A stretch of 62,648 bases of DNA from Micrococcales bacterium 32-70-13 (GCA_002280615.1 NCEJ01000001.1:1-62648); one strand, 5' to 3'; counted from the stretch's first letter, positions 1-62,648 are shown. Notes: generated from the letters alone by a model not told the origin. Program-made: numbers and translations.

Positions 1-1722
1 ACGGCGCAGTCGGTGCTCGAGCGGGGCGGCACAGCCGTCGACGCCGCCGTCGCCGCGGCCTTCGTGCTGCACGTCGTCGAGCCGCACCTCAACGGGCCGG
101 GCGGAGACCTGACGGCGATCGTGGCGCCCGCGGGAGAGCATCCGTTCGTGCTCGCCGGCCAGGGCGCCGCCCCCGCCGCCGCGACCATCGAGCACTTCCG
201 CTCGCTCGGGCTCGATGAGATCCCGGGCGCGGGTCCGCTCGCGGCCGCCGTGCCCGGCTCGGTCGTCGCCTGGCTGCACCTGCTCGCGAGTCGCGGAACG
301 TGGGAGCTCGCCGACGTGCTCGCTCCCGCCCTCGGCTACGCGCGCGACGGGCATCCCGTGCACGAGAACGTGGTGCGCACGATCCGGGCGGTCGCGCCGC
401 TGTTCGAGCAGCACTGGTCGACATCGGCAGCGCAATGGATGCCCGGCGGGCGCATCCCCGAACCCGGCGACATGATCACCAACGAGCCCTGGGCCCGGGT
501 GCTGGCGCGCCTGCTCGCGGCGGGTGAGTCGACCGGCTCACGGGAGTCGCGCGTGCGCGCGGCCATCGCGCTCTGGACCGAGGTGGTCGGCGAGGCGGCC
601 GAGCAGTTCGTGCAGACGCCCGTTCAGCACTCGATCGGCGGTTCACTGCCGGGAGTGCTCACCGCCGCCGACCTCGCCGCCTACTCCCCCACCGAGGAGG
701 CGCCCGCATCGCTGACCTTCCGCGGCGTCGAGGTGCTCAAGGCCGGGCTGTGGACGCAGGGGCCCGCGCTGCTGCAGTCGCTCGCGATCCTCGACGCGGC
801 CGCCACTGCCCACGGGGACGAGGTGTTCGACCCCTCGACCGCGCTCGGCGTGCACACCATCACCGAGGCGCTCAAGCTCGCCCTCGCCGACCGCGACGCC
901 TGGTTCGCCGACCCCACCGTGATCGATGATCCGGATGCGCTGCTCACCGACCTGCTGTCCCCCGCCTACGCGGCCGAGCGCGCCGCCCTCATCGGCGAGA
1001 CCGCCTCACGCGAGGTGCGGCCGGGCCGCCCCGGCGGTCGCGAGCCGTGGATGCCGCCCGTGCGGCTCGCGGGCTCAGCCGCTGCACCCCTGCCGGGCTC
1101 GGGCGAGCCCACGCTCGACCGCGCGGGGCGTCAGCGCGGCGACACCTGCCACCTCGACGTCGTCGACCGCCACGGCACGCTCATCTCGGCCACCCCTTCG
1201 GGCGGATGGATGCAGTCGTCGCCGACGATCCCCGCGCTCGGCTTCTGCCTCGGCACGCGCCTGCAGATGATGTGGCTCGACGCAGAGTCGCCGTCGGCGC
1301 TCAGCCCGGGCATCCGCCCCCGCAGCACGCTGTCGCCGACGATGCTCGTGCGTGACGGACGCGTGGTCGAGGCACTCGGAACGCCCGGCGGCGACCAGCA
1401 GGACCAGTGGCAGCTGCTCTACCTGCTGCGCCGCATCGTCGGCGGCTACGAGCCGCAGCAGGCGATCGATGCGCCCATGTTCCACACCGACGCGATGGTG
1501 GCGTCGTTCGAGCCGCGCACGGTGCAGCCTGCGTCGCTCACGGTCGAGTCGCGCCTCGGCTCCTCGGTGATCGACGAACTGCGCGCCCGCGGGCACGAGG
1601 TGACGGTCATGGGCCCGTGGAGCCTCGGTCGCCTCAGCTGCGTCGGCATCGACGAGACCCGCGGGTGGATGTTCGCCGCGGCCAATTCGCGCGGAAACCA
1701 GGGCTACGCCGCGGGTCGCTGA
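1..1722 (+). CDS. Gamma-glutamyltransferase family protein (probably 5'-truncated by the window edge)
   Basis: GGTAVDAAVA, EPHLNGPGGD, Ntn nucleophile GDTCHLDVVD, PGIRPRSTLSP and GTPGGDQQ motifs; frame is open from base 1. Confidence 0.9.
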   Translation, partial: TAQSVLERGGTAVDAAVAAAFVLHVVEPHLNGPGGDLTAIVAPAGEHPFVLAGQGAAPAAATIEHFRSLGLDEIPGAGPLAAAVPGSVVAWLHLLASRGTWELADVLAPALGYARDGHPVHENVVRTIRAVAPLFEQHWSTSAAQWMPGGRIPEPGDMITNEPWARVLARLLAAGESTGSRESRVRAAIALWTEVVGEAAEQFVQTPVQHSIGGSLPGVLTAADLAAYSPTEEAPASLTFRGVEVLKAGLWTQGPALLQSLAILDAAATAHGDEVFDPSTALGVHTITEALKLALADRDAWFADPTVIDDPDALLTDLLSPAYAAERAALIGETASREVRPGRPGGREPWMPPVRLAGSAAAPLPGSGEPTLDRAGRQRGDTCHLDVVDRHGTLISATPSGGWMQSSPTIPALGFCLGTRLQMMWLDAESPSALSPGIRPRSTLSPTMLVRDGRVVEALGTPGGDQQDQWQLLYLLRRIVGGYEPQQAIDAPMFHTDAMVASFEPRTVQPASLTVESRLGSSVIDELRARGHEVTVMGPWSLGRLSCVGIDETRGWMFAAANSRGNQGYAAGR

Positions 1723-1748
1723 GCTCGGCATCGCCCGCGCGCACCGCG

Positions 1749-1765
1749 CCAAAGGTATGATCTAA
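1749..1765 (+). promoter_or_regulatory. Promoter/operator CCAAAGGTATGATCTAA containing -10 TATGAT; leaderless start
   Basis: TATGAT lies 7 nt before ATG 1769; identical 17-mer at 9243-9259 on the minus strand. Confidence 0.7.
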
Positions 1766-1768
1766 AAT

Positions 1769-3598
1769 ATGCCCCACGGCTTCGAGCGCATCGTCGCGCA
1801 CCCCGAGCGTCTTGCCCACTCCGCCGATCAGAGCGCCGAGCCGCCCAGCGACACGATCGTCGCGCGCCTGCGGCTCGACGGCTGGCACGACGTGACCGTG
1901 CGCGTGCTACACCCGTTCACGTGGGATGCGAAGTTCCGCGGCTTCCGCATCGACGAGCTCGCCGTCACCCCCGCTCGGCCCCGCACGCTCGTGAGCGGCG
2001 CCTACTCGGTCGCCGACGCCGCCGTGCTCAACGTCGACGACGCGCGCGGCACGCGCACGCCCTTCGACTTCCCCGAGGGCGAGATGCACGACGGCGTGCT
2101 CTACCGCACGGTCGGGCACTCCCCCGAGCCGCATGAGCGCTACCAGGATGCCGCCGGCTGGTGCACGGTCTCCGCGACCGACGCCGACGGACGGGCGGTC
2201 GCCCTCGCGACGGCGCTCGACCGCAGCGACTGCGTGCTGCTCGACCTGCTCGCCGACGACCACGGCCTCACCGTGCAAACCCGCCTGCCGTGGCAGACCT
2301 TCCGCCCCGCCGAACTGCCGGCGACGGATGCCCTCCCCGGCCTGCTCGTGCGCCACGGGCACGGCGACCACGAGACCGCCGAGGCCTGGCTGCGCGGGCT
2401 GCTCGCCGCGACAGTGCCGAGCCGGGCATCCACCGCCCCGCCGCCGCTCATCGCCGACACCTGGGGCTTCGGCACCGACATCGACCCGGAGCGCGTGACG
2501 GCGTTCTTCGACGTCGCCGCCGATCTCGGCGTCGAGGTCGTGACGGTCGACAAGGGCTGGGAGGACCACGTCGGCGACTGGAACGCGCAGTCGGGCTACG
2601 CGGGCGGCGTCGCGGGCATCGCCGCGCTCGCACACGATCGCGGCATGAAGCTCGGGCTGTGGGTGGGGGCGGGCAACGCCGCCCCCGACTCGGCGGTCGC
2701 GACGGCGCACCCCGACTGGCTCGCGACCTGGAACGGCCGCCCCCAGATGGTGTCGCACCGCAACCACTCCCTGTGCCTCGGGCACGAGCCCGCGCGCGAC
2801 CACGTGCTCGCGTGCCTCGACCGCCTCGTGCGCGACGGCGTCGACTGGCTGCTGCACGACTTCGAGACGATCAGCCGCTGCGACGCCGCGCACCACACGC
2901 ACGACCCCGGCGCGGGCGAGGCGGCGGGTGTGACCGGCTGGTACCACGTGCTCGCGACACTGCGCGAGCGGCACCCGAACCTGCTCATCGAGAACTGCTG
3001 GAACGGCGGCAAGCCCCTCGACCTCGCCATGATCGCCCACCACGACACGACGATCGGCGACGACTGGTGCCGCTCGGAGGAGAACCGCCTCGCGGCCCTC
3101 GGCCTCGGCGTCTACCTGCCGTCGTCGTGGACGAGCAAGTACATGGGCGACGAGCCGCACCTGCCGCTGCGCGCGCAGCTCGCGCCCTACCTCGTCGGCG
3201 GCCCCTGGATCCTCATGGGCGACCTGCCGGGCTGGAGCGCCGCGCAGCTCGCTGACATGCGTCGCGCGATCGCGATCTACCGCGAGTGGCGAACGGCGGC
3301 GATGGATGCTCGTGCGGTGCCGCCCGTGCTCTCGGGCTCGACGGCCGGCGTGACGGGGCTCGCGTACTCGCCCCGCGCTGACGGCGCCCAGCTCGCCACG
3401 TTCGCGGTCGCCGAGACTGCTGTTAGGGCCACGGTTCACTGGCACCCAGTCATCATGACGTCGAGTACAGAAGCGTGGATCGTGCGCGACGAGTGGAGCG
3501 GCGCCGAGCAGCGCGTCGCCCGCGCCGAGCTCGATGCGGGCATCCCGCTCGACACGGCGAGCGCCGACGGACTTGCCCTCAGCGTGCGCCCCGCCTGA
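1769..3598 (+). CDS. Divergent GH36/clan D alpha-galactosidase-like glycoside hydrolase
   Basis: DTW, VDKGW...GDW, GMKLGLWV, HPDW, LIENCWNGG motifs follow the GH36 catalytic barrel layout. Confidence 0.7.
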   Translation: MPHGFERIVAHPERLAHSADQSAEPPSDTIVARLRLDGWHDVTVRVLHPFTWDAKFRGFRIDELAVTPARPRTLVSGAYSVADAAVLNVDDARGTRTPFDFPEGEMHDGVLYRTVGHSPEPHERYQDAAGWCTVSATDADGRAVALATALDRSDCVLLDLLADDHGLTVQTRLPWQTFRPAELPATDALPGLLVRHGHGDHETAEAWLRGLLAATVPSRASTAPPPLIADTWGFGTDIDPERVTAFFDVAADLGVEVVTVDKGWEDHVGDWNAQSGYAGGVAGIAALAHDRGMKLGLWVGAGNAAPDSAVATAHPDWLATWNGRPQMVSHRNHSLCLGHEPARDHVLACLDRLVRDGVDWLLHDFETISRCDAAHHTHDPGAGEAAGVTGWYHVLATLRERHPNLLIENCWNGGKPLDLAMIAHHDTTIGDDWCRSEENRLAALGLGVYLPSSWTSKYMGDEPHLPLRAQLAPYLVGGPWILMGDLPGWSAAQLADMRRAIAIYREWRTAAMDARAVPPVLSGSTAGVTGLAYSPRADGAQLATFAVAETAVRATVHWHPVIMTSSTEAWIVRDEWSGAEQRVARAELDAGIPLDTASADGLALSVRPA

Positions 3599-3662
3599 GC
3601 AACCGCGGGCCTGGGCGGCGGTCTTCCCCGCTGCTCAAGAAGCGCGGTGCTACCGTCGCGCT

Positions 3663-4133
3663 GTGAGCCGTCGATCTTCCCTCATCTCGTCGTCGATTGT
3701 TCTCATGCTCGCGCTCTCCGCCTGTGTGCCCGCGGAGCCCGACTTGCAGGCTGCCCAGGAGGAGGCGAACGCCTTCACGAGCGCCTTCGAGACCGACCAG
3801 GACGCCCTCGCCACCGGGTCCTTCAGCGCGGGACCCAGCGTGCCGCCGCTCGAGGATCAGCCCGGCCTCCTCTTCGAGTTCGCCGAGACCGTGCGCATCG
3901 ACGAGATCAGAGTCGCGTGCTTCGGTGGCGGCACTGCGGTGTTCGGCGCTGTTTCCCGCAGCAGCTTGACCTGGGTGGGGACAGAGGGCGTGACCGTAAC
4001 CTGCGACGGCGAGGTGCGCCTCGTGCCGCTCGGCGCTCCGCTCGAGGACGTGAACGCGATCGAGCTCAACGGCCGAATCGAGTCGGGCGGCGGCGCCGTG
4101 ATCGCCAGCGTCATCATGGGCGCCGTCGAGTAA
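3663..4133 (+). CDS. Hypothetical lipoprotein
   Basis: GTG start 6 nt after -10 TACCGT; signal peptide with lipobox LSAC. Confidence 0.65.
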   Translation: MSRRSSLISSSIVLMLALSACVPAEPDLQAAQEEANAFTSAFETDQDALATGSFSAGPSVPPLEDQPGLLFEFAETVRIDEIRVACFGGGTAVFGAVSRSSLTWVGTEGVTVTCDGEVRLVPLGAPLEDVNAIELNGRIESGGGAVIASVIMGAVE

Positions 4134-4180
4134 CCGGATCGCACCGGCACGCCGACTCAGCGCGGCGTCGACACGAGATA

Positions 4181-4410
4181 CACGACAAGCAGTCGGCGGC
4201 CCTCGATGACCTCGGTCTTGGCGGTGCCCGCGGGCTGCCGCCGACGATCGGTCCGTCGGTCAGCCCGCTCACGCAATGTGCCTGTCGCGGCACGTGCCGT
4301 CAGAGGCACATTGGCCAGCAAGACCGCCGCTACCCCATCGAGGGCGCCATCGATTCGCTTGTGTGAACCCGCATTGACATCAACGCGGCTTCACAAAACC
4401 CGGAAAGGTT
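4181..4410. ncRNA. Candidate structured RNA or MITE-like element: long Y-shaped fold plus downstream hairpins
   Basis: Nested complementary segments 4185-4190/4357-4362, 4199-4208/4336-4345, 4213-4220/4319-4326, 4230-4237/4261-4268, 4274-4283/4304-4313. Confidence 0.45.
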
Positions 4411-4458
4411 GGCCGGCCATGACGCGCGGAGCACGCGCGGGCGAGGCGCCGACCGCCG

Positions 4459-5496
4459 CTACGCGAGCGAGGGCACGACCTGCGCGTCGACGACCGGCAT
4501 GACATCGCGCACGATCGCCTCGAGCAGGCGCGCGTTGAACTCGACGCCGAGCTGGTTGGGCACGGTCACGAGCAGGGTGTCGGCCGCCTGCACGGCCGCG
4601 TCGCGCGCGAGCTCGGCCGCGATCTGGTCGGGCGCGCCGATGTACGAGCGGCCGAAGCGCGAGCGCGATCCGTCGAGGATGCCGACCTGGTCGGTCTGCG
4701 GGCCCTGCGCCTGCACGCCGAAGTAGTACTGCGTCTCCTCGTCGATGATGGGCAGGATGCTGCGGCTCACCGAGACGCGCGGCTCGCGCTTCCAGCCCCG
4801 AGCGGCCCAGGCGTCGCGGAACATCGCGATCTGCTCGGCCTGCAGCTCATCGAATGGCACCCCGGTGTCCTCCGTGAGCAGCGTCGAGCTCATGAGGTTC
4901 ATGCCCTGCTCGGCCGTCCACACGGCGGTCGCGCGCGTGCCGGCGCCCCACCAGATGCGGTCGTTCAGCCCCGGCGACTGCGGGGTCACCGGCTGCGGCT
5001 TGTCGGTGCCGATCACGCGCGGGTTGCCGGGCGCGAAGCCCTCGCCGTCGATCGCGCGACGGAAGAGGTCGGTGTGCTCACGCGCCATGTCGGCGTCGGT
5101 CTGCCCCTCAGCAGGCACCTGGTCGAAGTACCGCCAGCCATCGACGACGGCCTCGGGTGATCCCCGGCTGATGCCGAGCTGCAGCCGGCCGCCGCTGATC
5201 AGGTCGGTCGCCCCAGCCTGCTCGGCGAGCGACCAGGGGTTCTCGTAGCGCATGTCGACGACGCCCGTGCCGAGCTCGATGCGGCTCGTGCGCGCGGCCG
5301 CGGCCGCCATCATCGGAAAGGGGTTCGAGTGGTTCTGGGCGAAGTGGTGCACGCGGTAGTACGCGCCGTCGACGCCGACCTCCTCGGCCGCGACCGCGAG
5401 CTCGACTCCCTGCAGCAGCGCCTCGCCGCCCGTGCGGGTGCGGGAGCCCGTCACGCCCATCCAGTTGCCGAACGACAAGAACCCGAGCTTCGTCAT
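4459..5496 (-). CDS. LLM-class flavin-dependent oxidoreductase (luciferase-like monooxygenase)
   Basis: MTKLGFLSFG start, RVHHFA, IELGTGVVDMRYENP, GRLQLGISRG. Confidence 0.9.
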   Translation of the reverse strand: MTKLGFLSFGNWMGVTGSRTRTGGEALLQGVELAVAAEEVGVDGAYYRVHHFAQNHSNPFPMMAAAAARTSRIELGTGVVDMRYENPWSLAEQAGATDLISGGRLQLGISRGSPEAVVDGWRYFDQVPAEGQTDADMAREHTDLFRRAIDGEGFAPGNPRVIGTDKPQPVTPQSPGLNDRIWWGAGTRATAVWTAEQGMNLMSSTLLTEDTGVPFDELQAEQIAMFRDAWAARGWKREPRVSVSRSILPIIDEETQYYFGVQAQGPQTDQVGILDGSRSRFGRSYIGAPDQIAAELARDAAVQAADTLLVTVPNQLGVEFNARLLEAIVRDVMPVVDAQVVPSLA

Positions 5497-5524
5497 GCTC
5501 AGGTCAATGCGTGTGAATGCAGAA

Positions 5525-6457
5525 CTATTCCCGGTCGGGCGCCGGTACAGCATCCCGAATCGGCCTCTCGGGCCCGGGAATCGTCGCGCCGGGCCGCGTC
5601 GTCAGGTACACGCCGGCCAGCACGATGAGTCCGCCGATCACCTGCCACACGGTGAGCGCGTCGCCGAGCGCGACCGCGATGATCGCCGTGAAGACCGGCA
5701 GCAGGTTGAGGAAGACGCCCGTGCGCGAGGGGCCAAGCTGGGTGACGGCGACGTTCCACAGCAGGTAGGCGAGCGCGCTCGGGAACACGATGATGATCGC
5801 GAGCCCCCACCAGCCCTCGGCCGACGGCTGCGCCTGAATGCCCACCAGAGCCATGACGGGCGCGAGCATGAGGGCGCTCATGCCGACCTGCACGGTCGTC
5901 GCCGTGATCGGCGGGGTCTGGATGCGCCGGCTGATGATGACGTAGGCCGTCCACGCGAGGATCGCGCCGAGGATCAGCAGGTCGCCGACCGCGACGCTCA
6001 CGTTCGAGATGCCGCCCGAGCCGCCGAGCAGCACGACGATGACCACGCCGACGAACGAGATCGCGATGCCGAACACGCCCCCGCGACGGATGCGCTCCCC
6101 CAGCACGACGACCGCGGCGAGCGCGATCACGGCCGGGTTGATGGCGCTGATCACACTCGCGTTGACCGGCGAGGTCGTGTCGAGCGCGGCGTAGAGCAGC
6201 AGGGTGTAGCCGACCATGCCGAGCAGGGCCTGGACGATGTGGATCCACCACTCCTTCGCGGCGAGCCGCCACTTGTCGAGGCGATCGCGCTCGATCCACA
6301 GGGTGATGACCAGCAGGATCGGGAACGCCCCGAGCCAGCGCAAGAACGTCAGCTCGAGCGGCGTGAACTCGGCGATCACGCGGTCGCCGACGACGAAGTT
6401 CATCGCCCAGAAGAGCTGGGCGAGCACGGCGGGCGAGTAGCGGCGGAGCAGGTGCAC
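5525..6457 (-). CDS. DMT/EamA family transporter
   Basis: About 10 TM helices in two EamA repeats (LFWAMNF, FLRW, LGER, AYLLWN). Confidence 0.9.
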   Translation of the reverse strand: MHLLRRYSPAVLAQLFWAMNFVVGDRVIAEFTPLELTFLRWLGAFPILLVITLWIERDRLDKWRLAAKEWWIHIVQALLGMVGYTLLLYAALDTTSPVNASVISAINPAVIALAAVVVLGERIRRGGVFGIAISFVGVVIVVLLGGSGGISNVSVAVGDLLILGAILAWTAYVIISRRIQTPPITATTVQVGMSALMLAPVMALVGIQAQPSAEGWWGLAIIIVFPSALAYLLWNVAVTQLGPSRTGVFLNLLPVFTAIIAVALGDALTVWQVIGGLIVLAGVYLTTRPGATIPGPERPIRDAVPAPDRE

Positions 6458-6522
6458 GCTCTCAGGCTAGGGCCGCGCTGCACCGCGCACGTGCGCGGAA
6501 GCCCGCGCATCCGCGCGGTGCA

Positions 6523-7014
6523 TCAGGGCGCGGGCGGCGCGACCGAGGGCAGCCCCGGCTCGAGCCCGGGCTCGAGCTCGCTCGCAGCCACGACGCCGTC
6601 GAACGGTGTCACGGTGGCGAGACCGCCCCACTGCTCGTCGGTGGCGAGGAAGACGGCGATGCGGGCACTCGTATCGAGCTGGTCGCCGAACCCGTAGGGG
6701 TCGGCCGCGCAGCCGTCGGAGCGCGAGGCGATCTCGATCTCGAGCCCCGCGAAGCGGTCGTCGCTCGCCTCGAGCACCTCGAAGCGGTAGAGCCGCGCGT
6801 CGCCGCCGAGCAGGTCGACCGTGCCGACCTGCTCGATCACCTCGCCGACGACGATGAGCTGCGCCGAGGCGGCGAGCGCCTGCTGGTCGTCGAAGGTCAC
6901 CCAGCTGACGCACTCCTGCTGCTGCGTCAGGAAGGGCAGGGCCGAGCATCCACTGAGCATCATGGCGGCCGCGGCGAGCGCGACCAGGGCCGATCTGCGA
7001 GCGCGCCGGGTCAT
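6523..7014 (-). CDS. Hypothetical lipoprotein
   Basis: MTRRARR...MLSGC lipobox; leaderless -10 TACGGT 6 nt upstream. Confidence 0.7.
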   Translation of the reverse strand: MTRRARRSALVALAAAAMMLSGCSALPFLTQQQECVSWVTFDDQQALAASAQLIVVGEVIEQVGTVDLLGGDARLYRFEVLEASDDRFAGLEIEIASRSDGCAADPYGFGDQLDTSARIAVFLATDEQWGGLATVTPFDGVVAASELEPGLEPGLPSVAPPAP

Positions 7015-7053
7015 GACCCCACCGTAGTCGGCGGCCCGTGCCACCATCGAGGG

Positions 7054-7668
7054 GTGCCCCTGAACTTCACCGCGATCGACTTCGAGACCGCCAACAACCA
7101 CGCGGCCTCGGCGTGCTCGGTCGGGCTCGTGAAGGTTCGCGAGGGCCGCGTCGTCGACCGGGCGAGCTGGCTCATCCGCCCGCCGTTCGGCTTCGACGAC
7201 ATGCTCGAGTGGAACACCCGCATCCACGGCATCACCGCCGCCGACATCGTCGACGCGCCCCTGTGGGCCGATCAGGTGGATGCCCTGCTCGAGTTCGTCG
7301 ACGGCGATACGCTCGCGGCCCACAACGCGGGCTTCGACATGGGCGTGCTCGCGGCGGCGCAGCGGGCCAGCGCACTCGTGGTGCCGAGCCTGTCGTACGT
7401 GTGCAGCCTGCGGGTCGCCCGCAAGACCTACCACCTCGACTCGTACCGGCTGCCCGTCGCCGCGATGGCAGCGGGCTTCGAGGACTTCGCGCACCACGAC
7501 GCGCTCGCCGATGCTGAGGCGTGCGCCGCGATCATCGTGCACGCGGCCAAGCGGCACGACGTGACCGAGGTCGCCGAGCTCGCGCGTGTGTGCGGCACGG
7601 CCGTCGGTCGGACGGGCGCATTGGCCGAGGCCGAGGCGGCGGACCACCGACCGGCCGCCCTGGCGTAG
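7054..7668 (+). CDS. DEDDh 3'-5' exonuclease (DNA polymerase III epsilon-like)
   Basis: AIDFETAN, AHNAGFD, HHDALADA motifs. Confidence 0.9.
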   Translation: MPLNFTAIDFETANNHAASACSVGLVKVREGRVVDRASWLIRPPFGFDDMLEWNTRIHGITAADIVDAPLWADQVDALLEFVDGDTLAAHNAGFDMGVLAAAQRASALVVPSLSYVCSLRVARKTYHLDSYRLPVAAMAAGFEDFAHHDALADAEACAAIIVHAAKRHDVTEVAELARVCGTAVGRTGALAEAEAADHRPAALA

Positions 7669-7674
7669 CGCGGC

Positions 7675-8238
7675 CTAGGCCGTGCGCACGACCGCGCTGA
7701 CCGGGGTCGGGTTGGCGAAGAGGTCGAGCACGGGGCAGTGGGCGTCGACGACGTCGCGCAGCTGCTGGTAGCGCTCCTCGCTCTCGGGGCCCGTGATCGT
7801 GATCGCGAGCCGCACGTCGCTGAAGCCGGCCCGCACGGTCTCGTCGATGCCGAACAGGCGGCGCGCATCCAGATCGGCCTCGGCGTCGATGCGGATGTCG
7901 TCGACCTGGATGCCGAGCCCCTGCGCGTAGAGGCGGTAGACGACGATCTGGCACGAGATGAGGGCTCCGAGCGCGTACTCGACGGGGCTCGCGGCCACGT
8001 CGTCGCCCGCGAGGGCACCGGGCTCGTCGACGAGGAACGTGTGCTTGCCGGCGCGGATGCTGGAGGCGACCGATCCCTCGCCCTCACCGCTGACGCGGTA
8101 GGTGAGCTGGGCGGTCGCCGGGTCGTTGCCGATGCGCGAGCCCCAGGCCGAGCCGGCTTCGATCAGCCGGGCGGCGCGCTCGTCGGCGCTGACGTCGGGA
8201 ACGGACGGGGAGACGGAGGGAGCGGTGAGAAGAGTCAT
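7675..8238 (-). CDS. OsmC family protein
   Basis: VDEP..L.G.D..ASPVE...GALISC and C-terminal HCPV cysteine pair. Confidence 0.85.
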   Translation of the reverse strand: MTLLTAPSVSPSVPDVSADERAARLIEAGSAWGSRIGNDPATAQLTYRVSGEGEGSVASSIRAGKHTFLVDEPGALAGDDVAASPVEYALGALISCQIVVYRLYAQGLGIQVDDIRIDAEADLDARRLFGIDETVRAGFSDVRLAITITGPESEERYQQLRDVVDAHCPVLDLFANPTPVSAVVRTA

Positions 8239-8281
8239 GGGGGTGACGGTACGAGCGGATGCCCGCCCCGTCGACCCCGCC

Positions 8282-8329
8282 CGTCACACGACGACGCGGC
8301 ACGTCACGAATCGTCTCGCGGCGTCACGA
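8282..8329. promoter_or_regulatory. 10-bp-periodic GTCAC direct repeats upstream of the OsmC-family gene
   Basis: GTCAC 8283, GACGC 8293, GTCAC 8303, GTCTC 8313, GTCAC 8323. Confidence 0.45.
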
Positions 8330-8351
8330 ACCGCAATGTGCGCGGTGGGGC

Positions 8352-9239
8352 TCAGCGGTCGCAGCCGCCCGACTTGTCGGCGCGCGAGCCCGGCACGCTG
8401 AGGTCGCGCAGGCCCTTGTAGGCGTAGGGGTCCTCACCCGCGACCATGACGATGTCGCGGAAGTCGTACTCGGCGAAGTAGCGGCCCTCGCTGTTCTGCC
8501 AGGGCAGCAGCGATTCGGCGCTCATGTAGTGGTTCACGAGCGCGCGGCGGTAGCCGTGCTTGCCCGAGTTCTCGAGCGAGCGGTGCAGCAGGTAGCCGTT
8601 GAAGAACAGGGCGGCACCCGCGGGCACCTCGACCGGCACGGCGTCGTCGTCGGTGTAGGGGAACCCGAACGCTTCGTCGGTGCAGTCGAAGCGCTCGTCG
8701 GTCTGCTCGCGGTCGGGGTAGAGCACACCGCGCGCGTGCGAGCCGGGCAGTACCCACAGGCAGCCGTTCTCGGTCGTGGCGTCGTCGAGGGCGATCCACA
8801 CCCCGGCGAGCGAGCGGTCGCGCGTGGGGATGAAGTGCTCGTCTTGATGCCAGGCCTGGCCCGGCTTGCCCTCGCTCTTGATGAACAGCATCGACTGCAT
8901 GGCCTTGACGTTCGGGCCGATCACGCGCGTGAGGCCGTCGACGATCCGAGGGTGCCGCATGATCTGCCGGGCGACCTCGCTGATCTTGTGCGGGTGGTGG
9001 ATGCACAGGTACTGCCGCAACACGTCGGCGTCGCTCTGCCCCGGGTGGGCATCCGTCGCCTCATCGGACGGGTTCAGCCCAGCCCGGCAGATGCGCAGGG
9101 CCTCGGAGTTGACCTCAGCCACCTCGGCCCGGGTGAGGGCGCCGCGCAGCACGGCGAACCCGTCGCGAACGTACTGCGCGACGAAGTCCTCGTCGATCGA
9201 ATCGGGCATCACCAGAGGGGCCCGAACAGCAGTGGTCAT
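8352..9239 (-). CDS. Phytanoyl-CoA dioxygenase (PhyH) family Fe(II)/2-oxoglutarate dioxygenase
   Basis: AWHQD, WIALDDAT.ENGCL.V.PGSH, LLHRS..N...R motifs. Confidence 0.9.
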   Translation of the reverse strand: MTTAVRAPLVMPDSIDEDFVAQYVRDGFAVLRGALTRAEVAEVNSEALRICRAGLNPSDEATDAHPGQSDADVLRQYLCIHHPHKISEVARQIMRHPRIVDGLTRVIGPNVKAMQSMLFIKSEGKPGQAWHQDEHFIPTRDRSLAGVWIALDDATTENGCLWVLPGSHARGVLYPDREQTDERFDCTDEAFGFPYTDDDAVPVEVPAGAALFFNGYLLHRSLENSGKHGYRRALVNHYMSAESLLPWQNSEGRYFAEYDFRDIVMVAGEDPYAYKGLRDLSVPGSRADKSGGCDR

Positions 9240-9242
9240 GCC

Positions 9243-9259
9243 TTAGATCATACCTTTGG
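9243..9259 (-). promoter_or_regulatory. Promoter/operator CCAAAGGTATGATCTAA (copy 2); leaderless start
   Basis: Identical to 1749-1765 and at the same spacing from the start codon. Confidence 0.7.
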
Positions 9260-9290
9260 GTGCGGGCGCCCGAAAGGAGGCGCCCGCACC
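9259..9290 (-). terminator. Stem-loop after mmsA
   Basis: 12-bp stem GGTGCGGGCGCC/GGCGCCCGCACC with an 8-nt loop. Confidence 0.65.
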
Positions 9291-9302
9291 GCGCGAGCTC
9301 CG

Positions 9303-10790
<1,488 letters not shown>

Positions 10791-10870
10791 GTGTGCTCCT
10801 TCGTTGGACGAGTCGTGCCCAGTCTGCGCCCCCGATCATCTGCGATCAAGCACCATCGGCGCACAGTTCA

Positions 10871-10886
10871 TGTGCAGAAACGCACA
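10871..10886. promoter_or_regulatory. Inverted repeat TGTGC-N6-GCACA, candidate LysR site upstream of mmsA
   Basis: Palindromic site between the LysR gene and mmsA. Confidence 0.4.
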
Positions 10887-10912
10887 ATCCGGTTCGGGAT
10901 GCTCGCGCGCGC

Positions 10913-11830
10913 TCAGCGCGGCGGCAGCAGCTCGTCCCGCCGGTCGGCGACCTCGCGGCGCAGGGCATCGCGAACGATCCCCACGGCATCGACCGCGGGG
11001 CTGTCGGGCCGCGTCGAGAGCATGAACGGCAGGCGCACGTCGACGGCCCGCGGCAGCACGGGCTCGAGCCCCGCCGCCCCCTCGCCCATGAAGGCGTGCA
11101 GCAGTCCGATGCCCGCTCCGGCCCGGGTCGCCTCTGCTTGCGCGAACACGTTCGTCGACCCGAACCCGAGCCGCATGCCCTCGAGCCCGAGCGTGGCGAG
11201 GTCGAGCTCGCGCACGGTGAGCAGGGCATCCACGTAGAAGACGAGGTCGTGGCCCTCGAGGTCGGCGGGCGTGCGGATCGCGGGGCGCGCGGCCAGGTAG
11301 CTCGGCGCCGCGTACAGCCGCAGCGCGTACTCGGTGAGCAGCTCGGCCGTGACGCGCGACCCGGCGGGCGACCCGACCGTGACGGCGAGGTCGAAGCCCG
11401 AGCCGCGCAGGCTCAGCGGGCGCGTCGAGGTCACCAGTTCGAGCGCGATTCCCGGATGCTCGACACGCACCCGCGCGAGCGCCGGCGCCGCGAACAGCGA
11501 GCCGAAGCCCTCGGGTGCGGCGACGCGCACGGTGCCCCGCACCGCGTCAGAACCGGATGCTGCCGCCACCACCTGCTCGACGAGCCCCTCGAGCGGGGCC
11601 GCGCGCTCGACCACGTCGCGGCCGATCGCCGTGAGCTGCCAGCCGTCGGCGCCGCGGTCGAGCAGCCGCGCACCCAGCGCGCTCTCGAGGCGGTCGAGGC
11701 GGCGGCGCACGGTCGTGTGGTCGACGCCGAGCAGGGCCGCGGCACTCACGAGGCGACCGACGCGCGCGACCGCGAGCAAGTACCGCAGGTCGTCGGCGCT
11801 CACCTCGTGCGGGTCGGGGCCGGTGCTCAT
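10913..11830 (-). CDS. LysR family transcriptional regulator
   Basis: N-terminal HTH (AA..LGVDHTTVRRRL..LE..LG..L..R) plus substrate-binding domain; leaderless TACGCT. Confidence 0.92.
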   Translation of the reverse strand: MSTGPDPHEVSADDLRYLLAVARVGRLVSAAALLGVDHTTVRRRLDRLESALGARLLDRGADGWQLTAIGRDVVERAAPLEGLVEQVVAAASGSDAVRGTVRVAAPEGFGSLFAAPALARVRVEHPGIALELVTSTRPLSLRGSGFDLAVTVGSPAGSRVTAELLTEYALRLYAAPSYLAARPAIRTPADLEGHDLVFYVDALLTVRELDLATLGLEGMRLGFGSTNVFAQAEATRAGAGIGLLHAFMGEGAAGLEPVLPRAVDVRLPFMLSTRPDSPAVDAVGIVRDALRREVADRRDELLPPR

Positions 11831-11892
11831 GCGCCCAGCGTAGGGCGGCGCGCGTCGGGCTCGCGTCGGTGGCGGCTGGCACACTGAGCGGC

Positions 11893-13239
11893 ATGGACTT
11901 CGTGCTCCCCCTCGTGATCGGCCTGCTCATCGGCGCCGTGCTCGGCGCCCTGCTCGGGCTCGTGCTCGCCCGGCGCTCGTCGACCGGCGACGACCCCGCG
12001 GTCATCGAGGCGCGGCACCAGACCGCGATCGCCGAGATCCGCGCCGAGGAGGCCCAGCACCGGGCGCAACTCTCGACCGAGCTCGCCGCGCTGCAGGCGA
12101 CCGCGGCCGGCCTGCGCGAGCAGATCGGCTCGGCGCAGGATCAGTACCGCGAGCTCGTCGAGCGCGTGCGCACCGAGCAGGCAGCGCAGGCCGAGCGCGA
12201 GCGCGCCGAGAGCAAGGTGCTACAGCAGCTCGCTCCCGTGCAAGAGACGCTGCGGTCGATGCAGGCGAAAGTCACCGAGCTCGAGACCCAGCGCAGCCTG
12301 CAGCACGGCGAGCTGACGCAGCAGCTGAAGTCGGCGACCGAGGCGGAGGAGCGCCTGCGGGCGACCGCCGAGTCGCTCGCGGGCGCCCTGCGCAGCAACT
12401 CCACGCGCGGCGTGTGGGGCGAGACCCAGCTGCGACGGGTCGTCGAGGCGGCGGGCCTCATCGAGCGGGTCGACTTCGACGTGCAGTGGAGCGTGAGCTC
12501 CGACGCGGGAGCGGGCCGGCCCGACATGGTCATCCACCTGCCCGGCGGCAAGCACATCCCCGTCGACGCCAAGGTGCCCTTCGACGCCTACCTCGCCGCG
12601 AGCCAGATCGCGATCACCGCGACGGGCGAGGAGGGCGACCGCCGCAAGCGCCTGCTGCAGGAGCACGTCAAGGCCGTGCGCGCCCACATCGACGCGCTGG
12701 GGTCGAAGGCCTACTGGGCCGGGCTCGGCACCTCGCCCGAGATGGTCATCGCGTTCATCCCGAGCGAGTCGCTCGTGTCGTCCGCAATGGAGGCCGACCC
12801 CGCGATCATGGACTACGCGTTCTCGAAGCGAGTCGCGCTCGCCTCGCCCGTCACGCTCTGGTCGGTGCTCAAGACCGTCGCCTTCTCGTGGCAGCAAGAC
12901 GTGCTGACGGCCGACGCGCAAGTGCTGTTCGACCTCAGCCGCGAGCTGTACTCGCGCCTGTCGACCATGGCGGGCCACGTCGAGAAGCTCGGCCGGGCCA
13001 TCGAGAGCACGATCAAGAACTACAACGGCTTCGTCGGCTCGCTCGAGCGGCAGGTGCTGCCCACGGCACGCAAGCTGCAGAAGCTCGACGAATCGACCGT
13101 GCTCGGGCCGCTCGCCGCGATCGAAGACTCCCCCCGCGATCTGACCGCCATGGAGCTCGTCGCCGAGCTGGAGTCGGCCCCTCCCGCGGCGCCCGAGCTC
13201 GAGTTCAGCACCCTCGACGGCGAGCGCGCACCGGAGTAG
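11893..13239 (+). CDS. rmuC: DNA recombination protein RmuC
   Basis: N-terminal TM, coiled coil, RGVWGE, RPDM..LPG, VDAK, FIPSE, SPVTL. Confidence 0.93.
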
Positions 13240-13249
13240 CCTGCCCGGC

Positions 13250-13645
13250 ATGCCGACCTACACCTTCGCCTTCAGCGGCTTCGCCGCACCCGACATCGAG
13301 GCCGCGCGAGCGTTCTACCGCGACACCCTCGGCCTCACCGTCACCGTCACCGACGAGATGATGGGGCAGCTCTCGATTGACCTGCCCGGTGGCGGCTGGG
13401 TGCTCGTGTACCCCAAGCCCGACCACGTGCCCGCGACCTACACCGTGCTCAACCTCGAGGTCGCCGACATCGAGGCCGCCGTCGACGAGCTCGTCGAGCG
13501 CGGCGTCGAGATGCTGCGGTACGAGGGCTTCGAGCAGGATGCGCGGGGCATCTCGCGCGGTATCGCCGCGAACCAGGGCCCCGACATCGCGTGGTTCGCC
13601 GACCCCGCGGGCAACATCCTCGCGGTGCTGCAGAACGCCGACTGA
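13250..13645 (+). CDS. VOC/glyoxalase family protein
   Basis: A..FY...LG, LNL.V.DI, AWF.DPAGN. Confidence 0.88.
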
Positions 13646-13767
13646 CCTCCTCCGACCTCGCGGTCGGCGCGGCCCTCGCCGACGACCGGACCCGTCGATA
13701 TGATGAAGCCAGTTTCACCATCGTCGGTGGCTCCGCCGGCGATCCACCCTCCGGCGAGAGATCAACG

Positions 13768-15510
13768 ATGACCCAACGCCCCTGGATGTCCCACTACGCC
13801 GACGACGTCGCGCCCGATCTCGAGACGGTGCCGTTCGAGCACCTTCCCGCGATGATCAGACACTCCGGCTCGGCCTACTCCGGCACGATCGCGTTCACGC
13901 AGTGCATGCCCAACGGCATGAACGGCTCGCTGACCTACGCCCAGGTCGACGCGCTCTCTGACGACTTCGCCGCCTATCTGCGCGAGGTCGTCGGGCTCGC
14001 GCAGGGCGATCGCGTCGCCGTGCAGATGCCCAACTGCCTCGCCTACCCCGTGGTCGCGTTCGGCATCATGAAGGCCGGCTGCGTGCTCGTCAACACCAAC
14101 CCGCTCTACACCGCGACCGAGATGGTGCACCAGTTCTCCGACTCGGGGGCGAAAGCGCTCGTCGTCATCGACATGTTCGCCGACCGGCTGCCCGAGGTGC
14201 TGCCGAATACGAGCATCGAGACCGTCGTGACGGTGCGCATCTCTGAGTTCTTCCCGCCCGTCATCGCGGGCGTGATCCGCATGGTGCAGAAGTACTGGAA
14301 CCGCACACTGCCGGCCATCACGGTCGAGCACACGGCGTTCCAGGCCGCCCTGACCGCGGGCCGGTCGGCGAAGTCGTCCACCGCGCTCACGGCCTACCTC
14401 GACGGCGTCGGGGCAGGCACCGTCGCGGCCCTGCAGTACACGGGCGGCACGACGGGCGTCTCGAAGGGCGCCATGCTCTCGCACGGCAACCTCGTGTCGA
14501 ACACGCTTCAGATGATCCAGATGTGCGGCGGCTACATGCGCCCCGGTCTCGAGACCGTGCTCACGGCCCTGCCGCTGTACCACGTGTTCGCTTTCACGGT
14601 GAACCTGCTCGGCTTCTACCGCCTGGGCGCCCGCAACATCCTGGTGCCCTCGCCCCGCCCGCCGAGCAACCTCAAGCGCGCCTTCGAGAACTACACGATC
14701 ACGTGGGTCACGGGCGTCAACACGCTCTTCAACGCGCTGTTGAACGAGCGCTGGTTCCTCGACAGCCCGCCGCGCCACCTGCGCGCCTCGGCCGCCGGCG
14801 GCATGGCGCTGCACGAGTCGGTCAACGCGCGGTGGGAGGAGGTCACGGGCACGCCGATCGTCGAAGGCTACGGGCTCACCGAGACCTCGCCCGTGCTGAG
14901 CTTCAACCCCTTCGGCCCGAACGAGAAGGCGGGGACGATCGGCATCCCCGTGCCGTCGACCGCGATGATGTGCATCGACGACGCCGGTAACGAGGTCGCA
15001 CCCGGAACCCCCGGAGAGATCGCCGCGAAGGGCCCGCAGGTCATGCTCGGCTACTGGAACCGCCCGGAGGACACCGCGGCGAACATCGTCGACGGCTGGT
15101 TCCGCACCGGCGACATCGCCGAGATGGACGCCGAGGGGTACTTCACCATCGTCGACCGCAAGAAAGACATGATCATCGTCAGCGGCTTCAACGTGTACCC
15201 CAACGAGATCGAGGAGCGCATCGCCGAGCTGCCGGGCGTTCTCGAGGTCGGCGTCGTCGGCATCCCCGACGACAAGAGCGGTGAGAGCGTGCGCGCCTAC
15301 ATCGTCGCGACGCAGACGCCGCCCACCGAGGCGGCCGTGCTCGCGCACTGCCGTGAGGCCCTCGCCGCCTACAAGGTGCCCAAGTCGGTGCGCTTCGTCG
15401 ACGAGCTGCCCAAGAGCCCGATCGGCAAGATCCTGCGGCGCGAGCTGCGAGCCGAGGCCGTCACCTCGGCCACCGCCACTATCGAGACCCAGGGAAGGGA
15501 GCTCTCGTGA
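13768..15510 (+). CDS. Long-chain fatty-acid--CoA ligase (FadD-like AMP-binding protein)
   Basis: LQYTGGTTGVSKG, EGYGLTE, TGD, DRKKD, PKSPIGKI. Confidence 0.92.
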   Translation: MTQRPWMSHYADDVAPDLETVPFEHLPAMIRHSGSAYSGTIAFTQCMPNGMNGSLTYAQVDALSDDFAAYLREVVGLAQGDRVAVQMPNCLAYPVVAFGIMKAGCVLVNTNPLYTATEMVHQFSDSGAKALVVIDMFADRLPEVLPNTSIETVVTVRISEFFPPVIAGVIRMVQKYWNRTLPAITVEHTAFQAALTAGRSAKSSTALTAYLDGVGAGTVAALQYTGGTTGVSKGAMLSHGNLVSNTLQMIQMCGGYMRPGLETVLTALPLYHVFAFTVNLLGFYRLGARNILVPSPRPPSNLKRAFENYTITWVTGVNTLFNALLNERWFLDSPPRHLRASAAGGMALHESVNARWEEVTGTPIVEGYGLTETSPVLSFNPFGPNEKAGTIGIPVPSTAMMCIDDAGNEVAPGTPGEIAAKGPQVMLGYWNRPEDTAANIVDGWFRTGDIAEMDAEGYFTIVDRKKDMIIVSGFNVYPNEIEERIAELPGVLEVGVVGIPDDKSGESVRAYIVATQTPPTEAAVLAHCREALAAYKVPKSVRFVDELPKSPIGKILRRELRAEAVTSATATIETQGRELS

Positions 15511-16475
15511 TCACGCCGCTCATTATCGCGACCCAGGCGGTCGTCAACGAGCAAGACGTCGTGACGCCCTTCGAGCAGAACCTGCTCGTCGGCCTCGTCT
15601 TCGTCATCATGTTCGGCCTCGGAGCCGGGCTCACGCCGCGCGACTTCAAGCTCGCGCTCAAGCGGCCGTCGGGCCTCATCATCGGCTTCGTCACGCAGTT
15701 CGGCATCATGCCCGTGCTCGCCTACGTGCTGTGCCTCGTGTTCCTGTTCCAGCTCGCCCCCGAGGTCGCCGTGCCGCTGTCGATCGGCGCGCTGCTCATG
15801 GGCGCCGTGCCCGCGGGCACGACGTCGAACATGTTCACGTACTTCTCCAAAGGCAACCTCGCCCTGAGCGTCATGATGACCACGAACTCCACCCTGTGGG
15901 CGATCATCATGACGCCGCTCGCGCTCGCGATCTTCGGCAACCTGCTGTTCGCCGGAGAGAACTCGGAGTTCCAGATCCCGATCACGAACATCGTCGTGAC
16001 GCTCGCGGTGCTGCTCATCCCGGTCGTGCTCGGCATGCTCATCCGTCGTTACAGCGCCAACATCGGCGCTGTGCTCGAACTGATGGGCGGCTTCTTCGGG
16101 CTGTTCTTCATCGTTTTCCTCGTGGCGACGTGGGTGCCGCGCAACTGGGCGCTGCTCACGTCGACGGCGTGGCAGACCTACGTCGTCGCCATCGGGCTCG
16201 GCCTCTTCGGCATCGCGATCGCCTACGGCATCTCGCGGGCGATCCGGCTGCACCCCGCGAACGCGCGCACGATCGCGCTCGAGACGGGCATCCAGAACGG
16301 CCCGCTCGCGATCGCGATCATCCTGCTCACGTTCAGCGGCAACCCCGACATCGGGCTCATCCTGATCGTTCCGGCGCTCTACTCGCTGTTCATCGTGCTG
16401 CTCGCGACGGTCGTGACCTTCGTCTTCCGCCGCGCGAACACGGCGGCCGAGCAGAAGATCCCCAACCTGCTGTAG
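15507..16475 (+). CDS. Bile acid:sodium symporter (BASS) family transporter
   Basis: MFGLG, QFGIMP, PAGTTSN, KGN.ALSV, ETGIQN; 4-nt overlap with the ligase. Confidence 0.9.
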   Translation: MITPLIIATQAVVNEQDVVTPFEQNLLVGLVFVIMFGLGAGLTPRDFKLALKRPSGLIIGFVTQFGIMPVLAYVLCLVFLFQLAPEVAVPLSIGALLMGAVPAGTTSNMFTYFSKGNLALSVMMTTNSTLWAIIMTPLALAIFGNLLFAGENSEFQIPITNIVVTLAVLLIPVVLGMLIRRYSANIGAVLELMGGFFGLFFIVFLVATWVPRNWALLTSTAWQTYVVAIGLGLFGIAIAYGISRAIRLHPANARTIALETGIQNGPLAIAIILLTFSGNPDIGLILIVPALYSLFIVLLATVVTFVFRRANTAAEQKIPNLL

Positions 16476-16492
16476 GCCTCAGGGCCGCGCTT

Positions 16493-16700
16493 CGTACGAC
16501 ACACGACGCCTCGCACGGTTCGAACCGTGCGAGGCGTCGTCTTCTGTGCGACGAGTGGATGCACCGCTCACGCGAGGCGGCACTCGAGCGCACGCCGCCG
16601 GGCACCGCCGGCCTGTACCGCCCAGCGCCCCGTACCGAAAACGACACCTCGCACGGTTCGGAACGTACGAGGTGTCGTATTGCGTCAGAAGAGTGGATGC
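16493..16700. repeat. Two ~70-bp REP-like palindromic units 138 bp apart
   Basis: Perfect 38-bp palindrome 16503-16540; diverged copy 16641-16678; both end in GAGTGGATGC. Confidence 0.8.
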
Positions 16701-16705
16701 TCGGG

Positions 16706-18604
16706 CTACGCGTCGCCCACGGGCGCCGCGTACTGCGCCTCGTAGAGCCGCGAGTAGGCGCCACCCGCGGCGAGCAGCTGCTCGTGCGTGCCCTGCTCGA
16801 CGATGCGGCCCGCCTCCATCACGAGGATCAGGTCGGCGTCGCGGATGGTCGACAGGCGATGCGCGATGACGAAGCTCGTGCGATCGCGGCGCAGCGCCGC
16901 CATGGCGTGCTGCACGAGCACCTCGGTGCGCGTGTCGACCGAGCTCGTGGCCTCGTCGAGGATGAGCACGCTCGGGCGGGCGAGGAAGGCGCGGGCGATC
17001 GTCAGCAGCTGCTTCTCGCCCGCGCTCACGTTCTCGCCGTCGTCGTCGAGCACGGTGTCGTAGCCCTCGGGCAGCGCCCCGACGAAGCGGTCGACGTAGG
17101 TGGCACGGGCCGCGTCGAGGATCTCCTCCTCGCTCGCATCCGGTCGGCCGTAGGCGATGTTGTCGCGAATGGTGCCGCCGAACAGCCAGGTGTCTTGCAG
17201 CACCATGCCCATGCGCGAGCGCAGGTCGTCGCGCGTCATCGCGGCGATGTCGACACCGTCGAGCGTGATGCGCCCGCCGTCGAGTTCGTAGAACCGCATC
17301 ATGAGGTTGACGAGCGTCGTCTTGCCCGCGCCGGTCGGCCCGACGATCGCGATCGTCTGCCCGGGCTCGGCGACGAGCGACAGCCCGTCGATGAGCGGCA
17401 CATCGGGGTCGTAGCGGAACGAGACGTCGTCGAACACCAGCCGACCCGTGGCGGCGTCGGGGGTCGCCGCCGGCGACGGGTCGGGGCGCTGCTCGGGCGC
17501 ATCCATCAGCTCGAAGACGCGCTCGGCGCTCGCGACACCCGACTGCAGCAGGTTCGCCATCGAGCCGAGCTGGCTGAGCGGCTGCGTGAACTGGCGCGAG
17601 TACTGGATGAAGGCCTGCACGCCGCCGATCGTCATGGCGCCCGTCGTCACGAGCAGACCGCCGACGACCGCGATCGCGACGTAGACGAGGTTTCCGACGA
17701 ACATGATGGCGGGCATGATGATGCCGCTCACGAACTGCGCACCGAAGCTCGCGGTGAAGAGCTGCTCGTTCTTCTCCAAGAACCGCTGCTCGACCTCGCG
17801 CTGCCGCCCGAAGACCTTCACGAGGGCGTGGCCCGTGAAGGTCTCCTCGATCTGCGCGTTGAGCTCGCCCGTGTGCGCCCACTGCGCCACGAAGAGCTTC
17901 TGCGAGCGCTTCGCGATGACCGCCGTGATGACGAGCGTGAGCGGCACCGTGATGAGCGAGACGAGGGCCAGGATGGGCGAGATCACGAACATCATGACGA
18001 TGACGCCCAGCACGGTGAGCAGCGAGGTGAGGAGCTGGCTCAGGGTCTGCTGCAGGCTCTGCGAGATGTTGTCGACGTCGTTGGTGACGCGGCTCAGCAC
18101 CTCGCCGCGCTGCACGCGGTCGAAGTAGGTGAGCGGCAGGCGGTTGAGCTTGGCCTGCACCTCCTTGCGCAGCCGGTAGACCGTGCGCTGGGTCACGCCG
18201 TTGAGCAGGTAGCCCTGCAGCCACGAGAACACCGACGAGAAGACGTAGACGAGCAGCACGATGCCGAGCAGCAGCTGCAGCTGGGCGAAGTCGATGCCCG
18301 CGCCATCGCCCGCCTGACCCGCGCCGTCGCCGTTGCCGAAGACGCCGTCGACGATGACGTTCGTCGCCATGCCGAGCAGCGCCGGGCCGACGACGCTCAG
18401 CAGCACGCTCAGCACGCCGAGGGCGATCACGACGATGACGAGCGCGCGCTCGGGCGCGAGACGGCCGACGAGCCGATTCGCGGAGGGCCCGAAGGTCATC
18501 GCCTTCTCGGCGGGCATGCCGATGCCGCCGCCCATCGGGCCGCCCATGGGCCCGCGGCGCACTCCGCCGGGAGGGCCGATCGGTCGTGCCGGTGCCGTGC
18601 TCAT
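16706..18604 (-). CDS. ABC exporter, fused permease/ATPase (heterodimer subunit)
   Basis: TM domain, GPTGAGKT, VSAGEKQ, LILDEAT, IAH. Confidence 0.93.
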   Translation of the reverse strand: MSTAPARPIGPPGGVRRGPMGGPMGGGIGMPAEKAMTFGPSANRLVGRLAPERALVIVVIALGVLSVLLSVVGPALLGMATNVIVDGVFGNGDGAGQAGDGAGIDFAQLQLLLGIVLLVYVFSSVFSWLQGYLLNGVTQRTVYRLRKEVQAKLNRLPLTYFDRVQRGEVLSRVTNDVDNISQSLQQTLSQLLTSLLTVLGVIVMMFVISPILALVSLITVPLTLVITAVIAKRSQKLFVAQWAHTGELNAQIEETFTGHALVKVFGRQREVEQRFLEKNEQLFTASFGAQFVSGIIMPAIMFVGNLVYVAIAVVGGLLVTTGAMTIGGVQAFIQYSRQFTQPLSQLGSMANLLQSGVASAERVFELMDAPEQRPDPSPAATPDAATGRLVFDDVSFRYDPDVPLIDGLSLVAEPGQTIAIVGPTGAGKTTLVNLMMRFYELDGGRITLDGVDIAAMTRDDLRSRMGMVLQDTWLFGGTIRDNIAYGRPDASEEEILDAARATYVDRFVGALPEGYDTVLDDDGENVSAGEKQLLTIARAFLARPSVLILDEATSSVDTRTEVLVQHAMAALRRDRTSFVIAHRLSTIRDADLILVMEAGRIVEQGTHEQLLAAGGAYSRLYEAQYAAPVGDA

Positions 18605-20334
18605 GCGCTCGCCTCCGCTCGCAGCTGGCTGTCGACGATCTCGGCGTACGTCGGGTTGCTCGCGAGCAGCTCGGCGTGGGTGCCGCGACCGACCACGCGG
18701 CCCTGGTCGAGCACGATGATCTGGTCGGCGTCCTGCACGGTCGCGACGCGCTGGGCCACGACGATGAGCGTGGCGTCGGCGACCTCGCGGCGCAGGGCGG
18801 CCCGCAGCCGGGCATCCGTCGCCGTGTCGAGGGCCGAGAACGAGTCGTCGAAGACGTAGATCTCGGGGCGCTTCACGAGCGCGCGGGCGATCGCGAGGCG
18901 CTGCCGCTGACCGCCCGAGACGGTCGTGCCGCCCTGCGCGATCGGGGCGTCGATGCCCTCGGGCATCGCGCGGACGAAGTCGGCGGCCTGCGCGATCTCG
19001 AGCGCCGCCCAGAGCTCGTCATCGCTCGCGTCGGGCTTGCCGAAGCGCAGGTTGCTCGCGACCGTGCCCGAGAACAGGTAGGGGCGTTGCGGCACGAGCC
19101 CGATGCGGCTCCACAGCAGGTCGGCATCGAGCTCGCGCACATCGACGCCGTCGACGAGCACCGCGCCGTCGGTGACGTCGAACAGCCGCGGCAGCAGGCT
19201 GATGAGCGTCGTCTTGCCCGAGCCCGTGCTGCCGATGATGGCCGTCGTGCGCCCGCGCTCGGCGACGAGGCTCACCCCGTCGAGCACCGGATGCTCGGCC
19301 CCCGGGTACGCGAACGACACGTCGCGCAGCTCGACCCGGCCGCTCGCCTCGAGCGTCGTGACGGGGTTCGCCGGCAGCACCACGGAGGACGGCGTCTGCA
19401 GCACCTCGCCGATGCGATCGGCTGAGACGGCCGCCCGCGGCAGCAGCACGGCGATGAAGGTGGCCATGAGCACGGCCATGAGGATCTGGATGAGATAGGT
19501 GAGGAACGCCGTGAGCGCCCCGACCTGCATGAGCCCCGACTCGATGCGGAACGCCCCGAACCACAGCACGGCCACGCTCGACACGTTGAGCACGAGCAGC
19601 ACGATCGGGAACATGAGCGCGAACAGCCGCCCCGAGCGCAGCGCGACATCGGTGACAGCTGCGTTGGCATCGGCGAAGCGGTCGACCTCCTGCCGCTCGC
19701 GCACGAAGGCCCGCACGACGCGCATGCCTGTCAGCTGCTCGCGCAGCACGCGGTTGACGGTGTCGATGCGCTCCTGCATCACGCGGAACAGCGGCACCGT
19801 GCGCACGATGATCGCGCTCACGGCGATGAGCAGCACGGGGATGGCGACGGCCATGATGAGCGAGAGCTCGAGGTCTTGCTGCAGCGCCATGATGACGCCG
19901 CCGACGGCGAGGATGGGCGCGCTCACGAGCATCGTGCTCGTCATGAGCACGAGCATCTGCACCTGCTGCACGTCGTTCGTCGTGCGCGTGATGAGCGAGG
20001 GGGCGCCGAAGCGGCTCACCTCGCGCTCGGAGAACGCCCCGACGTGCGCGAACACGGCCCCGCGCAGGTCGCGGCCGAGCGCCATGGCGACGCGCGCGCC
20101 GAAGTACACGGCCGTGATGGCGCACGCGATCTGCACGAGCGTGATGGCGAGCATCCCCCCGCCGACCTGCAGGATGTAGCCCGTGTCGCCCGTCGCGATG
20201 CCGCGGTCGATGATCGCGGCGTTGAGCGCGGGCAGGAAGAGCGAGGCGATCGCCTGCGCGAGCTGGAAGACGACGACGCCCGCGATGAGCCGCCAGTAGG
20301 GCCGCAGGTACCGGCGGAGGATGAGTGCAAGCAT
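18601..20334 (-). CDS. ABC exporter, fused permease/ATPase (degenerate-site subunit)
   Basis: GSTGSGKT, SGGQRQR, degenerate Walker B FDDS and VAQR. Confidence 0.93.
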   Translation of the reverse strand: MLALILRRYLRPYWRLIAGVVVFQLAQAIASLFLPALNAAIIDRGIATGDTGYILQVGGGMLAITLVQIACAITAVYFGARVAMALGRDLRGAVFAHVGAFSEREVSRFGAPSLITRTTNDVQQVQMLVLMTSTMLVSAPILAVGGVIMALQQDLELSLIMAVAIPVLLIAVSAIIVRTVPLFRVMQERIDTVNRVLREQLTGMRVVRAFVRERQEVDRFADANAAVTDVALRSGRLFALMFPIVLLVLNVSSVAVLWFGAFRIESGLMQVGALTAFLTYLIQILMAVLMATFIAVLLPRAAVSADRIGEVLQTPSSVVLPANPVTTLEASGRVELRDVSFAYPGAEHPVLDGVSLVAERGRTTAIIGSTGSGKTTLISLLPRLFDVTDGAVLVDGVDVRELDADLLWSRIGLVPQRPYLFSGTVASNLRFGKPDASDDELWAALEIAQAADFVRAMPEGIDAPIAQGGTTVSGGQRQRLAIARALVKRPEIYVFDDSFSALDTATDARLRAALRREVADATLIVVAQRVATVQDADQIIVLDQGRVVGRGTHAELLASNPTYAEIVDSQLRAEASA

Positions 20335-20498
20335 GGCCTGCCCATTCTTCACCCGCGCGGGCTGTGCGCCCGCCGCGAGCGTGCCGCTCTCAGCGAACGG
20401 GGTTCGCCTGAGAAGTACTAATCGCTGTTCGGTGAGGCGTGTCGAGGAAGGTCCGACCTGCGGTCTAGCATTTGGTTTGACTCAAAGGGGAAGAGGCC

Positions 20499-21419
20499 GT
20501 GCAGTTCGATCTTGTGATCACTAACCCACCCTTCCAGGACAGCGTCAATCGCAAGAAGACGCCCCACAAGTTATGGATCGACTTCACCTTAAGCGTGTTC
20601 TCGCGGTTGGTACGGGACGGGGGCAGCCTGGTCCAGGTCTCGCCTGCAAGCTTCGCGAGCCCCAGCAACTTGGTGTTGAATCTGATGGAAGAACACCAGA
20701 CCCACATCATGCGCTGGGGAACTGGCCATCACTTCCCCGAGATCGGCTCTACCTTCAGTGACTACTGGATCGAGAAGAGCCCGAACGACGGGCGGCCGAC
20801 CCGGGTCGTCGCGGGTGGCGAGCGTTTTGATATCGAACTCGACAGTCGGGTCTTCTATCTCCCCAACGACATCTCGCGATTGGCGCTCTCCATCCACGAG
20901 AAAGTGATGTACGCGGATCGACCACGCTTGAGGGTCGAGTGGGACTATGTGACGGCACACAACATCCGTCGATATCGCGAGAATCCGACGCTCGTCGAAG
21001 TCGAGGACGCTGAGCACCCGTTCCCGGTCTTCCACACGAACCGATCGACCTGGTGGTCATCAATCCGCCAAGACTGGGCAGACTCGCTCAAGGTCATGTG
21101 GACCAGAAGCGGTTACACAAAGCCGTTCTTTGACCCAGGACTGCTCGGCGGGACAGACATGGTCTATTTCGTCAGGGTCGCTTCGATTGACGAGGGGGAA
21201 CTTCTCGCGCACAACATGAACAGTTCGCTCATGAGATACATCTACAAGAGCGCCAAGTGGTCTGGTTTTGGAAACGAGCGAGTCTTCTCGATGTTGCCGG
21301 AGTTGCCTCGGGACCGGCTCCTTTCGGACGCCGACGTCTACGCACACTTCGATCTAGTCCAGGAGGAGGTGGACTATGTCGAAGAGCATTTGGCACCAGG
21401 TCGCAGAAAGAGTAAATGA
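20499..21419 (+). CDS. DNA amino-methyltransferase half: catalytic motifs IV-VIII plus target-recognition region (Eco57I/gamma-like)
   Basis: Begins FDLVITNPPF; LVRDGGSLVQVSP (motif VI-like); no motif I; SD GAAGAGG; in-frame TGA at 20478. Confidence 0.75.
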   Translation: MQFDLVITNPPFQDSVNRKKTPHKLWIDFTLSVFSRLVRDGGSLVQVSPASFASPSNLVLNLMEEHQTHIMRWGTGHHFPEIGSTFSDYWIEKSPNDGRPTRVVAGGERFDIELDSRVFYLPNDISRLALSIHEKVMYADRPRLRVEWDYVTAHNIRRYRENPTLVEVEDAEHPFPVFHTNRSTWWSSIRQDWADSLKVMWTRSGYTKPFFDPGLLGGTDMVYFVRVASIDEGELLAHNMNSSLMRYIYKSAKWSGFGNERVFSMLPELPRDRLLSDADVYAHFDLVQEEVDYVEEHLAPGRRKSK

Positions 21420-21909
21420 GCACGACTTCATGGCGGGGATTCGCCGTGATCAAGTCCGAGTCGCTGCGACCGCAGAAGTCTTCACTCCGACCGAACTCGT
21501 GATCGAGATGCTCCAGTACCTCAATCCTGAGATGCTCGCGCCAGGGAAGTCTGTTCTTGACCCAGCTTGTGGAGATGGTCAGTTTCTTGTTGCCGCGAAG
21601 TGGTTCAAGATTCTGCGTTTCGGGATGACTGAGGAAGCCGCGCTCAGAGACATCTACGGGGTGGACGTCATGCGGGACAACGTAGACCTATGCCAGCGAC
21701 GGCTCGGTGGCGGCACGATTCTCATGGGCAACACGCTTCGTCCCTCAGAACGTCTTCCGCTTCAGAGTATTCACGAACATGAGCAGATGATGATCCTCTT
21801 CAGCGAGTCCGCAGAGAAGGACGGCCGGAAGCGCAAACCTCGACTTGGCAAAGTCGGCGTTACTCATCGGGCCGTTGTTGGCGAGACGATGGCATCGACT
21901 CTGTTCTAG
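21376..21909 (+). CDS. DNA amino-methyltransferase half: SAM-binding motifs X-I-II-III
   Basis: AEVFTP, VLDPACGDGQFL, IYGVD, ILMGNTL; no NPPY/F; strong SD AGGAGGAGGT. Confidence 0.8.
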   Translation: MSKSIWHQVAERVNEHDFMAGIRRDQVRVAATAEVFTPTELVIEMLQYLNPEMLAPGKSVLDPACGDGQFLVAAKWFKILRFGMTEEAALRDIYGVDVMRDNVDLCQRRLGGGTILMGNTLRPSERLPLQSIHEHEQMMILFSESAEKDGRKRKPRLGKVGVTHRAVVGETMASTLF

Positions 21910-23048
21910 CTGCCCCCAAACACCCCTGCCGCAGCAAGGTCGAGGTAGAGGTTCGTTGATGTGGCAATCTCTTTACTCTTCCGAGGACGAATCTCTCCCC
22001 ATTCCAATTCGACCGGCACGCCTTTGTCGACCTTGAGCTGCTTTCCCTGGTAGGGCGGCTTGGGTCGGTGCCATGCGCCATTCGTGTTGATGGTGAGAGG
22101 AACATCCGCGGAGACCACGACCGCCCCGTTCGCTTCGAAGGAAAAACGAAGGCTCTGACCCGCCTTCACAACCTTGAAAGTCGTATTGGGATCATTGATC
22201 CGGGCGTACAGCTCTCTGAACCGCGGGTTCGTAATGCTGTCTGCAAACTGAAGACCGTCAAAGTAGAGGGCGTCCTCGCCACCGTCCAGATTGGCGCGTT
22301 CCAGAAACTTCTGTCTCACCACGTCATGGCCCAAGACGTCAAAAACACTCAAGAGAGTGTCCTGCGCCTGAGGAACGATCTCGGCCACGACGCCCTTGAC
22401 CGCCGCTTGATCGTAGTAGCGAAGGGTCAGTAGCCGACTCCTTACATGTTGCTGAAGGTCCACGAGCTTCATCAGGAGGGGAGCAAGATCAGCTCGTCCT
22501 TCGAAGGCGAGGACTGCATCTCTGTCTTTCGTATTGCTGCCCTTAAAGGACGTATCCGGGGTCCTTGGGTCAACGTAGGTACCCACTCCGTTTCTCTCAA
22601 ACACAAAACCCGCAGCGAACGAAAGGAAGGTCCCGCTCGACACCTGCGGTCGCTTGACGCCACCTGGCCCGACGTAGTTCTTGAGGCTGACGGCGTACGT
22701 GCGACTCGGTTCATCGATCGTGAGAATGAAATCGGCCTTCTTGCCCAGGTTCCGTAGCCGCGCCTCGTCAACCTCGAATGCGAACTTGCTTCCGGGAAAA
22801 GCGACTGCGAGCCTTTGCACAAAGGCGGGAACCTGAGCATCGGCGTTCGCCTTGTAGGCCGGGTATCGACTCCCAAAGTCTGAAATCGCCCAGTCCCGAT
22901 GAGCGATAGCGAGGTAGTCCACGAACTCCTGCCAGAGCTCTTTGGAATGCGGAAGAATCGCGACACCCATTTCCTCAGCGGTCTTCGCCATCAAGTACAC
23001 GGCATAGAACTCAGCCGCGTCCTGGGTTATGTGTTGATCCCGATCCAT
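21906..23048 (-). CDS. Putative type II restriction endonuclease (PD-(D/E)xK variant)
   Basis: N-terminal QDAAE helix, KADF...VSLK (D...SxK) motif; convergent with the MTase genes and shares a CTAG stop overlap. Confidence 0.5.
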   Translation of the reverse strand: MDRDQHITQDAAEFYAVYLMAKTAEEMGVAILPHSKELWQEFVDYLAIAHRDWAISDFGSRYPAYKANADAQVPAFVQRLAVAFPGSKFAFEVDEARLRNLGKKADFILTIDEPSRTYAVSLKNYVGPGGVKRPQVSSGTFLSFAAGFVFERNGVGTYVDPRTPDTSFKGSNTKDRDAVLAFEGRADLAPLLMKLVDLQQHVRSRLLTLRYYDQAAVKGVVAEIVPQAQDTLLSVFDVLGHDVVRQKFLERANLDGGEDALYFDGLQFADSITNPRFRELYARINDPNTTFKVVKAGQSLRFSFEANGAVVVSADVPLTINTNGAWHRPKPPYQGKQLKVDKGVPVELEWGEIRPRKSKEIATSTNLYLDLAAAGVFGGS

Positions 23049-23173
23049 AAAGTCAACCCTTCTAGCTCCGGCCCTAAAACGAGAAGGGCTCTTCTTAGGC
23101 TACTAAGGGAAGTGAGGATCAGCGCCACCCTGATTTTGACGAACCCGCGACTGGACCGAAGTCTGCTGTGGGC

Positions 23174-24166
23174 TCACGCGTCGAGCCACTTGTTCTCGAG
23201 GTGGTCGGCCGTCACCCGGCGGATGGTGCCCGAGCGCGAGCGCAGCACGATCGACTCGGTCGTGATGATGCCGTTCTCGCGCCGCACGCCGCGCACGAGC
23301 TCGCCGTCGGTCACGCCCGTGGCCACGAAGAAGGTGTTGTCGCTGCGCACGAGCTCGTCGGCCTCGTAGACGTGGTCGAACTTCAGCCCGGCGGCGAGCC
23401 CGCGGGCGCGCTCCTCGTCGCTGCCCGGCGCGAGACGGCCCTGGATGAAGCCGCCGAGCGCCTTCACGGCGCACGCCGTCGCGACGCCCTCGGGACTGCC
23501 GCCGATGCCGACGCACAGGTCGATGCGCGAGTCGTGCCGCGCCGCGTTGATGCCGCCGGCGACGTCGCCGTCGAGGATGAGCCGCGTGCCCGCCCCCGTC
23601 GCGCGGATCTCGGCGATGAGCTGCTCGTGCCGCGGCCGGTCGAGCACGGCGACGCGCATCTCGTCGACGGGCTTCTTCTTGGCCGCCGCGAGGGCGCGGA
23701 TGTTCTCGCCGATCGACTGGCGGATGTCGAGCACGCCGATGCCCTCGTGCCCGGCGACGAGCTTCTCCATGTAGAACACGCTCGAGGCGTCGAGCATCGA
23801 GCCGCGGTCGGCGACGGCGATCATCGAGATGGCGTGCCCGCGGCCCGCGGCCGTGAGCGAGGTGCCGTCGATGGGGTCGACGGCGATGTCGCACGCCGGG
23901 CCCTGGCCGTTCCCGACCACCTCGCCGTTGAAGAGCATGGGCGCGTTGTCTTTCTCTCCCTCGCCGATGACGACGAGGCCGCTGAAGTTGACGGTGCCCA
24001 GGAACTTGCGCATCGCATCCACCGCCGCCCCGTCGGCCGCGAGCTTGTCGCCCTTGCCGATGAAGGGGGCCGAGCGGATGGCGGCCGCCTCGGTCGCGCG
24101 CACGAGCTCCATCGCGAGGTTGCGGTCGGGGTGCAGGAACAGGGTTCCGGTCTCAGTAGTCACCAC
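23174..24166 (-). CDS. glpX: Class II fructose-1,6-bisphosphatase
   Basis: LAMELVRATEAAA, VIGEGEKD.APM, VDPIDGT, DGDVAG, ATGVTDG. Confidence 0.96.
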   Translation of the reverse strand: MVTTETGTLFLHPDRNLAMELVRATEAAAIRSAPFIGKGDKLAADGAAVDAMRKFLGTVNFSGLVVIGEGEKDNAPMLFNGEVVGNGQGPACDIAVDPIDGTSLTAAGRGHAISMIAVADRGSMLDASSVFYMEKLVAGHEGIGVLDIRQSIGENIRALAAAKKKPVDEMRVAVLDRPRHEQLIAEIRATGAGTRLILDGDVAGGINAARHDSRIDLCVGIGGSPEGVATACAVKALGGFIQGRLAPGSDEERARGLAAGLKFDHVYEADELVRSDNTFFVATGVTDGELVRGVRRENGIITTESIVLRSRSGTIRRVTADHLENKWLDA

Positions 24167-24233
24167 CGCCCCAGGCTATCGGCCGCTGGCTAGACTCGAA
24201 CCGCTTCCACCCCAGACCAGCACGAGGAGAATC

Positions 24234-25262
24234 ATGCCCATCGCCACCCCCGAGCAGTACGCCGAGATGCTCGACAAGGCCAAGAAGGGCGGGTTCGCCT
24301 ACCCCGCCATCAACGTGTCGTCGTCGTCGACGATCAACGCGGTGCTGCAGGGGCTCAGCGAGGCCGGCTCCGACGGCATCCTGCAGGTGACGACGGGCGG
24401 CGCTGACTACTTCGCCGGCCAGAGCGTCAAGGCGCGCGCCTCGGGCGCCCTCGCCTTCGCCGCGTTCGCGACCGAGGTCGCCAAGAACTACCCCGTCACC
24501 GTGGCCCTGCACACCGACCACTGCCCGAAAGACGCGCTCGACGGCTTCGTCATGCCCCTCATCGCCGCCAGTGAGGCCGAGGTCAAGGCCGGCCGCAACC
24601 CCATCTTCCAGTCGCACATGTGGGATGGCTCGGCCGTGCCGCTCGCCGAGAACCTCGAGATCGCCCGCGACCTCCTCCCCCGCATGAAGGCCATCCACGC
24701 CATCCTGGAGGTCGAGATCGGCGTCGTCGGCGGCGAGGAAGACGGCGTGCAGCACGAGGGCTCGAACGACGCGCTCTACACGACGCTCGGCGACGTCACC
24801 GCCGCGGTCGAGGCCCTCGGCCTCGGCGAGCAGGGCCGCTACATGGCCGCCCTCACCTTCGGCAACGTGCACGGCGTCTACAAGCCCGGCAACGTCAAGC
24901 TGCGCCCCGAGCTGCTGGCCGAGATCCAGCAGGGCATCCAAGCGAAATATGGCACGGATGCCCTCCCGCTCGACCTCGTCTTCCACGGCGGTTCCGGCTC
25001 GACCGACGACGAGATCTCGACGGCCGTGGGGAACGGCGTCATCAAGATGAACATCGACACCGACACGCAGTACGCCTTCAGCCGCTCGGTGGCCGACTCG
25101 GTGCTCAAGAACTACGACGGGTTCCTCAAGGTCGACGGCGAGATGGGCAACAAGAAGGTCTACGACCCGCGCGCCTGGGGCAAGACCGCCGAGACCGCGA
25201 TGGCGAAGCGCGTCGTCGAGGCCACGCAGCAGCTCGGCTCGGCGGGGCACTCGGGCCGCTAG
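24234..25262 (+). CDS. fbaA: Class II fructose-bisphosphate aldolase
   Basis: MPIATPEQY, LHTDHC, SHMWDGS, FGNVHGVY, FHGGSG, KMNIDTD. Confidence 0.96.
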   Translation: MPIATPEQYAEMLDKAKKGGFAYPAINVSSSSTINAVLQGLSEAGSDGILQVTTGGADYFAGQSVKARASGALAFAAFATEVAKNYPVTVALHTDHCPKDALDGFVMPLIAASEAEVKAGRNPIFQSHMWDGSAVPLAENLEIARDLLPRMKAIHAILEVEIGVVGGEEDGVQHEGSNDALYTTLGDVTAAVEALGLGEQGRYMAALTFGNVHGVYKPGNVKLRPELLAEIQQGIQAKYGTDALPLDLVFHGGSGSTDDEISTAVGNGVIKMNIDTDTQYAFSRSVADSVLKNYDGFLKVDGEMGNKKVYDPRAWGKTAETAMAKRVVEATQQLGSAGHSGR

Positions 25263-25274
25263 GCCGCCCGACCG

Positions 25275-26492
25275 CTAGGCGCTCGGCCGGTCGTCGCGAT
25301 CGCGCGCGACCGGCCCGCCGGGGCTGCCCGGTTCCGGGGTGCGCTGCACCGCCGTGCGCCCGCCGCCCGTGCCGACGACCTCGAACTCGACCGCCGTCAC
25401 GGGGCCCGAGCGCCAGCGCAGGTTCTCGACCGTCGAGCGCAGGCTGACGTAGTAGGGCGCGAGGAAGGTCTCGCGGCGGCCCTCGGGCAGCGTGCTGAGG
25501 ATGCGCAGGGCGACGGCAATGCCGCCGCCGCTCGTGCGGCGCAGCTCGACGCGGGCCGAGCCGAGCTGCTGCTCCGGATCGCCGAGCAGGGCGTCGAGCA
25601 GGGCGCGCATGGCCGTGCGCTGGGCCAGATCGAGGCCCTCCGCCAGCCGGTCGGGGTCGTCGACCGACACGGCTCGGCCATCGGCGACGCGCTCGATCCA
25701 CGTGCGGTCGACCTCGCCGGTCAGCTCGCTGCGCAGCCGGTCGGCGATCGCCGCCGCCCGAACCGTGTCGCCGCGCGTGACCGTGCCGCGCTCGAGCACC
25801 GCGGCGATGAAGGCCGTGGCCGGCGCAATGCGGGCGCCCGTGATCTGATCGACCGCGGCGATCAGCTCGTCATCGGCAGAGCCGGCAGGCGCGACCTCGA
25901 GCGGGCGCTCGCTCCACCGGCTGAGCGCGACCGTGATGGCGCGGATCATGACGATGCCCCCGAGCGCCCCGATGAGGATCGGGAAGAGCGTGATGGCCAC
26001 GGTCGACAGGGGCGGCCAGCTCGGGTCGTCCGGCACGACGAGCACGAGGGTCACTGCGGCGCCCACTGCGAGCAGGAGCCCGCCGAGGAGGGCCAGTCGC
26101 AGCACGGTCGAGTACGGCAGCATCGCGAGCAGCAGCAGCGACACGGCGAGCGGCGCCCACCACAGCTCGAGCGCGAACGCCTCACCGCGATACCCGACCG
26201 CCGACACGACGAGCGCCGTCGCCGACAGGGCTACGGCGACGAGCGCGCGCCCGAGCGTGAACTCCCCGCGCCGCGGACGTGAAGCCACGTGCACCCAGAG
26301 CAGGGCGAGCACCGCGAGCGCGAGCGCACCCGCCTGCACGAGGGGCCGCGATCCGGCCTGACCGAAGGGTCCGAGCACGACGACGCCGTGCACGAGCACG
26401 AGACCGGCCGCCGCGAGCGGAAGGTTCGGCGTCGTGAACCAGCTGAGTGGGTCGGCGTCCCACAGGCTCCGGCGCCATGATCCCGATCTCAC
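25275..26492 (-). CDS. Multi-pass membrane protein, partner of kinase-like protein (copy 2)
   Basis: 5-6 TM plus cytoplasmic tail; paralog of 27670-28884 (FALELWWAP, QR.A..AL.D.L, LPEGRR...LAPYY). Confidence 0.75.
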   Translation of the reverse strand: MRSGSWRRSLWDADPLSWFTTPNLPLAAAGLVLVHGVVVLGPFGQAGSRPLVQAGALALAVLALLWVHVASRPRRGEFTLGRALVAVALSATALVVSAVGYRGEAFALELWWAPLAVSLLLLAMLPYSTVLRLALLGGLLLAVGAAVTLVLVVPDDPSWPPLSTVAITLFPILIGALGGIVMIRAITVALSRWSERPLEVAPAGSADDELIAAVDQITGARIAPATAFIAAVLERGTVTRGDTVRAAAIADRLRSELTGEVDRTWIERVADGRAVSVDDPDRLAEGLDLAQRTAMRALLDALLGDPEQQLGSARVELRRTSGGGIAVALRILSTLPEGRRETFLAPYYVSLRSTVENLRWRSGPVTAVEFEVVGTGGGRTAVQRTPEPGSPGGPVARDRDDRPSA

Positions 26493-27673
26493 GAGCCCGC
26501 ACCCGATGTCGGAACCGTCATCATGACGGTCGTTCCGTCGGGCCCCGACCAGAGCCGCACGGTGCCGCCGACCTGGACGATGCGCTGCTCGACCGACATG
26601 CGCAGGCCGAGGCGGTCGTCGCCCACCTCTGTCGCGGCGAACCCGTGGCCGTCATCGACGATGAGCACGGTGAGGGCGCCATCACGGATGCCCGTCACGA
26701 GCTCGGCGCGATCCGTGCCCGCGTGCTTGACGACGTTGTCGAGCGCCGCCCGGGCCGCACCGACCACCGCATGCCGGGTCGCCGCCGGCACCTCGTCTGA
26801 GAGCAGCTCGGCGCCGCTCACGTCGACACGCACGCCGCTCCACTGGTACTCGTGGGCGAGCTCGAGCAGGGCATCCCCCAGCGCGCTCCCCGCGGTCGAG
26901 GGCGCTGAGGGCTCCGCGACCGTCGCGGCGGCGGCGACCGCGAGGTGATCCTCGAGCACCGATCGGGCGCGCGGCGAGAGCGGGCCCGGCGATCGGGCGA
27001 TGACGGCGAGATCGGCGAGCACGGTATCGTGCACGAGGCTCGCCGCGCGCTGCTCGAGCAGCCGTCGGCGGTCGGCGCCGAGCACGTCGTCGGCCGCCGA
27101 GGCGAGGGGTTCGAGCTGCCGGGAGGCCTGCCGCTGCGCGAGCCCGAGCGTGAGGTATGCCACGAGCGAGATCATGAACACGATGAACGGGCCGGCACCG
27201 AGCCCCACCGCGCTGCCGGCGAGGGCGAGCCCCAGCACGACGCTGAGCTGAGCGACGATGTAGGCCGCGATCGACCAGACGACGCCGCTGAGCGCACGAC
27301 CGCTCACCGCGCCCACGAGGCACACAGCCGTCGCGACGCGGTTGAGCAGGTAGGGCCCCGGGTCGTCGAACACCGGATCGACCGCGAGGGCGATGACGGG
27401 AACCGCGACCGAGCAGACCGCCCCGCCCGCGATGAAGAGCACGGCCGTGACGGCGCCCGGGCGCCAGAGCAGCACGAGGGCCAGCAGGCCGATGGCGAGG
27501 AAGGGTGCGATGACGAGCGGGATCTGCTCGGTGTAGCCCTGCGCGATGAGCACGTCGGCGACGATCGCCGCGGCGATCACCGCCCCGACCGCTGCGACGA
27601 CGCGCTGCGTCGTCGCCAGCCCCCGAACGGTGATGCGCGCTGCCACCGCCCGCGGCAGCGCGACGCTCGTCAT
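26489..27673 (-). CDS. Membrane sensor histidine kinase-like protein (HisKA_3/HATPase_c), copy 2
   Basis: TMs, LVHDTVL H-box, DNVVKHAG, VDDGHGF, RLGLRMS..GG. Confidence 0.82.
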   Translation of the reverse strand: MTSVALPRAVAARITVRGLATTQRVVAAVGAVIAAAIVADVLIAQGYTEQIPLVIAPFLAIGLLALVLLWRPGAVTAVLFIAGGAVCSVAVPVIALAVDPVFDDPGPYLLNRVATAVCLVGAVSGRALSGVVWSIAAYIVAQLSVVLGLALAGSAVGLGAGPFIVFMISLVAYLTLGLAQRQASRQLEPLASAADDVLGADRRRLLEQRAASLVHDTVLADLAVIARSPGPLSPRARSVLEDHLAVAAAATVAEPSAPSTAGSALGDALLELAHEYQWSGVRVDVSGAELLSDEVPAATRHAVVGAARAALDNVVKHAGTDRAELVTGIRDGALTVLIVDDGHGFAATEVGDDRLGLRMSVEQRIVQVGGTVRLWSGPDGTTVMMTVPTSGAGS

Positions 27674-28884
27674 GGCCGCTCGCTGTCGACGTCGAAGGTG
27701 ACGACGAGCGACTCGCCGCCCCGCCACTCGATACGCCGCACGACCGACTTCACGGTCAAATAGTACGGCGCGAGCACCGCCGTCCGGCGGCCCTCCGGCA
27801 GGGCGAGTCCGACCGTGACGGCCACGGCGACGGCATCGTCGGCGGCGGGCGCCAGGTCGAGACGGGCCCCGAATACCCCCGCCTCGGGGTCGCTGAACAG
27901 CCCGTCGACGAGCGCGATGATGGCGGCCCGCTGGTCGACGGTGATCGTGTCGGCGAGGCGGAACGGGTCGGTCACGTACACCGGTCGGCCGGCGACGTGC
28001 GCCGCGAGCCAGCTCTGGTCGCCGCGCTCGACGAGCGCTCTGCGCATGTCGCGCGCGAGGCGGGCCGCTGCGCGGCGGTCGCGGTCGTGCAGCGCCGGCG
28101 CACCCTCGAGGCGCTCGAGGAAGGGCACGACCGCGGTCGAGAACCGCCCCCCGGTGATGCGGTCGACGACCGCGGCCGCGGGCTCGACCGCGTCGTCATC
28201 GGGTGCCGAGCCGCCGATGCCCCGACGCCAGCCCAGCACCGCCGTCACGAGCGTGCGATTGAGCACGATGCCGCCGATCACGGCGAAGACGGGCGTCGAG
28301 GTGATGACGACGACGTCGGCGATCGGCAGGTCGCTGCCGCGCTCGGCCGCGACGAACCCCGCGGCGGTCGCCGTCGCGGCGACCACGAGCAGTGCTCCGG
28401 GCACGAAGACCCGCCCCGCCACGAAGGGGCTCGTCGCCATGACGATGAGGGATGCGCAGACGGGCGCCCACCACAGCTCGAGGGCGAACAGGGGGTCGGC
28501 GGGCGACGGCAGCAGGGCATCCACGACGGGGAAGACCGCTCGCCGGTCGACGAGCGCGAGCGCCGACATCATGACGGCGAGCGACGCGAGGCCGAAGATG
28601 AGGGCCGCGCGCCGGGTGCGGAAGCGATCGCGGGAGGGCAGAGCCCCCCGGTGGATCGCGTAGGCCGCGCCCGTCATGACGACGACGACGACGAACTGGA
28701 ACGCCGGCCGGTACCCGCCCTGGCCGCCGATGAGCACGGCCGAGAGCCCGAACAGGGCGATGGCGAGCGTGACCCAGCTGCTCACGAGCGACGACGTGAG
28801 CCAGCTCAGGGTGTCGATGTCGAGCGACGAGCGCCGCCACCAGCTGAGGGTGTCGAGGCGCCGCGGTGCCGCGGTGCCGGTCAC
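27670..28884 (-). CDS. Multi-pass membrane protein, partner of kinase-like protein (copy 1)
   Basis: GTG overlaps the upstream TGA; paralog of 25275-26492. Confidence 0.72.
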   Translation of the reverse strand: MTGTAAPRRLDTLSWWRRSSLDIDTLSWLTSSLVSSWVTLAIALFGLSAVLIGGQGGYRPAFQFVVVVVMTGAAYAIHRGALPSRDRFRTRRAALIFGLASLAVMMSALALVDRRAVFPVVDALLPSPADPLFALELWWAPVCASLIVMATSPFVAGRVFVPGALLVVAATATAAGFVAAERGSDLPIADVVVITSTPVFAVIGGIVLNRTLVTAVLGWRRGIGGSAPDDDAVEPAAAVVDRITGGRFSTAVVPFLERLEGAPALHDRDRRAAARLARDMRRALVERGDQSWLAAHVAGRPVYVTDPFRLADTITVDQRAAIIALVDGLFSDPEAGVFGARLDLAPAADDAVAVAVTVGLALPEGRRTAVLAPYYLTVKSVVRRIEWRGGESLVVTFDVDSERP

Positions 28885-30098
28885 GACGCCGCCTCGATCG
28901 GCACCGACAGCATGACCGTCGTGCCGGACTCGTTCGACCACACGCGCGCGGCCCCGCCGACGCGTGTGAGCCGCCCGTGGATCGACTCGCGAAGCCCCAG
29001 CCGGTCGTCGGCCACCTCGTCGACCGCGAAGCCGCTCCCGCCGTCGACGACGAGCACGGTGACGGCGCGCGCCGTGCGGCCGACCGTCACCTCGGCGCGA
29101 TCGGTGCCCGCGTGGCGCAGCACGTTCTCGAGCGCGGCCGTCATCGCCGCGAGCACGGCCTCGCTCGCGGGCTCGCTCACGACCGGGGCTCCGGCGAGGA
29201 TCTCGGCTCCGGTGAGGTCGACGCGCAGCCCGCGCCAGCGCAGGTCGTCGACGATCGCGAGCATGCGCGCCGCGACCGAGCCCTCGACGGGGGCGGCGCT
29301 CACCACACCGACCGAGGTCGCGGTCGCCTGGGCCACGGCATCCAGATCGCGCCGGATGCCCTGCCGCACCCGGTCGTCGAGCCGGGCGTCGTCGCGCTCG
29401 AGCAGCGTGAGCGAGGCGAGCACGGTGTCGTGCACGAGCGCCGCGGCCGCGCGCTCGCGCTGCCGGGCCGCGTTCTGGCGGCGCGAGAGCGCCGCGGCAT
29501 CTGGCAGCTCGGGAACCCGATCGCGCCGCCGCCGCCCGCCGATCGCGATGACCGCGTAGGCCACGATCATGATGATGGCGTCGACGAGGCGGTCGGGCGA
29601 GAGGGCGAGCGGGCGACCGGCGATGAGGTGCCCGGCGACGAGCGAGACCGTTCCGGCCAGCAGCCCGACCCCCACCCAGAGCACGCCGTCGGCCGCGCTC
29701 GGCCGCACGGCGCCGATGAACAGCAGGGCCCAGGCGAGCGACTCGACGAGGAACAGCCCGCGCGACTGCTCGGGGGTGTACGCGGTGAGCAGCGTCGCGA
29801 CGAAGCCCGTGCCGGCGATCGTGCCGATCACGACCAGCGCGCTCGCGACGGGCACGGTGGGGCGTACCACGAGCACGACCGCGGTCGCGAACGCGGGCGA
29901 CCACCACAGCAGCAGGGCCAGCAGGGCGCTCGCGTCGCTCGAGCGCACGGCGACCTCGATCATGAGCGCGAGCACGAGCAGCAGCGAGACGGGGCCGATG
30001 ACTCTCTGGGCCGAGCCGAGACCGCGCACGAGGGCAGCGGCCGTGACCTCCCGCGGCGGCGGCGCGGGTCGCACCGGGGGCGGGGCGGTCGCGCTCAT
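28881..30098 (-). CDS. Membrane sensor histidine kinase-like protein (HisKA_3/HATPase_c), copy 1
   Basis: LVHDTVL, ENVLRHAG, VDGGSGF, RLGLRES..GG. Confidence 0.82.
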   Translation of the reverse strand: MSATAPPPVRPAPPPREVTAAALVRGLGSAQRVIGPVSLLLVLALMIEVAVRSSDASALLALLLWWSPAFATAVVLVVRPTVPVASALVVIGTIAGTGFVATLLTAYTPEQSRGLFLVESLAWALLFIGAVRPSAADGVLWVGVGLLAGTVSLVAGHLIAGRPLALSPDRLVDAIIMIVAYAVIAIGGRRRRDRVPELPDAAALSRRQNAARQRERAAAALVHDTVLASLTLLERDDARLDDRVRQGIRRDLDAVAQATATSVGVVSAAPVEGSVAARMLAIVDDLRWRGLRVDLTGAEILAGAPVVSEPASEAVLAAMTAALENVLRHAGTDRAEVTVGRTARAVTVLVVDGGSGFAVDEVADDRLGLRESIHGRLTRVGGAARVWSNESGTTVMLSVPIEAAS

Positions 30099-30111
30099 CG
30101 CGGTCAGCCGA

Positions 30112-31188
30112 TCAGCCGCTGATACGCCCGCCGAGCGCGCGCTCGTCGACGTTGCCGTCTTTATCGCGACGCAGCTCCTTCGGCAGCGAGAACTGCAGGT
30201 CCTCCTCCGCCGTCTTGACCTCGTCGATCGCGTCGAAGCCGGCGTCGCGTAGGTCGGCGAGCACCTGCTCGACGAGCACCTCGGGCACGCTCGCGCCGCT
30301 CGTGACGCCGACGGTCGCGACGCCGTCGAGCCAGGCCTGCTCGATCTCGCTCGCGTAGTCGACGCGGTACGCGGCCTTCGCGCCGTACTCGAGCGCGACC
30401 TCGACGAGGCGAACGCTGTTCGAGCTGTTGGCCGAGCCCACGACGATCACGAGGTCGGTCTCGGGCGCGACCTTCTTGATCGCCACCTGGCGGTTCTGGG
30501 TGGCGTAGCAGATGTCGTCGCTCGGCGGGTCTTGCAGGTGCGGGAACCGCGCGCGCAGGCGCCGCACGGTCTCCATCGTCTCGTCGACGCTCAGCGTCGT
30601 CTGCGAGAGCCAGATGAGCTCGTCGGCCTCGGGCACCTCGACGGTGTCGGCCTCGTCGGGCGTGCCGATGAGGATCATGCGCTCGGGGGCGTGGCCCATC
30701 GTGCCCTCGACCTCCTCGTGGCCGGCGTGGCCGATGAGCAGGATGCGGTAGTCCTGCTTCGCGAAGCGCACGGCTTCGCGGTGCACCTTGGTCACGAGCG
30801 GGCAGGTGGCGTCGATCGCGAGCAGGTCGCGGTCGGCGGCGCCCTGCACGACGGCGGGGCTCACGCCGTGCGCCGAGAACACGATGTGCGAGCCGGTCGG
30901 AACCTCGTCGACCTCGTCGACGAAGATCGCGCCCTGCTTCTCGAGCTCGCTCACGACGTGCACGTTGTGCACGATCTGCTTGCGCACGTAGACGGGCGCG
31001 CCGTACTGCTCGAGCGCCTTCTCGACGGCGATGACCGCCCGGTCGACGCCTGCGCAGTAGCCGCGCGGCGCGGCGAGCAGCACGCGCTTCGGGCGGTCGA
31101 CCTCGACCGGCCGCAGCCGCTCGCGCCGCTGCGGGATGACGGGTGCGGTCAGGGTCGAGCCCAGGGCGCCGTTCGAGATCGTGCTCAC
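30112..31188 (-). CDS. ispH: 4-hydroxy-3-methylbut-2-enyl diphosphate reductase
   Basis: [40 protein letters not shown]. Confidence 0.97.
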
Positions 31189-31224
31189 GGGCCCAGTCTA
31201 CGAGGGGCCGTCTGCGCGAATCCC

Positions 31225-32085
31225 CTATTCGACGTCGCGCCGCTGCGTCGTGAGCGCGGCCGCGAGCAGCAGGCCGCCGGCGAGGGCGGCGAGCACGAGG
31301 CCGCCCTGCCACCAGAGCAGGGCATCCACCGGCGCCGAAGGCGCGCTCGGATCGAGCGCCCCGAGCGAGCTCAGGATGCCCGCCCCGACGAGCGCGTCGG
31401 TCGCCGACCCCGGCAGGAAGCGCCCGAGCGAGGCCGACCACTCCCACACGCTCGCCACGAGCCGCAGGATCGGCTCGACGAACTGCGTGAACGCGAGCAC
31501 GATGACGATCGCCGCGATCTGGCTCGTCAGCAGGGCGCCGAGCCCGAGTCCGAGCAGCGACCACAGGGCGGTGGCGACGAGGGTGCGCAGCAGCACGCCG
31601 ATGACCTCCGGCTCGCCGAGTGCGGGGTCCTCCCCGAGTGCCGCGAGCACGGGGGCGCCGAGGCCGACGGAGCCGATGAGGCCGAGCACGCCGTAGAGCG
31701 CGCCCATGAGCGCGGCGACGATCGCCTTCGCGGTGAGCACGATGCCGCGGCGCGGCTGCGCGAGCACGGTCGGGGTGAGCGTGCCGTGGCGGTACTCGGT
31801 CGTGGCGAGCAGGGCGCCGAAGAGCAGCGGGATGACGAGGCCGACGGCCGTGACGCTGCTGTAGACGAGGTTCGCGGTGTCGACCGGGTCGAGCGCTGGA
31901 GCCGGGGCGCCGGTGCCGGCACCGGCGAGCTGCGCCCCGAGATCGCTGACGAAGAATGCGAGGCCCGCCGCCGTCATGCCGACGTAGGCGACCATGATGA
32001 GGCCGAGCAGCCACCAGCTCTTCAGCGAGAAGACCTTGGCGAGCTCGGCGGCCGTCGCGCGGCCGAGGGAGGCGAGGACGCTCAT
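31225..32085 (-). CDS. ABC-2 type transporter permease
   Basis: AEL.K, TTEYRHGT, AK motif, 6 TMs. Confidence 0.88.
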   Translation of the reverse strand: MSVLASLGRATAAELAKVFSLKSWWLLGLIMVAYVGMTAAGLAFFVSDLGAQLAGAGTGAPAPALDPVDTANLVYSSVTAVGLVIPLLFGALLATTEYRHGTLTPTVLAQPRRGIVLTAKAIVAALMGALYGVLGLIGSVGLGAPVLAALGEDPALGEPEVIGVLLRTLVATALWSLLGLGLGALLTSQIAAIVIVLAFTQFVEPILRLVASVWEWSASLGRFLPGSATDALVGAGILSSLGALDPSAPSAPVDALLWWQGGLVLAALAGGLLLAAALTTQRRDVE

Positions 32086-33014
32086 GCGGCGCTCCCCTCG
32101 CTCGCGGCAGGGGCAGTGCCCGTGGCTTCATCGGCGGTGAGGGCGAGGAAGACCGACTCGAGCCCGTCGCCCTCGTCGCTCAAGTGCGTGAGCGCGACGC
32201 CTGCGTCGCGCGCGACCTCGCCCGTACGCGCGGCGTCGAGGCCGAGCACCGTCAGGCCCGCGGCGCCGGGCTCGACGGTGGCGCCGGCGCGCGTCAGGGC
32301 ATCCGCGAGCGCCGCCCGATCGGTCGCATCGACGCGCACGCGCGAGGTTCCCGCCTCGAGGGCCTCGAGCGTGCCGTCGAACACGATGCGGCCGTGACGG
32401 ATGACCACTACGTCGTCGACCGTCTGCTGCACCTCGCTCAGCACGTGGCTCGAGAGCAGCACCGTGCGGCCCTCGGCCGCGAGCGAGCGGAGCAGGCCGC
32501 GCATCCAGCGGATGCCGTCGGGGTCGAGGCCGTTGATGGGCTCGTCAAGCACGAGCGCGGCGGGGTCGCCGAGCAGCGCGCTCGCGAGCCCGAGGCGCTG
32601 CCGCATGCCGAGCGAGTAGCCGCCGACCGCGCGCCGCGCCGCCTCGGTGAGCCCGACCTGCGCGAGCACGTGATCGACGCGCGCGCGATCGATGCCCCCC
32701 GCGATCGCGAGCTGCAGCAGGTGGTTGCGGCCGCTGCGGCCGGGGTGGAAGACGTCGGCCGAGAGCGAGGCGCCGACCCGCCGCGCGGGCGCCTCGAGGT
32801 CGCGGTAACGGCGGCCGTCGATGAGCGCGGCTCCCGCGGTGGGGCGATTGAGGCCGAGCAGGATGCGCAGGGTCGAGGTCTTTCCGGCGCCGTTAGGGCC
32901 GAGGAAGCCCGTGACGCGGCCCGGCGCCGCCGCGAACGAGACGTCGCGCAGCGCGGTCACCTCGCCGTAGACCTTCGTCAGCGAATCGATCGTGAGCGGG
33001 GTGGGGGTGACCAT
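32082..33014 (-). CDS. ABC transporter ATP-binding protein
   Basis: GPNGAGKT, YSLGMRQR, LDEP, SSH. Confidence 0.93.
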   Translation of the reverse strand: MVTPTPLTIDSLTKVYGEVTALRDVSFAAAPGRVTGFLGPNGAGKTSTLRILLGLNRPTAGAALIDGRRYRDLEAPARRVGASLSADVFHPGRSGRNHLLQLAIAGGIDRARVDHVLAQVGLTEAARRAVGGYSLGMRQRLGLASALLGDPAALVLDEPINGLDPDGIRWMRGLLRSLAAEGRTVLLSSHVLSEVQQTVDDVVVIRHGRIVFDGTLEALEAGTSRVRVDATDRAALADALTRAGATVEPGAAGLTVLGLDAARTGEVARDAGVALTHLSDEGDGLESVFLALTADEATGTAPAASEGSAA

Positions 33015-33097
33015 GGGGCTCCAGGGATGCGGGCGCCGGTTCGTCGGCACTGTCGACTACCCTGGCGAAGGCCGCCGATCGACGCAAGGAGGGCCCC

Positions 33098-34387
33098 GTG
33101 ACCGACGCCCCCTCGTTCTCTGCGGCGCCCGCTCCGTCGAGCGCCGACGCGCCGTGGCCGGTCGGCCAGCTCTCGGCGAAGCTCAAGGAGTACATCGACC
33201 GCCTCGGCCAGGTCTGGGTCGACGGCGAGATCGCGCAGTGGGGCGTCTCGGGCGGCAACGTCTACGGCAAGCTCAAAGACGTCAGCATGGATGCGACCGT
33301 CTCGTTCGTCATCTGGTCGTCGGTGCGCGCGACGCTGCCCGAGGGGCTCGGTCAGGGCGATCGCGTCACCGCCCTCGTCAAGGCCAACTGGTGGGTCAAG
33401 GGCGGCACGCTCACGATGCAGGTCTCGCAGATGCGCCGCGTCGGCCTGGGCGACCTGCTCGAGCGGCTCGAGCGCCTGCGCGCGACCCTCGCCGCCGAAG
33501 GCCTCTTCGCCGCCGAGCGCAAGAAGGCCCTGCCCTTCCTGCCGCAGTGCATCGGGCTCGTGACGGGGAAGGACAGCGACGCGGAGAAAGACGTCATCCG
33601 CAACGCGCAGCTGCGGTGGCCCTCCGTGCGGTTCCGCGTCGTGCACGCCGCTGTGCAGGGTGACAAGGCGGTCGCCGAGGTCACGGCGGGCATCCGGCAG
33701 CTGGATGCCGACCCCGAGGTCGACGTCATCATCGTCGCTCGGGGCGGAGGCGACTTCCAGAACCTGCTGCCGTTCAGCGACGAGGGCCTCGTGCGCGCGG
33801 CCGCGGCCTGCGAGACGCCGCTCGTGAGCGCGATCGGCCACGAGAACGACCGGCCGCTGCTCGACGAGGTCGCCGACCTGCGCGCCTCGACGCCGACCGA
33901 CGCCGCCAAGCGCGTCGTTCCCGACGTGAGCGACGAGCTCGCCCGGGTGCAGCAGGTGCGCTCGCGCATGCTCACGCGCGTCACGGGCGCGATCGCGACC
34001 GAGGTCGATCGCATCGCGGCCATCCGCTCGCGCCCCGCGCTCGCCTCCTCCGCGTGGATCGTCGAGACCCGCGCCGACGAGCTGACCCGCGCCGTCGCCC
34101 GCGGCGTCGAGCTGACGAGCCGGCTGCTCGAACGCGCCCGCGTCGACATCGACGAGCGCCGCTCGCAGCTGCGCGCGCTCTCGCCGCAGCGCACGCTCGA
34201 CCGCGGCTACGCCATCGCGCAGACCGCCACGGGCGCCGTCATCCGCTCGGCCGCCGCGGTGGCGACGGGCGACGCGCTCGTGCTGACGCTCGCCGACGGC
34301 CGGCTGGCCGCGCGCGCCGAGGCCCCCGTCGCCGGGCCCGATGGTGCGGCACCGGCTCCCACGACTCCCGAAGGAAGGCCCGCCTAG
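33098..34387 (+). CDS. xseA: Exodeoxyribonuclease VII large subunit
   Basis: VWVDGEI, VQG, ARGGG, SAIGHE.D, TPTDAA, L.RGYAI. Confidence 0.96.
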
Positions 34388-34388
34388 C

Positions 34389-34616
34389 ATGAGTGACGTG
34401 ACCGCACCCGACCCCGCCGACATCGCCGGCCTCAGCTACGAGCAGGCGCGCGACGAGCTCGTGCGCGTCGTGAGCGAGCTCGAGCAGGGCGGCGCGACGC
34501 TCGAGCAGTCGATCGCGCTGTGGGAGCGCGGCGAGGCCCTCGCCCGCCGCTGCGAGGAGTGGCTCATCGGCGCGAAAGAGCGGCTCGACGCGGCGCGCGC
34601 GGCCGCCGAGGCGTGA
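34389..34616 (+). CDS. xseB: Exodeoxyribonuclease VII small subunit
   Basis: [13 protein letters not shown]...LE.SI.LWERG. Confidence 0.95.
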
Positions 34617-34621
34617 CCTCG

Positions 34622-35239
34622 ATGACCGACGCGAACAGCGCCGCCGACCGGCCCGAGACTCCCGAGGAGAAGGCCGACCGCGTCGCCGAGGCCCGGCGCA
34701 AGCGCCGCGCCAACCAGACCACCCGCAACCTCATCGGCTCGCTCGTCGCCTCGCTCGGCATCGTGCTCTTCCTCGTACTGGTCGTCGTGCGCCCCGACCC
34801 CGCCCCGCTCGCGATCGACTACGTCGCCGCCGCGGCCGAGGCTCAGGCGAGCCTCGGCACGGCGGTCATCGCCCCCGTCGTGCCGCCCACCTGGAGCGCC
34901 AACCGCGCCGAGCTCGCGGGCAGCGGCGGCGTCGACGAGTGGACCATCGGGTTCATCACGGCCGACCGCACCTTCCTCGGCCTGCTGCAGGGCTTCACCG
35001 ACGAGCAGAGCTGGTTGCGGGATGCTCTGCGCGACCCGGGCGAGGGCGAGGGCGTGCGCATCGCCGAGGTCGACTGGCAGCTCTACGACCGCCGCGGCGT
35101 CGACGGGGTCGGGCTGCGTGAGATCGCGCTCGTCACGAGCACGGCCGAGAGCACCATCGTGCTGTACGGCACGGCCTCCGACGCCGATCTCGAACTGCTC
35201 GCCACGGCCGTCGCGGCCGAGCTGCCCGCCGCCGACTAG
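34622..35239 (+). CDS. DUF4245-like membrane-anchored protein
   Basis: Single TM, W.AN.A, YGTA motif; usual position after xseB in actinobacteria. Confidence 0.75.
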   Translation: MTDANSAADRPETPEEKADRVAEARRKRRANQTTRNLIGSLVASLGIVLFLVLVVVRPDPAPLAIDYVAAAAEAQASLGTAVIAPVVPPTWSANRAELAGSGGVDEWTIGFITADRTFLGLLQGFTDEQSWLRDALRDPGEGEGVRIAEVDWQLYDRRGVDGVGLREIALVTSTAESTIVLYGTASDADLELLATAVAAELPAAD

Positions 35240-35298
35240 CGCCCGGGCGACTACGCTCGGAAGCCGCACCGTCCGCCCCGAGTCCGCCCAGGAGCCTG

Positions 35299-35937
35299 AT
35301 GCCGATGACACGCCGCACGCCCGCCCAGGTCTGGCGCGAGATGGAGCGGGGCAACGCGCGCTTCGTCGCGGGTGAGCCCCAGCATCCCCGGCAGGACGTC
35401 GACCGACGGGCCGAGCTCGCCAGCTTCCAGGCACCCCACGCCGCGCTCTTCGGGTGCAGCGACTCGCGGCTCGCGGCCGAGATCATCTTCGACAAGGGCC
35501 TCGGTGACCTCTTCGTGGTGCGCAATGCGGGCCAGGTCATCAGCGACAGCGTGATCGGCTCGCTCGAGTACTCCGTCGCCGTGCTGAAGGTGCCGCTCAT
35601 CCTCGTGCTCGGCCACGACGAGTGCGGGGCCGTCGCCGCCGCGATCGACTCGGTCGACGCCGACTCCGCCCCGCTGCCCGTGCACATCCAGGGCCTCGTC
35701 GACCAGATCATGCCCGCGGTCGAGCGCGTGCGGCTCGCCGCCGGCTCGCCCGACGCCGCGGGCGTCGACGCCCTCGAGGTGGGCCGCGAGCACTTGCGCG
35801 ACACCGTCGGGGCCCTGCTCGCCTCGAGCGAGCTCATCAGCGACGAGGTCGCGGCCGGTACGCTGGCCATCGTGGGTGCGAACTACCGCCTTCGCGAAGG
35901 CCGGGTCGTGCCCGACGTCGTCGTCGGTCAGCTCTAG
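35299..35937 (+). CDS. Beta-class carbonic anhydrase
   Basis: GN.RF, CSDSR, VRNAG, GH..CGAV. Confidence 0.93.
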
Positions 35938-36023
35938 CGCTGCCCCACCTCAGCCCGAGCCGACCGCCTGCCACCGCGACCGCCCCTGCGAACCCCTCCC
36001 GTCATCAGAAGGAACACACCGCC

Positions 36024-37421
36024 GTGAGCACTGACACCGACTTCCGCATCGAGCACGACACCATGGGCGAGGTGCGCGTGCCGCGCAGCGCCCTGTACCG
36101 CGCGCAGACGCAGCGCGCCGTCGAGAACTTCCCCATCTCGGGCTCGGGCCTCGAGAGCGGCCAGATCATCGCCCTCGCGCAGATCAAGCGCGCGGCCGCG
36201 ATCGTCAACGCCGAGCTGGGCATCCTGGATGCCCAGCTCGCGCAGGCCATCGTCGGTGCCGCCGACCAGATCATCGGCGGGGCGCACCACGACCAGTTCC
36301 CCGTCGACACCTACCAGACCGGCTCGGGCACCTCCTCGAACATGAACATGAACGAGGTGCTCGCGACGCTCGCCTCGACGGATGCCCTGCCGGTGCACCC
36401 CAACGACCACGTCAACGCCTCCCAGTCGTCGAACGACGTCTTCCCGACCTCGGTGCACCTCGCCGTCACTGCGGCGCTGCTGCGCGACCTCATCCCCGCG
36501 CTCGAGCACCTCGCGGGCGCCCTCGAGGTCAAGGCCGAGCTCTGGAAGACGGCCGTCAAGGCCGGTCGCACCCACCTCATGGACGCGACCCCGGTCACCC
36601 TGGGGCAGGAGTTCGCCGGCTACGCGCGGCAGATCCGCCTCGGCATCGCGCGCGTGCAGGCGACGATCGAGCGCGTCGCCGAGGTGCCGCTCGGCGGCAC
36701 GGCGACGGGCACGGGCATCAACACCCCGCTCGGCTTCTCGCAGAAGGTCATCGCCGAGCTCGCGAGCTCGACGGGCCTGCCCATCACCGAGGCGCTCGAC
36801 CACTTCGAGGCGCAGGGCGCCCGCGACGGCCTCGTCGAGGCCTCGGGCGCGCTGCGCGTGCTCGCCGTCTCGCTCACGAAGATCTGCAACGACATCCGCT
36901 GGATGGGCTCGGGCCCGAACACGGGCCTCGCCGAGCTGCACATCCCCGACCTGCAGCCGGGCTCGTCGATCATGCCCGGCAAGGTCAACCCCGTCGTGCC
37001 CGAGGCCGTGCTCATGGTCTGCGCGCGCGTCATCGGCAACGACGCCACGATCGCGTGGGCGGGCGCCTCGGGCTCGTTCGAGCTCAACGTCGCCATCCCC
37101 GTCATGGGCACCTCGCTGCTCGAGTCGATCCGCCTGCTCGCGAACTCGACACGTGTGCTCGCCGACAAGACCGTCGACGGCCTCGAGGCCAACCTCGAGC
37201 GGGCGCGCGCGCTCGCCGAGAGCTCGCCCTCGATCGTCACGCCGCTCAACCGCGTCATCGGCTACGAGGCCGCGGCGAAGATCGCCAAGCACTCGGTCGC
37301 GAAGGGGCTCACGATCCGCGAGGCCGTCATCGACCTCGGCTTCGTCGAGCGCGGCGAGGTCGCGCTCGAGCAGCTCGACAGCGCGCTCGACGTGCTGAGC
37401 ATGACGTCGCCCGGCCTGTAG
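36024..37421 (+). CDS. fumC: Class II fumarate hydratase
   Basis: [40 protein letters not shown]. Confidence 0.96.
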
Positions 37422-37447
37422 CGCCCCCGAGCGCACAGAGAGCATCC

Positions 37448-37518
37448 CGAACCGGAGCGGGTCGCGCAGAAGCGGCCCGCGCCGGATTCGATTCCTCTGA
37501 TCCGCACCACCGGTTCGA
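37448..37518. repeat. Imperfect intergenic inverted repeat between convergent fumC and phoH
   Basis: CGAACCGG...CCGGTTCG outer arms. Confidence 0.4.
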
Positions 37519-37579
37519 GAAGCACTCGTGCCCGGCGCGAGCCTGAGCCCACGCTACCGCGCGGGCCCGTGCGACCGGG

Positions 37580-38932
37580 TCAGGCGAGCTCGTTGCCCTC
37601 GAGCAGCTCGGTGACGAGCGCGGCGATCGCGCTGCGCTCGCTGCGCGTGAGGGTGATGTGGCCGAACAGCCCGTGGCCCTTGAGCGTCTCGATGACGCTC
37701 GCGACGCCGTCGTGGCGGCCGACCCGCAGGTTGTCGCGCTGAGCGATGTCGTGGGTCAGCACCACCTTCGAGTTCTGGCCGATGCGGCTCAGCACCGTCA
37801 GCAGCACGTTGCGCTCGAGCGACTGCGCCTCGTCGACGATCACGAAGGCGTCGTGCAGCGAGCGGCCGCGGATGTGCGTGAGCGGCAGCACCTCGAGCAG
37901 CCCGCGGTCGATGACCTCGTCGAGCACGTTCTGCGAGACGACCGAGCCGAGCGTGTCGAACACGGCCTGCGCCCAGGGGTTCATCTTCTCGCCCGCGTCG
38001 CCCGGCAGGTAACCGAGCTCCTGCCCGCCGACGGCGTACAGCGGCCGGAAGACCATGATCTTGCGCTGCTGCTGCCGCTCGAGCACGGCCTCGAGGCCCG
38101 CGCACAGGGCGAGGGCCGACTTGCCGGTGCCGGCGCGGCCGCCGAGCGAGACGATGCCCACCTGAGGGTCCATGAGCAGATCGATCGCGAGGCGCTGCTC
38201 GGCCGAGCGGCCGTGCAGGCCGAAGATGTCGCGGTCGCCGCGCACGAGCGCGATCTCGTCGTCGCCGACGACACGGCCGAGGGCCGAGCCGCGGTCGCTG
38301 TGGATGACGAGCGAGGTGTTGACCGGGAGGTCGCGCACGACGGGGGTGCGCAGCACCTCGCGGTCGTAGAGCTGCGCCATGTGATCGCTCGAGAGCGTGA
38401 TGTCGGCCATGCCCGTCCAGCCGCTGTCGACGGCGAGCTCGGCGCGGTACTCCTCGGCGGCGAGGCCGATCGACGAGGCCTTGACGCGCAGCGGCAGGTC
38501 TTTCGAGACGACGACCACATCGAGGCCGTCGTTCGAGAGGTTCATGGCCACGGCGAGGATGCGCGAGTCGTTGTCGCCCAGCTGGAGCCCGCTCGGCAGC
38601 ACCGACTGGTTCGAGTGGTTGAGCTCGACGCGCAGCGAGCCGCCCGTGTCGCCCACGGCGATCGGGAAGTCGAGGCGCTCGTGCTGCACGCGCAGCTCGT
38701 CGAGGTTGCGCAGCGCCTGGCGCGCGAAGTACCCGATCTCGGGGTCGTTGCGCTTCGCCTCGAGCTCGGCGATCACGACGACCGGCAGCACCACCGCGTG
38801 CTCGGCGAAGCGGAAGAGCGCTTTCGGATCGCTCAGCAGCACCGACGTATCGAGAACGTACGTGCGCTGGGCCACCTCGCTCTCGCCGCTCGTGATCGAC
38901 GGGTTCTGACGGGAGGTCTTCGCAGCGGCCAC
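37580..38932 (-). CDS. PIN-PhoH (PhoH2-type) protein
   Basis: N-terminal PIN YVLDTSV...ND.RIL...SKD; [16 protein letters not shown]. Confidence 0.93.
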
Positions 38933-39094
38933 CGGTGCTCCATCCCCGGGGACGCGGGCGACCCCGGACCAGTTGTGTGCGGTTCGGCCGGGAGTCTCAG
39001 GACGATCGTTCCGGCCGCCCCGATCGGGCGCGATACCCGATGAGCGTCACGCTATGCCCGGGCGCTCCCCGGGCCGGGAGCGACACGCGCGGGA

Positions 39095-39148
39095 CACCGA
39101 GCCGTCACATTCGGCGGCCCGGCAAGCACCGAGCCGTCACATTCGGCG
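39095..39148. repeat. Perfect 22-bp direct repeat CACCGAGCCGTCACATTCGGCG x2
   Basis: Copies at 39095-39116 and 39127-39148. Confidence 0.85.
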
Positions 39149-39162
39149 CGCTGCTCGGCGCG

Positions 39163-40284
39163 TCAGACCCCGGTCATCGTCGAGAACTCGGCGAGGGAAG
39201 CCCGGAACTGGTCGAAGGTCTCGTCGCCCGTCGACACGTGCGCGCCGAGGCGCACGCGGCCCGCGCGCACCGTCACCGAGACGCCGTGGTTGTGCAGCGC
39301 CGCCGCGAGCGCGCCGACGAACTCGGGGTGGGGTTCGAGCACGACGATGCCCGCGCGCTCGGCCGGCTCGCGCGGCGAGACGACCTCGACGCCCGCGTCG
39401 TCGGCGATCTCGATGAGGCGCGCCGTGCGCTCGTCGATCGCCTCTCGGATGCTCGGCACACCGGCGGCCATGACCGCGTCGACCGCCCCGGCCAGGCGGG
39501 CTTGCGCGAACGCGTCGGCGTAGCCCACGCGGAACGCCGAGGCGTCGGCCGCTGGCTCGACGATGTCGTGCAGCAGCTCGGGGCTGCCGTGCGCGAGCCA
39601 GCCCGACCAGACGGGCGTGAGCTGCTCCCGGGCACGGTCGCTCAGGGCGAGGAAACCGGTGCCCTGACCCGCACGCAGCCACTTCTGGCCGCCCGAGGCG
39701 ATGACGTCGGCGACCTCCCAGGGGGCATCCACGATGCCGGCGCCCTGGATGGCGTCGACGATGAGCAGTCGGTCGCCGATCACCTGGCGGATTCCTTCGA
39801 GGTCGACGAGGTGGCCGGTGCGGTAGTCGACGAGGCTCACCACCACGGCGACGACACTGGAGGCCAGCTGATCACGAACGACGCCGGGGGTGACACGCTC
39901 GTGCTCGGGCGTGATGACATGCGGCACGAGCACGCCGAGGGCCTCGGCGGCGCGGGCCATGGCGTAGCCGACCGAGGGGAACTCGCCCGACGAGGCCGCC
40001 ACGCCGCCCGTGAGCCCGAACATGACGTGCATGAGGGCCTGGCTCGTGCTCGGCTGGAACACGACCTGATCGGGGCGCGTGCGCACGAGGCTCGCGACCG
40101 AGGTGCGCACGCGCTCGTCGTGGTCGTCGAGCGTCGCGAACGAGCCGAAGCGCGCGTGCGAGAGCACGTCGGCGATGGCGCGCTCTTCAGCGAGCGCGTG
40201 CTCTCCGATGGGCGACAGCCGGGGGTGATCGAGGTAGCCGGGCTCTTCGGCGAAACCGGCGACGTACGCGTCGAGTTCCGACAC
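39163..40284 (-). CDS. Aminotransferase class V PLP-dependent enzyme
   Basis: GYLD, EFPS, VDAIQG.G, SGGQKWL, VRLGAH. Confidence 0.88.
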   Translation of the reverse strand: MSELDAYVAGFAEEPGYLDHPRLSPIGEHALAEERAIADVLSHARFGSFATLDDHDERVRTSVASLVRTRPDQVVFQPSTSQALMHVMFGLTGGVAASSGEFPSVGYAMARAAEALGVLVPHVITPEHERVTPGVVRDQLASSVVAVVVSLVDYRTGHLVDLEGIRQVIGDRLLIVDAIQGAGIVDAPWEVADVIASGGQKWLRAGQGTGFLALSDRAREQLTPVWSGWLAHGSPELLHDIVEPAADASAFRVGYADAFAQARLAGAVDAVMAAGVPSIREAIDERTARLIEIADDAGVEVVSPREPAERAGIVVLEPHPEFVGALAAALHNHGVSVTVRAGRVRLGAHVSTGDETFDQFRASLAEFSTMTGV

Positions 40285-40286
40285 GG

Positions 40287-41069
40287 CTACTGCCCGAACC
40301 GTCGCTGGCGGCGCGCGAAGTCGCGCAGGGCACGCAGAAAGTCGACCTCGCGCAAATCGGGGCCGAGCGCTTCGACGAAGTAGAACTCGCTGTACGCGCT
40401 CTGCCACAGCATGAAGTCGCTCAGCCGCTGCTCGCCCGAGGTGCGAATCACGAGATCGGGGTCGGGCTGGCCGCCCGTGTAGAGGTGCTCGGCGATGCGC
40501 TCGGGAGTGATCTCGTCGGCGAGATCGTCGAGGCCGCCGCCGCGCTCGGCGTGCTGGTGCACGATCGAGCGCACGGCGTCAGCGATCTCGCGGCGCCCGC
40601 CGTAGCCGACGGCGAGGTTGACGTGGAGGCCGGGATGCTCAGCGGTGCGCGCCTCGGCGGCTTCGAGTTCTGCGAGCAGGCCGCCGGGGAGCCCTTCGCT
40701 CGTGCCCACGTGCTGCACGCGCCAGTCACGGAAGTGCGAGAGCTCTTCTGCGAGATCGGCGATGATGTGGGTGAGGCCGTCGAGCTCGTCTGCATCGCGG
40801 CCAGTGAGATTGTCGGTCGACAGCAGGTACAGCGTCGCGACACCGATTCCGGCGTCGTCGCACCAGGTCAGAAACTCACGCATCTTCTGCGCGCCAGCCC
40901 GGTAGCCGTGATCGCTCGTGCCCCCGAACTGCCGCGCCCAGCGACGATTGCCATCGATGATCATGGCGACATGGCGGGGGTGGGTCGCGTCGACGAGCTG
41001 CCGACGGAGACGGCGCATATACAGCTGGTAGAGCAGGCCGTCACCCCGGGGAGCTCTGGACGATCGCAC
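40287..41069 (-). CDS. cis-Isoprenyl transferase (UppS family, short-chain Z-FPP synthase type)
   Basis: HVAMIIDGNRRWA, LSTDN, YGGR.EI, IRTSGEQRLS.F; GTG 6 nt after TACCGT. Confidence 0.92.
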   Translation of the reverse strand: MRSSRAPRGDGLLYQLYMRRLRRQLVDATHPRHVAMIIDGNRRWARQFGGTSDHGYRAGAQKMREFLTWCDDAGIGVATLYLLSTDNLTGRDADELDGLTHIIADLAEELSHFRDWRVQHVGTSEGLPGGLLAELEAAEARTAEHPGLHVNLAVGYGGRREIADAVRSIVHQHAERGGGLDDLADEITPERIAEHLYTGGQPDPDLVIRTSGEQRLSDFMLWQSAYSEFYFVEALGPDLREVDFLRALRDFARRQRRFGQ

Positions 41070-41154
41070 AGGCCTACGGTAGTCCACTGCGCCGTGGTTG
41101 TGGCGGGCATCCAACCGCGGCACTCGACACGGGCGGCTCCCGTATCATCACCGC

Positions 41155-41907
41155 ATGAGCTCCCCCTCCGATGCCGAGACCACGCCGGCCGAGGTCGACG
41201 ACGAACCCGGCGCCGACCTTCCGAACGTTCCCCTGCTCGAAGAGTCGATCGAGTACGCGGCGCTCGAGCCGAAGCCGACCTGGCGGGGGCTCATCCACGC
41301 GGCGACGTTCCCGCTCGCGATCGTGCTCGGCGTCGTGCTCATCGTCGTCGCCGACGGGCCAGCGGCGCGCTGGTCGAGCGCCGTGTTCGTGGCCTCGTCG
41401 CTTCTGCTGTTCGGCATCTCGGCGACGTACCACCGCTTCACCTGGAGCGATCGCACCCGCGTGCTCTTGAAGCGCTTCGACCACGCCAACATCTTTCTCT
41501 TGATCGCCGGCACGTACACGCCGCTGTCGATCATGGCCCTACCGCCCGAGAAGGGGTACCTGCTGCTCGTGCTGGTGTGGAGCGGCGCGTTGCTCGGCAT
41601 CGGGTTCCGCGTGTTCTGGATCAACGCTCCGCGCTGGGCCTACGTTCCGCTCTACGTGATGCTCGGCTGGGCAGCCGTGCTCTACATCGTCGACCTCTTC
41701 ACGGCGAACGCGGCCATGATGGTGCTCGTGATCGTCGGCGGTCTCGCCTACACGGCGGGCGCGGTGATCTACGGCATGAAGAAGCCGAATCCGGTGCCGG
41801 GAGTGTTCGGGTTCCACGAGATCTTCCACACCCTCACGGTCGTGGCGTTCTTGTGCCACTGGACGGGTGTGCTGCTCGTCGCCCTCGACCCGCCCTTCGG
41901 CGGCTAG
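41155..41907 (+). CDS. Hemolysin III / PAQR family membrane protein
   Basis: SA.YH, DHANIFLLIAGTYTP, HEIFH; leaderless TATCAT. Confidence 0.93.
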   Translation: MSSPSDAETTPAEVDDEPGADLPNVPLLEESIEYAALEPKPTWRGLIHAATFPLAIVLGVVLIVVADGPAARWSSAVFVASSLLLFGISATYHRFTWSDRTRVLLKRFDHANIFLLIAGTYTPLSIMALPPEKGYLLLVLVWSGALLGIGFRVFWINAPRWAYVPLYVMLGWAAVLYIVDLFTANAAMMVLVIVGGLAYTAGAVIYGMKKPNPVPGVFGFHEIFHTLTVVAFLCHWTGVLLVALDPPFGG

Positions 41908-41913
41908 CGCCGC

Positions 41914-42210
41914 CTAGCGGTCGGCGGGCTGCTCGGGCTCGGGCTCGGCGGGCCCGCCCTCGGCGATCATCGCCTGCTCGGCCTCGAGCCGCTCGCGCAC
42001 CTCGCCGCGGTAACGCACTCGTCGGATGCGGCGGGTCATGTCGACGAGCAGGAAGATGACGGCGATCGCCACGAGCGCGATCGCGACGAAGCCCGCGACC
42101 CCCGGCGTGACCGTGTTGGGGTCGAAGTCGGGCGGCGTGCCGGGGTCGTCGATCGGGTTCGGGCCGATGCCCGTCGGAAGCAGCACGGCTGCGAGGGGGT
42201 ACCAGATCAC
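41914..42210 (-). CDS. Small membrane protein
   Basis: VTPG..GF TM followed by DM.RRIRRVRYR; GGAG upstream of GTG. Confidence 0.7.
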   Translation of the reverse strand: MIWYPLAAVLLPTGIGPNPIDDPGTPPDFDPNTVTPGVAGFVAIALVAIAVIFLLVDMTRRIRRVRYRGEVRERLEAEQAMIAEGGPAEPEPEQPADR

Positions 42211-42346
42211 GGGATGCTCCAAAATCGGTCGGACGGTCGGGCCGGTTGAGAGAACCCTCACCTCGGCGCTCTACGCTGATCACCAGGGTAGCGATCGCAC
42301 CTGAGCGGCCCACCGGGCCGCGCCGCACGAGGGAGGACCGGCCGCC

Positions 42347-42751
42347 GTGAGCAGCCCGCAGCAGCGACTCGACGAGCGCTACGGTCGCACCGCGGGCGCC
42401 GAGCGTCGCACGCGCACCGCCATGATCGTCGCGGGTGTCGTGTTCGCCGTCGTCTTCACGGCCTGGGTCGTGTGGGGCGGACTCTCGGGCACGAACGCCG
42501 AGCTGGAGACGCGCGAGCTCGGCTACGCGAACGTCACCGACCGCTCGATCGACGTGCGCTGGGAGGTCTCCGTCGAGCCGGGCACGGCCGTGTCGTGCGC
42601 CGTTCAGGCCCTCAACGAGAGCTTCGGCATCGTGGGCTGGAAGGTCGTCGACCTGCCGCCCTCGACCGAGCGCACGCGCGTGCTCGTCGAATCGCTGCGC
42701 ACCGCCGAGCGGCCCGTCACGGGTTTGCCCTACCGGTGCTGGCTCCCGTAG
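42347..42751 (+). CDS. DUF4307-like membrane-anchored protein
   Basis: RYG, TM, C...A...F..VG, terminal CW; usual position before greA. Confidence 0.78.
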   Translation: MSSPQQRLDERYGRTAGAERRTRTAMIVAGVVFAVVFTAWVVWGGLSGTNAELETRELGYANVTDRSIDVRWEVSVEPGTAVSCAVQALNESFGIVGWKVVDLPPSTERTRVLVESLRTAERPVTGLPYRCWLP

Positions 42752-42770
42752 CATCGCCGGAATCGAGAAA

Positions 42771-42796
42771 CAGAACCGGCCCGCGGGCCGGTTCTG
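42771..42796. terminator. Perfect 26-bp palindrome upstream of greA (terminator/attenuator-like)
   Basis: CAGAACCGGCCCGCGGGCCGGTTCTG. Confidence 0.55.
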
Positions 42797-42817
42797 CTGC
42801 GTCAGGAGGGGATTGCC

Positions 42818-43315
42818 ATGAACGACACCGCGGGCACGACCACGCAGTGGCTCACGCAGGAGGCGCACGACCGCCTCGCGGCCGAGCTCGAGCACCTCTC
42901 GACGGTCGGGCGCACCGAGATCGCCAAGCGCATCGAGGCGGCGCGCGAGGAGGGCGACCTCAAGGAGAACGGCGGCTACCACGCCGCGAAGGACGAGCAG
43001 GGCAAGATCGAGGCGCGCATCCGCACCCTCACCGAGCTGCTGCGCACGGCCGTCGTCGGCGTGCCGCCCACGGCGCACGGCGTGGTCGAGCCGGGCACCG
43101 TCGTGACCGCCACGATCCTCGGCGATGAGGAGCGCTTCCTGCTCGGCAACCGCGAGATCGTCGGCGACGAGAGCGACATCGACGTGTACAGCGAGGCGAG
43201 CCCGCTCGGCCAGGCGATCCTCGGCGCGAAGATCGGCGATACCGTCAGCTACACGGCGCCCAACGGCAAGGAGATCGCCGTGACGATCGTCGACGTGAGC
43301 ACCTACACGGGCTAG
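42818..43315 (+). CDS. greA: Transcription elongation factor GreA
   Basis: AREEGDLKENGGYHAAK, SPLGQA. Confidence 0.97.
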   Translation: MNDTAGTTTQWLTQEAHDRLAAELEHLSTVGRTEIAKRIEAAREEGDLKENGGYHAAKDEQGKIEARIRTLTELLRTAVVGVPPTAHGVVEPGTVVTATILGDEERFLLGNREIVGDESDIDVYSEASPLGQAILGAKIGDTVSYTAPNGKEIAVTIVDVSTYTG

Positions 43316-43393
43316 AGCGTCGTCCGCGGGTCGTACCCCGCGACGCGTCAGCGTCGCGCGCGAACGCTACAACGTCGTCCGCGGGTCATATCC
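43312..43393 (-). repeat. Duplicated ilvA 3' end flanking a 28-bp hairpin element
   Basis: 43312-43338 vs 43367-43393 23/27 identical; spacer 43339-43366. Confidence 0.8.
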
Positions 43394-44611
43394 TGCCTCG
43401 CGCAACGCACCGATGACCTGCTCGGCGTGCTCGGGCCCGCGCGTCTCGATGTGCAGCTCGAGCTCGACCTGGCTGATCGCGAGCCCCGAGCCGTGACGCG
43501 TGTGCAGCACCTCGACAACGTTGGCGTTCTGGTCGGCGATGATCTCGCTCGTGCGCGCGAGCTGGCCGGGCCGGTCGGGCAGCGGGATGCGCAGCTTGAG
43601 GTACCGCTCGGAGGCGGCGAGACCGTGGGCGATGACGCGCTCCATGATGAGCGGGTCGATGTTGCCGCCCGAGAGCACGACGACGGTCGGCCCGCTCGCC
43701 GTGATCTTGCCGGTCATGATCGCCGCGACCCCGACGGCGCCGGCCGGTTCGACGACCATCTTGGCGCGCTCGAGCAGCACGAGCATCGCGCGCGCGATGT
43801 CGTCGTCGTCGACCGTCACGACCTCGTCGACGGCATCCCGCACGATCTCGAAGTTGAGCTTGCCGGGCTTGGCGACGGCGATGCCGTCGGCGATCGTGGG
43901 CGAGATCGTGATCTCGGTGACGACCCCCGCGGCGAGCGAGACGGGGTACGCGGCCGCATTGGCCGCCTGCACCCCGATGACGCGGATGCTGCGCCCGAGC
44001 TCGGCCGCGCGCCGCTTGAGCACGCTCGCCACGCCCGAGATGAGCCCGCCCCCGCCGATCGGCACGATCACGGTCTCGAGCTCGGGTACCTGCTCGAGCA
44101 GCTCGAGGCCCAGCGTGCCCTGCCCCGCCACGACGTCGGCGTGGTCGAAGGGCGGGATGTACACGGCGCCCGTTCGCTCGGCGAACTCCTGTGCGGCCTT
44201 GAGCGGCTCGCTCACGGTGTGTCCGCGCAGCACGACCTCGGCGCCGTAGTGGCGCGTGGCCTGCAGTTTGGGCAGCGCGACGCCGATGGGCATGAAGATG
44301 GTGGCCTGGATGCCGAGCTCGCGCGCCGCGAAGGCGACGCCCTGCGCGTGGTTGCCGGCGCTCGCGGCGACGACGCCGCGCGCTTTCTCCTCGTCGCTCA
44401 GTCGCGACATGCGGTTGTAGGCGCCGCGGATCTTGTACGAGCCCGTGCGCTGCAGGTTCTCGCACTTGAGGTGCACGGGCGCGCCGAGCACGTCGCTCAG
44501 GTACCGCGAGGTCTCCATGGGCGTGACCTCGGCCACGCGGCCGACGATCAGGCGCGCGGCCTCGACATCGGCGAGGCTGGGGCCGGCGATCGTGAGGGGG
44601 GCGGCGGTCAT
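43367..44611 (-). CDS. ilvA: Threonine ammonia-lyase (with C-terminal ACT domain)
   Basis: LKCENLQRTGSYKIRGA, SAGNHAQG, GGGGL, EPAG, SGGN, DRPG.L. Confidence 0.95.
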   Translation of the reverse strand: MTAAPLTIAGPSLADVEAARLIVGRVAEVTPMETSRYLSDVLGAPVHLKCENLQRTGSYKIRGAYNRMSRLSDEEKARGVVAASAGNHAQGVAFAARELGIQATIFMPIGVALPKLQATRHYGAEVVLRGHTVSEPLKAAQEFAERTGAVYIPPFDHADVVAGQGTLGLELLEQVPELETVIVPIGGGGLISGVASVLKRRAAELGRSIRVIGVQAANAAAYPVSLAAGVVTEITISPTIADGIAVAKPGKLNFEIVRDAVDEVVTVDDDDIARAMLVLLERAKMVVEPAGAVGVAAIMTGKITASGPTVVVLSGGNIDPLIMERVIAHGLAASERYLKLRIPLPDRPGQLARTSEIIADQNANVVEVLHTRHGSGLAISQVELELHIETRGPEHAEQVIGALREAGYDPRTTL

Positions 44612-45765
44612 GAGCGCTCCTGGGGTGCGGGGGTCGGCGTGCCGGGCAGGATGTCGGTGAGCGTCGGGTTGGGCACCTCGCGCCATCGCCCGCTCGCGAT
44701 GAAGCGCACGACCACGTTGAGGAAGGCCACGATCGGCACCGCGAAGAGGGTTCCGGGAATCCCCGCGATGAGACCACCCGCCGCGACGGCGAAGACGACA
44801 GCCACGGGATGCACGCGCACCGCAGGACCCATGACGAGCGGCTGCAGCACATTGCCCTCGATCTGCTGCACGAGGAGGACACCCGCGAGCATGAGCAGGG
44901 CGATGAACGGCCCGTTGTAGATGAGGGCGATGATCACGGCGAGCGAGCCGGTGACGATCGCACCGACGAAGGGCACGAAGCTGGCGAGGAAGACGGCGAC
45001 GGCGATCGGCAGCGCGAGCGGCAGCCCCAGCAACCAGGCGATGAGCCCGATGCCGACAGCGTCGACGAAGGCGACGAAGATCTGCACCTTCGAGAAGTTG
45101 GTGAGCGTCACCCAGCCGGCGCGCGCGGCGCCGTCGACCGCCGGGCGGGCCGTGCGCGGGAAGAGCCGCACGACGAAGCCCCAGATGCCGCGGCCGTCGA
45201 TGAGGAAGAAGAGCAGCGAGAAGAGGACGAGCACGGTGCCCGCCAGGATCTCGGCCGCCGTGGCCCCAACTGACAGCGCCCCCGAGACGAGGGGGCCGTC
45301 GGTCGAGAAGTCGAGCTCGCCGACGACCGCGTCGATCCAGCCGGTGATCTCGGCATCGCTCAACCCGAACGTCGCGCTGAGCCACACCAGGAACTCGTCG
45401 AAGGCGACCACCGAACGATCGCGCAGGCTCGGCCATCCGGCGCGCACCTCCGCGACGACGAGCCAGACGAGCGCCGTCACGACGCCGAGCAGGGTCACCA
45501 TCGCCATCGTGATCGCGAGCCAGCGCGGGAACCGCAGTCGCCGCTGGAGCCATGCCGCGTACGGCACCAGCAGGGCAGCCAGCAGAACCCCGATGAGCAG
45601 CGGGATGACGAGCAGCCGCAGTTCGATGATGAGGAAGATCAGCACGCCGACAGCACCGGCGACGACCAGGAACCGCCACGACCACGCGGCGGCCGTGCGC
45701 ATGGCGGGCGCGACGGCGGCGTCGCCCGCGGGCGGGAGCGCATCGGCCTTCGGTCGCCAGAACAT
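44608..45765 (-). CDS. AI-2E family transporter
   Basis: FFLIDG, FVPFVG, QQIEGN.LQP, HP, G..G...AVP. Confidence 0.92.
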   Translation of the reverse strand: MFWRPKADALPPAGDAAVAPAMRTAAAWSWRFLVVAGAVGVLIFLIIELRLLVIPLLIGVLLAALLVPYAAWLQRRLRFPRWLAITMAMVTLLGVVTALVWLVVAEVRAGWPSLRDRSVVAFDEFLVWLSATFGLSDAEITGWIDAVVGELDFSTDGPLVSGALSVGATAAEILAGTVLVLFSLLFFLIDGRGIWGFVVRLFPRTARPAVDGAARAGWVTLTNFSKVQIFVAFVDAVGIGLIAWLLGLPLALPIAVAVFLASFVPFVGAIVTGSLAVIIALIYNGPFIALLMLAGVLLVQQIEGNVLQPLVMGPAVRVHPVAVVFAVAAGGLIAGIPGTLFAVPIVAFLNVVVRFIASGRWREVPNPTLTDILPGTPTPAPQERS

Positions 45766-45869
45766 GGCGTCAGTCTACGAGCACGCTACCCAGCGGGGGC
45801 CGGGCGTGCGCCCAGTGCCCGCTATGGATGCCCGCCGCGGCATGCAGCCGCCCTCCGACCCGCGCCGGC

Positions 45870-46952
45870 TCAGGCCGGCGCCACGGCGACGGGCCGCGCG
45901 GTGAGCCGCACGTGCACGGCCTCCCCCGGCACCGGATGACGCCCGACCTCGTGCTGCACCGTCAGCTCGGCCCCGTCGTCGAGGCGCACGCGGGTGCGGC
46001 GCAGCGAGCCGAGGAACGAGGTGGTGAGCACGACCGCGGGGCGGGCATCCGCATCGCCGGCCGCGGCGAACACGACGTCCTCCGGCCGCACGAGCGCGAT
46101 CGCGGCACCCGCGGCGACCGCGGGGTCGATGAGCGGGAGGCGCTGCGTGCCGACGATGACCGCGCCCTCGGCGACCGTGCCAGGCAGGCGGTTGCTGAGC
46201 CCGACGAAGTCGGCGACGAAGGCGCTCGCGGGGCGCGCGTAGAGCTCTTCGGGGGTGCCGATCTGCTCGATGCGACCGGCGCGCATGACGGCGACGCGGT
46301 CGGCGACGGCGAGCGCCTCCTCCTGGTCGTGCGTCACGAACACCGTCGTGATGCCGAGCTCGGTCTGGATGCCGCGGATCTGCTCGCGCAGCTGCACGCG
46401 CACTTTCGCGTCGAGGGCGCTGAGCGGCTCGTCGAGCAGCAGCACGCGGGGCCGGGTGACGAGGGCGCGCGCGAGCGCGACGCGCTGCTGCTGCCCGCCG
46501 CTGAGCTGGTGGGCGTAGCGCGCCCCGTGGTGGTCGAGCCCGACGAGCTCGAGCGCCTCGGCCGCGCGGCGGCGGCGCTCGGCGGCCGCGACTCCGCGCA
46601 TCCGCAACCCGAACTCGACGTTCTGCAGCGAGGTGAGGTGCGGGAAGAGCGAGTACGACTGGAAGACCATGCCGATGTCGCGCTTGTTGGTCGGCGTGCC
46701 GATGACGTCGACGCCGTCGATGAGGATGTGGCCCTCATCGGCGCGCTCGAGCCCCGCGAGCACGCGCAGCGCCGTGGTCTTGCCACACCCCGAGGGGCCG
46801 AGCAGGGCGACGAGCTCGCCGGGCGCGAGCTCGAGCGAGATGCCGTCGAGGGCGGTCGTGCCGCCCGGGAACCGCTTGACGACGTCGACGAAGGCGACGG
46901 GGGCGGCGACGCGCAGCGAGCCCGTGTCGGTGCGGTCGATCAGGTCGTTCAT
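45870..46952 (-). CDS. ABC transporter ATP-binding protein (PotA/FbpC-like)
   Basis: GPSGCGKT, VFQSYSLFPH, LSGGQQQR, LDEP, THDQEEA, TOBE domain. Confidence 0.93.
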   Translation of the reverse strand: MNDLIDRTDTGSLRVAAPVAFVDVVKRFPGGTTALDGISLELAPGELVALLGPSGCGKTTALRVLAGLERADEGHILIDGVDVIGTPTNKRDIGMVFQSYSLFPHLTSLQNVEFGLRMRGVAAAERRRRAAEALELVGLDHHGARYAHQLSGGQQQRVALARALVTRPRVLLLDEPLSALDAKVRVQLREQIRGIQTELGITTVFVTHDQEEALAVADRVAVMRAGRIEQIGTPEELYARPASAFVADFVGLSNRLPGTVAEGAVIVGTQRLPLIDPAVAAGAAIALVRPEDVVFAAAGDADARPAVVLTTSFLGSLRRTRVRLDDGAELTVQHEVGRHPVPGEAVHVRLTARPVAVAPA

Positions 46953-47773
46953 GAGGTCCTCCGGGTGGTGCCGCGCCCGATGGCCCCGATGACGAGCAGC
47001 AGTCCGACGGCGACGAGCAGTGAGATGAGCGTGACGATGACGGCGATGAACGGGTCGTCCTTCTGCACGATGACGAGGGCCGTCTGCAGGTTCTGCCGGT
47101 TGAGCAGCGAGGCGATCGTGAACTCGCCGAGCACGACCGCGACCGAGATGAAGGCGCCCGCGAGCAGGCCGGGCCGCAGGTTGGGCAGCAGCACGCGCGC
47201 GATGACGGTCGGCCAGCTCGCGCCAAGCGAACGGGCCGCCTCGGTGAGGGTGATGACGTCGATCGCGTCGAGGTTCGACTGCACGGCGCGGTAGGCGAAG
47301 GGCAACACGATGATGCCGTAGGCGAGCGCGAGGGTCCACACGCCGCTGCCGGCCGCGCGCGAGATGACCCCGTAGACCGGGGCGAGGCCGACCACGAGCA
47401 CGATGGCGGGGATGCTGATCGGCAGCAGGCACACGAACTCGAGCACCCGGCGCAGCTGCGGCAGCTTGAGCTGCACGACGATCATCGTCGGCACGAGAAG
47501 CACGAGCATGAGCGCGACGGTCGCCGCCGCGAGCACGAGCGAGTTGCCGATCGCCTGCCCGAGCACGCGGTACTCGGGCCCGAGGTCGAACGTGAGCACG
47601 GTGATCCAGCGGTCGAGGCTGTAGCCGCCCTCGAGCCCGCGCCGCAGGGTGAACTCGACCATGGCCACGATCGGCACCGCGAACAGCAGGCCGACGGTGC
47701 CGAGGATGCCCCAGCGCGCGAGGCGGCTCGGGGTCGGCACGCCCGTGCGGGTCGCGCCGGGCATCCCGCTCAT
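46949..47773 (-). CDS. ABC transporter permease
   Basis: EAARSLGA motif, 6 TMs. Confidence 0.9.
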   Translation of the reverse strand: MSGMPGATRTGVPTPSRLARWGILGTVGLLFAVPIVAMVEFTLRRGLEGGYSLDRWITVLTFDLGPEYRVLGQAIGNSLVLAAATVALMLVLLVPTMIVVQLKLPQLRRVLEFVCLLPISIPAIVLVVGLAPVYGVISRAAGSGVWTLALAYGIIVLPFAYRAVQSNLDAIDVITLTEAARSLGASWPTVIARVLLPNLRPGLLAGAFISVAVVLGEFTIASLLNRQNLQTALVIVQKDDPFIAVIVTLISLLVAVGLLLVIGAIGRGTTRRTS

Positions 47774-48672
47774 CGCTGCCACCGCGAGGCGCGGCGCTGC
47801 AGGAGCGCGTACAGGGCCATGACGACCGCCATCACGACGATCATGCCGAGAGCGAGCGCTCCGGCGAGGTTCTCGCGGCCGAGCAGCGTCTCGCTCGTCA
47901 GCGCGGCGCGGATCTGCAGCGGCACGATCGACTGCCCCTGGCTCGTGAGCGCGGCCGCGGTGGCGTACGACGAGAAGGCGTTCGCGAACAGCAGCAGCAG
48001 CGAGCCGAGGAAGGAGGGGGCGAGCACGGGGAACCCGATGCGCCACCAGAAGGTCGCCGTCGTGCCCCCGAGCGTGGCGCTCGCCTCGGCCCACTGCGGC
48101 TTGAGCGCCTCGAGCGCGGGCATGAAGATGATGATCATGAGCGGCACCTGGAAGTAGATGTAGGGCAGCACGAGCCCGGGCGCCTCGTAGAGCCACACCC
48201 CGTCGGCGAAGATGTCGATGCCGAGCCGGTCGCGCAGCAGCACGGTGATGAAGCCCTGGATGCCGATGGTCGCGACGAAGGCGAAGGCGAGCATGACGCC
48301 GCCGAACTGCGCGAGCACGCCGCTCACGGCGTCGATGCCCGACCGTAGGGGGCCCTCGGGGCGCGTGCCGATGAGGGCGTAGCAGACGAGCGCGCCGAGC
48401 ACGGCGCCGACGACGGCCGTGACGGCCGAGAGCACGATCGAGGTCGTGAAGCCGCTCACGACAAAGGGGTCGGCGAGCGCAGCGACGTTGTCGAGCGTGA
48501 ATGCGCCCTCGCCGTCGACGAAGCCGGTGCCGAGCGCGAGCGCGGTCGGCAGGCCGAGGAAGAGCAGCACGTAGAGCGCGAAGGGGACGACCCCCCACAC
48601 CGGGGAGGCGATGAAGCCGGCCGTGCGGGCCGACCCCCGGGGCGCAGTGCCCCGGGGGTCGGCCGTCGACAC
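47770..48672 (-). CDS. ABC transporter permease
   Basis: YFQVPLM, EASATLG, 6 TMs. Confidence 0.88.
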   Translation of the reverse strand: MSTADPRGTAPRGSARTAGFIASPVWGVVPFALYVLLFLGLPTALALGTGFVDGEGAFTLDNVAALADPFVVSGFTTSIVLSAVTAVVGAVLGALVCYALIGTRPEGPLRSGIDAVSGVLAQFGGVMLAFAFVATIGIQGFITVLLRDRLGIDIFADGVWLYEAPGLVLPYIYFQVPLMIIIFMPALEALKPQWAEASATLGGTTATFWWRIGFPVLAPSFLGSLLLLFANAFSSYATAAALTSQGQSIVPLQIRAALTSETLLGRENLAGALALGMIVVMAVVMALYALLQRRASRWQR

Positions 48673-48682
48673 GACGGGCGTG

Positions 48683-49807
48683 CTACTGGACAGCGGTCGC
48701 CCAGCGCTCGCCGAGCAGGGCCGCGGCGGCCTCGCTCTGCGCGGCCGTCGGCACGACGGTGTCGGCCGGCGCCTCGGGGAGCGCCGCGTAGAGCGCCTCG
48801 TCGATCTCGCCGTTCGCGACCATCGAGGCCTCGAGGGCCGGACGGGCGCCACCCTTCAGCCAGAGGTTCTGCACCTCGGGGCTGTAGAGGAACTCCATCC
48901 AGAGGCGCGCGGCCGCCGGGTTCGGAGCGTCGATGTTGATGGCCTGGTTGTAGTAGCCGGCGTATCCGGTACCGGGCAGCACGACGACCTCCCAGTTGCG
49001 CTGGCCGTCGAGGTCGGCGGCGTAGCCGTTGTTCAGGTAGTCCCAGTCGAAGACGACGGGGGTCTCGCCCGACGCGACCGTGGCGGGGGTCGGGTCGATC
49101 TTCACGAAGTTGCCGACCGCGTTGAGCTCTTCGAAGAAGTCGATGCCCGCACCGAAGTCGTCGAGCGTCCCGCCGTTCTGCACGGTCGCCATGCCGACCG
49201 CCGCGAACGCCGCGCCGGCCTGCGTCGGGTCGCCGTTGATGGCGACCTTGCCGCGGTACTCCTCGCCGAGCAGGTCGTCGAGGCTCGTCGGGGCCGGAAC
49301 CGCGTCGGGGTCGTACCCGATGGCCATGTACCCGCCGTAGTCGGCCCAGAACAGTCCGTCCTCGTTCTTGAGCTCGGCGGGGATGTCGTCCCAGCGCTCG
49401 ACGAAGTAGGGCGCGAAGTAGTCGGTGCTCTGCAGCGCCACGGCGAGGCCGAGGTCGAACACGTCGGGAGCGGTGTCCTGCCCGGCGAGGTTCTCGGCGG
49501 CCTGGATCTCCTCGGCGCTCGAGGCGTCGGGCGACGCCTCGGTGACCGTGATCTCGGGGTAGCGCTCGATGAAGAGGTCGAGGATCTCGCCGTAGTTCGC
49601 CCAGTCGCGCGGCAGCGCGATGACGTTGAGCGCTCCCTCGGCCTTGGCGGCGGCCTCGAGGTCGGCGAACGTGCCGAAGTCGGCGATGCTCGTAGCGGTG
49701 GCCGCATCGACCCCCGAGGCAGGGGCCTCGGTGGTGGCGCAGGCGCCGAGCGTCAGTGCAGCCGTCGTCGCGAGAGCGACGGCGGCGAGAGTGCGTGTGG
49801 TGTTCAC
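48683..49807 (-). CDS. ABC transporter substrate-binding lipoprotein (PotD/AfuA-like)
   Basis: Lipobox LGAC, AAKAEG.L, DWANYG, PNPAAARLW. Confidence 0.9.
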   Translation of the reverse strand: MNTTRTLAAVALATTAALTLGACATTEAPASGVDAATATSIADFGTFADLEAAAKAEGALNVIALPRDWANYGEILDLFIERYPEITVTEASPDASSAEEIQAAENLAGQDTAPDVFDLGLAVALQSTDYFAPYFVERWDDIPAELKNEDGLFWADYGGYMAIGYDPDAVPAPTSLDDLLGEEYRGKVAINGDPTQAGAAFAAVGMATVQNGGTLDDFGAGIDFFEELNAVGNFVKIDPTPATVASGETPVVFDWDYLNNGYAADLDGQRNWEVVVLPGTGYAGYYNQAINIDAPNPAAARLWMEFLYSPEVQNLWLKGGARPALEASMVANGEIDEALYAALPEAPADTVVPTAAQSEAAAALLGERWATAVQ

Positions 49808-49889
49808 GAATCCTCCGGGTCGGGCCGCGGCGGCTCGGGCTGTGTTCCGAGCACGGGGAACCGCGACTGCTCCGCAGTCTACGCACGCT

Positions 49890-49930
49890 CGGTGACGCGA
49901 TGGGTCTCCCTCGGTGAACGACCGGCGAAC
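49890..49930 (-). promoter_or_regulatory. PHO-box-like 11-bp direct repeats upstream of the ABC operon
   Basis: Minus strand GTTCGCC-N4-GTTCACC-N4-GAGACCC-N4-CGTCACC, followed by -10 TAGACT (49876-49881). Confidence 0.6.
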
Positions 49931-49974
49931 CCCCGACGACCACCACGGTCGGCGCGCGGCGCTACGGTGAACGC

Positions 49975-51189
49975 GTGACGCGATTGACCGCCGCGCAGGC
50001 GCGCCGCCTCGCCCTCGCCGCCCAGGGCTTCGACCGCGCGCATCCGGCCGCCGTCGGCACGCGCCAGCTCACCGCGGCGATCGACCGCCTGCAGGTGCTG
50101 CAGCTCGACTCGGTGAACGCCTTCGCGCGCTCGCACTACCTGCCGCTCTTCGCGCGCCTCGGCGCCTACGACCCGGCCGCCCTCGACGCGCTCATCTTCG
50201 CCCGCCGCGGCCGGTACACCGAGTACTGGGCGCACGAGGCGGCGATCATCCGGCGCGATGATTGGCCGCTCTGGCACTGGAAGCGCGAGGCGCTGCGCGA
50301 GCGCTTCACGCTCAAGAGCGCCTGGGTGCGCGAGAACACGGCGATGCTCGACTGGCTGCTGCTCGAGCTCGCGGTGAAGGGGCCCCTCACGGTGAGCGAG
50401 GTCGAGCATGATGCGACCGAGCGCCGCGGACCGTGGTGGGGCTGGAGCGAGGTCAAGGAGGGGCTCGAGTACCTCTTCGCGTTCGGCGACGTGGTGAGCG
50501 GCGGGCGCCGCGGCTTCTCGCGCGTGTACGCGCTGCCGCACCAGGTCGGCCTCGCCGAGCTGCACGAGGTCGCCGTGCCTCGCGCCGAGGCCCAGCGCGA
50601 GCTCGTGCTGCGCGGCACAAAGGCGCTCGGCGTCGGCACGGTCGCCGACATCGCCGACTACCACCGCCTGAAGATCACGCCGACGCGGGATGCCCTCCGC
50701 GACCTGCTCGCGGCCGGCGAGGTCGAGCGCGTCGAGGTCGAGGGGTGGGGGCGCGACGGCCGCGACGGTGAGGGGTTCGTGGTGCCGGGGGTGAGCATCC
50801 CGCGCCGCATCGAGGCGACCGCCCTGCTGTCGCCCTTCGACCCCGTCGTGTGGAGCCGCGACCGCGCCCTGCGCCTGTTCGGCTTGCACTACCGCATCGA
50901 GATCTACACGCCCGCGGCGAAGCGGCAGTACGGCTACTACTCGCTGCCCGTGCTCGTCGACGACCGCGTGCTCGGCCGCATCGACCTCAAGAGCGACCGA
51001 GCAGTCGGCGTGCTGCGCGTGCAGAGCGCGTGGGTCGAGCCCGGGGCCTCCGCCTCCGAGCTCGCGGCGCGCGTGGCGCCCGTGCTGCGACGCGCGGCCG
51101 CCTGGCAGGGTCTCGGCGAGGTCGTCGTGGCCGACCCGCTCTGGGGCGACGCGTCGGCCGCGGTGCGCGCCGCCCTCGCTGCGGGCTAG
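49975..51189 (+). CDS. YcaQ/AlkZ family (HTH_42) crosslink-repair DNA glycosylase
   Basis: QLDSVN..ARSH, EYWAHEA, LLSPFD, YRIEIYTP..KR.YGYY. Confidence 0.9.
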   Translation: MTRLTAAQARRLALAAQGFDRAHPAAVGTRQLTAAIDRLQVLQLDSVNAFARSHYLPLFARLGAYDPAALDALIFARRGRYTEYWAHEAAIIRRDDWPLWHWKREALRERFTLKSAWVRENTAMLDWLLLELAVKGPLTVSEVEHDATERRGPWWGWSEVKEGLEYLFAFGDVVSGGRRGFSRVYALPHQVGLAELHEVAVPRAEAQRELVLRGTKALGVGTVADIADYHRLKITPTRDALRDLLAAGEVERVEVEGWGRDGRDGEGFVVPGVSIPRRIEATALLSPFDPVVWSRDRALRLFGLHYRIEIYTPAAKRQYGYYSLPVLVDDRVLGRIDLKSDRAVGVLRVQSAWVEPGASASELAARVAPVLRRAAAWQGLGEVVVADPLWGDASAAVRAALAAG

Positions 51190-51192
51190 CCG

Positions 51193-51262
51193 CGCGTGGT
51201 GCGGTTCGTCGCATTCGGCACGCACCGTTTCCGGCCAGATGCGAAGAACCGCACCGAACGCG
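51193..51262. repeat. Long imperfect hairpin between convergent genes (REP-like or bidirectional terminator)
   Basis: GGTGCGGTTC/GAACCGCACC and TCGCAT/ATGCGA arms. Confidence 0.6.
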
Positions 51263-51268
51263 TGAACC

Positions 51269-52147
51269 CTAGAAGCGGTTCGAGTTCTCGATGAGGCGCT
51301 TGACCCGCTCGGCGATGGGCGGGTGGGTCTGGAACATGCGGTCGACGACGCCCGGCTTCATCGGGTCGCTGATGTAGAGGTGGGCCATGGTCGAGTTCTG
51401 GCGGCGCATGGGCCGGGCGTAGTCGCCGAGCTTCTGCAGGGCACTCGCGAGGGCCTCGGGGTCGCGCGTGGTGAGGGCGCCCGTCGCGTCGGCGAGGTAC
51501 TCGCGCTGCCGCGAGACGGCGGCCTGCACGACCGCGGCGACGAGCGGCGCGATGACCATGGCGGCGAGGCCGAGCACGAGCATGATCGGGTTGCCGTTGC
51601 TGTTGCGGTTGCCGCCCCAGAAGGCCATGCGGAACAGGATGTCGGCGATGAACCCGACCGCGACGACGAGGCCGAAGACGATCGTCGAGACGCGGATGTC
51701 GTAGTTCTTGACGTGCCCGATCTCGTGCGCCATGACGCCCGCGAGCTCGCGGTCGGTCATGAGCTCGAGCAGGCCCGTCGTCGCCGCGACGCTCGCGTGC
51801 TTCGGGTCGCGGCCCGTCGCGAAGGCGTTGGGCGCGGGGTCGTCGATGACGTAGACGCGCGGCATCGGCAGGCCCTCGGTGATCGCGAGGTTCTCGACGA
51901 TGCGGTACAGCCGCGGGTTGTCGGCCTTGGTGATCGGATGCGCGCCCGCGAGCCCGAGGGCCTGCGAGCCCGCCGCGAAGTACTGCACGAGCGTGTAGAT
52001 CGTGGCGCCCACGAGCGTGCCGATGAAGATCGTGAAGCCGCCGCCGAAGTAGTAGTCGGCGAACAGCCCGAGCATCCCGATGATGATGACGAACAGCAGG
52101 ATGATGAACACCGTGTTGCGCTTGTTCGCCGCGATGGCGCGATACAC
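51269..52147 (-). CDS. htpX: M48 family zinc metalloprotease HtpX
   Basis: PNAFATG, HEIGH, SRQREY.AD, THPP. Confidence 0.9.
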   Translation of the reverse strand: MYRAIAANKRNTVFIILLFVIIIGMLGLFADYYFGGGFTIFIGTLVGATIYTLVQYFAAGSQALGLAGAHPITKADNPRLYRIVENLAITEGLPMPRVYVIDDPAPNAFATGRDPKHASVAATTGLLELMTDRELAGVMAHEIGHVKNYDIRVSTIVFGLVVAVGFIADILFRMAFWGGNRNSNGNPIMLVLGLAAMVIAPLVAAVVQAAVSRQREYLADATGALTTRDPEALASALQKLGDYARPMRRQNSTMAHLYISDPMKPGVVDRMFQTHPPIAERVKRLIENSNRF

Positions 52148-52182
52148 CTAGTCCTCCGGACGCGGGGTCGGGGTGCGGTGGA

Positions 52183-52749
52183 TCAGAACTGCACGCGCGG
52201 CGGCTCGGCGATCGCGGCGGCGTCGGCAACCTCGAAGAAGTCGCGCTCGGTGAAGCCCAGGCCGCGCACGAACAATGTGTTCGGGAACTGCTTGATCTTC
52301 ACGTTGAGCTCGCGCACACCGCCGTTGTAGAACCGGCGCGAGGCCTGGATCTTGTCCTCCGTGTCGACGAGCTCACCCTGCAGCTGCAGGAAGTTCTGGC
52401 TCGCCTGCAGCTGGGGGTACGCCTCGGCGACCGCGAAGATGCTCTTGAGCGCCTGCTGCATGTGGCCCTCGGCGACGGCGGCGTCGGCCGGGCCCTGGGC
52501 GCCGAGCGTCTCGGCTCGGGCCTTCGTCACGGCCTCGAAGACCTGCTTCTCGTGCGCGGCGTAGCCCTTGACCGCCTCGATGAGGTTCGGCAACAGGTCG
52601 GCGCGGCGCTTGAGCTGCACCGTGATGTCGCTCCACGCCTCGTCGACGCGCACGTTGAGCGTGACGAGAGAGTTGTAGGTCGCCCACAGGTAGATGCCCG
52701 CGATGACGACGAGCAGGACGAGGACGCCGATGACCACCAAGAATTCCAT
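52183..52749 (-). CDS. lemA: LemA family protein
   Basis: YN.LV, QLKRR.DL.PNL, EAYPQL, RRFYN, FP. Confidence 0.95.
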   Translation of the reverse strand: MEFLVVIGVLVLLVVIAGIYLWATYNSLVTLNVRVDEAWSDITVQLKRRADLLPNLIEAVKGYAAHEKQVFEAVTKARAETLGAQGPADAAVAEGHMQQALKSIFAVAEAYPQLQASQNFLQLQGELVDTEDKIQASRRFYNGGVRELNVKIKQFPNTLFVRGLGFTERDFFEVADAAAIAEPPRVQF

Positions 52750-52836
52750 GACGCACAGCATAGGGCGGGCCTGAGCGCGCCGACAGTGGGCCGCCTGAGA
52801 GAATGTCCAGCACACGGTCGAGACGGGGGTGAGCGG

Positions 52837-54846
52837 ATGCGCGGGCGCGAGCGGCACAGCACTGCCCGTCGCCCGACCGCTCAGCGGGCGCTCGCCGGCC
52901 TCGCGGTCGCCGCGATCGCGGCCGTCGGGCTCGCCCTGGCCCCGGCACCGCCCGCCGCGGCCGCCGCCGCGTTCGACGTGCCGCCGAGCGACTTCGTGGC
53001 GGGGTCGGCGGTGACGCTCACGGGGTCGAAGGATGCCGGCAGCACGCTCGTGATCCGCCGCGACGGCCAGGTCGTCTGCACGGTCGCCGACCCCGACGCG
53101 GTGACGTGGGAGTGCGCGGGCATCGCCGTGCCGAACGGGGTGCACGAGTTCACGGGCGACGAGACCCTGCCCGACGACTCGGTCGAGCCCCTCGCGCCGC
53201 TGACGCTGCGGGTGCTCGCGGCCCCCGCGCTCGAGGGCGCGGGTGGCTCGCTGCTCACGACGGGGCGCTTCAGCGGGTCGGCCGAGCCCGGGGCGAGCAT
53301 CCAGCTGCAGTCGATCGGCCCCGGCGGCGCGATCGACCACTCGTGCCCCGCCGCCCTGCCCGACGGGTTCTGGTCGTGCGCGCTCGCGCTCGACAGCGGC
53401 CAGTACGAGGTGCGGGCTCGACAGTCGTCCCCGGCAATCGGGCCAGAGTTCTCGGCCTACTCTGCCGCGGCAGCCGTGACGATCGATCGCACGGCGCCCA
53501 CGGCCCCGACCGTGACCTCGCCGCGCTCGGGCCCCTCGCCGACCCGCTCGGTGACGGCGCGCGGGGGCGGCGAGCGGGACGCGCTGCTGCAGGTATTCAT
53601 CGACGGCACGCTCGCGTGCGAGACGATCGTGAGCCCCTCGGGCAGCTGGGCCTGCCCCGTGCGCTGGCCCGGGCCGGGAACGTTCACGCTGCAGGCCCTG
53701 CAGCGCGATGCGGCCGGCAACTTCAGTTCCTCCAGTGCCCGCGTCGAGGTGAGCTACGCCCCACCGCCCCCCGACGCCGCGGCCCCGCCCCCGCCCGCTC
53801 CCGCCGAATCGGCGACCCCCTCCCCCGTGCCGAGCAGCCCGCCCGCGCCCGGCTCGCCCTCGCCTGCTCCCGCACCCCCCGTGGCGCCCCCCACCTCGAA
53901 CTGGGGAACGCCCACGGGTTTCGGGGCATCGCTGCCGACGGCCGAGCAGGTCGCCGACCGCGGCGGGTGGGCGGTCGCCCCGCTCGCGGGCCTCGCCTAC
54001 CTGCTGCTCGCGGCCCTGCCGCTGCGCGCGTTCGCGACGCACGTCGCGCCGCGCCTGCGTCGGCCGCGCATCGCGCTGACCGGCCGCAACCGGGGCCCGA
54101 TCGACGCCGATCACGGTGCCGCGGCGCCCATGCTCTCGCCCGCCCTCGTCGCGGCCGGAACCCTCGGCGGCGCGGCGGTCATCGCCGCGCTCTCGGGCGG
54201 TGTCGACGCCGAGGTGCGCTACCTGCGCCTGACGGCGGCGATCGGGCTCGGGTTGCTGCTGCTCAACGCCATCGCTGTGCTGCTGCCGGCCCGGCTCGCC
54301 GGCCGGGTCGCGCGGGTCGATGTGGTCGTGCGGCTGCTGCCGGGCATCCTGCTCGTCGCCCTCGCGGCGGCGCTCCTCTCACGCTTCGGCGGCCTCCAGC
54401 CGCCCCTGCTCGCGGGCGTGCTCATCGCCGCCTCCGCGGCCATCGGGTCGAGCCGACGCGCTCGAGCGGGCGTCGCGGTCGCGCAGTCGAGCGGCGTCGC
54501 CGCGCTCGCGCTCATCGGGTGGGCCGCCCACGACCTGCTCACGCCGAGCACCGGCTTCTGGATGACCCTCGCGAGCGAGACGGCCGCCGCGGTCGCCCTC
54601 GGCGGCCTCGGATCGCTGCTCATGCTGCTGCTGCCCGTCGGCCCGCTGCCGGGCCGCACCCTCTACGCCGTCTCGCCGCCCGCGTGGGCCGTCGTCGCCC
54701 TCGCCTCGGCGACCGTCGCGGGCGCGATCCTCGTCTCGGGCCCCGCCTTCCCGCTCGCCGCGCTCGTGCTCGCGGGCGCCGCCTTCGCGGGCGTGCTCAG
54801 CGCGGCCGTCGTCTGGACGCGCTGGGTCGCCCCCGCCTGGCGCTGA
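52837..54846 (+). CDS. Surface protein: signal peptide, three Cys-paired Ig-like domains, Pro-rich linker, multi-pass membrane domain
   Basis: C-x8/9-W-x-C repeats, IDRTAP.AP.VTSP, PPPP linker, about 8 TMs. Confidence 0.7.
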   Translation: MRGRERHSTARRPTAQRALAGLAVAAIAAVGLALAPAPPAAAAAAFDVPPSDFVAGSAVTLTGSKDAGSTLVIRRDGQVVCTVADPDAVTWECAGIAVPNGVHEFTGDETLPDDSVEPLAPLTLRVLAAPALEGAGGSLLTTGRFSGSAEPGASIQLQSIGPGGAIDHSCPAALPDGFWSCALALDSGQYEVRARQSSPAIGPEFSAYSAAAAVTIDRTAPTAPTVTSPRSGPSPTRSVTARGGGERDALLQVFIDGTLACETIVSPSGSWACPVRWPGPGTFTLQALQRDAAGNFSSSSARVEVSYAPPPPDAAAPPPPAPAESATPSPVPSSPPAPGSPSPAPAPPVAPPTSNWGTPTGFGASLPTAEQVADRGGWAVAPLAGLAYLLLAALPLRAFATHVAPRLRRPRIALTGRNRGPIDADHGAAAPMLSPALVAAGTLGGAAVIAALSGGVDAEVRYLRLTAAIGLGLLLLNAIAVLLPARLAGRVARVDVVVRLLPGILLVALAAALLSRFGGLQPPLLAGVLIAASAAIGSSRRARAGVAVAQSSGVAALALIGWAAHDLLTPSTGFWMTLASETAAAVALGGLGSLLMLLLPVGPLPGRTLYAVSPPAWAVVALASATVAGAILVSGPAFPLAALVLAGAAFAGVLSAAVVWTRWVAPAWR

Positions 54847-54861
54847 GCGGTCGGGGCGCGA

Positions 54862-56028
54862 TCAGCCCAGGCAGCCCCGGAGCGCGTCGATGATGCTCGT
54901 CGCGCGCGGGTCGTCGGCCTCGAGCACGTTCGTCACGAACGCGAAGCCGACATCGTGCACGGGGTCGGCGAACGCGACCTGCCCGCCCGCGCCGTCATGG
55001 CCGAAGCTTGCCGCCGTGAGGTAGCGGCGCGCGGCCGAGTCGAGCTGAAAGCCCATGCCCCAGCGCGGCCAGGGCGGCGGCGCCGTGAAGAACGGATGCC
55101 CGTCCGACTGCACGCGCAGCGCCTCGTCGAGCGTGCCGTCGTCGAGCAGCCGCACCCCGCCCTCGGCGACGACCGTCGCCGACCAGATCGTGGCGAGCGC
55201 ACGAGCCGTCGCGATGCCGCCCGCGGCGGGGAACTCGGCGGTGTGCAGTCGCGGGTCGTTGAACCCGCCCTCGTCGGTGACGAGCGCGGGCGGCAGGGCG
55301 CCGCCGAGCGTCATGGCGCGGTCGGGCCAGTCGATGACCCCCGGCACGCGGGCGGCGGCCTGGGTGTCGATGAGCGCCTGCAGGGTCGGGCCCACCGTGA
55401 GGTGCGAGACGCGGTGCTCGAGCGCCTCCGGCAGGCCGATCCAGGCCTCGACGCCGAGCGGATCGGCGACGAGCTCGGCGAAGTACTGCCCCGGGCTCAT
55501 GCCCGCCACCCGGCGGATGATCTCGCCCGCGAGCCAGCCCTGCGTGATCGCGTGGTACGCGTAGGCGTAGCCGGGGGCCCAGAGGGGTGCCTGCTCGGCG
55601 AGCGCCGACGTCACGGTGCCCCAGTCGAGGATCTCGTCGGTCGTGAGATCGCGAGCGGGGGCGCTGAGGCCTGAGCGGTGCCCGAGCACGTGCCGCACGA
55701 GCACCTTGTGCTTGCCGGCCTGCGCGAACTCGGGCCAGTAGTCGCTCACGGGGGCGTGGTAGTCGAGGCGCCCCTCCTGCACGAGCCGAGCCGCGAGCAC
55801 GGCCGTGAGGCCCTTCGTGCACGAGAAGACGACGTTGAGCGTGTCGGCGGCCCAGGGCTCGCCCGTGCGCACGTCGCGCACGCCGCCGTGCAGGTCGACG
55901 ACCGGAGCGCCGTCGACGCGCACCGCGAGCGCCGCGCCCATGCGGTCATGGCCCGCGAAGGCGCGCTCGAACGCCGCGCCCACGGCCTCGAAGCCCGGGG
56001 CGACCGTGCCGTTGATGGTCGCGCTCAT
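54862..56028 (-). CDS. Serine hydrolase (beta-lactamase-family esterase)
   Basis: FSCTKG (SxxK), YWPEF, H.SG, YH, FGH.GAGG. Confidence 0.9.
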   Translation of the reverse strand: MSATINGTVAPGFEAVGAAFERAFAGHDRMGAALAVRVDGAPVVDLHGGVRDVRTGEPWAADTLNVVFSCTKGLTAVLAARLVQEGRLDYHAPVSDYWPEFAQAGKHKVLVRHVLGHRSGLSAPARDLTTDEILDWGTVTSALAEQAPLWAPGYAYAYHAITQGWLAGEIIRRVAGMSPGQYFAELVADPLGVEAWIGLPEALEHRVSHLTVGPTLQALIDTQAAARVPGVIDWPDRAMTLGGALPPALVTDEGGFNDPRLHTAEFPAAGGIATARALATIWSATVVAEGGVRLLDDGTLDEALRVQSDGHPFFTAPPPWPRWGMGFQLDSAARRYLTAASFGHDGAGGQVAFADPVHDVGFAFVTNVLEADDPRATSIIDALRGCLG

Positions 56029-57014
56029 GCGCTCACCACCGCCTCGACAGCGAGCGCGAGCCCGCCGAGCTCGGTCGACCAGGCGAGGGTCATCGGGCCG
56101 ACGATGCCGCCCCCGAACACACCGTGCTCGTCGAGGTTGCGGAAGGCGAAGAGCTGCCAGCGGCCCTCGCGGTCGCGCACCGCGCGCGCCGCGTAGAGCG
56201 CATCGTCGTGCACGAGGCGCGCCGGAGCCGCGTCGATGACGGCGCCCGGGCCCGTCGCCCCCTCGGCCTCCACCGCCCAGATGCCGCCGCGCTCGCCCCG
56301 CGCCTCGCGCCCGCCCGCGAGCGCGGGGGTGTCGCACGAGAACAGCAGCACGCGGTGGCCGTCGATGTCGATGAGCTGCGGCACCTCGAGATGCCGGAAG
56401 CCGGCGCCCGGTCGTGTGAGCGGCTCGACGGCCGTCCACGACACGAGATCGGGAGAGGTCGCCACGCCCACGACCCCGCGGTCGAGCTCGTCGGCGCCGT
56501 CGAGCGCGCGGGCCGTGACGAGCATCCACCAGCCCCCCGCGGGGTCGGGCATGACCCACGGATCGCGCCAGGCCTCCTCGGGCCAGACCGAGTGCCCCAG
56601 CGTCTCGTATCGCGCGGGGTCGGCCGAGAGCGAGCGCTCCGGATGCCGCACCCACGTGTGCAGGTCGGTCGAGGTCGCGGCGATGACGGTCTCGATGTTG
56701 GCGTGCGCGTCGGGCCGCAGGAACCGCGAGCCCGTGTAGAGCATGTGCCAGGTGCCGTCGGCGTCGCGCACGACGCTGCCCGTCCAGGTGGCGTGCGCGT
56801 CGGCCGCATCGCCGCCGCTCGGCTCGAGGCACACCCCGAGGTCGGTCCACTCGCGCAGATCGGTCGAGACCGCGTGCCCGATGCGCGCGTTGCGGTGCCG
56901 CAGGTGGGGGTCGCCGAGCGAGCGCGGGGCGTGCAGGTAGAACAGGTGGAACTGATCGCCGTCGTCGGCGAACCAGAAGTCCCAGACCCAGTGGTCGTGG
57001 AGGGAGAACGGCAT
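56025..57014 (-). CDS. GH32-like (clan J) beta-fructosidase
   Basis: WVWDFW, WTGS, WRDP, EVP catalytic motifs. Confidence 0.85.
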   Translation of the reverse strand: MPFSLHDHWVWDFWFADDGDQFHLFYLHAPRSLGDPHLRHRNARIGHAVSTDLREWTDLGVCLEPSGGDAADAHATWTGSVVRDADGTWHMLYTGSRFLRPDAHANIETVIAATSTDLHTWVRHPERSLSADPARYETLGHSVWPEEAWRDPWVMPDPAGGWWMLVTARALDGADELDRGVVGVATSPDLVSWTAVEPLTRPGAGFRHLEVPQLIDIDGHRVLLFSCDTPALAGGREARGERGGIWAVEAEGATGPGAVIDAAPARLVHDDALYAARAVRDREGRWQLFAFRNLDEHGVFGGGIVGPMTLAWSTELGGLALAVEAVVSA

Positions 57015-57073
57015 GGGGGCCCTTACTGAGAGTGGTGGAGGGAGCGGGATGCGCGGCCGGCGCCGCGACCGGG

Positions 57074-57898
57074 TCAGCCCTTGACGGCGCCCTGGAGGAG
57101 CGCGCGGATGAACTGCCGCTGGAAGATGAGGAACACCGTGATGGCGGGCACGATGATGATGAGCGCCCCCGCGTTGAGCAGCGGGATGCTCAGGTAGTAC
57201 TGCCCCTGGAAGAAGGTCAGCGCGCCCGCGACCGTGCGGTCGAGCGGGTCGGCGATGAGCACGACCGGGAGCAGGAACTGGTTCCACGTCCAGATGAACA
57301 GCAGGATCGTGAGCGCGCTCAGCGACGGCAGGGCGAGCGGCAGCTGGATGCGGAAGAACTCCTGCCACAGCGTGGCCCCGTCGACGCGCGCGGCCTCGCT
57401 GAGCTCGCGCGGCACGTTGACGAAGTGCGCGCGCATCCAGAACACCGAGAACGGCATGAACAGGCCGATGAGCGGGAAGATGACCGCCCACTGGGTGTTG
57501 AGCGTGCCGAGAGCCTGCGCCTGGTAGTAGAGCGGGATGATGAGCGACTCGAACGGGATCGTCAGGCCCAGCACGAACACCATGAGGATGATGCGACCGC
57601 CCCGAACCTGCAGCCCGCCCAGGGCGTAGCCCGCGAGCGTCGCGATGATGAGCGCGACGGGCACGACGCAGATGACGATGAACGCGCTCGAGCCCATGAG
57701 GCGCCAGACGTTGCCGACCTCGAAGGCCGTGACGAAGTTGATCCACTGCGGATCGGTCGGCCACGAGAGCCCGATGGGGTTGCGGTCGGCCGGCTGCAGC
57801 GCCGCCGAGAGCATGTTGACGAGCGGGATGAGGGTGAGCACGACCGCCACGAGCAGCAGCAGTCGGCCGAGCACCACTTCGGTGCGCGAGGTGATCAT
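57074..57898 (-). CDS. Carbohydrate ABC transporter permease
   Basis: EAARVDGA, WNQFL.P, FQRQF. Confidence 0.92.
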   Translation of the reverse strand: MITSRTEVVLGRLLLLVAVVLTLIPLVNMLSAALQPADRNPIGLSWPTDPQWINFVTAFEVGNVWRLMGSSAFIVICVVPVALIIATLAGYALGGLQVRGGRIILMVFVLGLTIPFESLIIPLYYQAQALGTLNTQWAVIFPLIGLFMPFSVFWMRAHFVNVPRELSEAARVDGATLWQEFFRIQLPLALPSLSALTILLFIWTWNQFLLPVVLIADPLDRTVAGALTFFQGQYYLSIPLLNAGALIIIVPAITVFLIFQRQFIRALLQGAVKG

Positions 57899-58818
57899 CG
57901 GTCGCCGATCCTCGAGAGCCGCTGGATGGGGAGCACGAGGGCGAGAACCAGCACCATCATGACGATGCCGAACGCCGACGCGAGGCCGACGTCGCTCTGC
58001 GTGAACCCGATGCGGAAGATGAGCAGGCCCGGCACGAGCGTCGCGCGCCCGGGGCCGCCCTGCGTGGACGTGTAGATGATGTCGAAGGTGCTGAGCGCGG
58101 CGATGACCGTGAGGGTCACGAGCACCGCGAGCTCTTGCCGCAGGCCGGGCAGCGTGATCGTGAAGAACTCGCGGAACCAGCCGGCGCCGTCGAGGCGGAT
58201 CGCCTCGTAGAGCGAGGTGTCGATCTTTCCGATGCCGGTGAGCAGCAGCACCGTGCACAGGCCCGTGAGCACCCACGAGCCGATGAGCCCGACCGCGGGC
58301 AGGGCGGTGCCGTAGTCGGCGAGCCACGGGCGGGTGAGGAAGCCCAGGCCGAGGGTGCTGAGGATCTGGTTGACGGCGCCCGTCTGGGCGTACATCCACG
58401 ACCAGGCGATGCCCGCCGCCGCGAGCGGGATGATCTGCGGCAGGAACAGCACCGTCTGCGAGGCCCGCAGGGCGAAGCCGTCGCGCATCGTGCGGATGAG
58501 CGTCGCGAGCACGAGCCCCGTCCCGACCGGGATGAGCGTGAAGAACGCGATGAGCACGAACGAGTTGCGGATCGCCCCGAGCAGGTCGGGGTTCATCAGC
58601 ACCTGCACGTAGTTCTCGAGGCCCACCCACGTGGCGACCCCGATGCCGTTCCAGTCGTAGAACGAGTACTGGATGCCCGTGGCGAGCGGATAGATCACGA
58701 ACGATCCGTAGGCGACCAGTGCGGGCACGAGCAGCAGCCACGCCGCCCGGTCGGCCCGCCGGGCCGCCGCTCTCGCGGCAGCCCGGCGAGGGGCGCTCGA
58801 CGTCTGCGTGGCGGTCAC
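57895..58818 (-). CDS. Carbohydrate ABC transporter permease
   Basis: WVGLENY, YEAIRLDGA, ITLP, GGPG. Confidence 0.92.
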   Translation of the reverse strand: MTATQTSSAPRRAAARAAARRADRAAWLLLVPALVAYGSFVIYPLATGIQYSFYDWNGIGVATWVGLENYVQVLMNPDLLGAIRNSFVLIAFFTLIPVGTGLVLATLIRTMRDGFALRASQTVLFLPQIIPLAAAGIAWSWMYAQTGAVNQILSTLGLGFLTRPWLADYGTALPAVGLIGSWVLTGLCTVLLLTGIGKIDTSLYEAIRLDGAGWFREFFTITLPGLRQELAVLVTLTVIAALSTFDIIYTSTQGGPGRATLVPGLLIFRIGFTQSDVGLASAFGIVMMVLVLALVLPIQRLSRIGDR

Positions 58819-58882
58819 GCGACGACCTCCTCCAGGCGAGTGGCGGTACGCGACCGCCGCACGACGTCGAGCGCCCTCATGA

Positions 58883-60232
58883 TCAACCGCCGATTTCCTG
58901 CTCGTAGAACGCCTGGACGCGCTCCACGAACTCGCGGCCGGTGATCTGGCTCGTCACGAGCAGCTGCGACTCGGGGATGATCGAGCCGGCGTAGATGCCC
59001 GCCGTGGTGTTGGCCATGAAGTCGACCTGGCCGTTGTCTTCACCGATCTGCGCGCTCATCTCGAGCGCCTTCTCGATGAGCGAGCCGGGCTCGACCGTCG
59101 GCAGCGGCAGGCTCGGGTCGCCACCGGGCGAGGCGCCCGTGATGTCGACGATGATCTGGCGCGCCTCGGGGTTCGTGTGGATCCAGTTGAGGAAGAACAC
59201 GATCTCGTTGAGGTTGTCGCTGCCCGCGGCCACCGAGAACGAGTTCGCGGCGCCCATCGCGATGAAGCGGTCGCCCTCGTTCGCCGGCGGGGCGAGGAAG
59301 AAGGTCACGTCGTCGCCGAGCGCCTCCTGGTAGCCCGCGGCGGCCCAGTTGCCGTTGAACGTGAAGAGGCCCTCGCCCTCCGAGAAGCGCGTGACGAACG
59401 TGAAGTAGTCGATCGCGTTGATGTCGGAGGGGAAGTAGCCGGCGTCGGCCCACTCGCGCACCTTCTCGGCGCCCTGGATGTTGCCCTCGGTCGCGTAGGT
59501 CGCGCCCGGCTCGTTGAACATCCAGCTCAGGAACTCGTCCTGGTCGGCGTACTGGTTCATGAGCGCCTGCACGACGAAGTTCACGACGCCGTCGCTGTCG
59601 CCCGCCATGATCGGGAGGATGCCGGCGGCCTTGGCGGCCTCCATCATCTCCTCCATCTCGGCGATGGTCGCGGGGGGCTCCTCGATGCCGAGGCTCTCGG
59701 CGAGGGCGAGGTTCATGTAGACGCCCGTGACGCTGTAGCCGAGGCCGAGCTGGTAGAGCGAGCCGGAGCCGCGCACGCCCTCCTCGGTCATGCGCAGCGG
59801 CGAGAGCTGCGAGGCCGGCCAGGCGTCCCAGCCGTAGGCGTCGTAGTACGGGTCGAGGTTGGCGAGCAGGCCGTCTTTCACCGTGTCGCCGATGGTGGGG
59901 AGGCGGATGAGGTCGGGCGGGTTCTCGCCCGCGAGCAGGCGCGGGGCGTTGGCCGTGAGGTTCTGGAACGTGTCGCGCGTGATCTCGAACGTGACGTTCG
60001 GGTACTGACGCGTGAACTCCTCCGTGAGCGCGTCGGTGACCGGGAAGCCGGTCTCGTCGGCGATCGTGAGCACGACCTCCTCGTCGGTCAGCTCGGTGCT
60101 GACCGCGACGCCGTCCGACTCCTCGGGAGCAGCGGCGCCGGGGGCGCAGCCGGCGAGGCCGAGCATCGCGAACGCGACCGCCGCCCCGACCACCGCGCGG
60201 GAGTGCCCGCGCCGGGATGTGTGAAGACGCAT
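58883..60232 (-). CDS. Sugar ABC transporter substrate-binding lipoprotein
   Basis: Lipobox LAGC, F...YPNV, PD, GNW. Confidence 0.9.
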   Translation of the reverse strand: MRLHTSRRGHSRAVVGAAVAFAMLGLAGCAPGAAAPEESDGVAVSTELTDEEVVLTIADETGFPVTDALTEEFTRQYPNVTFEITRDTFQNLTANAPRLLAGENPPDLIRLPTIGDTVKDGLLANLDPYYDAYGWDAWPASQLSPLRMTEEGVRGSGSLYQLGLGYSVTGVYMNLALAESLGIEEPPATIAEMEEMMEAAKAAGILPIMAGDSDGVVNFVVQALMNQYADQDEFLSWMFNEPGATYATEGNIQGAEKVREWADAGYFPSDINAIDYFTFVTRFSEGEGLFTFNGNWAAAGYQEALGDDVTFFLAPPANEGDRFIAMGAANSFSVAAGSDNLNEIVFFLNWIHTNPEARQIIVDITGASPGGDPSLPLPTVEPGSLIEKALEMSAQIGEDNGQVDFMANTTAGIYAGSIIPESQLLVTSQITGREFVERVQAFYEQEIGG

Positions 60233-60322
60233 TGTGTGACTCCTTTGTCTGAATCTCTTGGTGGCTGATCGACAGGGTGGCACGTTCGCGCCCCGCGATC
60301 GGCATTGGCCACTGGGGGCCGG

Positions 60323-60340
60323 TGCTAAATCGATTTAGCA
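60323..60340. promoter_or_regulatory. LacI-family operator
   Basis: Perfect 18-bp palindrome TGCTAAATCGATTTAGCA with central CG, between the divergent SBP and LacI genes. Confidence 0.85.
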
Positions 60341-60425
60341 ACACGCGAGGGCATCGTGTCAAGCCGGATGCCCGAACAGCCCCGCACACCGACATAGACT
60401 CGGGCAGACGACGAGGAGGCGGCAC

Positions 60426-61451
60426 ATGGCGGGCAAGCGGGTCACCCTTGCCGACGTCGCCCGGCGCGCCGGCCTCTCCTCCACGGCCGCCTCGATGATC
60501 CTCAACGGGCGCCCCGACACCCGCCTGTCGCAAGACGCGCACGACCGGGTCATCCACGCCGCCGCCGAGCTCGGCTACCGGCCGAACCTCACGGCGCGCG
60601 GGCTGCGCACCGAGCGCACCGACACGATCGGGTTCATCTCCGACGTCGTCGCCACCACCCGCTTCGCGAGCGGTCTCATCAAGGGCGCGCTCGACAACGC
60701 CCACGCGGCCGGCCACGTGCTGCTCGTGCTCGAGACCGCGGGCGAGCCGCAGCGTGAGGCCGAGGCCGTCGAGGCCGTGCTCGACCGGCAGGTCGACGGC
60801 GTCATCTTCGCGACGATGCGCTCGCGCGAGCTGTACGTGCCGCCCGTGCCCGACGGCACGCGCGTCGTGCTGCTCAACGCGACGAACGAGCAGCACCCCG
60901 TCTCAGTGCTGCCCGACGAGTACGCGGGCGGCCGCGCGGCAATCGAGCTGCTCGCCGAGGCCGGGCACCGCGAGGGAATCCTGCTGCTGGGCCACGACGC
61001 CGAGAAGGAGCGCGGGTTGTTCCGCTCGATGACGGTCGCGCGCCGCATCGCCGGCATCCGCGACGCCATGGCCGAGCGCTCGCTCGCCTTCCTCGCCGAG
61101 GAGTCGATCTGGCTCTGGGAGCCCCAGAACGGCTACGCCGCCATGACCAAGCTCATCAAGCGCCACGGCCGCGCCCTCCAGGCCATCGTCGCCCTCAACG
61201 ACCGGCTCGCCTTCGGGGCCTACCAGGCGCTCGCCGAGGCCGGGCTCTCGGTGCCCGGCGACGTGTCGATCGTCTCGTTCGACAACGACGAGCTCGCGGC
61301 CTACATGCGCCCAGGCCTCACGACGATCGCCCTCCCCCACGAGGCCATGGGGCGCGCGGCGGTGGATGCTGTGCTCGACCCCGACCGCACCGGCGAGATC
61401 CTCGTGCCGATGCCCGTCGTCGAGCGCGACTCGGTCGCCCACGTTTCGTAG
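60426..61451 (+). CDS. LacI family transcriptional regulator
   Basis: VTLADVARRAGLS, LGYRPN..ARGL, ND..A.G, VP.DVSIVSFD, LTTI. Confidence 0.95.
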   Translation: MAGKRVTLADVARRAGLSSTAASMILNGRPDTRLSQDAHDRVIHAAAELGYRPNLTARGLRTERTDTIGFISDVVATTRFASGLIKGALDNAHAAGHVLLVLETAGEPQREAEAVEAVLDRQVDGVIFATMRSRELYVPPVPDGTRVVLLNATNEQHPVSVLPDEYAGGRAAIELLAEAGHREGILLLGHDAEKERGLFRSMTVARRIAGIRDAMAERSLAFLAEESIWLWEPQNGYAAMTKLIKRHGRALQAIVALNDRLAFGAYQALAEAGLSVPGDVSIVSFDNDELAAYMRPGLTTIALPHEAMGRAAVDAVLDPDRTGEILVPMPVVERDSVAHVS

Positions 61452-61502
61452 TACCCCGGGTGGGGGTCGAACCCCGCGACGCGCCAGCGTCGCGCGCAGA
61501 CG
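61449..61502 (-). repeat. Diverged copy of the tRNA-Leu 3' end plus 28-bp hairpin element
   Basis: 61449-61474 vs 61503-61528 20/26 identical; spacer 61475-61502 is 25/28 identical to 43339-43366. Confidence 0.8.
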
Positions 61503-61578
61503 TGGTACCCCGACAGGGACTCGAACCCTGACTGAAGCGATTTTAAGTCGCCTGCCTCTGCCATTGGGCTACCGGGGC
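61503..61578 (-). tRNA. tRNA-Leu (UAA), 76 nt, CCA encoded
   Basis: GCCCCGGTAGCCCAATGGCAGAGGCAGGCGACTTAAAATCGCTTCAGTCAGGGTTCGAGTCCCTGTCGGGGTACCA cloverleaf, anticodon loop CTTAAAA. Confidence 0.95.
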
Positions 61579-61597
61579 GTGCCGCCAGCCTAGAACG

Positions 61598-61636
61598 CGC
61601 GAAACCCCCGGCCGCACGGCGACCGGGGGTTTCGCG
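61598..61636 (-). terminator. Intrinsic terminator after the ndh-like gene
   Basis: 14-bp stem CGCGAAACCCCCGG/CCGGGGGTTTCGCG. Confidence 0.75.
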
Positions 61637-61643
61637 ATGAGGC

Positions 61644-62648
61644 TTAGACCTTGGGCCGCGAGGCGAACTCCTGGAAGTACGCCTGCGGCGTCTCACGCGC
61701 CGAGAGGCTGACGTTGTCGCGCCCGAGGAAGAAGTGGCCGACCCAGCCGCCGACGACGCGCAGCTTGCGCTCCCACATGGGGATCGCGAGGCCGTGGTAG
61801 CCACGGTGCATAAACCAGGCGATGAGGCCCGTGACGGCGAACCTGCCCGACTGGAAGGCGCCGTAGCCGAGGCCGAGGCCGGCGACCGCGCCGAGGTTCT
61901 TGTGCACGTACTGCTTCGGCGCCTCGCCACGCAGCGCTGCCGCGAGGTTCTTGGCGAGCACCTTGCCCTGGCGCACGGCGTGCTGGGCGTTGGGCACGCA
62001 GTAGCCGCCCACGCCGCCGCCCGTGAGGTCGGGAACCGCGGCGACGTCGCCCGCCGTCCAGGCACCCTCGACGACCTGGCCCTGCTCGTCGACGACGCGC
62101 AGCTCTGCCTGGGCGCGCAGGCGCCCGCGCTCCTCGACCGGCAGGTCGGTGAACCGCACGACCGGGTTGGCCATGACACCGGCCGTCCAGATGACGAGGT
62201 CGCTCTCGAAGCTCTCGCCCGTCGACAGCTCGATGACGCCGCCGACGGCGCTCGTCAGCTGGGTGTCGAGGTGCACGGTCGCGGCGCGTTGGGCGAGGTT
62301 CTTGAGCACCCAGTGGCTGGTCTTGAGCGAGACCTCGGGCATGATGCGCCCCATCGCCTCGATGAGGTGGAAGTGCGTGTCGTCGATCGTGAGGCCGGGG
62401 TACTCGCGCAGCAGCGCGCTCGCGAGGCTGCGCAGCTCGGCGAAGGTCTCGATGCCGGCGAAGCCGCCGCCGACGACGACGACGGTCAGCAGGCGGTCGC
62501 GCTCGGGGCCTGCGGGCAGCAGGGCCGCGCGGTGGAAGTTGTCGATGAGGCGGTCGCGCACGGCGACGGCCTCCTCGATCGACTTCATACCGATCGCGAC
62601 GTCGGCGACGCCGGGGATCGGGAAGGTGCGCGAGACCGAGCCCGCCGT
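61644..62648 (-). CDS. Type II NADH dehydrogenase-like FAD oxidoreductase (5' part lies beyond the window)
   Basis: VVVGGGFAGIE, WTAGV, AGD, PNAQHA.RQ, W..HR.YH. Confidence 0.9.
   Translation of the reverse strand, partial: TAGSVSRTFPIPGVADVAIGMKSIEEAVAVRDRLIDNFHRAALLPAGPERDRLLTVVVVGGGFAGIETFAELRSLASALLREYPGLTIDDTHFHLIEAMGRIMPEVSLKTSHWVLKNLAQRAATVHLDTQLTSAVGGVIELSTGESFESDLVIWTAGVMANPVVRFTDLPVEERGRLRAQAELRVVDEQGQVVEGAWTAGDVAAVPDLTGGGVGGYCVPNAQHAVRQGKVLAKNLAAALRGEAPKQYVHKNLGAVAGLGLGYGAFQSGRFAVTGLIAWFMHRGYHGLAIPMWERKLRVVGGWVGHFFLGRDNVSLSARETPQAYFQEFASRPKV

What the first reader, a model, noticed from the sequence alone, without database searches (positions are those of the whole stretch)
20499..23048. 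Candidate RM/defence system with a naturally split, permuted DNA methyltransferase
Seen: ORF 20499-21419 starts directly at the catalytic motif IV (FDLVITNPPF) and carries motif VI-like sequence and a long putative target-recognition region, but no SAM-binding motif. An in-frame stop at 20478 rules out a longer N-terminus. The next ORF (21376-21909) has only motifs X (EVFTP), I (LDPACGDGQFL), II (IYGVD) and III (ILMGNTL), and its own strong SD (AGGAGGAGGT). Known: gamma-class amino-MTases run X-I-II-III-IV...VIII-TRD in one chain, beta-class run IV...TRD-X-I-II-III, and the classic split MTases (M.AquI, M.EcoHK31I) are m5C enzymes. Inference: gamma-type signatures in beta-type gene order suggest a heterodimeric m6A/m4C MTase resembling a circular-permutation intermediate, working with the convergent third gene as a restriction system.
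Basis: partly seen in the sequence, partly recalled or inferred. Interest (0 to 1): 0.8.

Follow-up and report, generated by a model that had tools for sequence, protein, structure and literature searches.

The report
AgsI-type split methylase restriction system
This three-gene insert is a close relative of the named AgsI restriction-modification system: its DNA methylase is encoded as two overlapping half-genes that are predicted to assemble into one enzyme, and its relatives carry the same halves fused in either order beside the same predicted nuclease, which likely makes the family a natural test case for how proteins become circularly permuted.

Summary
Observation confirmed; the split enzyme is already named. 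ORF A (20499-21419) is 69% identical to M.AgsIA and ORF B (21376-21909) 57% to M.AgsIB of Agrococcus sp. 25. The split is no error: a contig from another study spans the junction unchanged, dN/dS is 0.04-0.16, and 52 of 78 non-redundant loci are split. The halves are predicted to rebuild one fold (0.87, best control 0.01, possibly by likeness to solved enzymes). ORF C (21906-23048, minus) is a likely PD-(D/E)xK nuclease, present in 70 of 78 loci. The cassette is a 57% GC insert absent from close relatives. Beyond AgsI: with the same nuclease family, 13 loci fuse the halves catalytic-first (one doubtful) and 11 SAM-half-first, and all three layouts are depleted of TTSAA (observed/expected 0.33-0.68, controls 0.89-0.99). 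Direction of change is unresolved, so 'intermediate' is unproven. This scan already noted the wider split family in phages; the AgsI link, the nuclease and the shared site are new here. New member of a known kind; interest 0.45.

The parts
20402..23175 (.). Inserted three-gene cassette, 57% GC in a window of about 70% GC, between an ABC-transporter gene and a glpX-like gene; replaces about 25 nt of the empty site; no target duplication seen
   Evidence: empty site 20402/23176 in G024, G002 and run X3; the two flank gene labels are my reading of their translations
20478..20480 (+). In-frame TGA that caps ORF A upstream
20499..21419 (+). ORF A, M.AgsIA orthologue: catalytic half (motif IV NPPF at residues 9-12) plus inferred target-recognition domain, 306 aa
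   Evidence: (69% identity over 305 aa)
21361..21370 (+). Shine-Dalgarno-like AGGAGGAGGT of ORF B, written in the Q-E-E-V codons of ORF A
21376..21909 (+). ORF B, M.AgsIB orthologue: SAM-binding half (motifs X, I, II, III), 177 aa; starts 44 nt inside ORF A in the +1 frame
   Evidence: (57% identity over 171 aa)
21906..23048 (-). ORF C, likely Type II PD-(D/E)xK restriction endonuclease (invariant E95, D106, S121-x-K123, Q135), 380 aa, convergent with A-B

Best explanation
The cassette is an AgsI-type Type II restriction-modification system whose methylase is encoded as two overlapping half-genes; the halves are predicted to pair into one gamma-type N6-adenine methyltransferase that likely marks TTSAA, while the convergent gene likely encodes the nuclease that cuts unmarked TTSAA. 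Shown here: gene anatomy, orthology to M.AgsIA/M.AgsIB, conservation of the split, purifying selection, linkage with ORF C, insertion at a variable site, depletion of TTSAA in related loci. Predicted: A's first strand (residues 3-7, just before NPPF) pairs with B's motif-I strand (58-63), closing the central sheet so that B brings SAM and A brings the adenine pocket and DNA reading. Inferred: B is re-started from the Shine-Dalgarno site inside A's last codons, giving coupled output of the two subunits; the modified base is adenine, since a TTCAA/TTGAA site has a central cytosine on one strand only; ORF C is the R.AgsI counterpart and gives defence against unmodified incoming DNA.
For: Orthology: 69% to M.AgsIA and 57% to M.AgsIB; window and M.AgsIA share a clade at 100/99 (15 of 15 rows split in the wider tree). 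AgsI is listed as TTSAA in PMC5931654 (passage in Table 1). Split kept: 52 of 78 non-redundant loci, same start register in 44 of 52, independent contig across the junction. Selection: dN/dS 0.054 and 0.044 (A), 0.164 and 0.117 (B), 0.061 (C) against L021/L022 (dS is near saturation). Complex: score 0.87, best of 3 controls 0.01; the mark was reached by 116 of 157 solved complexes and 2 of 215 mismatched pairs; runs agree in at least 91% of contacts, partner pLDDT at least 84; halves of a split gene tend to pass by likeness to solved enzymes. ORF C: present in 70 of 78 loci and 41 of 44 with room on both sides; model pLDDT 95, best two structural matches HinP1I (Z 7.0, rmsd 5.3, 215 aligned) and MspI (Z 6.2, rmsd 5.5, 198 aligned); Atlas feature neighbours are HaeIII-family clusters at 0.96. 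Site: TTSAA observed/expected 0.54, 0.66, 0.55 in three split groups, ranks 1-3 of 32 words, against 0.89-0.99 in three control sets; TTWAA not depleted in the AT-rich groups.
Against: No activity was measured. R.AgsI itself was not among the 120 listed of 126 relatives of ORF C, so C = R.AgsI counterpart is inferred from neighbours of M.AgsIA (L029: 80% to M.AgsIA, 76% to M.AgsIB, same convergent C). C has no Pfam, PADLOC, NCBIfam, PHROG or PDB sequence match, Foldseek gave nothing at E <= 0.001, Z under 8 can reflect a common arrangement, and the Atlas TM match to HaeIII clusters (0.58) was under its naming bar. The window's own genome is not depleted of TTSAA (0.95), as expected of a recent insert but no support. 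Flank-only depletion is absent in one split group (0.94) and modest in others (0.68-0.74); the RM genes are homologous, so their depletion is not independent. A differs from M.AgsIA at 31% of positions, some in the recognition region, so the site could have drifted. Three split loci have no C in the DNA held (L016, L017 with room; L038 cut on one side).
Confidence: 0.85

Rival explanations
1. Same architecture, different target: an AgsI-related system whose recognition domain has drifted to another site.
For: 31% divergence from M.AgsIA, with changes next to conserved recognition-region motifs; no TTSAA depletion in the own genome.
Against: TTSAA is the most depleted of 32 words in the high-GC split group, which holds the window's closest relatives (0.55), and is depleted in much more distant loci too; HTN, WTRSGY and AKWSGxGN motifs are kept in 52 of 52 split loci.
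Confidence: 0.08
2. The true enzyme is a single A-B chain made by a programmed frameshift at the overlap, and the separate halves are by-products.
For: Catalytic-first single chains exist in the family; the overlap is nearly always +1 (45 of 52).
Against: B has its own strong Shine-Dalgarno-like site and an invariant Met1 in 102 aligned sequences; overlap length varies from 11 to 80 nt; three loci use the +2 frame; M.AgsIA and M.AgsIB are deposited as separate proteins. I did not scan for slippery sites.
Confidence: 0.03
3. The methylase is active but ORF C is not a restriction nuclease (regulator, nicking or inactive protein).
For: No family match for C; S-x-K in place of D/E-x-K; weak structural scores; a few loci lack C.
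Against: Invariant acidic and lysine residues in nuclease spacing, top structural matches are two restriction enzymes, HaeIII-like neighbours, near-obligate linkage and avoidance of TTSAA, which a methylase alone would hardly select for.
Confidence: 0.03
4. Assembly error or decaying pseudogene of a single-chain methylase.
For: The window comes from a 71% complete, 261-contig assembly; frameshifted copies occur in the family (L019, L040, L149).
Against: Independent contig identical across the junction; conserved register; dN/dS far below 1; gene order is opposite to the single-chain gamma order, so one frameshift of a gamma gene could not give it.
Confidence: 0.01

Closest known systems
AgsI restriction-modification system of Agrococcus sp. 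25 (M.AgsIA, CRZ19175.1 / A0A0H5RYI1; M.AgsIB, A0A0H5RZ88; site TTSAA)
   Same: Both subunits, same break point before motif IV, 69% and 57% identity over nearly full length, same clade at 100/99. I recall, but could not find or read, a 2015 report from the enzyme's supplier that M.AgsI is a two-subunit m6A methylase.
   Different: Different host and sequence; R.AgsI sequence and the gene order of the AgsI operon could not be fetched, so the nuclease correspondence is inferred; the site is inferred, not measured.
Gamma-class (Class A topology) N6-adenine methyltransferases: M.TaqI, M.BseCI
   Same: NPPF motif IV, motif X/I signatures; the B profile finds M.BseCI in the PDB (7qw5, E 3e-6); NPPF/NPPY marks Class A in 10.1101/2023.12.13.571470 (whole text read).
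   Different: Two chains, catalytic half first; the A profile finds no solved structure, so the recognition domain has no close solved relative.
Beta-class amino-methyltransferases (M.PvuII, M.RsrI, CcrM)
   Same: [quoted passage not shown]
   Different: Signatures are gamma-type; beta enzymes are full-length homodimers that divide labour between subunits (PMC7544214), whereas here two complementary halves are predicted to form one catalytic domain.
Naturally split C5 methylases M.AquI (cited in PMC5944983, passages) and M.EcoHK31I (recalled)
   Same: One methylase from two polypeptides.
   Different: [quoted passage not shown]
HinP1I / MspI restriction endonucleases and Pfam RE_HaeIII (PF09556)
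   Same: Best structural and language-model neighbours of ORF C.
   Different: 9-11% identity, Z 6-7, no Pfam hit in 101 family members; resemblance, not membership.

Membership tests
AgsI system (M.AgsIA + M.AgsIB + R.AgsI) | Catalytic/recognition subunit orthologous to M.AgsIA | tested here: met
   69% identity over 305 aa, no gaps; clade 100/99
AgsI system (M.AgsIA + M.AgsIB + R.AgsI) | Separate SAM-binding subunit orthologous to M.AgsIB | tested here: met
   57% identity over 171 aa; same 8-row clade 98/88
AgsI system (M.AgsIA + M.AgsIB + R.AgsI) | Nuclease homologous to R.AgsI | tested here: inconclusive
   No record named R.AgsI among 120 listed of 126 hits; nearest neighbours of M.AgsIA/B carry a C homologue
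AgsI system (M.AgsIA + M.AgsIB + R.AgsI) | Recognises TTSAA | tested here: inconclusive
   Indirect: TTSAA depleted in related loci against controls; not depleted in own genome; no methylome
Type II restriction-modification system | Methylase and separate nuclease genes tightly linked | tested here: met
   C in 70 of 78 loci, 41 of 44 with room; nuclease identity of C is predicted
Type II restriction-modification system | Site-specific cleavage blocked by cognate methylation | not testable with these tools
   needs biochemistry
Gamma-class amino-methyltransferase | NPP(Y/F) motif IV and gamma-type motif X/I signatures | tested here: met
Gamma-class amino-methyltransferase | Motif I - motif IV - TRD in one chain | tested here: not met
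   two chains, catalytic gene first; works like a gamma enzyme but is not one by this definition
Beta-class amino-methyltransferase | Motif IV - TRD - motif I in one chain, active as a dimer of full chains | tested here: not met
   order holds only at gene level in the window; single-chain versions occur in relatives
PD-(D/E)xK nuclease fold (HinP1I/MspI/HaeIII-like) | Conserved acidic residue before strand 2 and x-x-K on strand 3, on an alpha/beta core | tested here: met
   D106 before strand 107-111, S121-x-K123 on strand 116-124, invariant in 101 sequences
PD-(D/E)xK nuclease fold (HinP1I/MspI/HaeIII-like) | Significant structural or profile match to a known member | tested here: inconclusive
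   Z 7.0 and 6.2, Foldseek E 0.28, Atlas 0.96 by features and TM 0.58 under its bar, no Pfam hit

The most novel reading that the evidence does not exclude
The AgsI family is a natural, same-specificity permutation series: one TTSAA restriction system whose methylase exists as a gamma-order chain (giant-virus-type contigs), a circularly permuted catalytic-first chain (large phages) and a two-subunit enzyme (bacteria, T4-like phages), with interchange by fission and re-fusion and with the SAM-binding half as an exchangeable module. It would be a DNA-methylase case of the fission-fusion route to circular permutation, in a family usually cited for permutation by duplication, anchored on a commercial enzyme.
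Probability: 0.6. Interest if true: 0.65.

Novelty: new member of a known kind. Interest (0 to 1): 0.45.

Why it matters
The window's system is an ordinary-looking defence insert with a named relative, so it is not a new kind. Its value is as an anchor. PMC3320104 (passages) names two routes to circular permutation, cites DNA methyltransferases for duplication, and says the evidence for fission-fusion is finding the halves as separate polypeptides in relatives. Here separate halves and both fused orders occur with one nuclease family and apparently one target, so activity, oligomeric state and half-swapping can be compared directly. The catalytic-first single chains also test whether beta order forces dimerisation (proposed in PMC7544214) when the parts are gamma-derived. 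A natural split m6A methylase is also a ready scaffold for targeted adenine methylation. ORF C gives annotators a restriction-enzyme family that Pfam, PADLOC, NCBIfam and PHROGs missed.

Tried and rejected
Family and PDB sequence searches of ORF C found nothing; Foldseek nothing at E <= 0.001. My first idea that an AgsI structure is in the PDB found no support in these searches. Folding a catalytic-first single chain (L102) without an alignment failed (pLDDT 33) and says nothing; whether that form rebuilds the fold in cis is untested. L037 looked like a close fused relative but its fusion comes from a tandem duplication of about 76 nt at the junction: possible assembly artefact, not counted as a true permutant (12 of the 13 remain). 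Order of events: holding split + catalytic-first forms together is not rejected (p-AU 0.054), nor is one clade of catalytic-first forms (p-AU 0.168); the nuclease tree needs 8 changes of layout; so no direction is claimed. No promoter-like site was found (0, expected 0.7). No RNA holder listed. No target-site duplication at the insert. Literature: 'AgsI'+'methyltransferase', 'M.AgsI' (0 papers), AgsI/restriction endonuclease/TTSAA, 'TTSAA', Dedkov/methyltransferase/AgsI, split-methylase searches listed no paper on M.AgsI or on this three-layout series; the library lacks most subscription journals. Bujnicki 2002 (PMC102321) is not held. Supplements of the bioRxiv classification preprint (its 13 one-motif 'fragments' in Table S9b might include M.AgsIA/B) could not be seen. 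PMC6158711, PMC12707154 and PMC7253447 were searched by term only and gave nothing on AgsI or split amino-methylases.

Full report
Observation. ORF A (20499-21419) opens on the strand before NPPF and is capped by a TGA at 20478; ORF B (21376-21909) holds motifs X, I, II, III, starts 44 nt inside A in the +1 frame and has AGGAGGAGGT 5 nt upstream; ORF C (21906-23048) converges. The stretch is 57% GC against about 70% for the window.

It is an insert. Among 40 relatives only the flanks matched; in G024 the flanks are 98-99% identical and lie 25 nt apart. A run from another study holds both the empty site (joint 20402 to 23176) and a 445-nt contig that crosses the A/B junction with no difference. 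Other genomes of the genus carry unrelated inserts at the same place. The A profile found the gene in 2 of 401 genomes of the family, own genome included.

It has a named relative. The search with A returned 605 proteins (120 listed, mostly about 300 aa), among them M.AgsIA of Agrococcus sp. 25 at 69% identity without gaps. The search with B returned 1953 (120 listed), among them M.AgsIB at 57%. AgsI is listed with the site TTSAA in PMC5931654 (passage). I recall a 2015 report that M.AgsI is a two-subunit m6A enzyme; it is not in the library and I have not read it. The window and M.AgsIA share a clade at 100/99.

The split is conserved and selected. I mapped A, B and C on 160 fetched loci plus the window (redundant): split 96, SAM-half-first fusion 31, catalytic-first fusion 21, A only 13. 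Dropping 21 rows with a cut or frameshifted A left 140; collapsing at 85% identity left 78: 52 split, 13 catalytic-first, 11 SAM-first, 2 A only. These counts depend on what the pattern searches retrieve and are no census. In 44 of 52 split loci B's ATG lies in the same Tyr/His-Val(Ala) codon pair of A; 3 use the +2 frame, 3 gave other starts, 2 were not scored. dN/dS against L021 and L022 is 0.04-0.16 for all three genes, with dS near saturation. A much more distant split pair stands in cyanophage S-CAM7.

The halves fit. ESMFold2 with alignments and SAM gave 0.87 against a best control of 0.01; the mark was reached by 116 of 157 solved complexes and 2 of 215 mismatched pairs; runs agree in at least 91% of contacts, partner pLDDT at least 84. 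The tightest contacts join A residues 3-7 and B residues 58-63, the strands before motif IV and motif I, which by established methylase topology are the central neighbours of the sheet (PMC7544214, passage). Such a pass can come from likeness to solved gamma enzymes; it shows fit, not binding.

ORF C. It has no match in Pfam, PADLOC, NCBIfam, PHROGs or PDB sequences, but 126 relatives with invariant E95, D106, S121, K123, Q135 in 101 aligned sequences. The model (pLDDT 95.3) ranks HinP1I (Z 7.0, rmsd 5.3, 215 aligned) and MspI (Z 6.2, rmsd 5.5, 198 aligned) first; Foldseek gave no significant match; the Atlas places it beside HaeIII-family clusters (0.96 by features; TM 0.58, under the bar). 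It accompanies A in 70 of 78 loci and in 41 of 44 with room on both sides, upstream or downstream, and convergent in the window's clade. No record named R.AgsI was listed, so the correspondence is inferred.

The site. With a Markov expectation over 32 interrupted palindromes, TTSAA has observed/expected 0.54 (14 cyanophage-like split loci), 0.66 (15 other AT-rich split loci), 0.55 (22 GC-rich split loci), 0.68 (12 catalytic-first) and 0.33 (11 SAM-first), ranks 1-3, against 0.99, 0.89 and 0.97 in 16, 52 and 59 control viral loci fetched with neighbouring genes. Flanks alone give 0.68, 0.94, 0.73, 0.74 and 0.41; RM genes alone 0.23-0.54, but these are homologous and not independent. TTWAA is near 1 in the AT-rich groups. 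Controls were free of A and C only in the 6 kb held. The own genome shows 0.95. This supports, indirectly, one target for all three layouts, and an active nuclease. Adenine is the likely target base because only one strand of TTSAA has a central cytosine (inference).

The permutation series. Single chains NPPF...TRD...motif X...motif I occur in L004, L053, L054, L102, L123, L136, L140, L145, L147, L148, L151, L154 and in 10 of 150 listed 50%-cluster representatives; single chains in gamma order occur in 11 loci, several labelled as giant-virus assemblies, and in 65 of those 150, mostly distant. In the A tree (45 rows) the nuclease-linked group is a clade (100/99), catalytic-first rows branch deepest on open forks, and the SAM-first rows nest among split ones (99/88, 97/87); but holding split and catalytic-first rows together is not rejected (p 0.054). 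In the B tree (46 rows, 117 columns) the SAM halves of the SAM-first rows go with distant gamma enzymes, and joining them to the split halves is rejected (p 1.5e-10; the group was chosen after seeing the quick tree). Two readings stand: gamma order is ancestral and the SAM-first rows are its remnant, or those rows re-fused a split catalytic half behind a borrowed SAM half. P0379 is a catalytic-first chain whose SAM half nests among split halves (98/88) and keeps their N-terminal helix behind a new linker: likely a re-fusion from the split state; its predicted start lacks NPPF, so it may be cut. The nuclease tree needs 8 changes of layout among 37 rows. Base composition differs strongly between groups. 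Interchange has happened more than once; the first step is unresolved.

Comparison and novelty. By membership the window is a new member of the AgsI kind (both methylase subunits met; nuclease and site inconclusive). It works like a gamma enzyme but fails the single-chain criterion of both gamma and beta classes. The classification preprint 10.1101/2023.12.13.571470 (whole text read; tables are images and supplements closed) describes no NPPF-type catalytic-first or two-chain class and sets aside 13 one-motif sequences as fragments. PMC3320104 and PMC5944983 (passages) give duplication as the route for DNA methylases. Nine literature searches listed no paper on this series. Earlier notes of this scan already describe the wider split family in phages, with both fused orders; none names AgsI, and the search by sequence found no look-alike. 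What this locus adds is the named anchor, the cognate nuclease and the shared site.

Verdict. Real, conserved, most likely a working TTSAA restriction system with a heterodimeric m6A methylase (0.85). New member of a known kind. Interest 0.45, lowered from 0.8 because the split enzyme is already named, kept above routine because the family makes the fission-fusion route directly testable.

Noticed in passing
window 20402-23175; G022:C22:21061-24320, G011:C175:9486-10753, G001:C5:2889-3648: The gap between the ABC-transporter gene and the glpX-like gene is a variable slot: empty in G024, G002 and others, a two-component-like pair plus one more gene in G022 (labels from my reading of the translations), other inserts in G011 and G001.
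   Followed up: partly
window 21376-21909 (P0132): A public gene call starts ORF B at codon 42 (136 aa), which drops motif X; Met1 is invariant in 102 aligned relatives, so that call is probably wrong.
   Followed up: yes
L037:2480-2680: A tandem duplication of about 76 nt at the A/B junction puts B in frame with A; real recent fusion or assembly artefact.
   Followed up: partly
L019:4400-4450, L149:2270-2290, L040:1500-1545: Frameshifts inside A (two loci, similar position) or B (one locus); error or decay not resolved.
   Followed up: no
L162:2471-3827 (Synechococcus phage S-CAM7); L164:984-2917 (Klebsiella phage KpV477); L161:119-3343 (Synechococcus phage MA01): Distant forms in cultured phages: an unannotated split A;B pair in S-CAM7; in KpV477 a B-like gene behind a 381-aa NPPY protein and a 110-aa gene; in MA01 the A half at the end of a 1074-aa protein.
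   Followed up: partly
L118:1884-3011, L111:1913-3001 and similar cyanophage-like loci: A 360-375 aa gene sits between the nuclease and ORF A in several phage loci.
   Followed up: no
L145, L147, L148, L151, L154 (about 3520-3570): These catalytic-first chains have an insertion of some tens of residues in the recognition region.
   Followed up: no
L016, L017, L038, L128: Methylase genes without the nuclease in the DNA held; L128 also lacks B nearby.
   Followed up: partly
window 25275-30098 (-): Several tandem membrane-protein genes that read like sensor kinases (my recalled label, from the translations).
   Followed up: no
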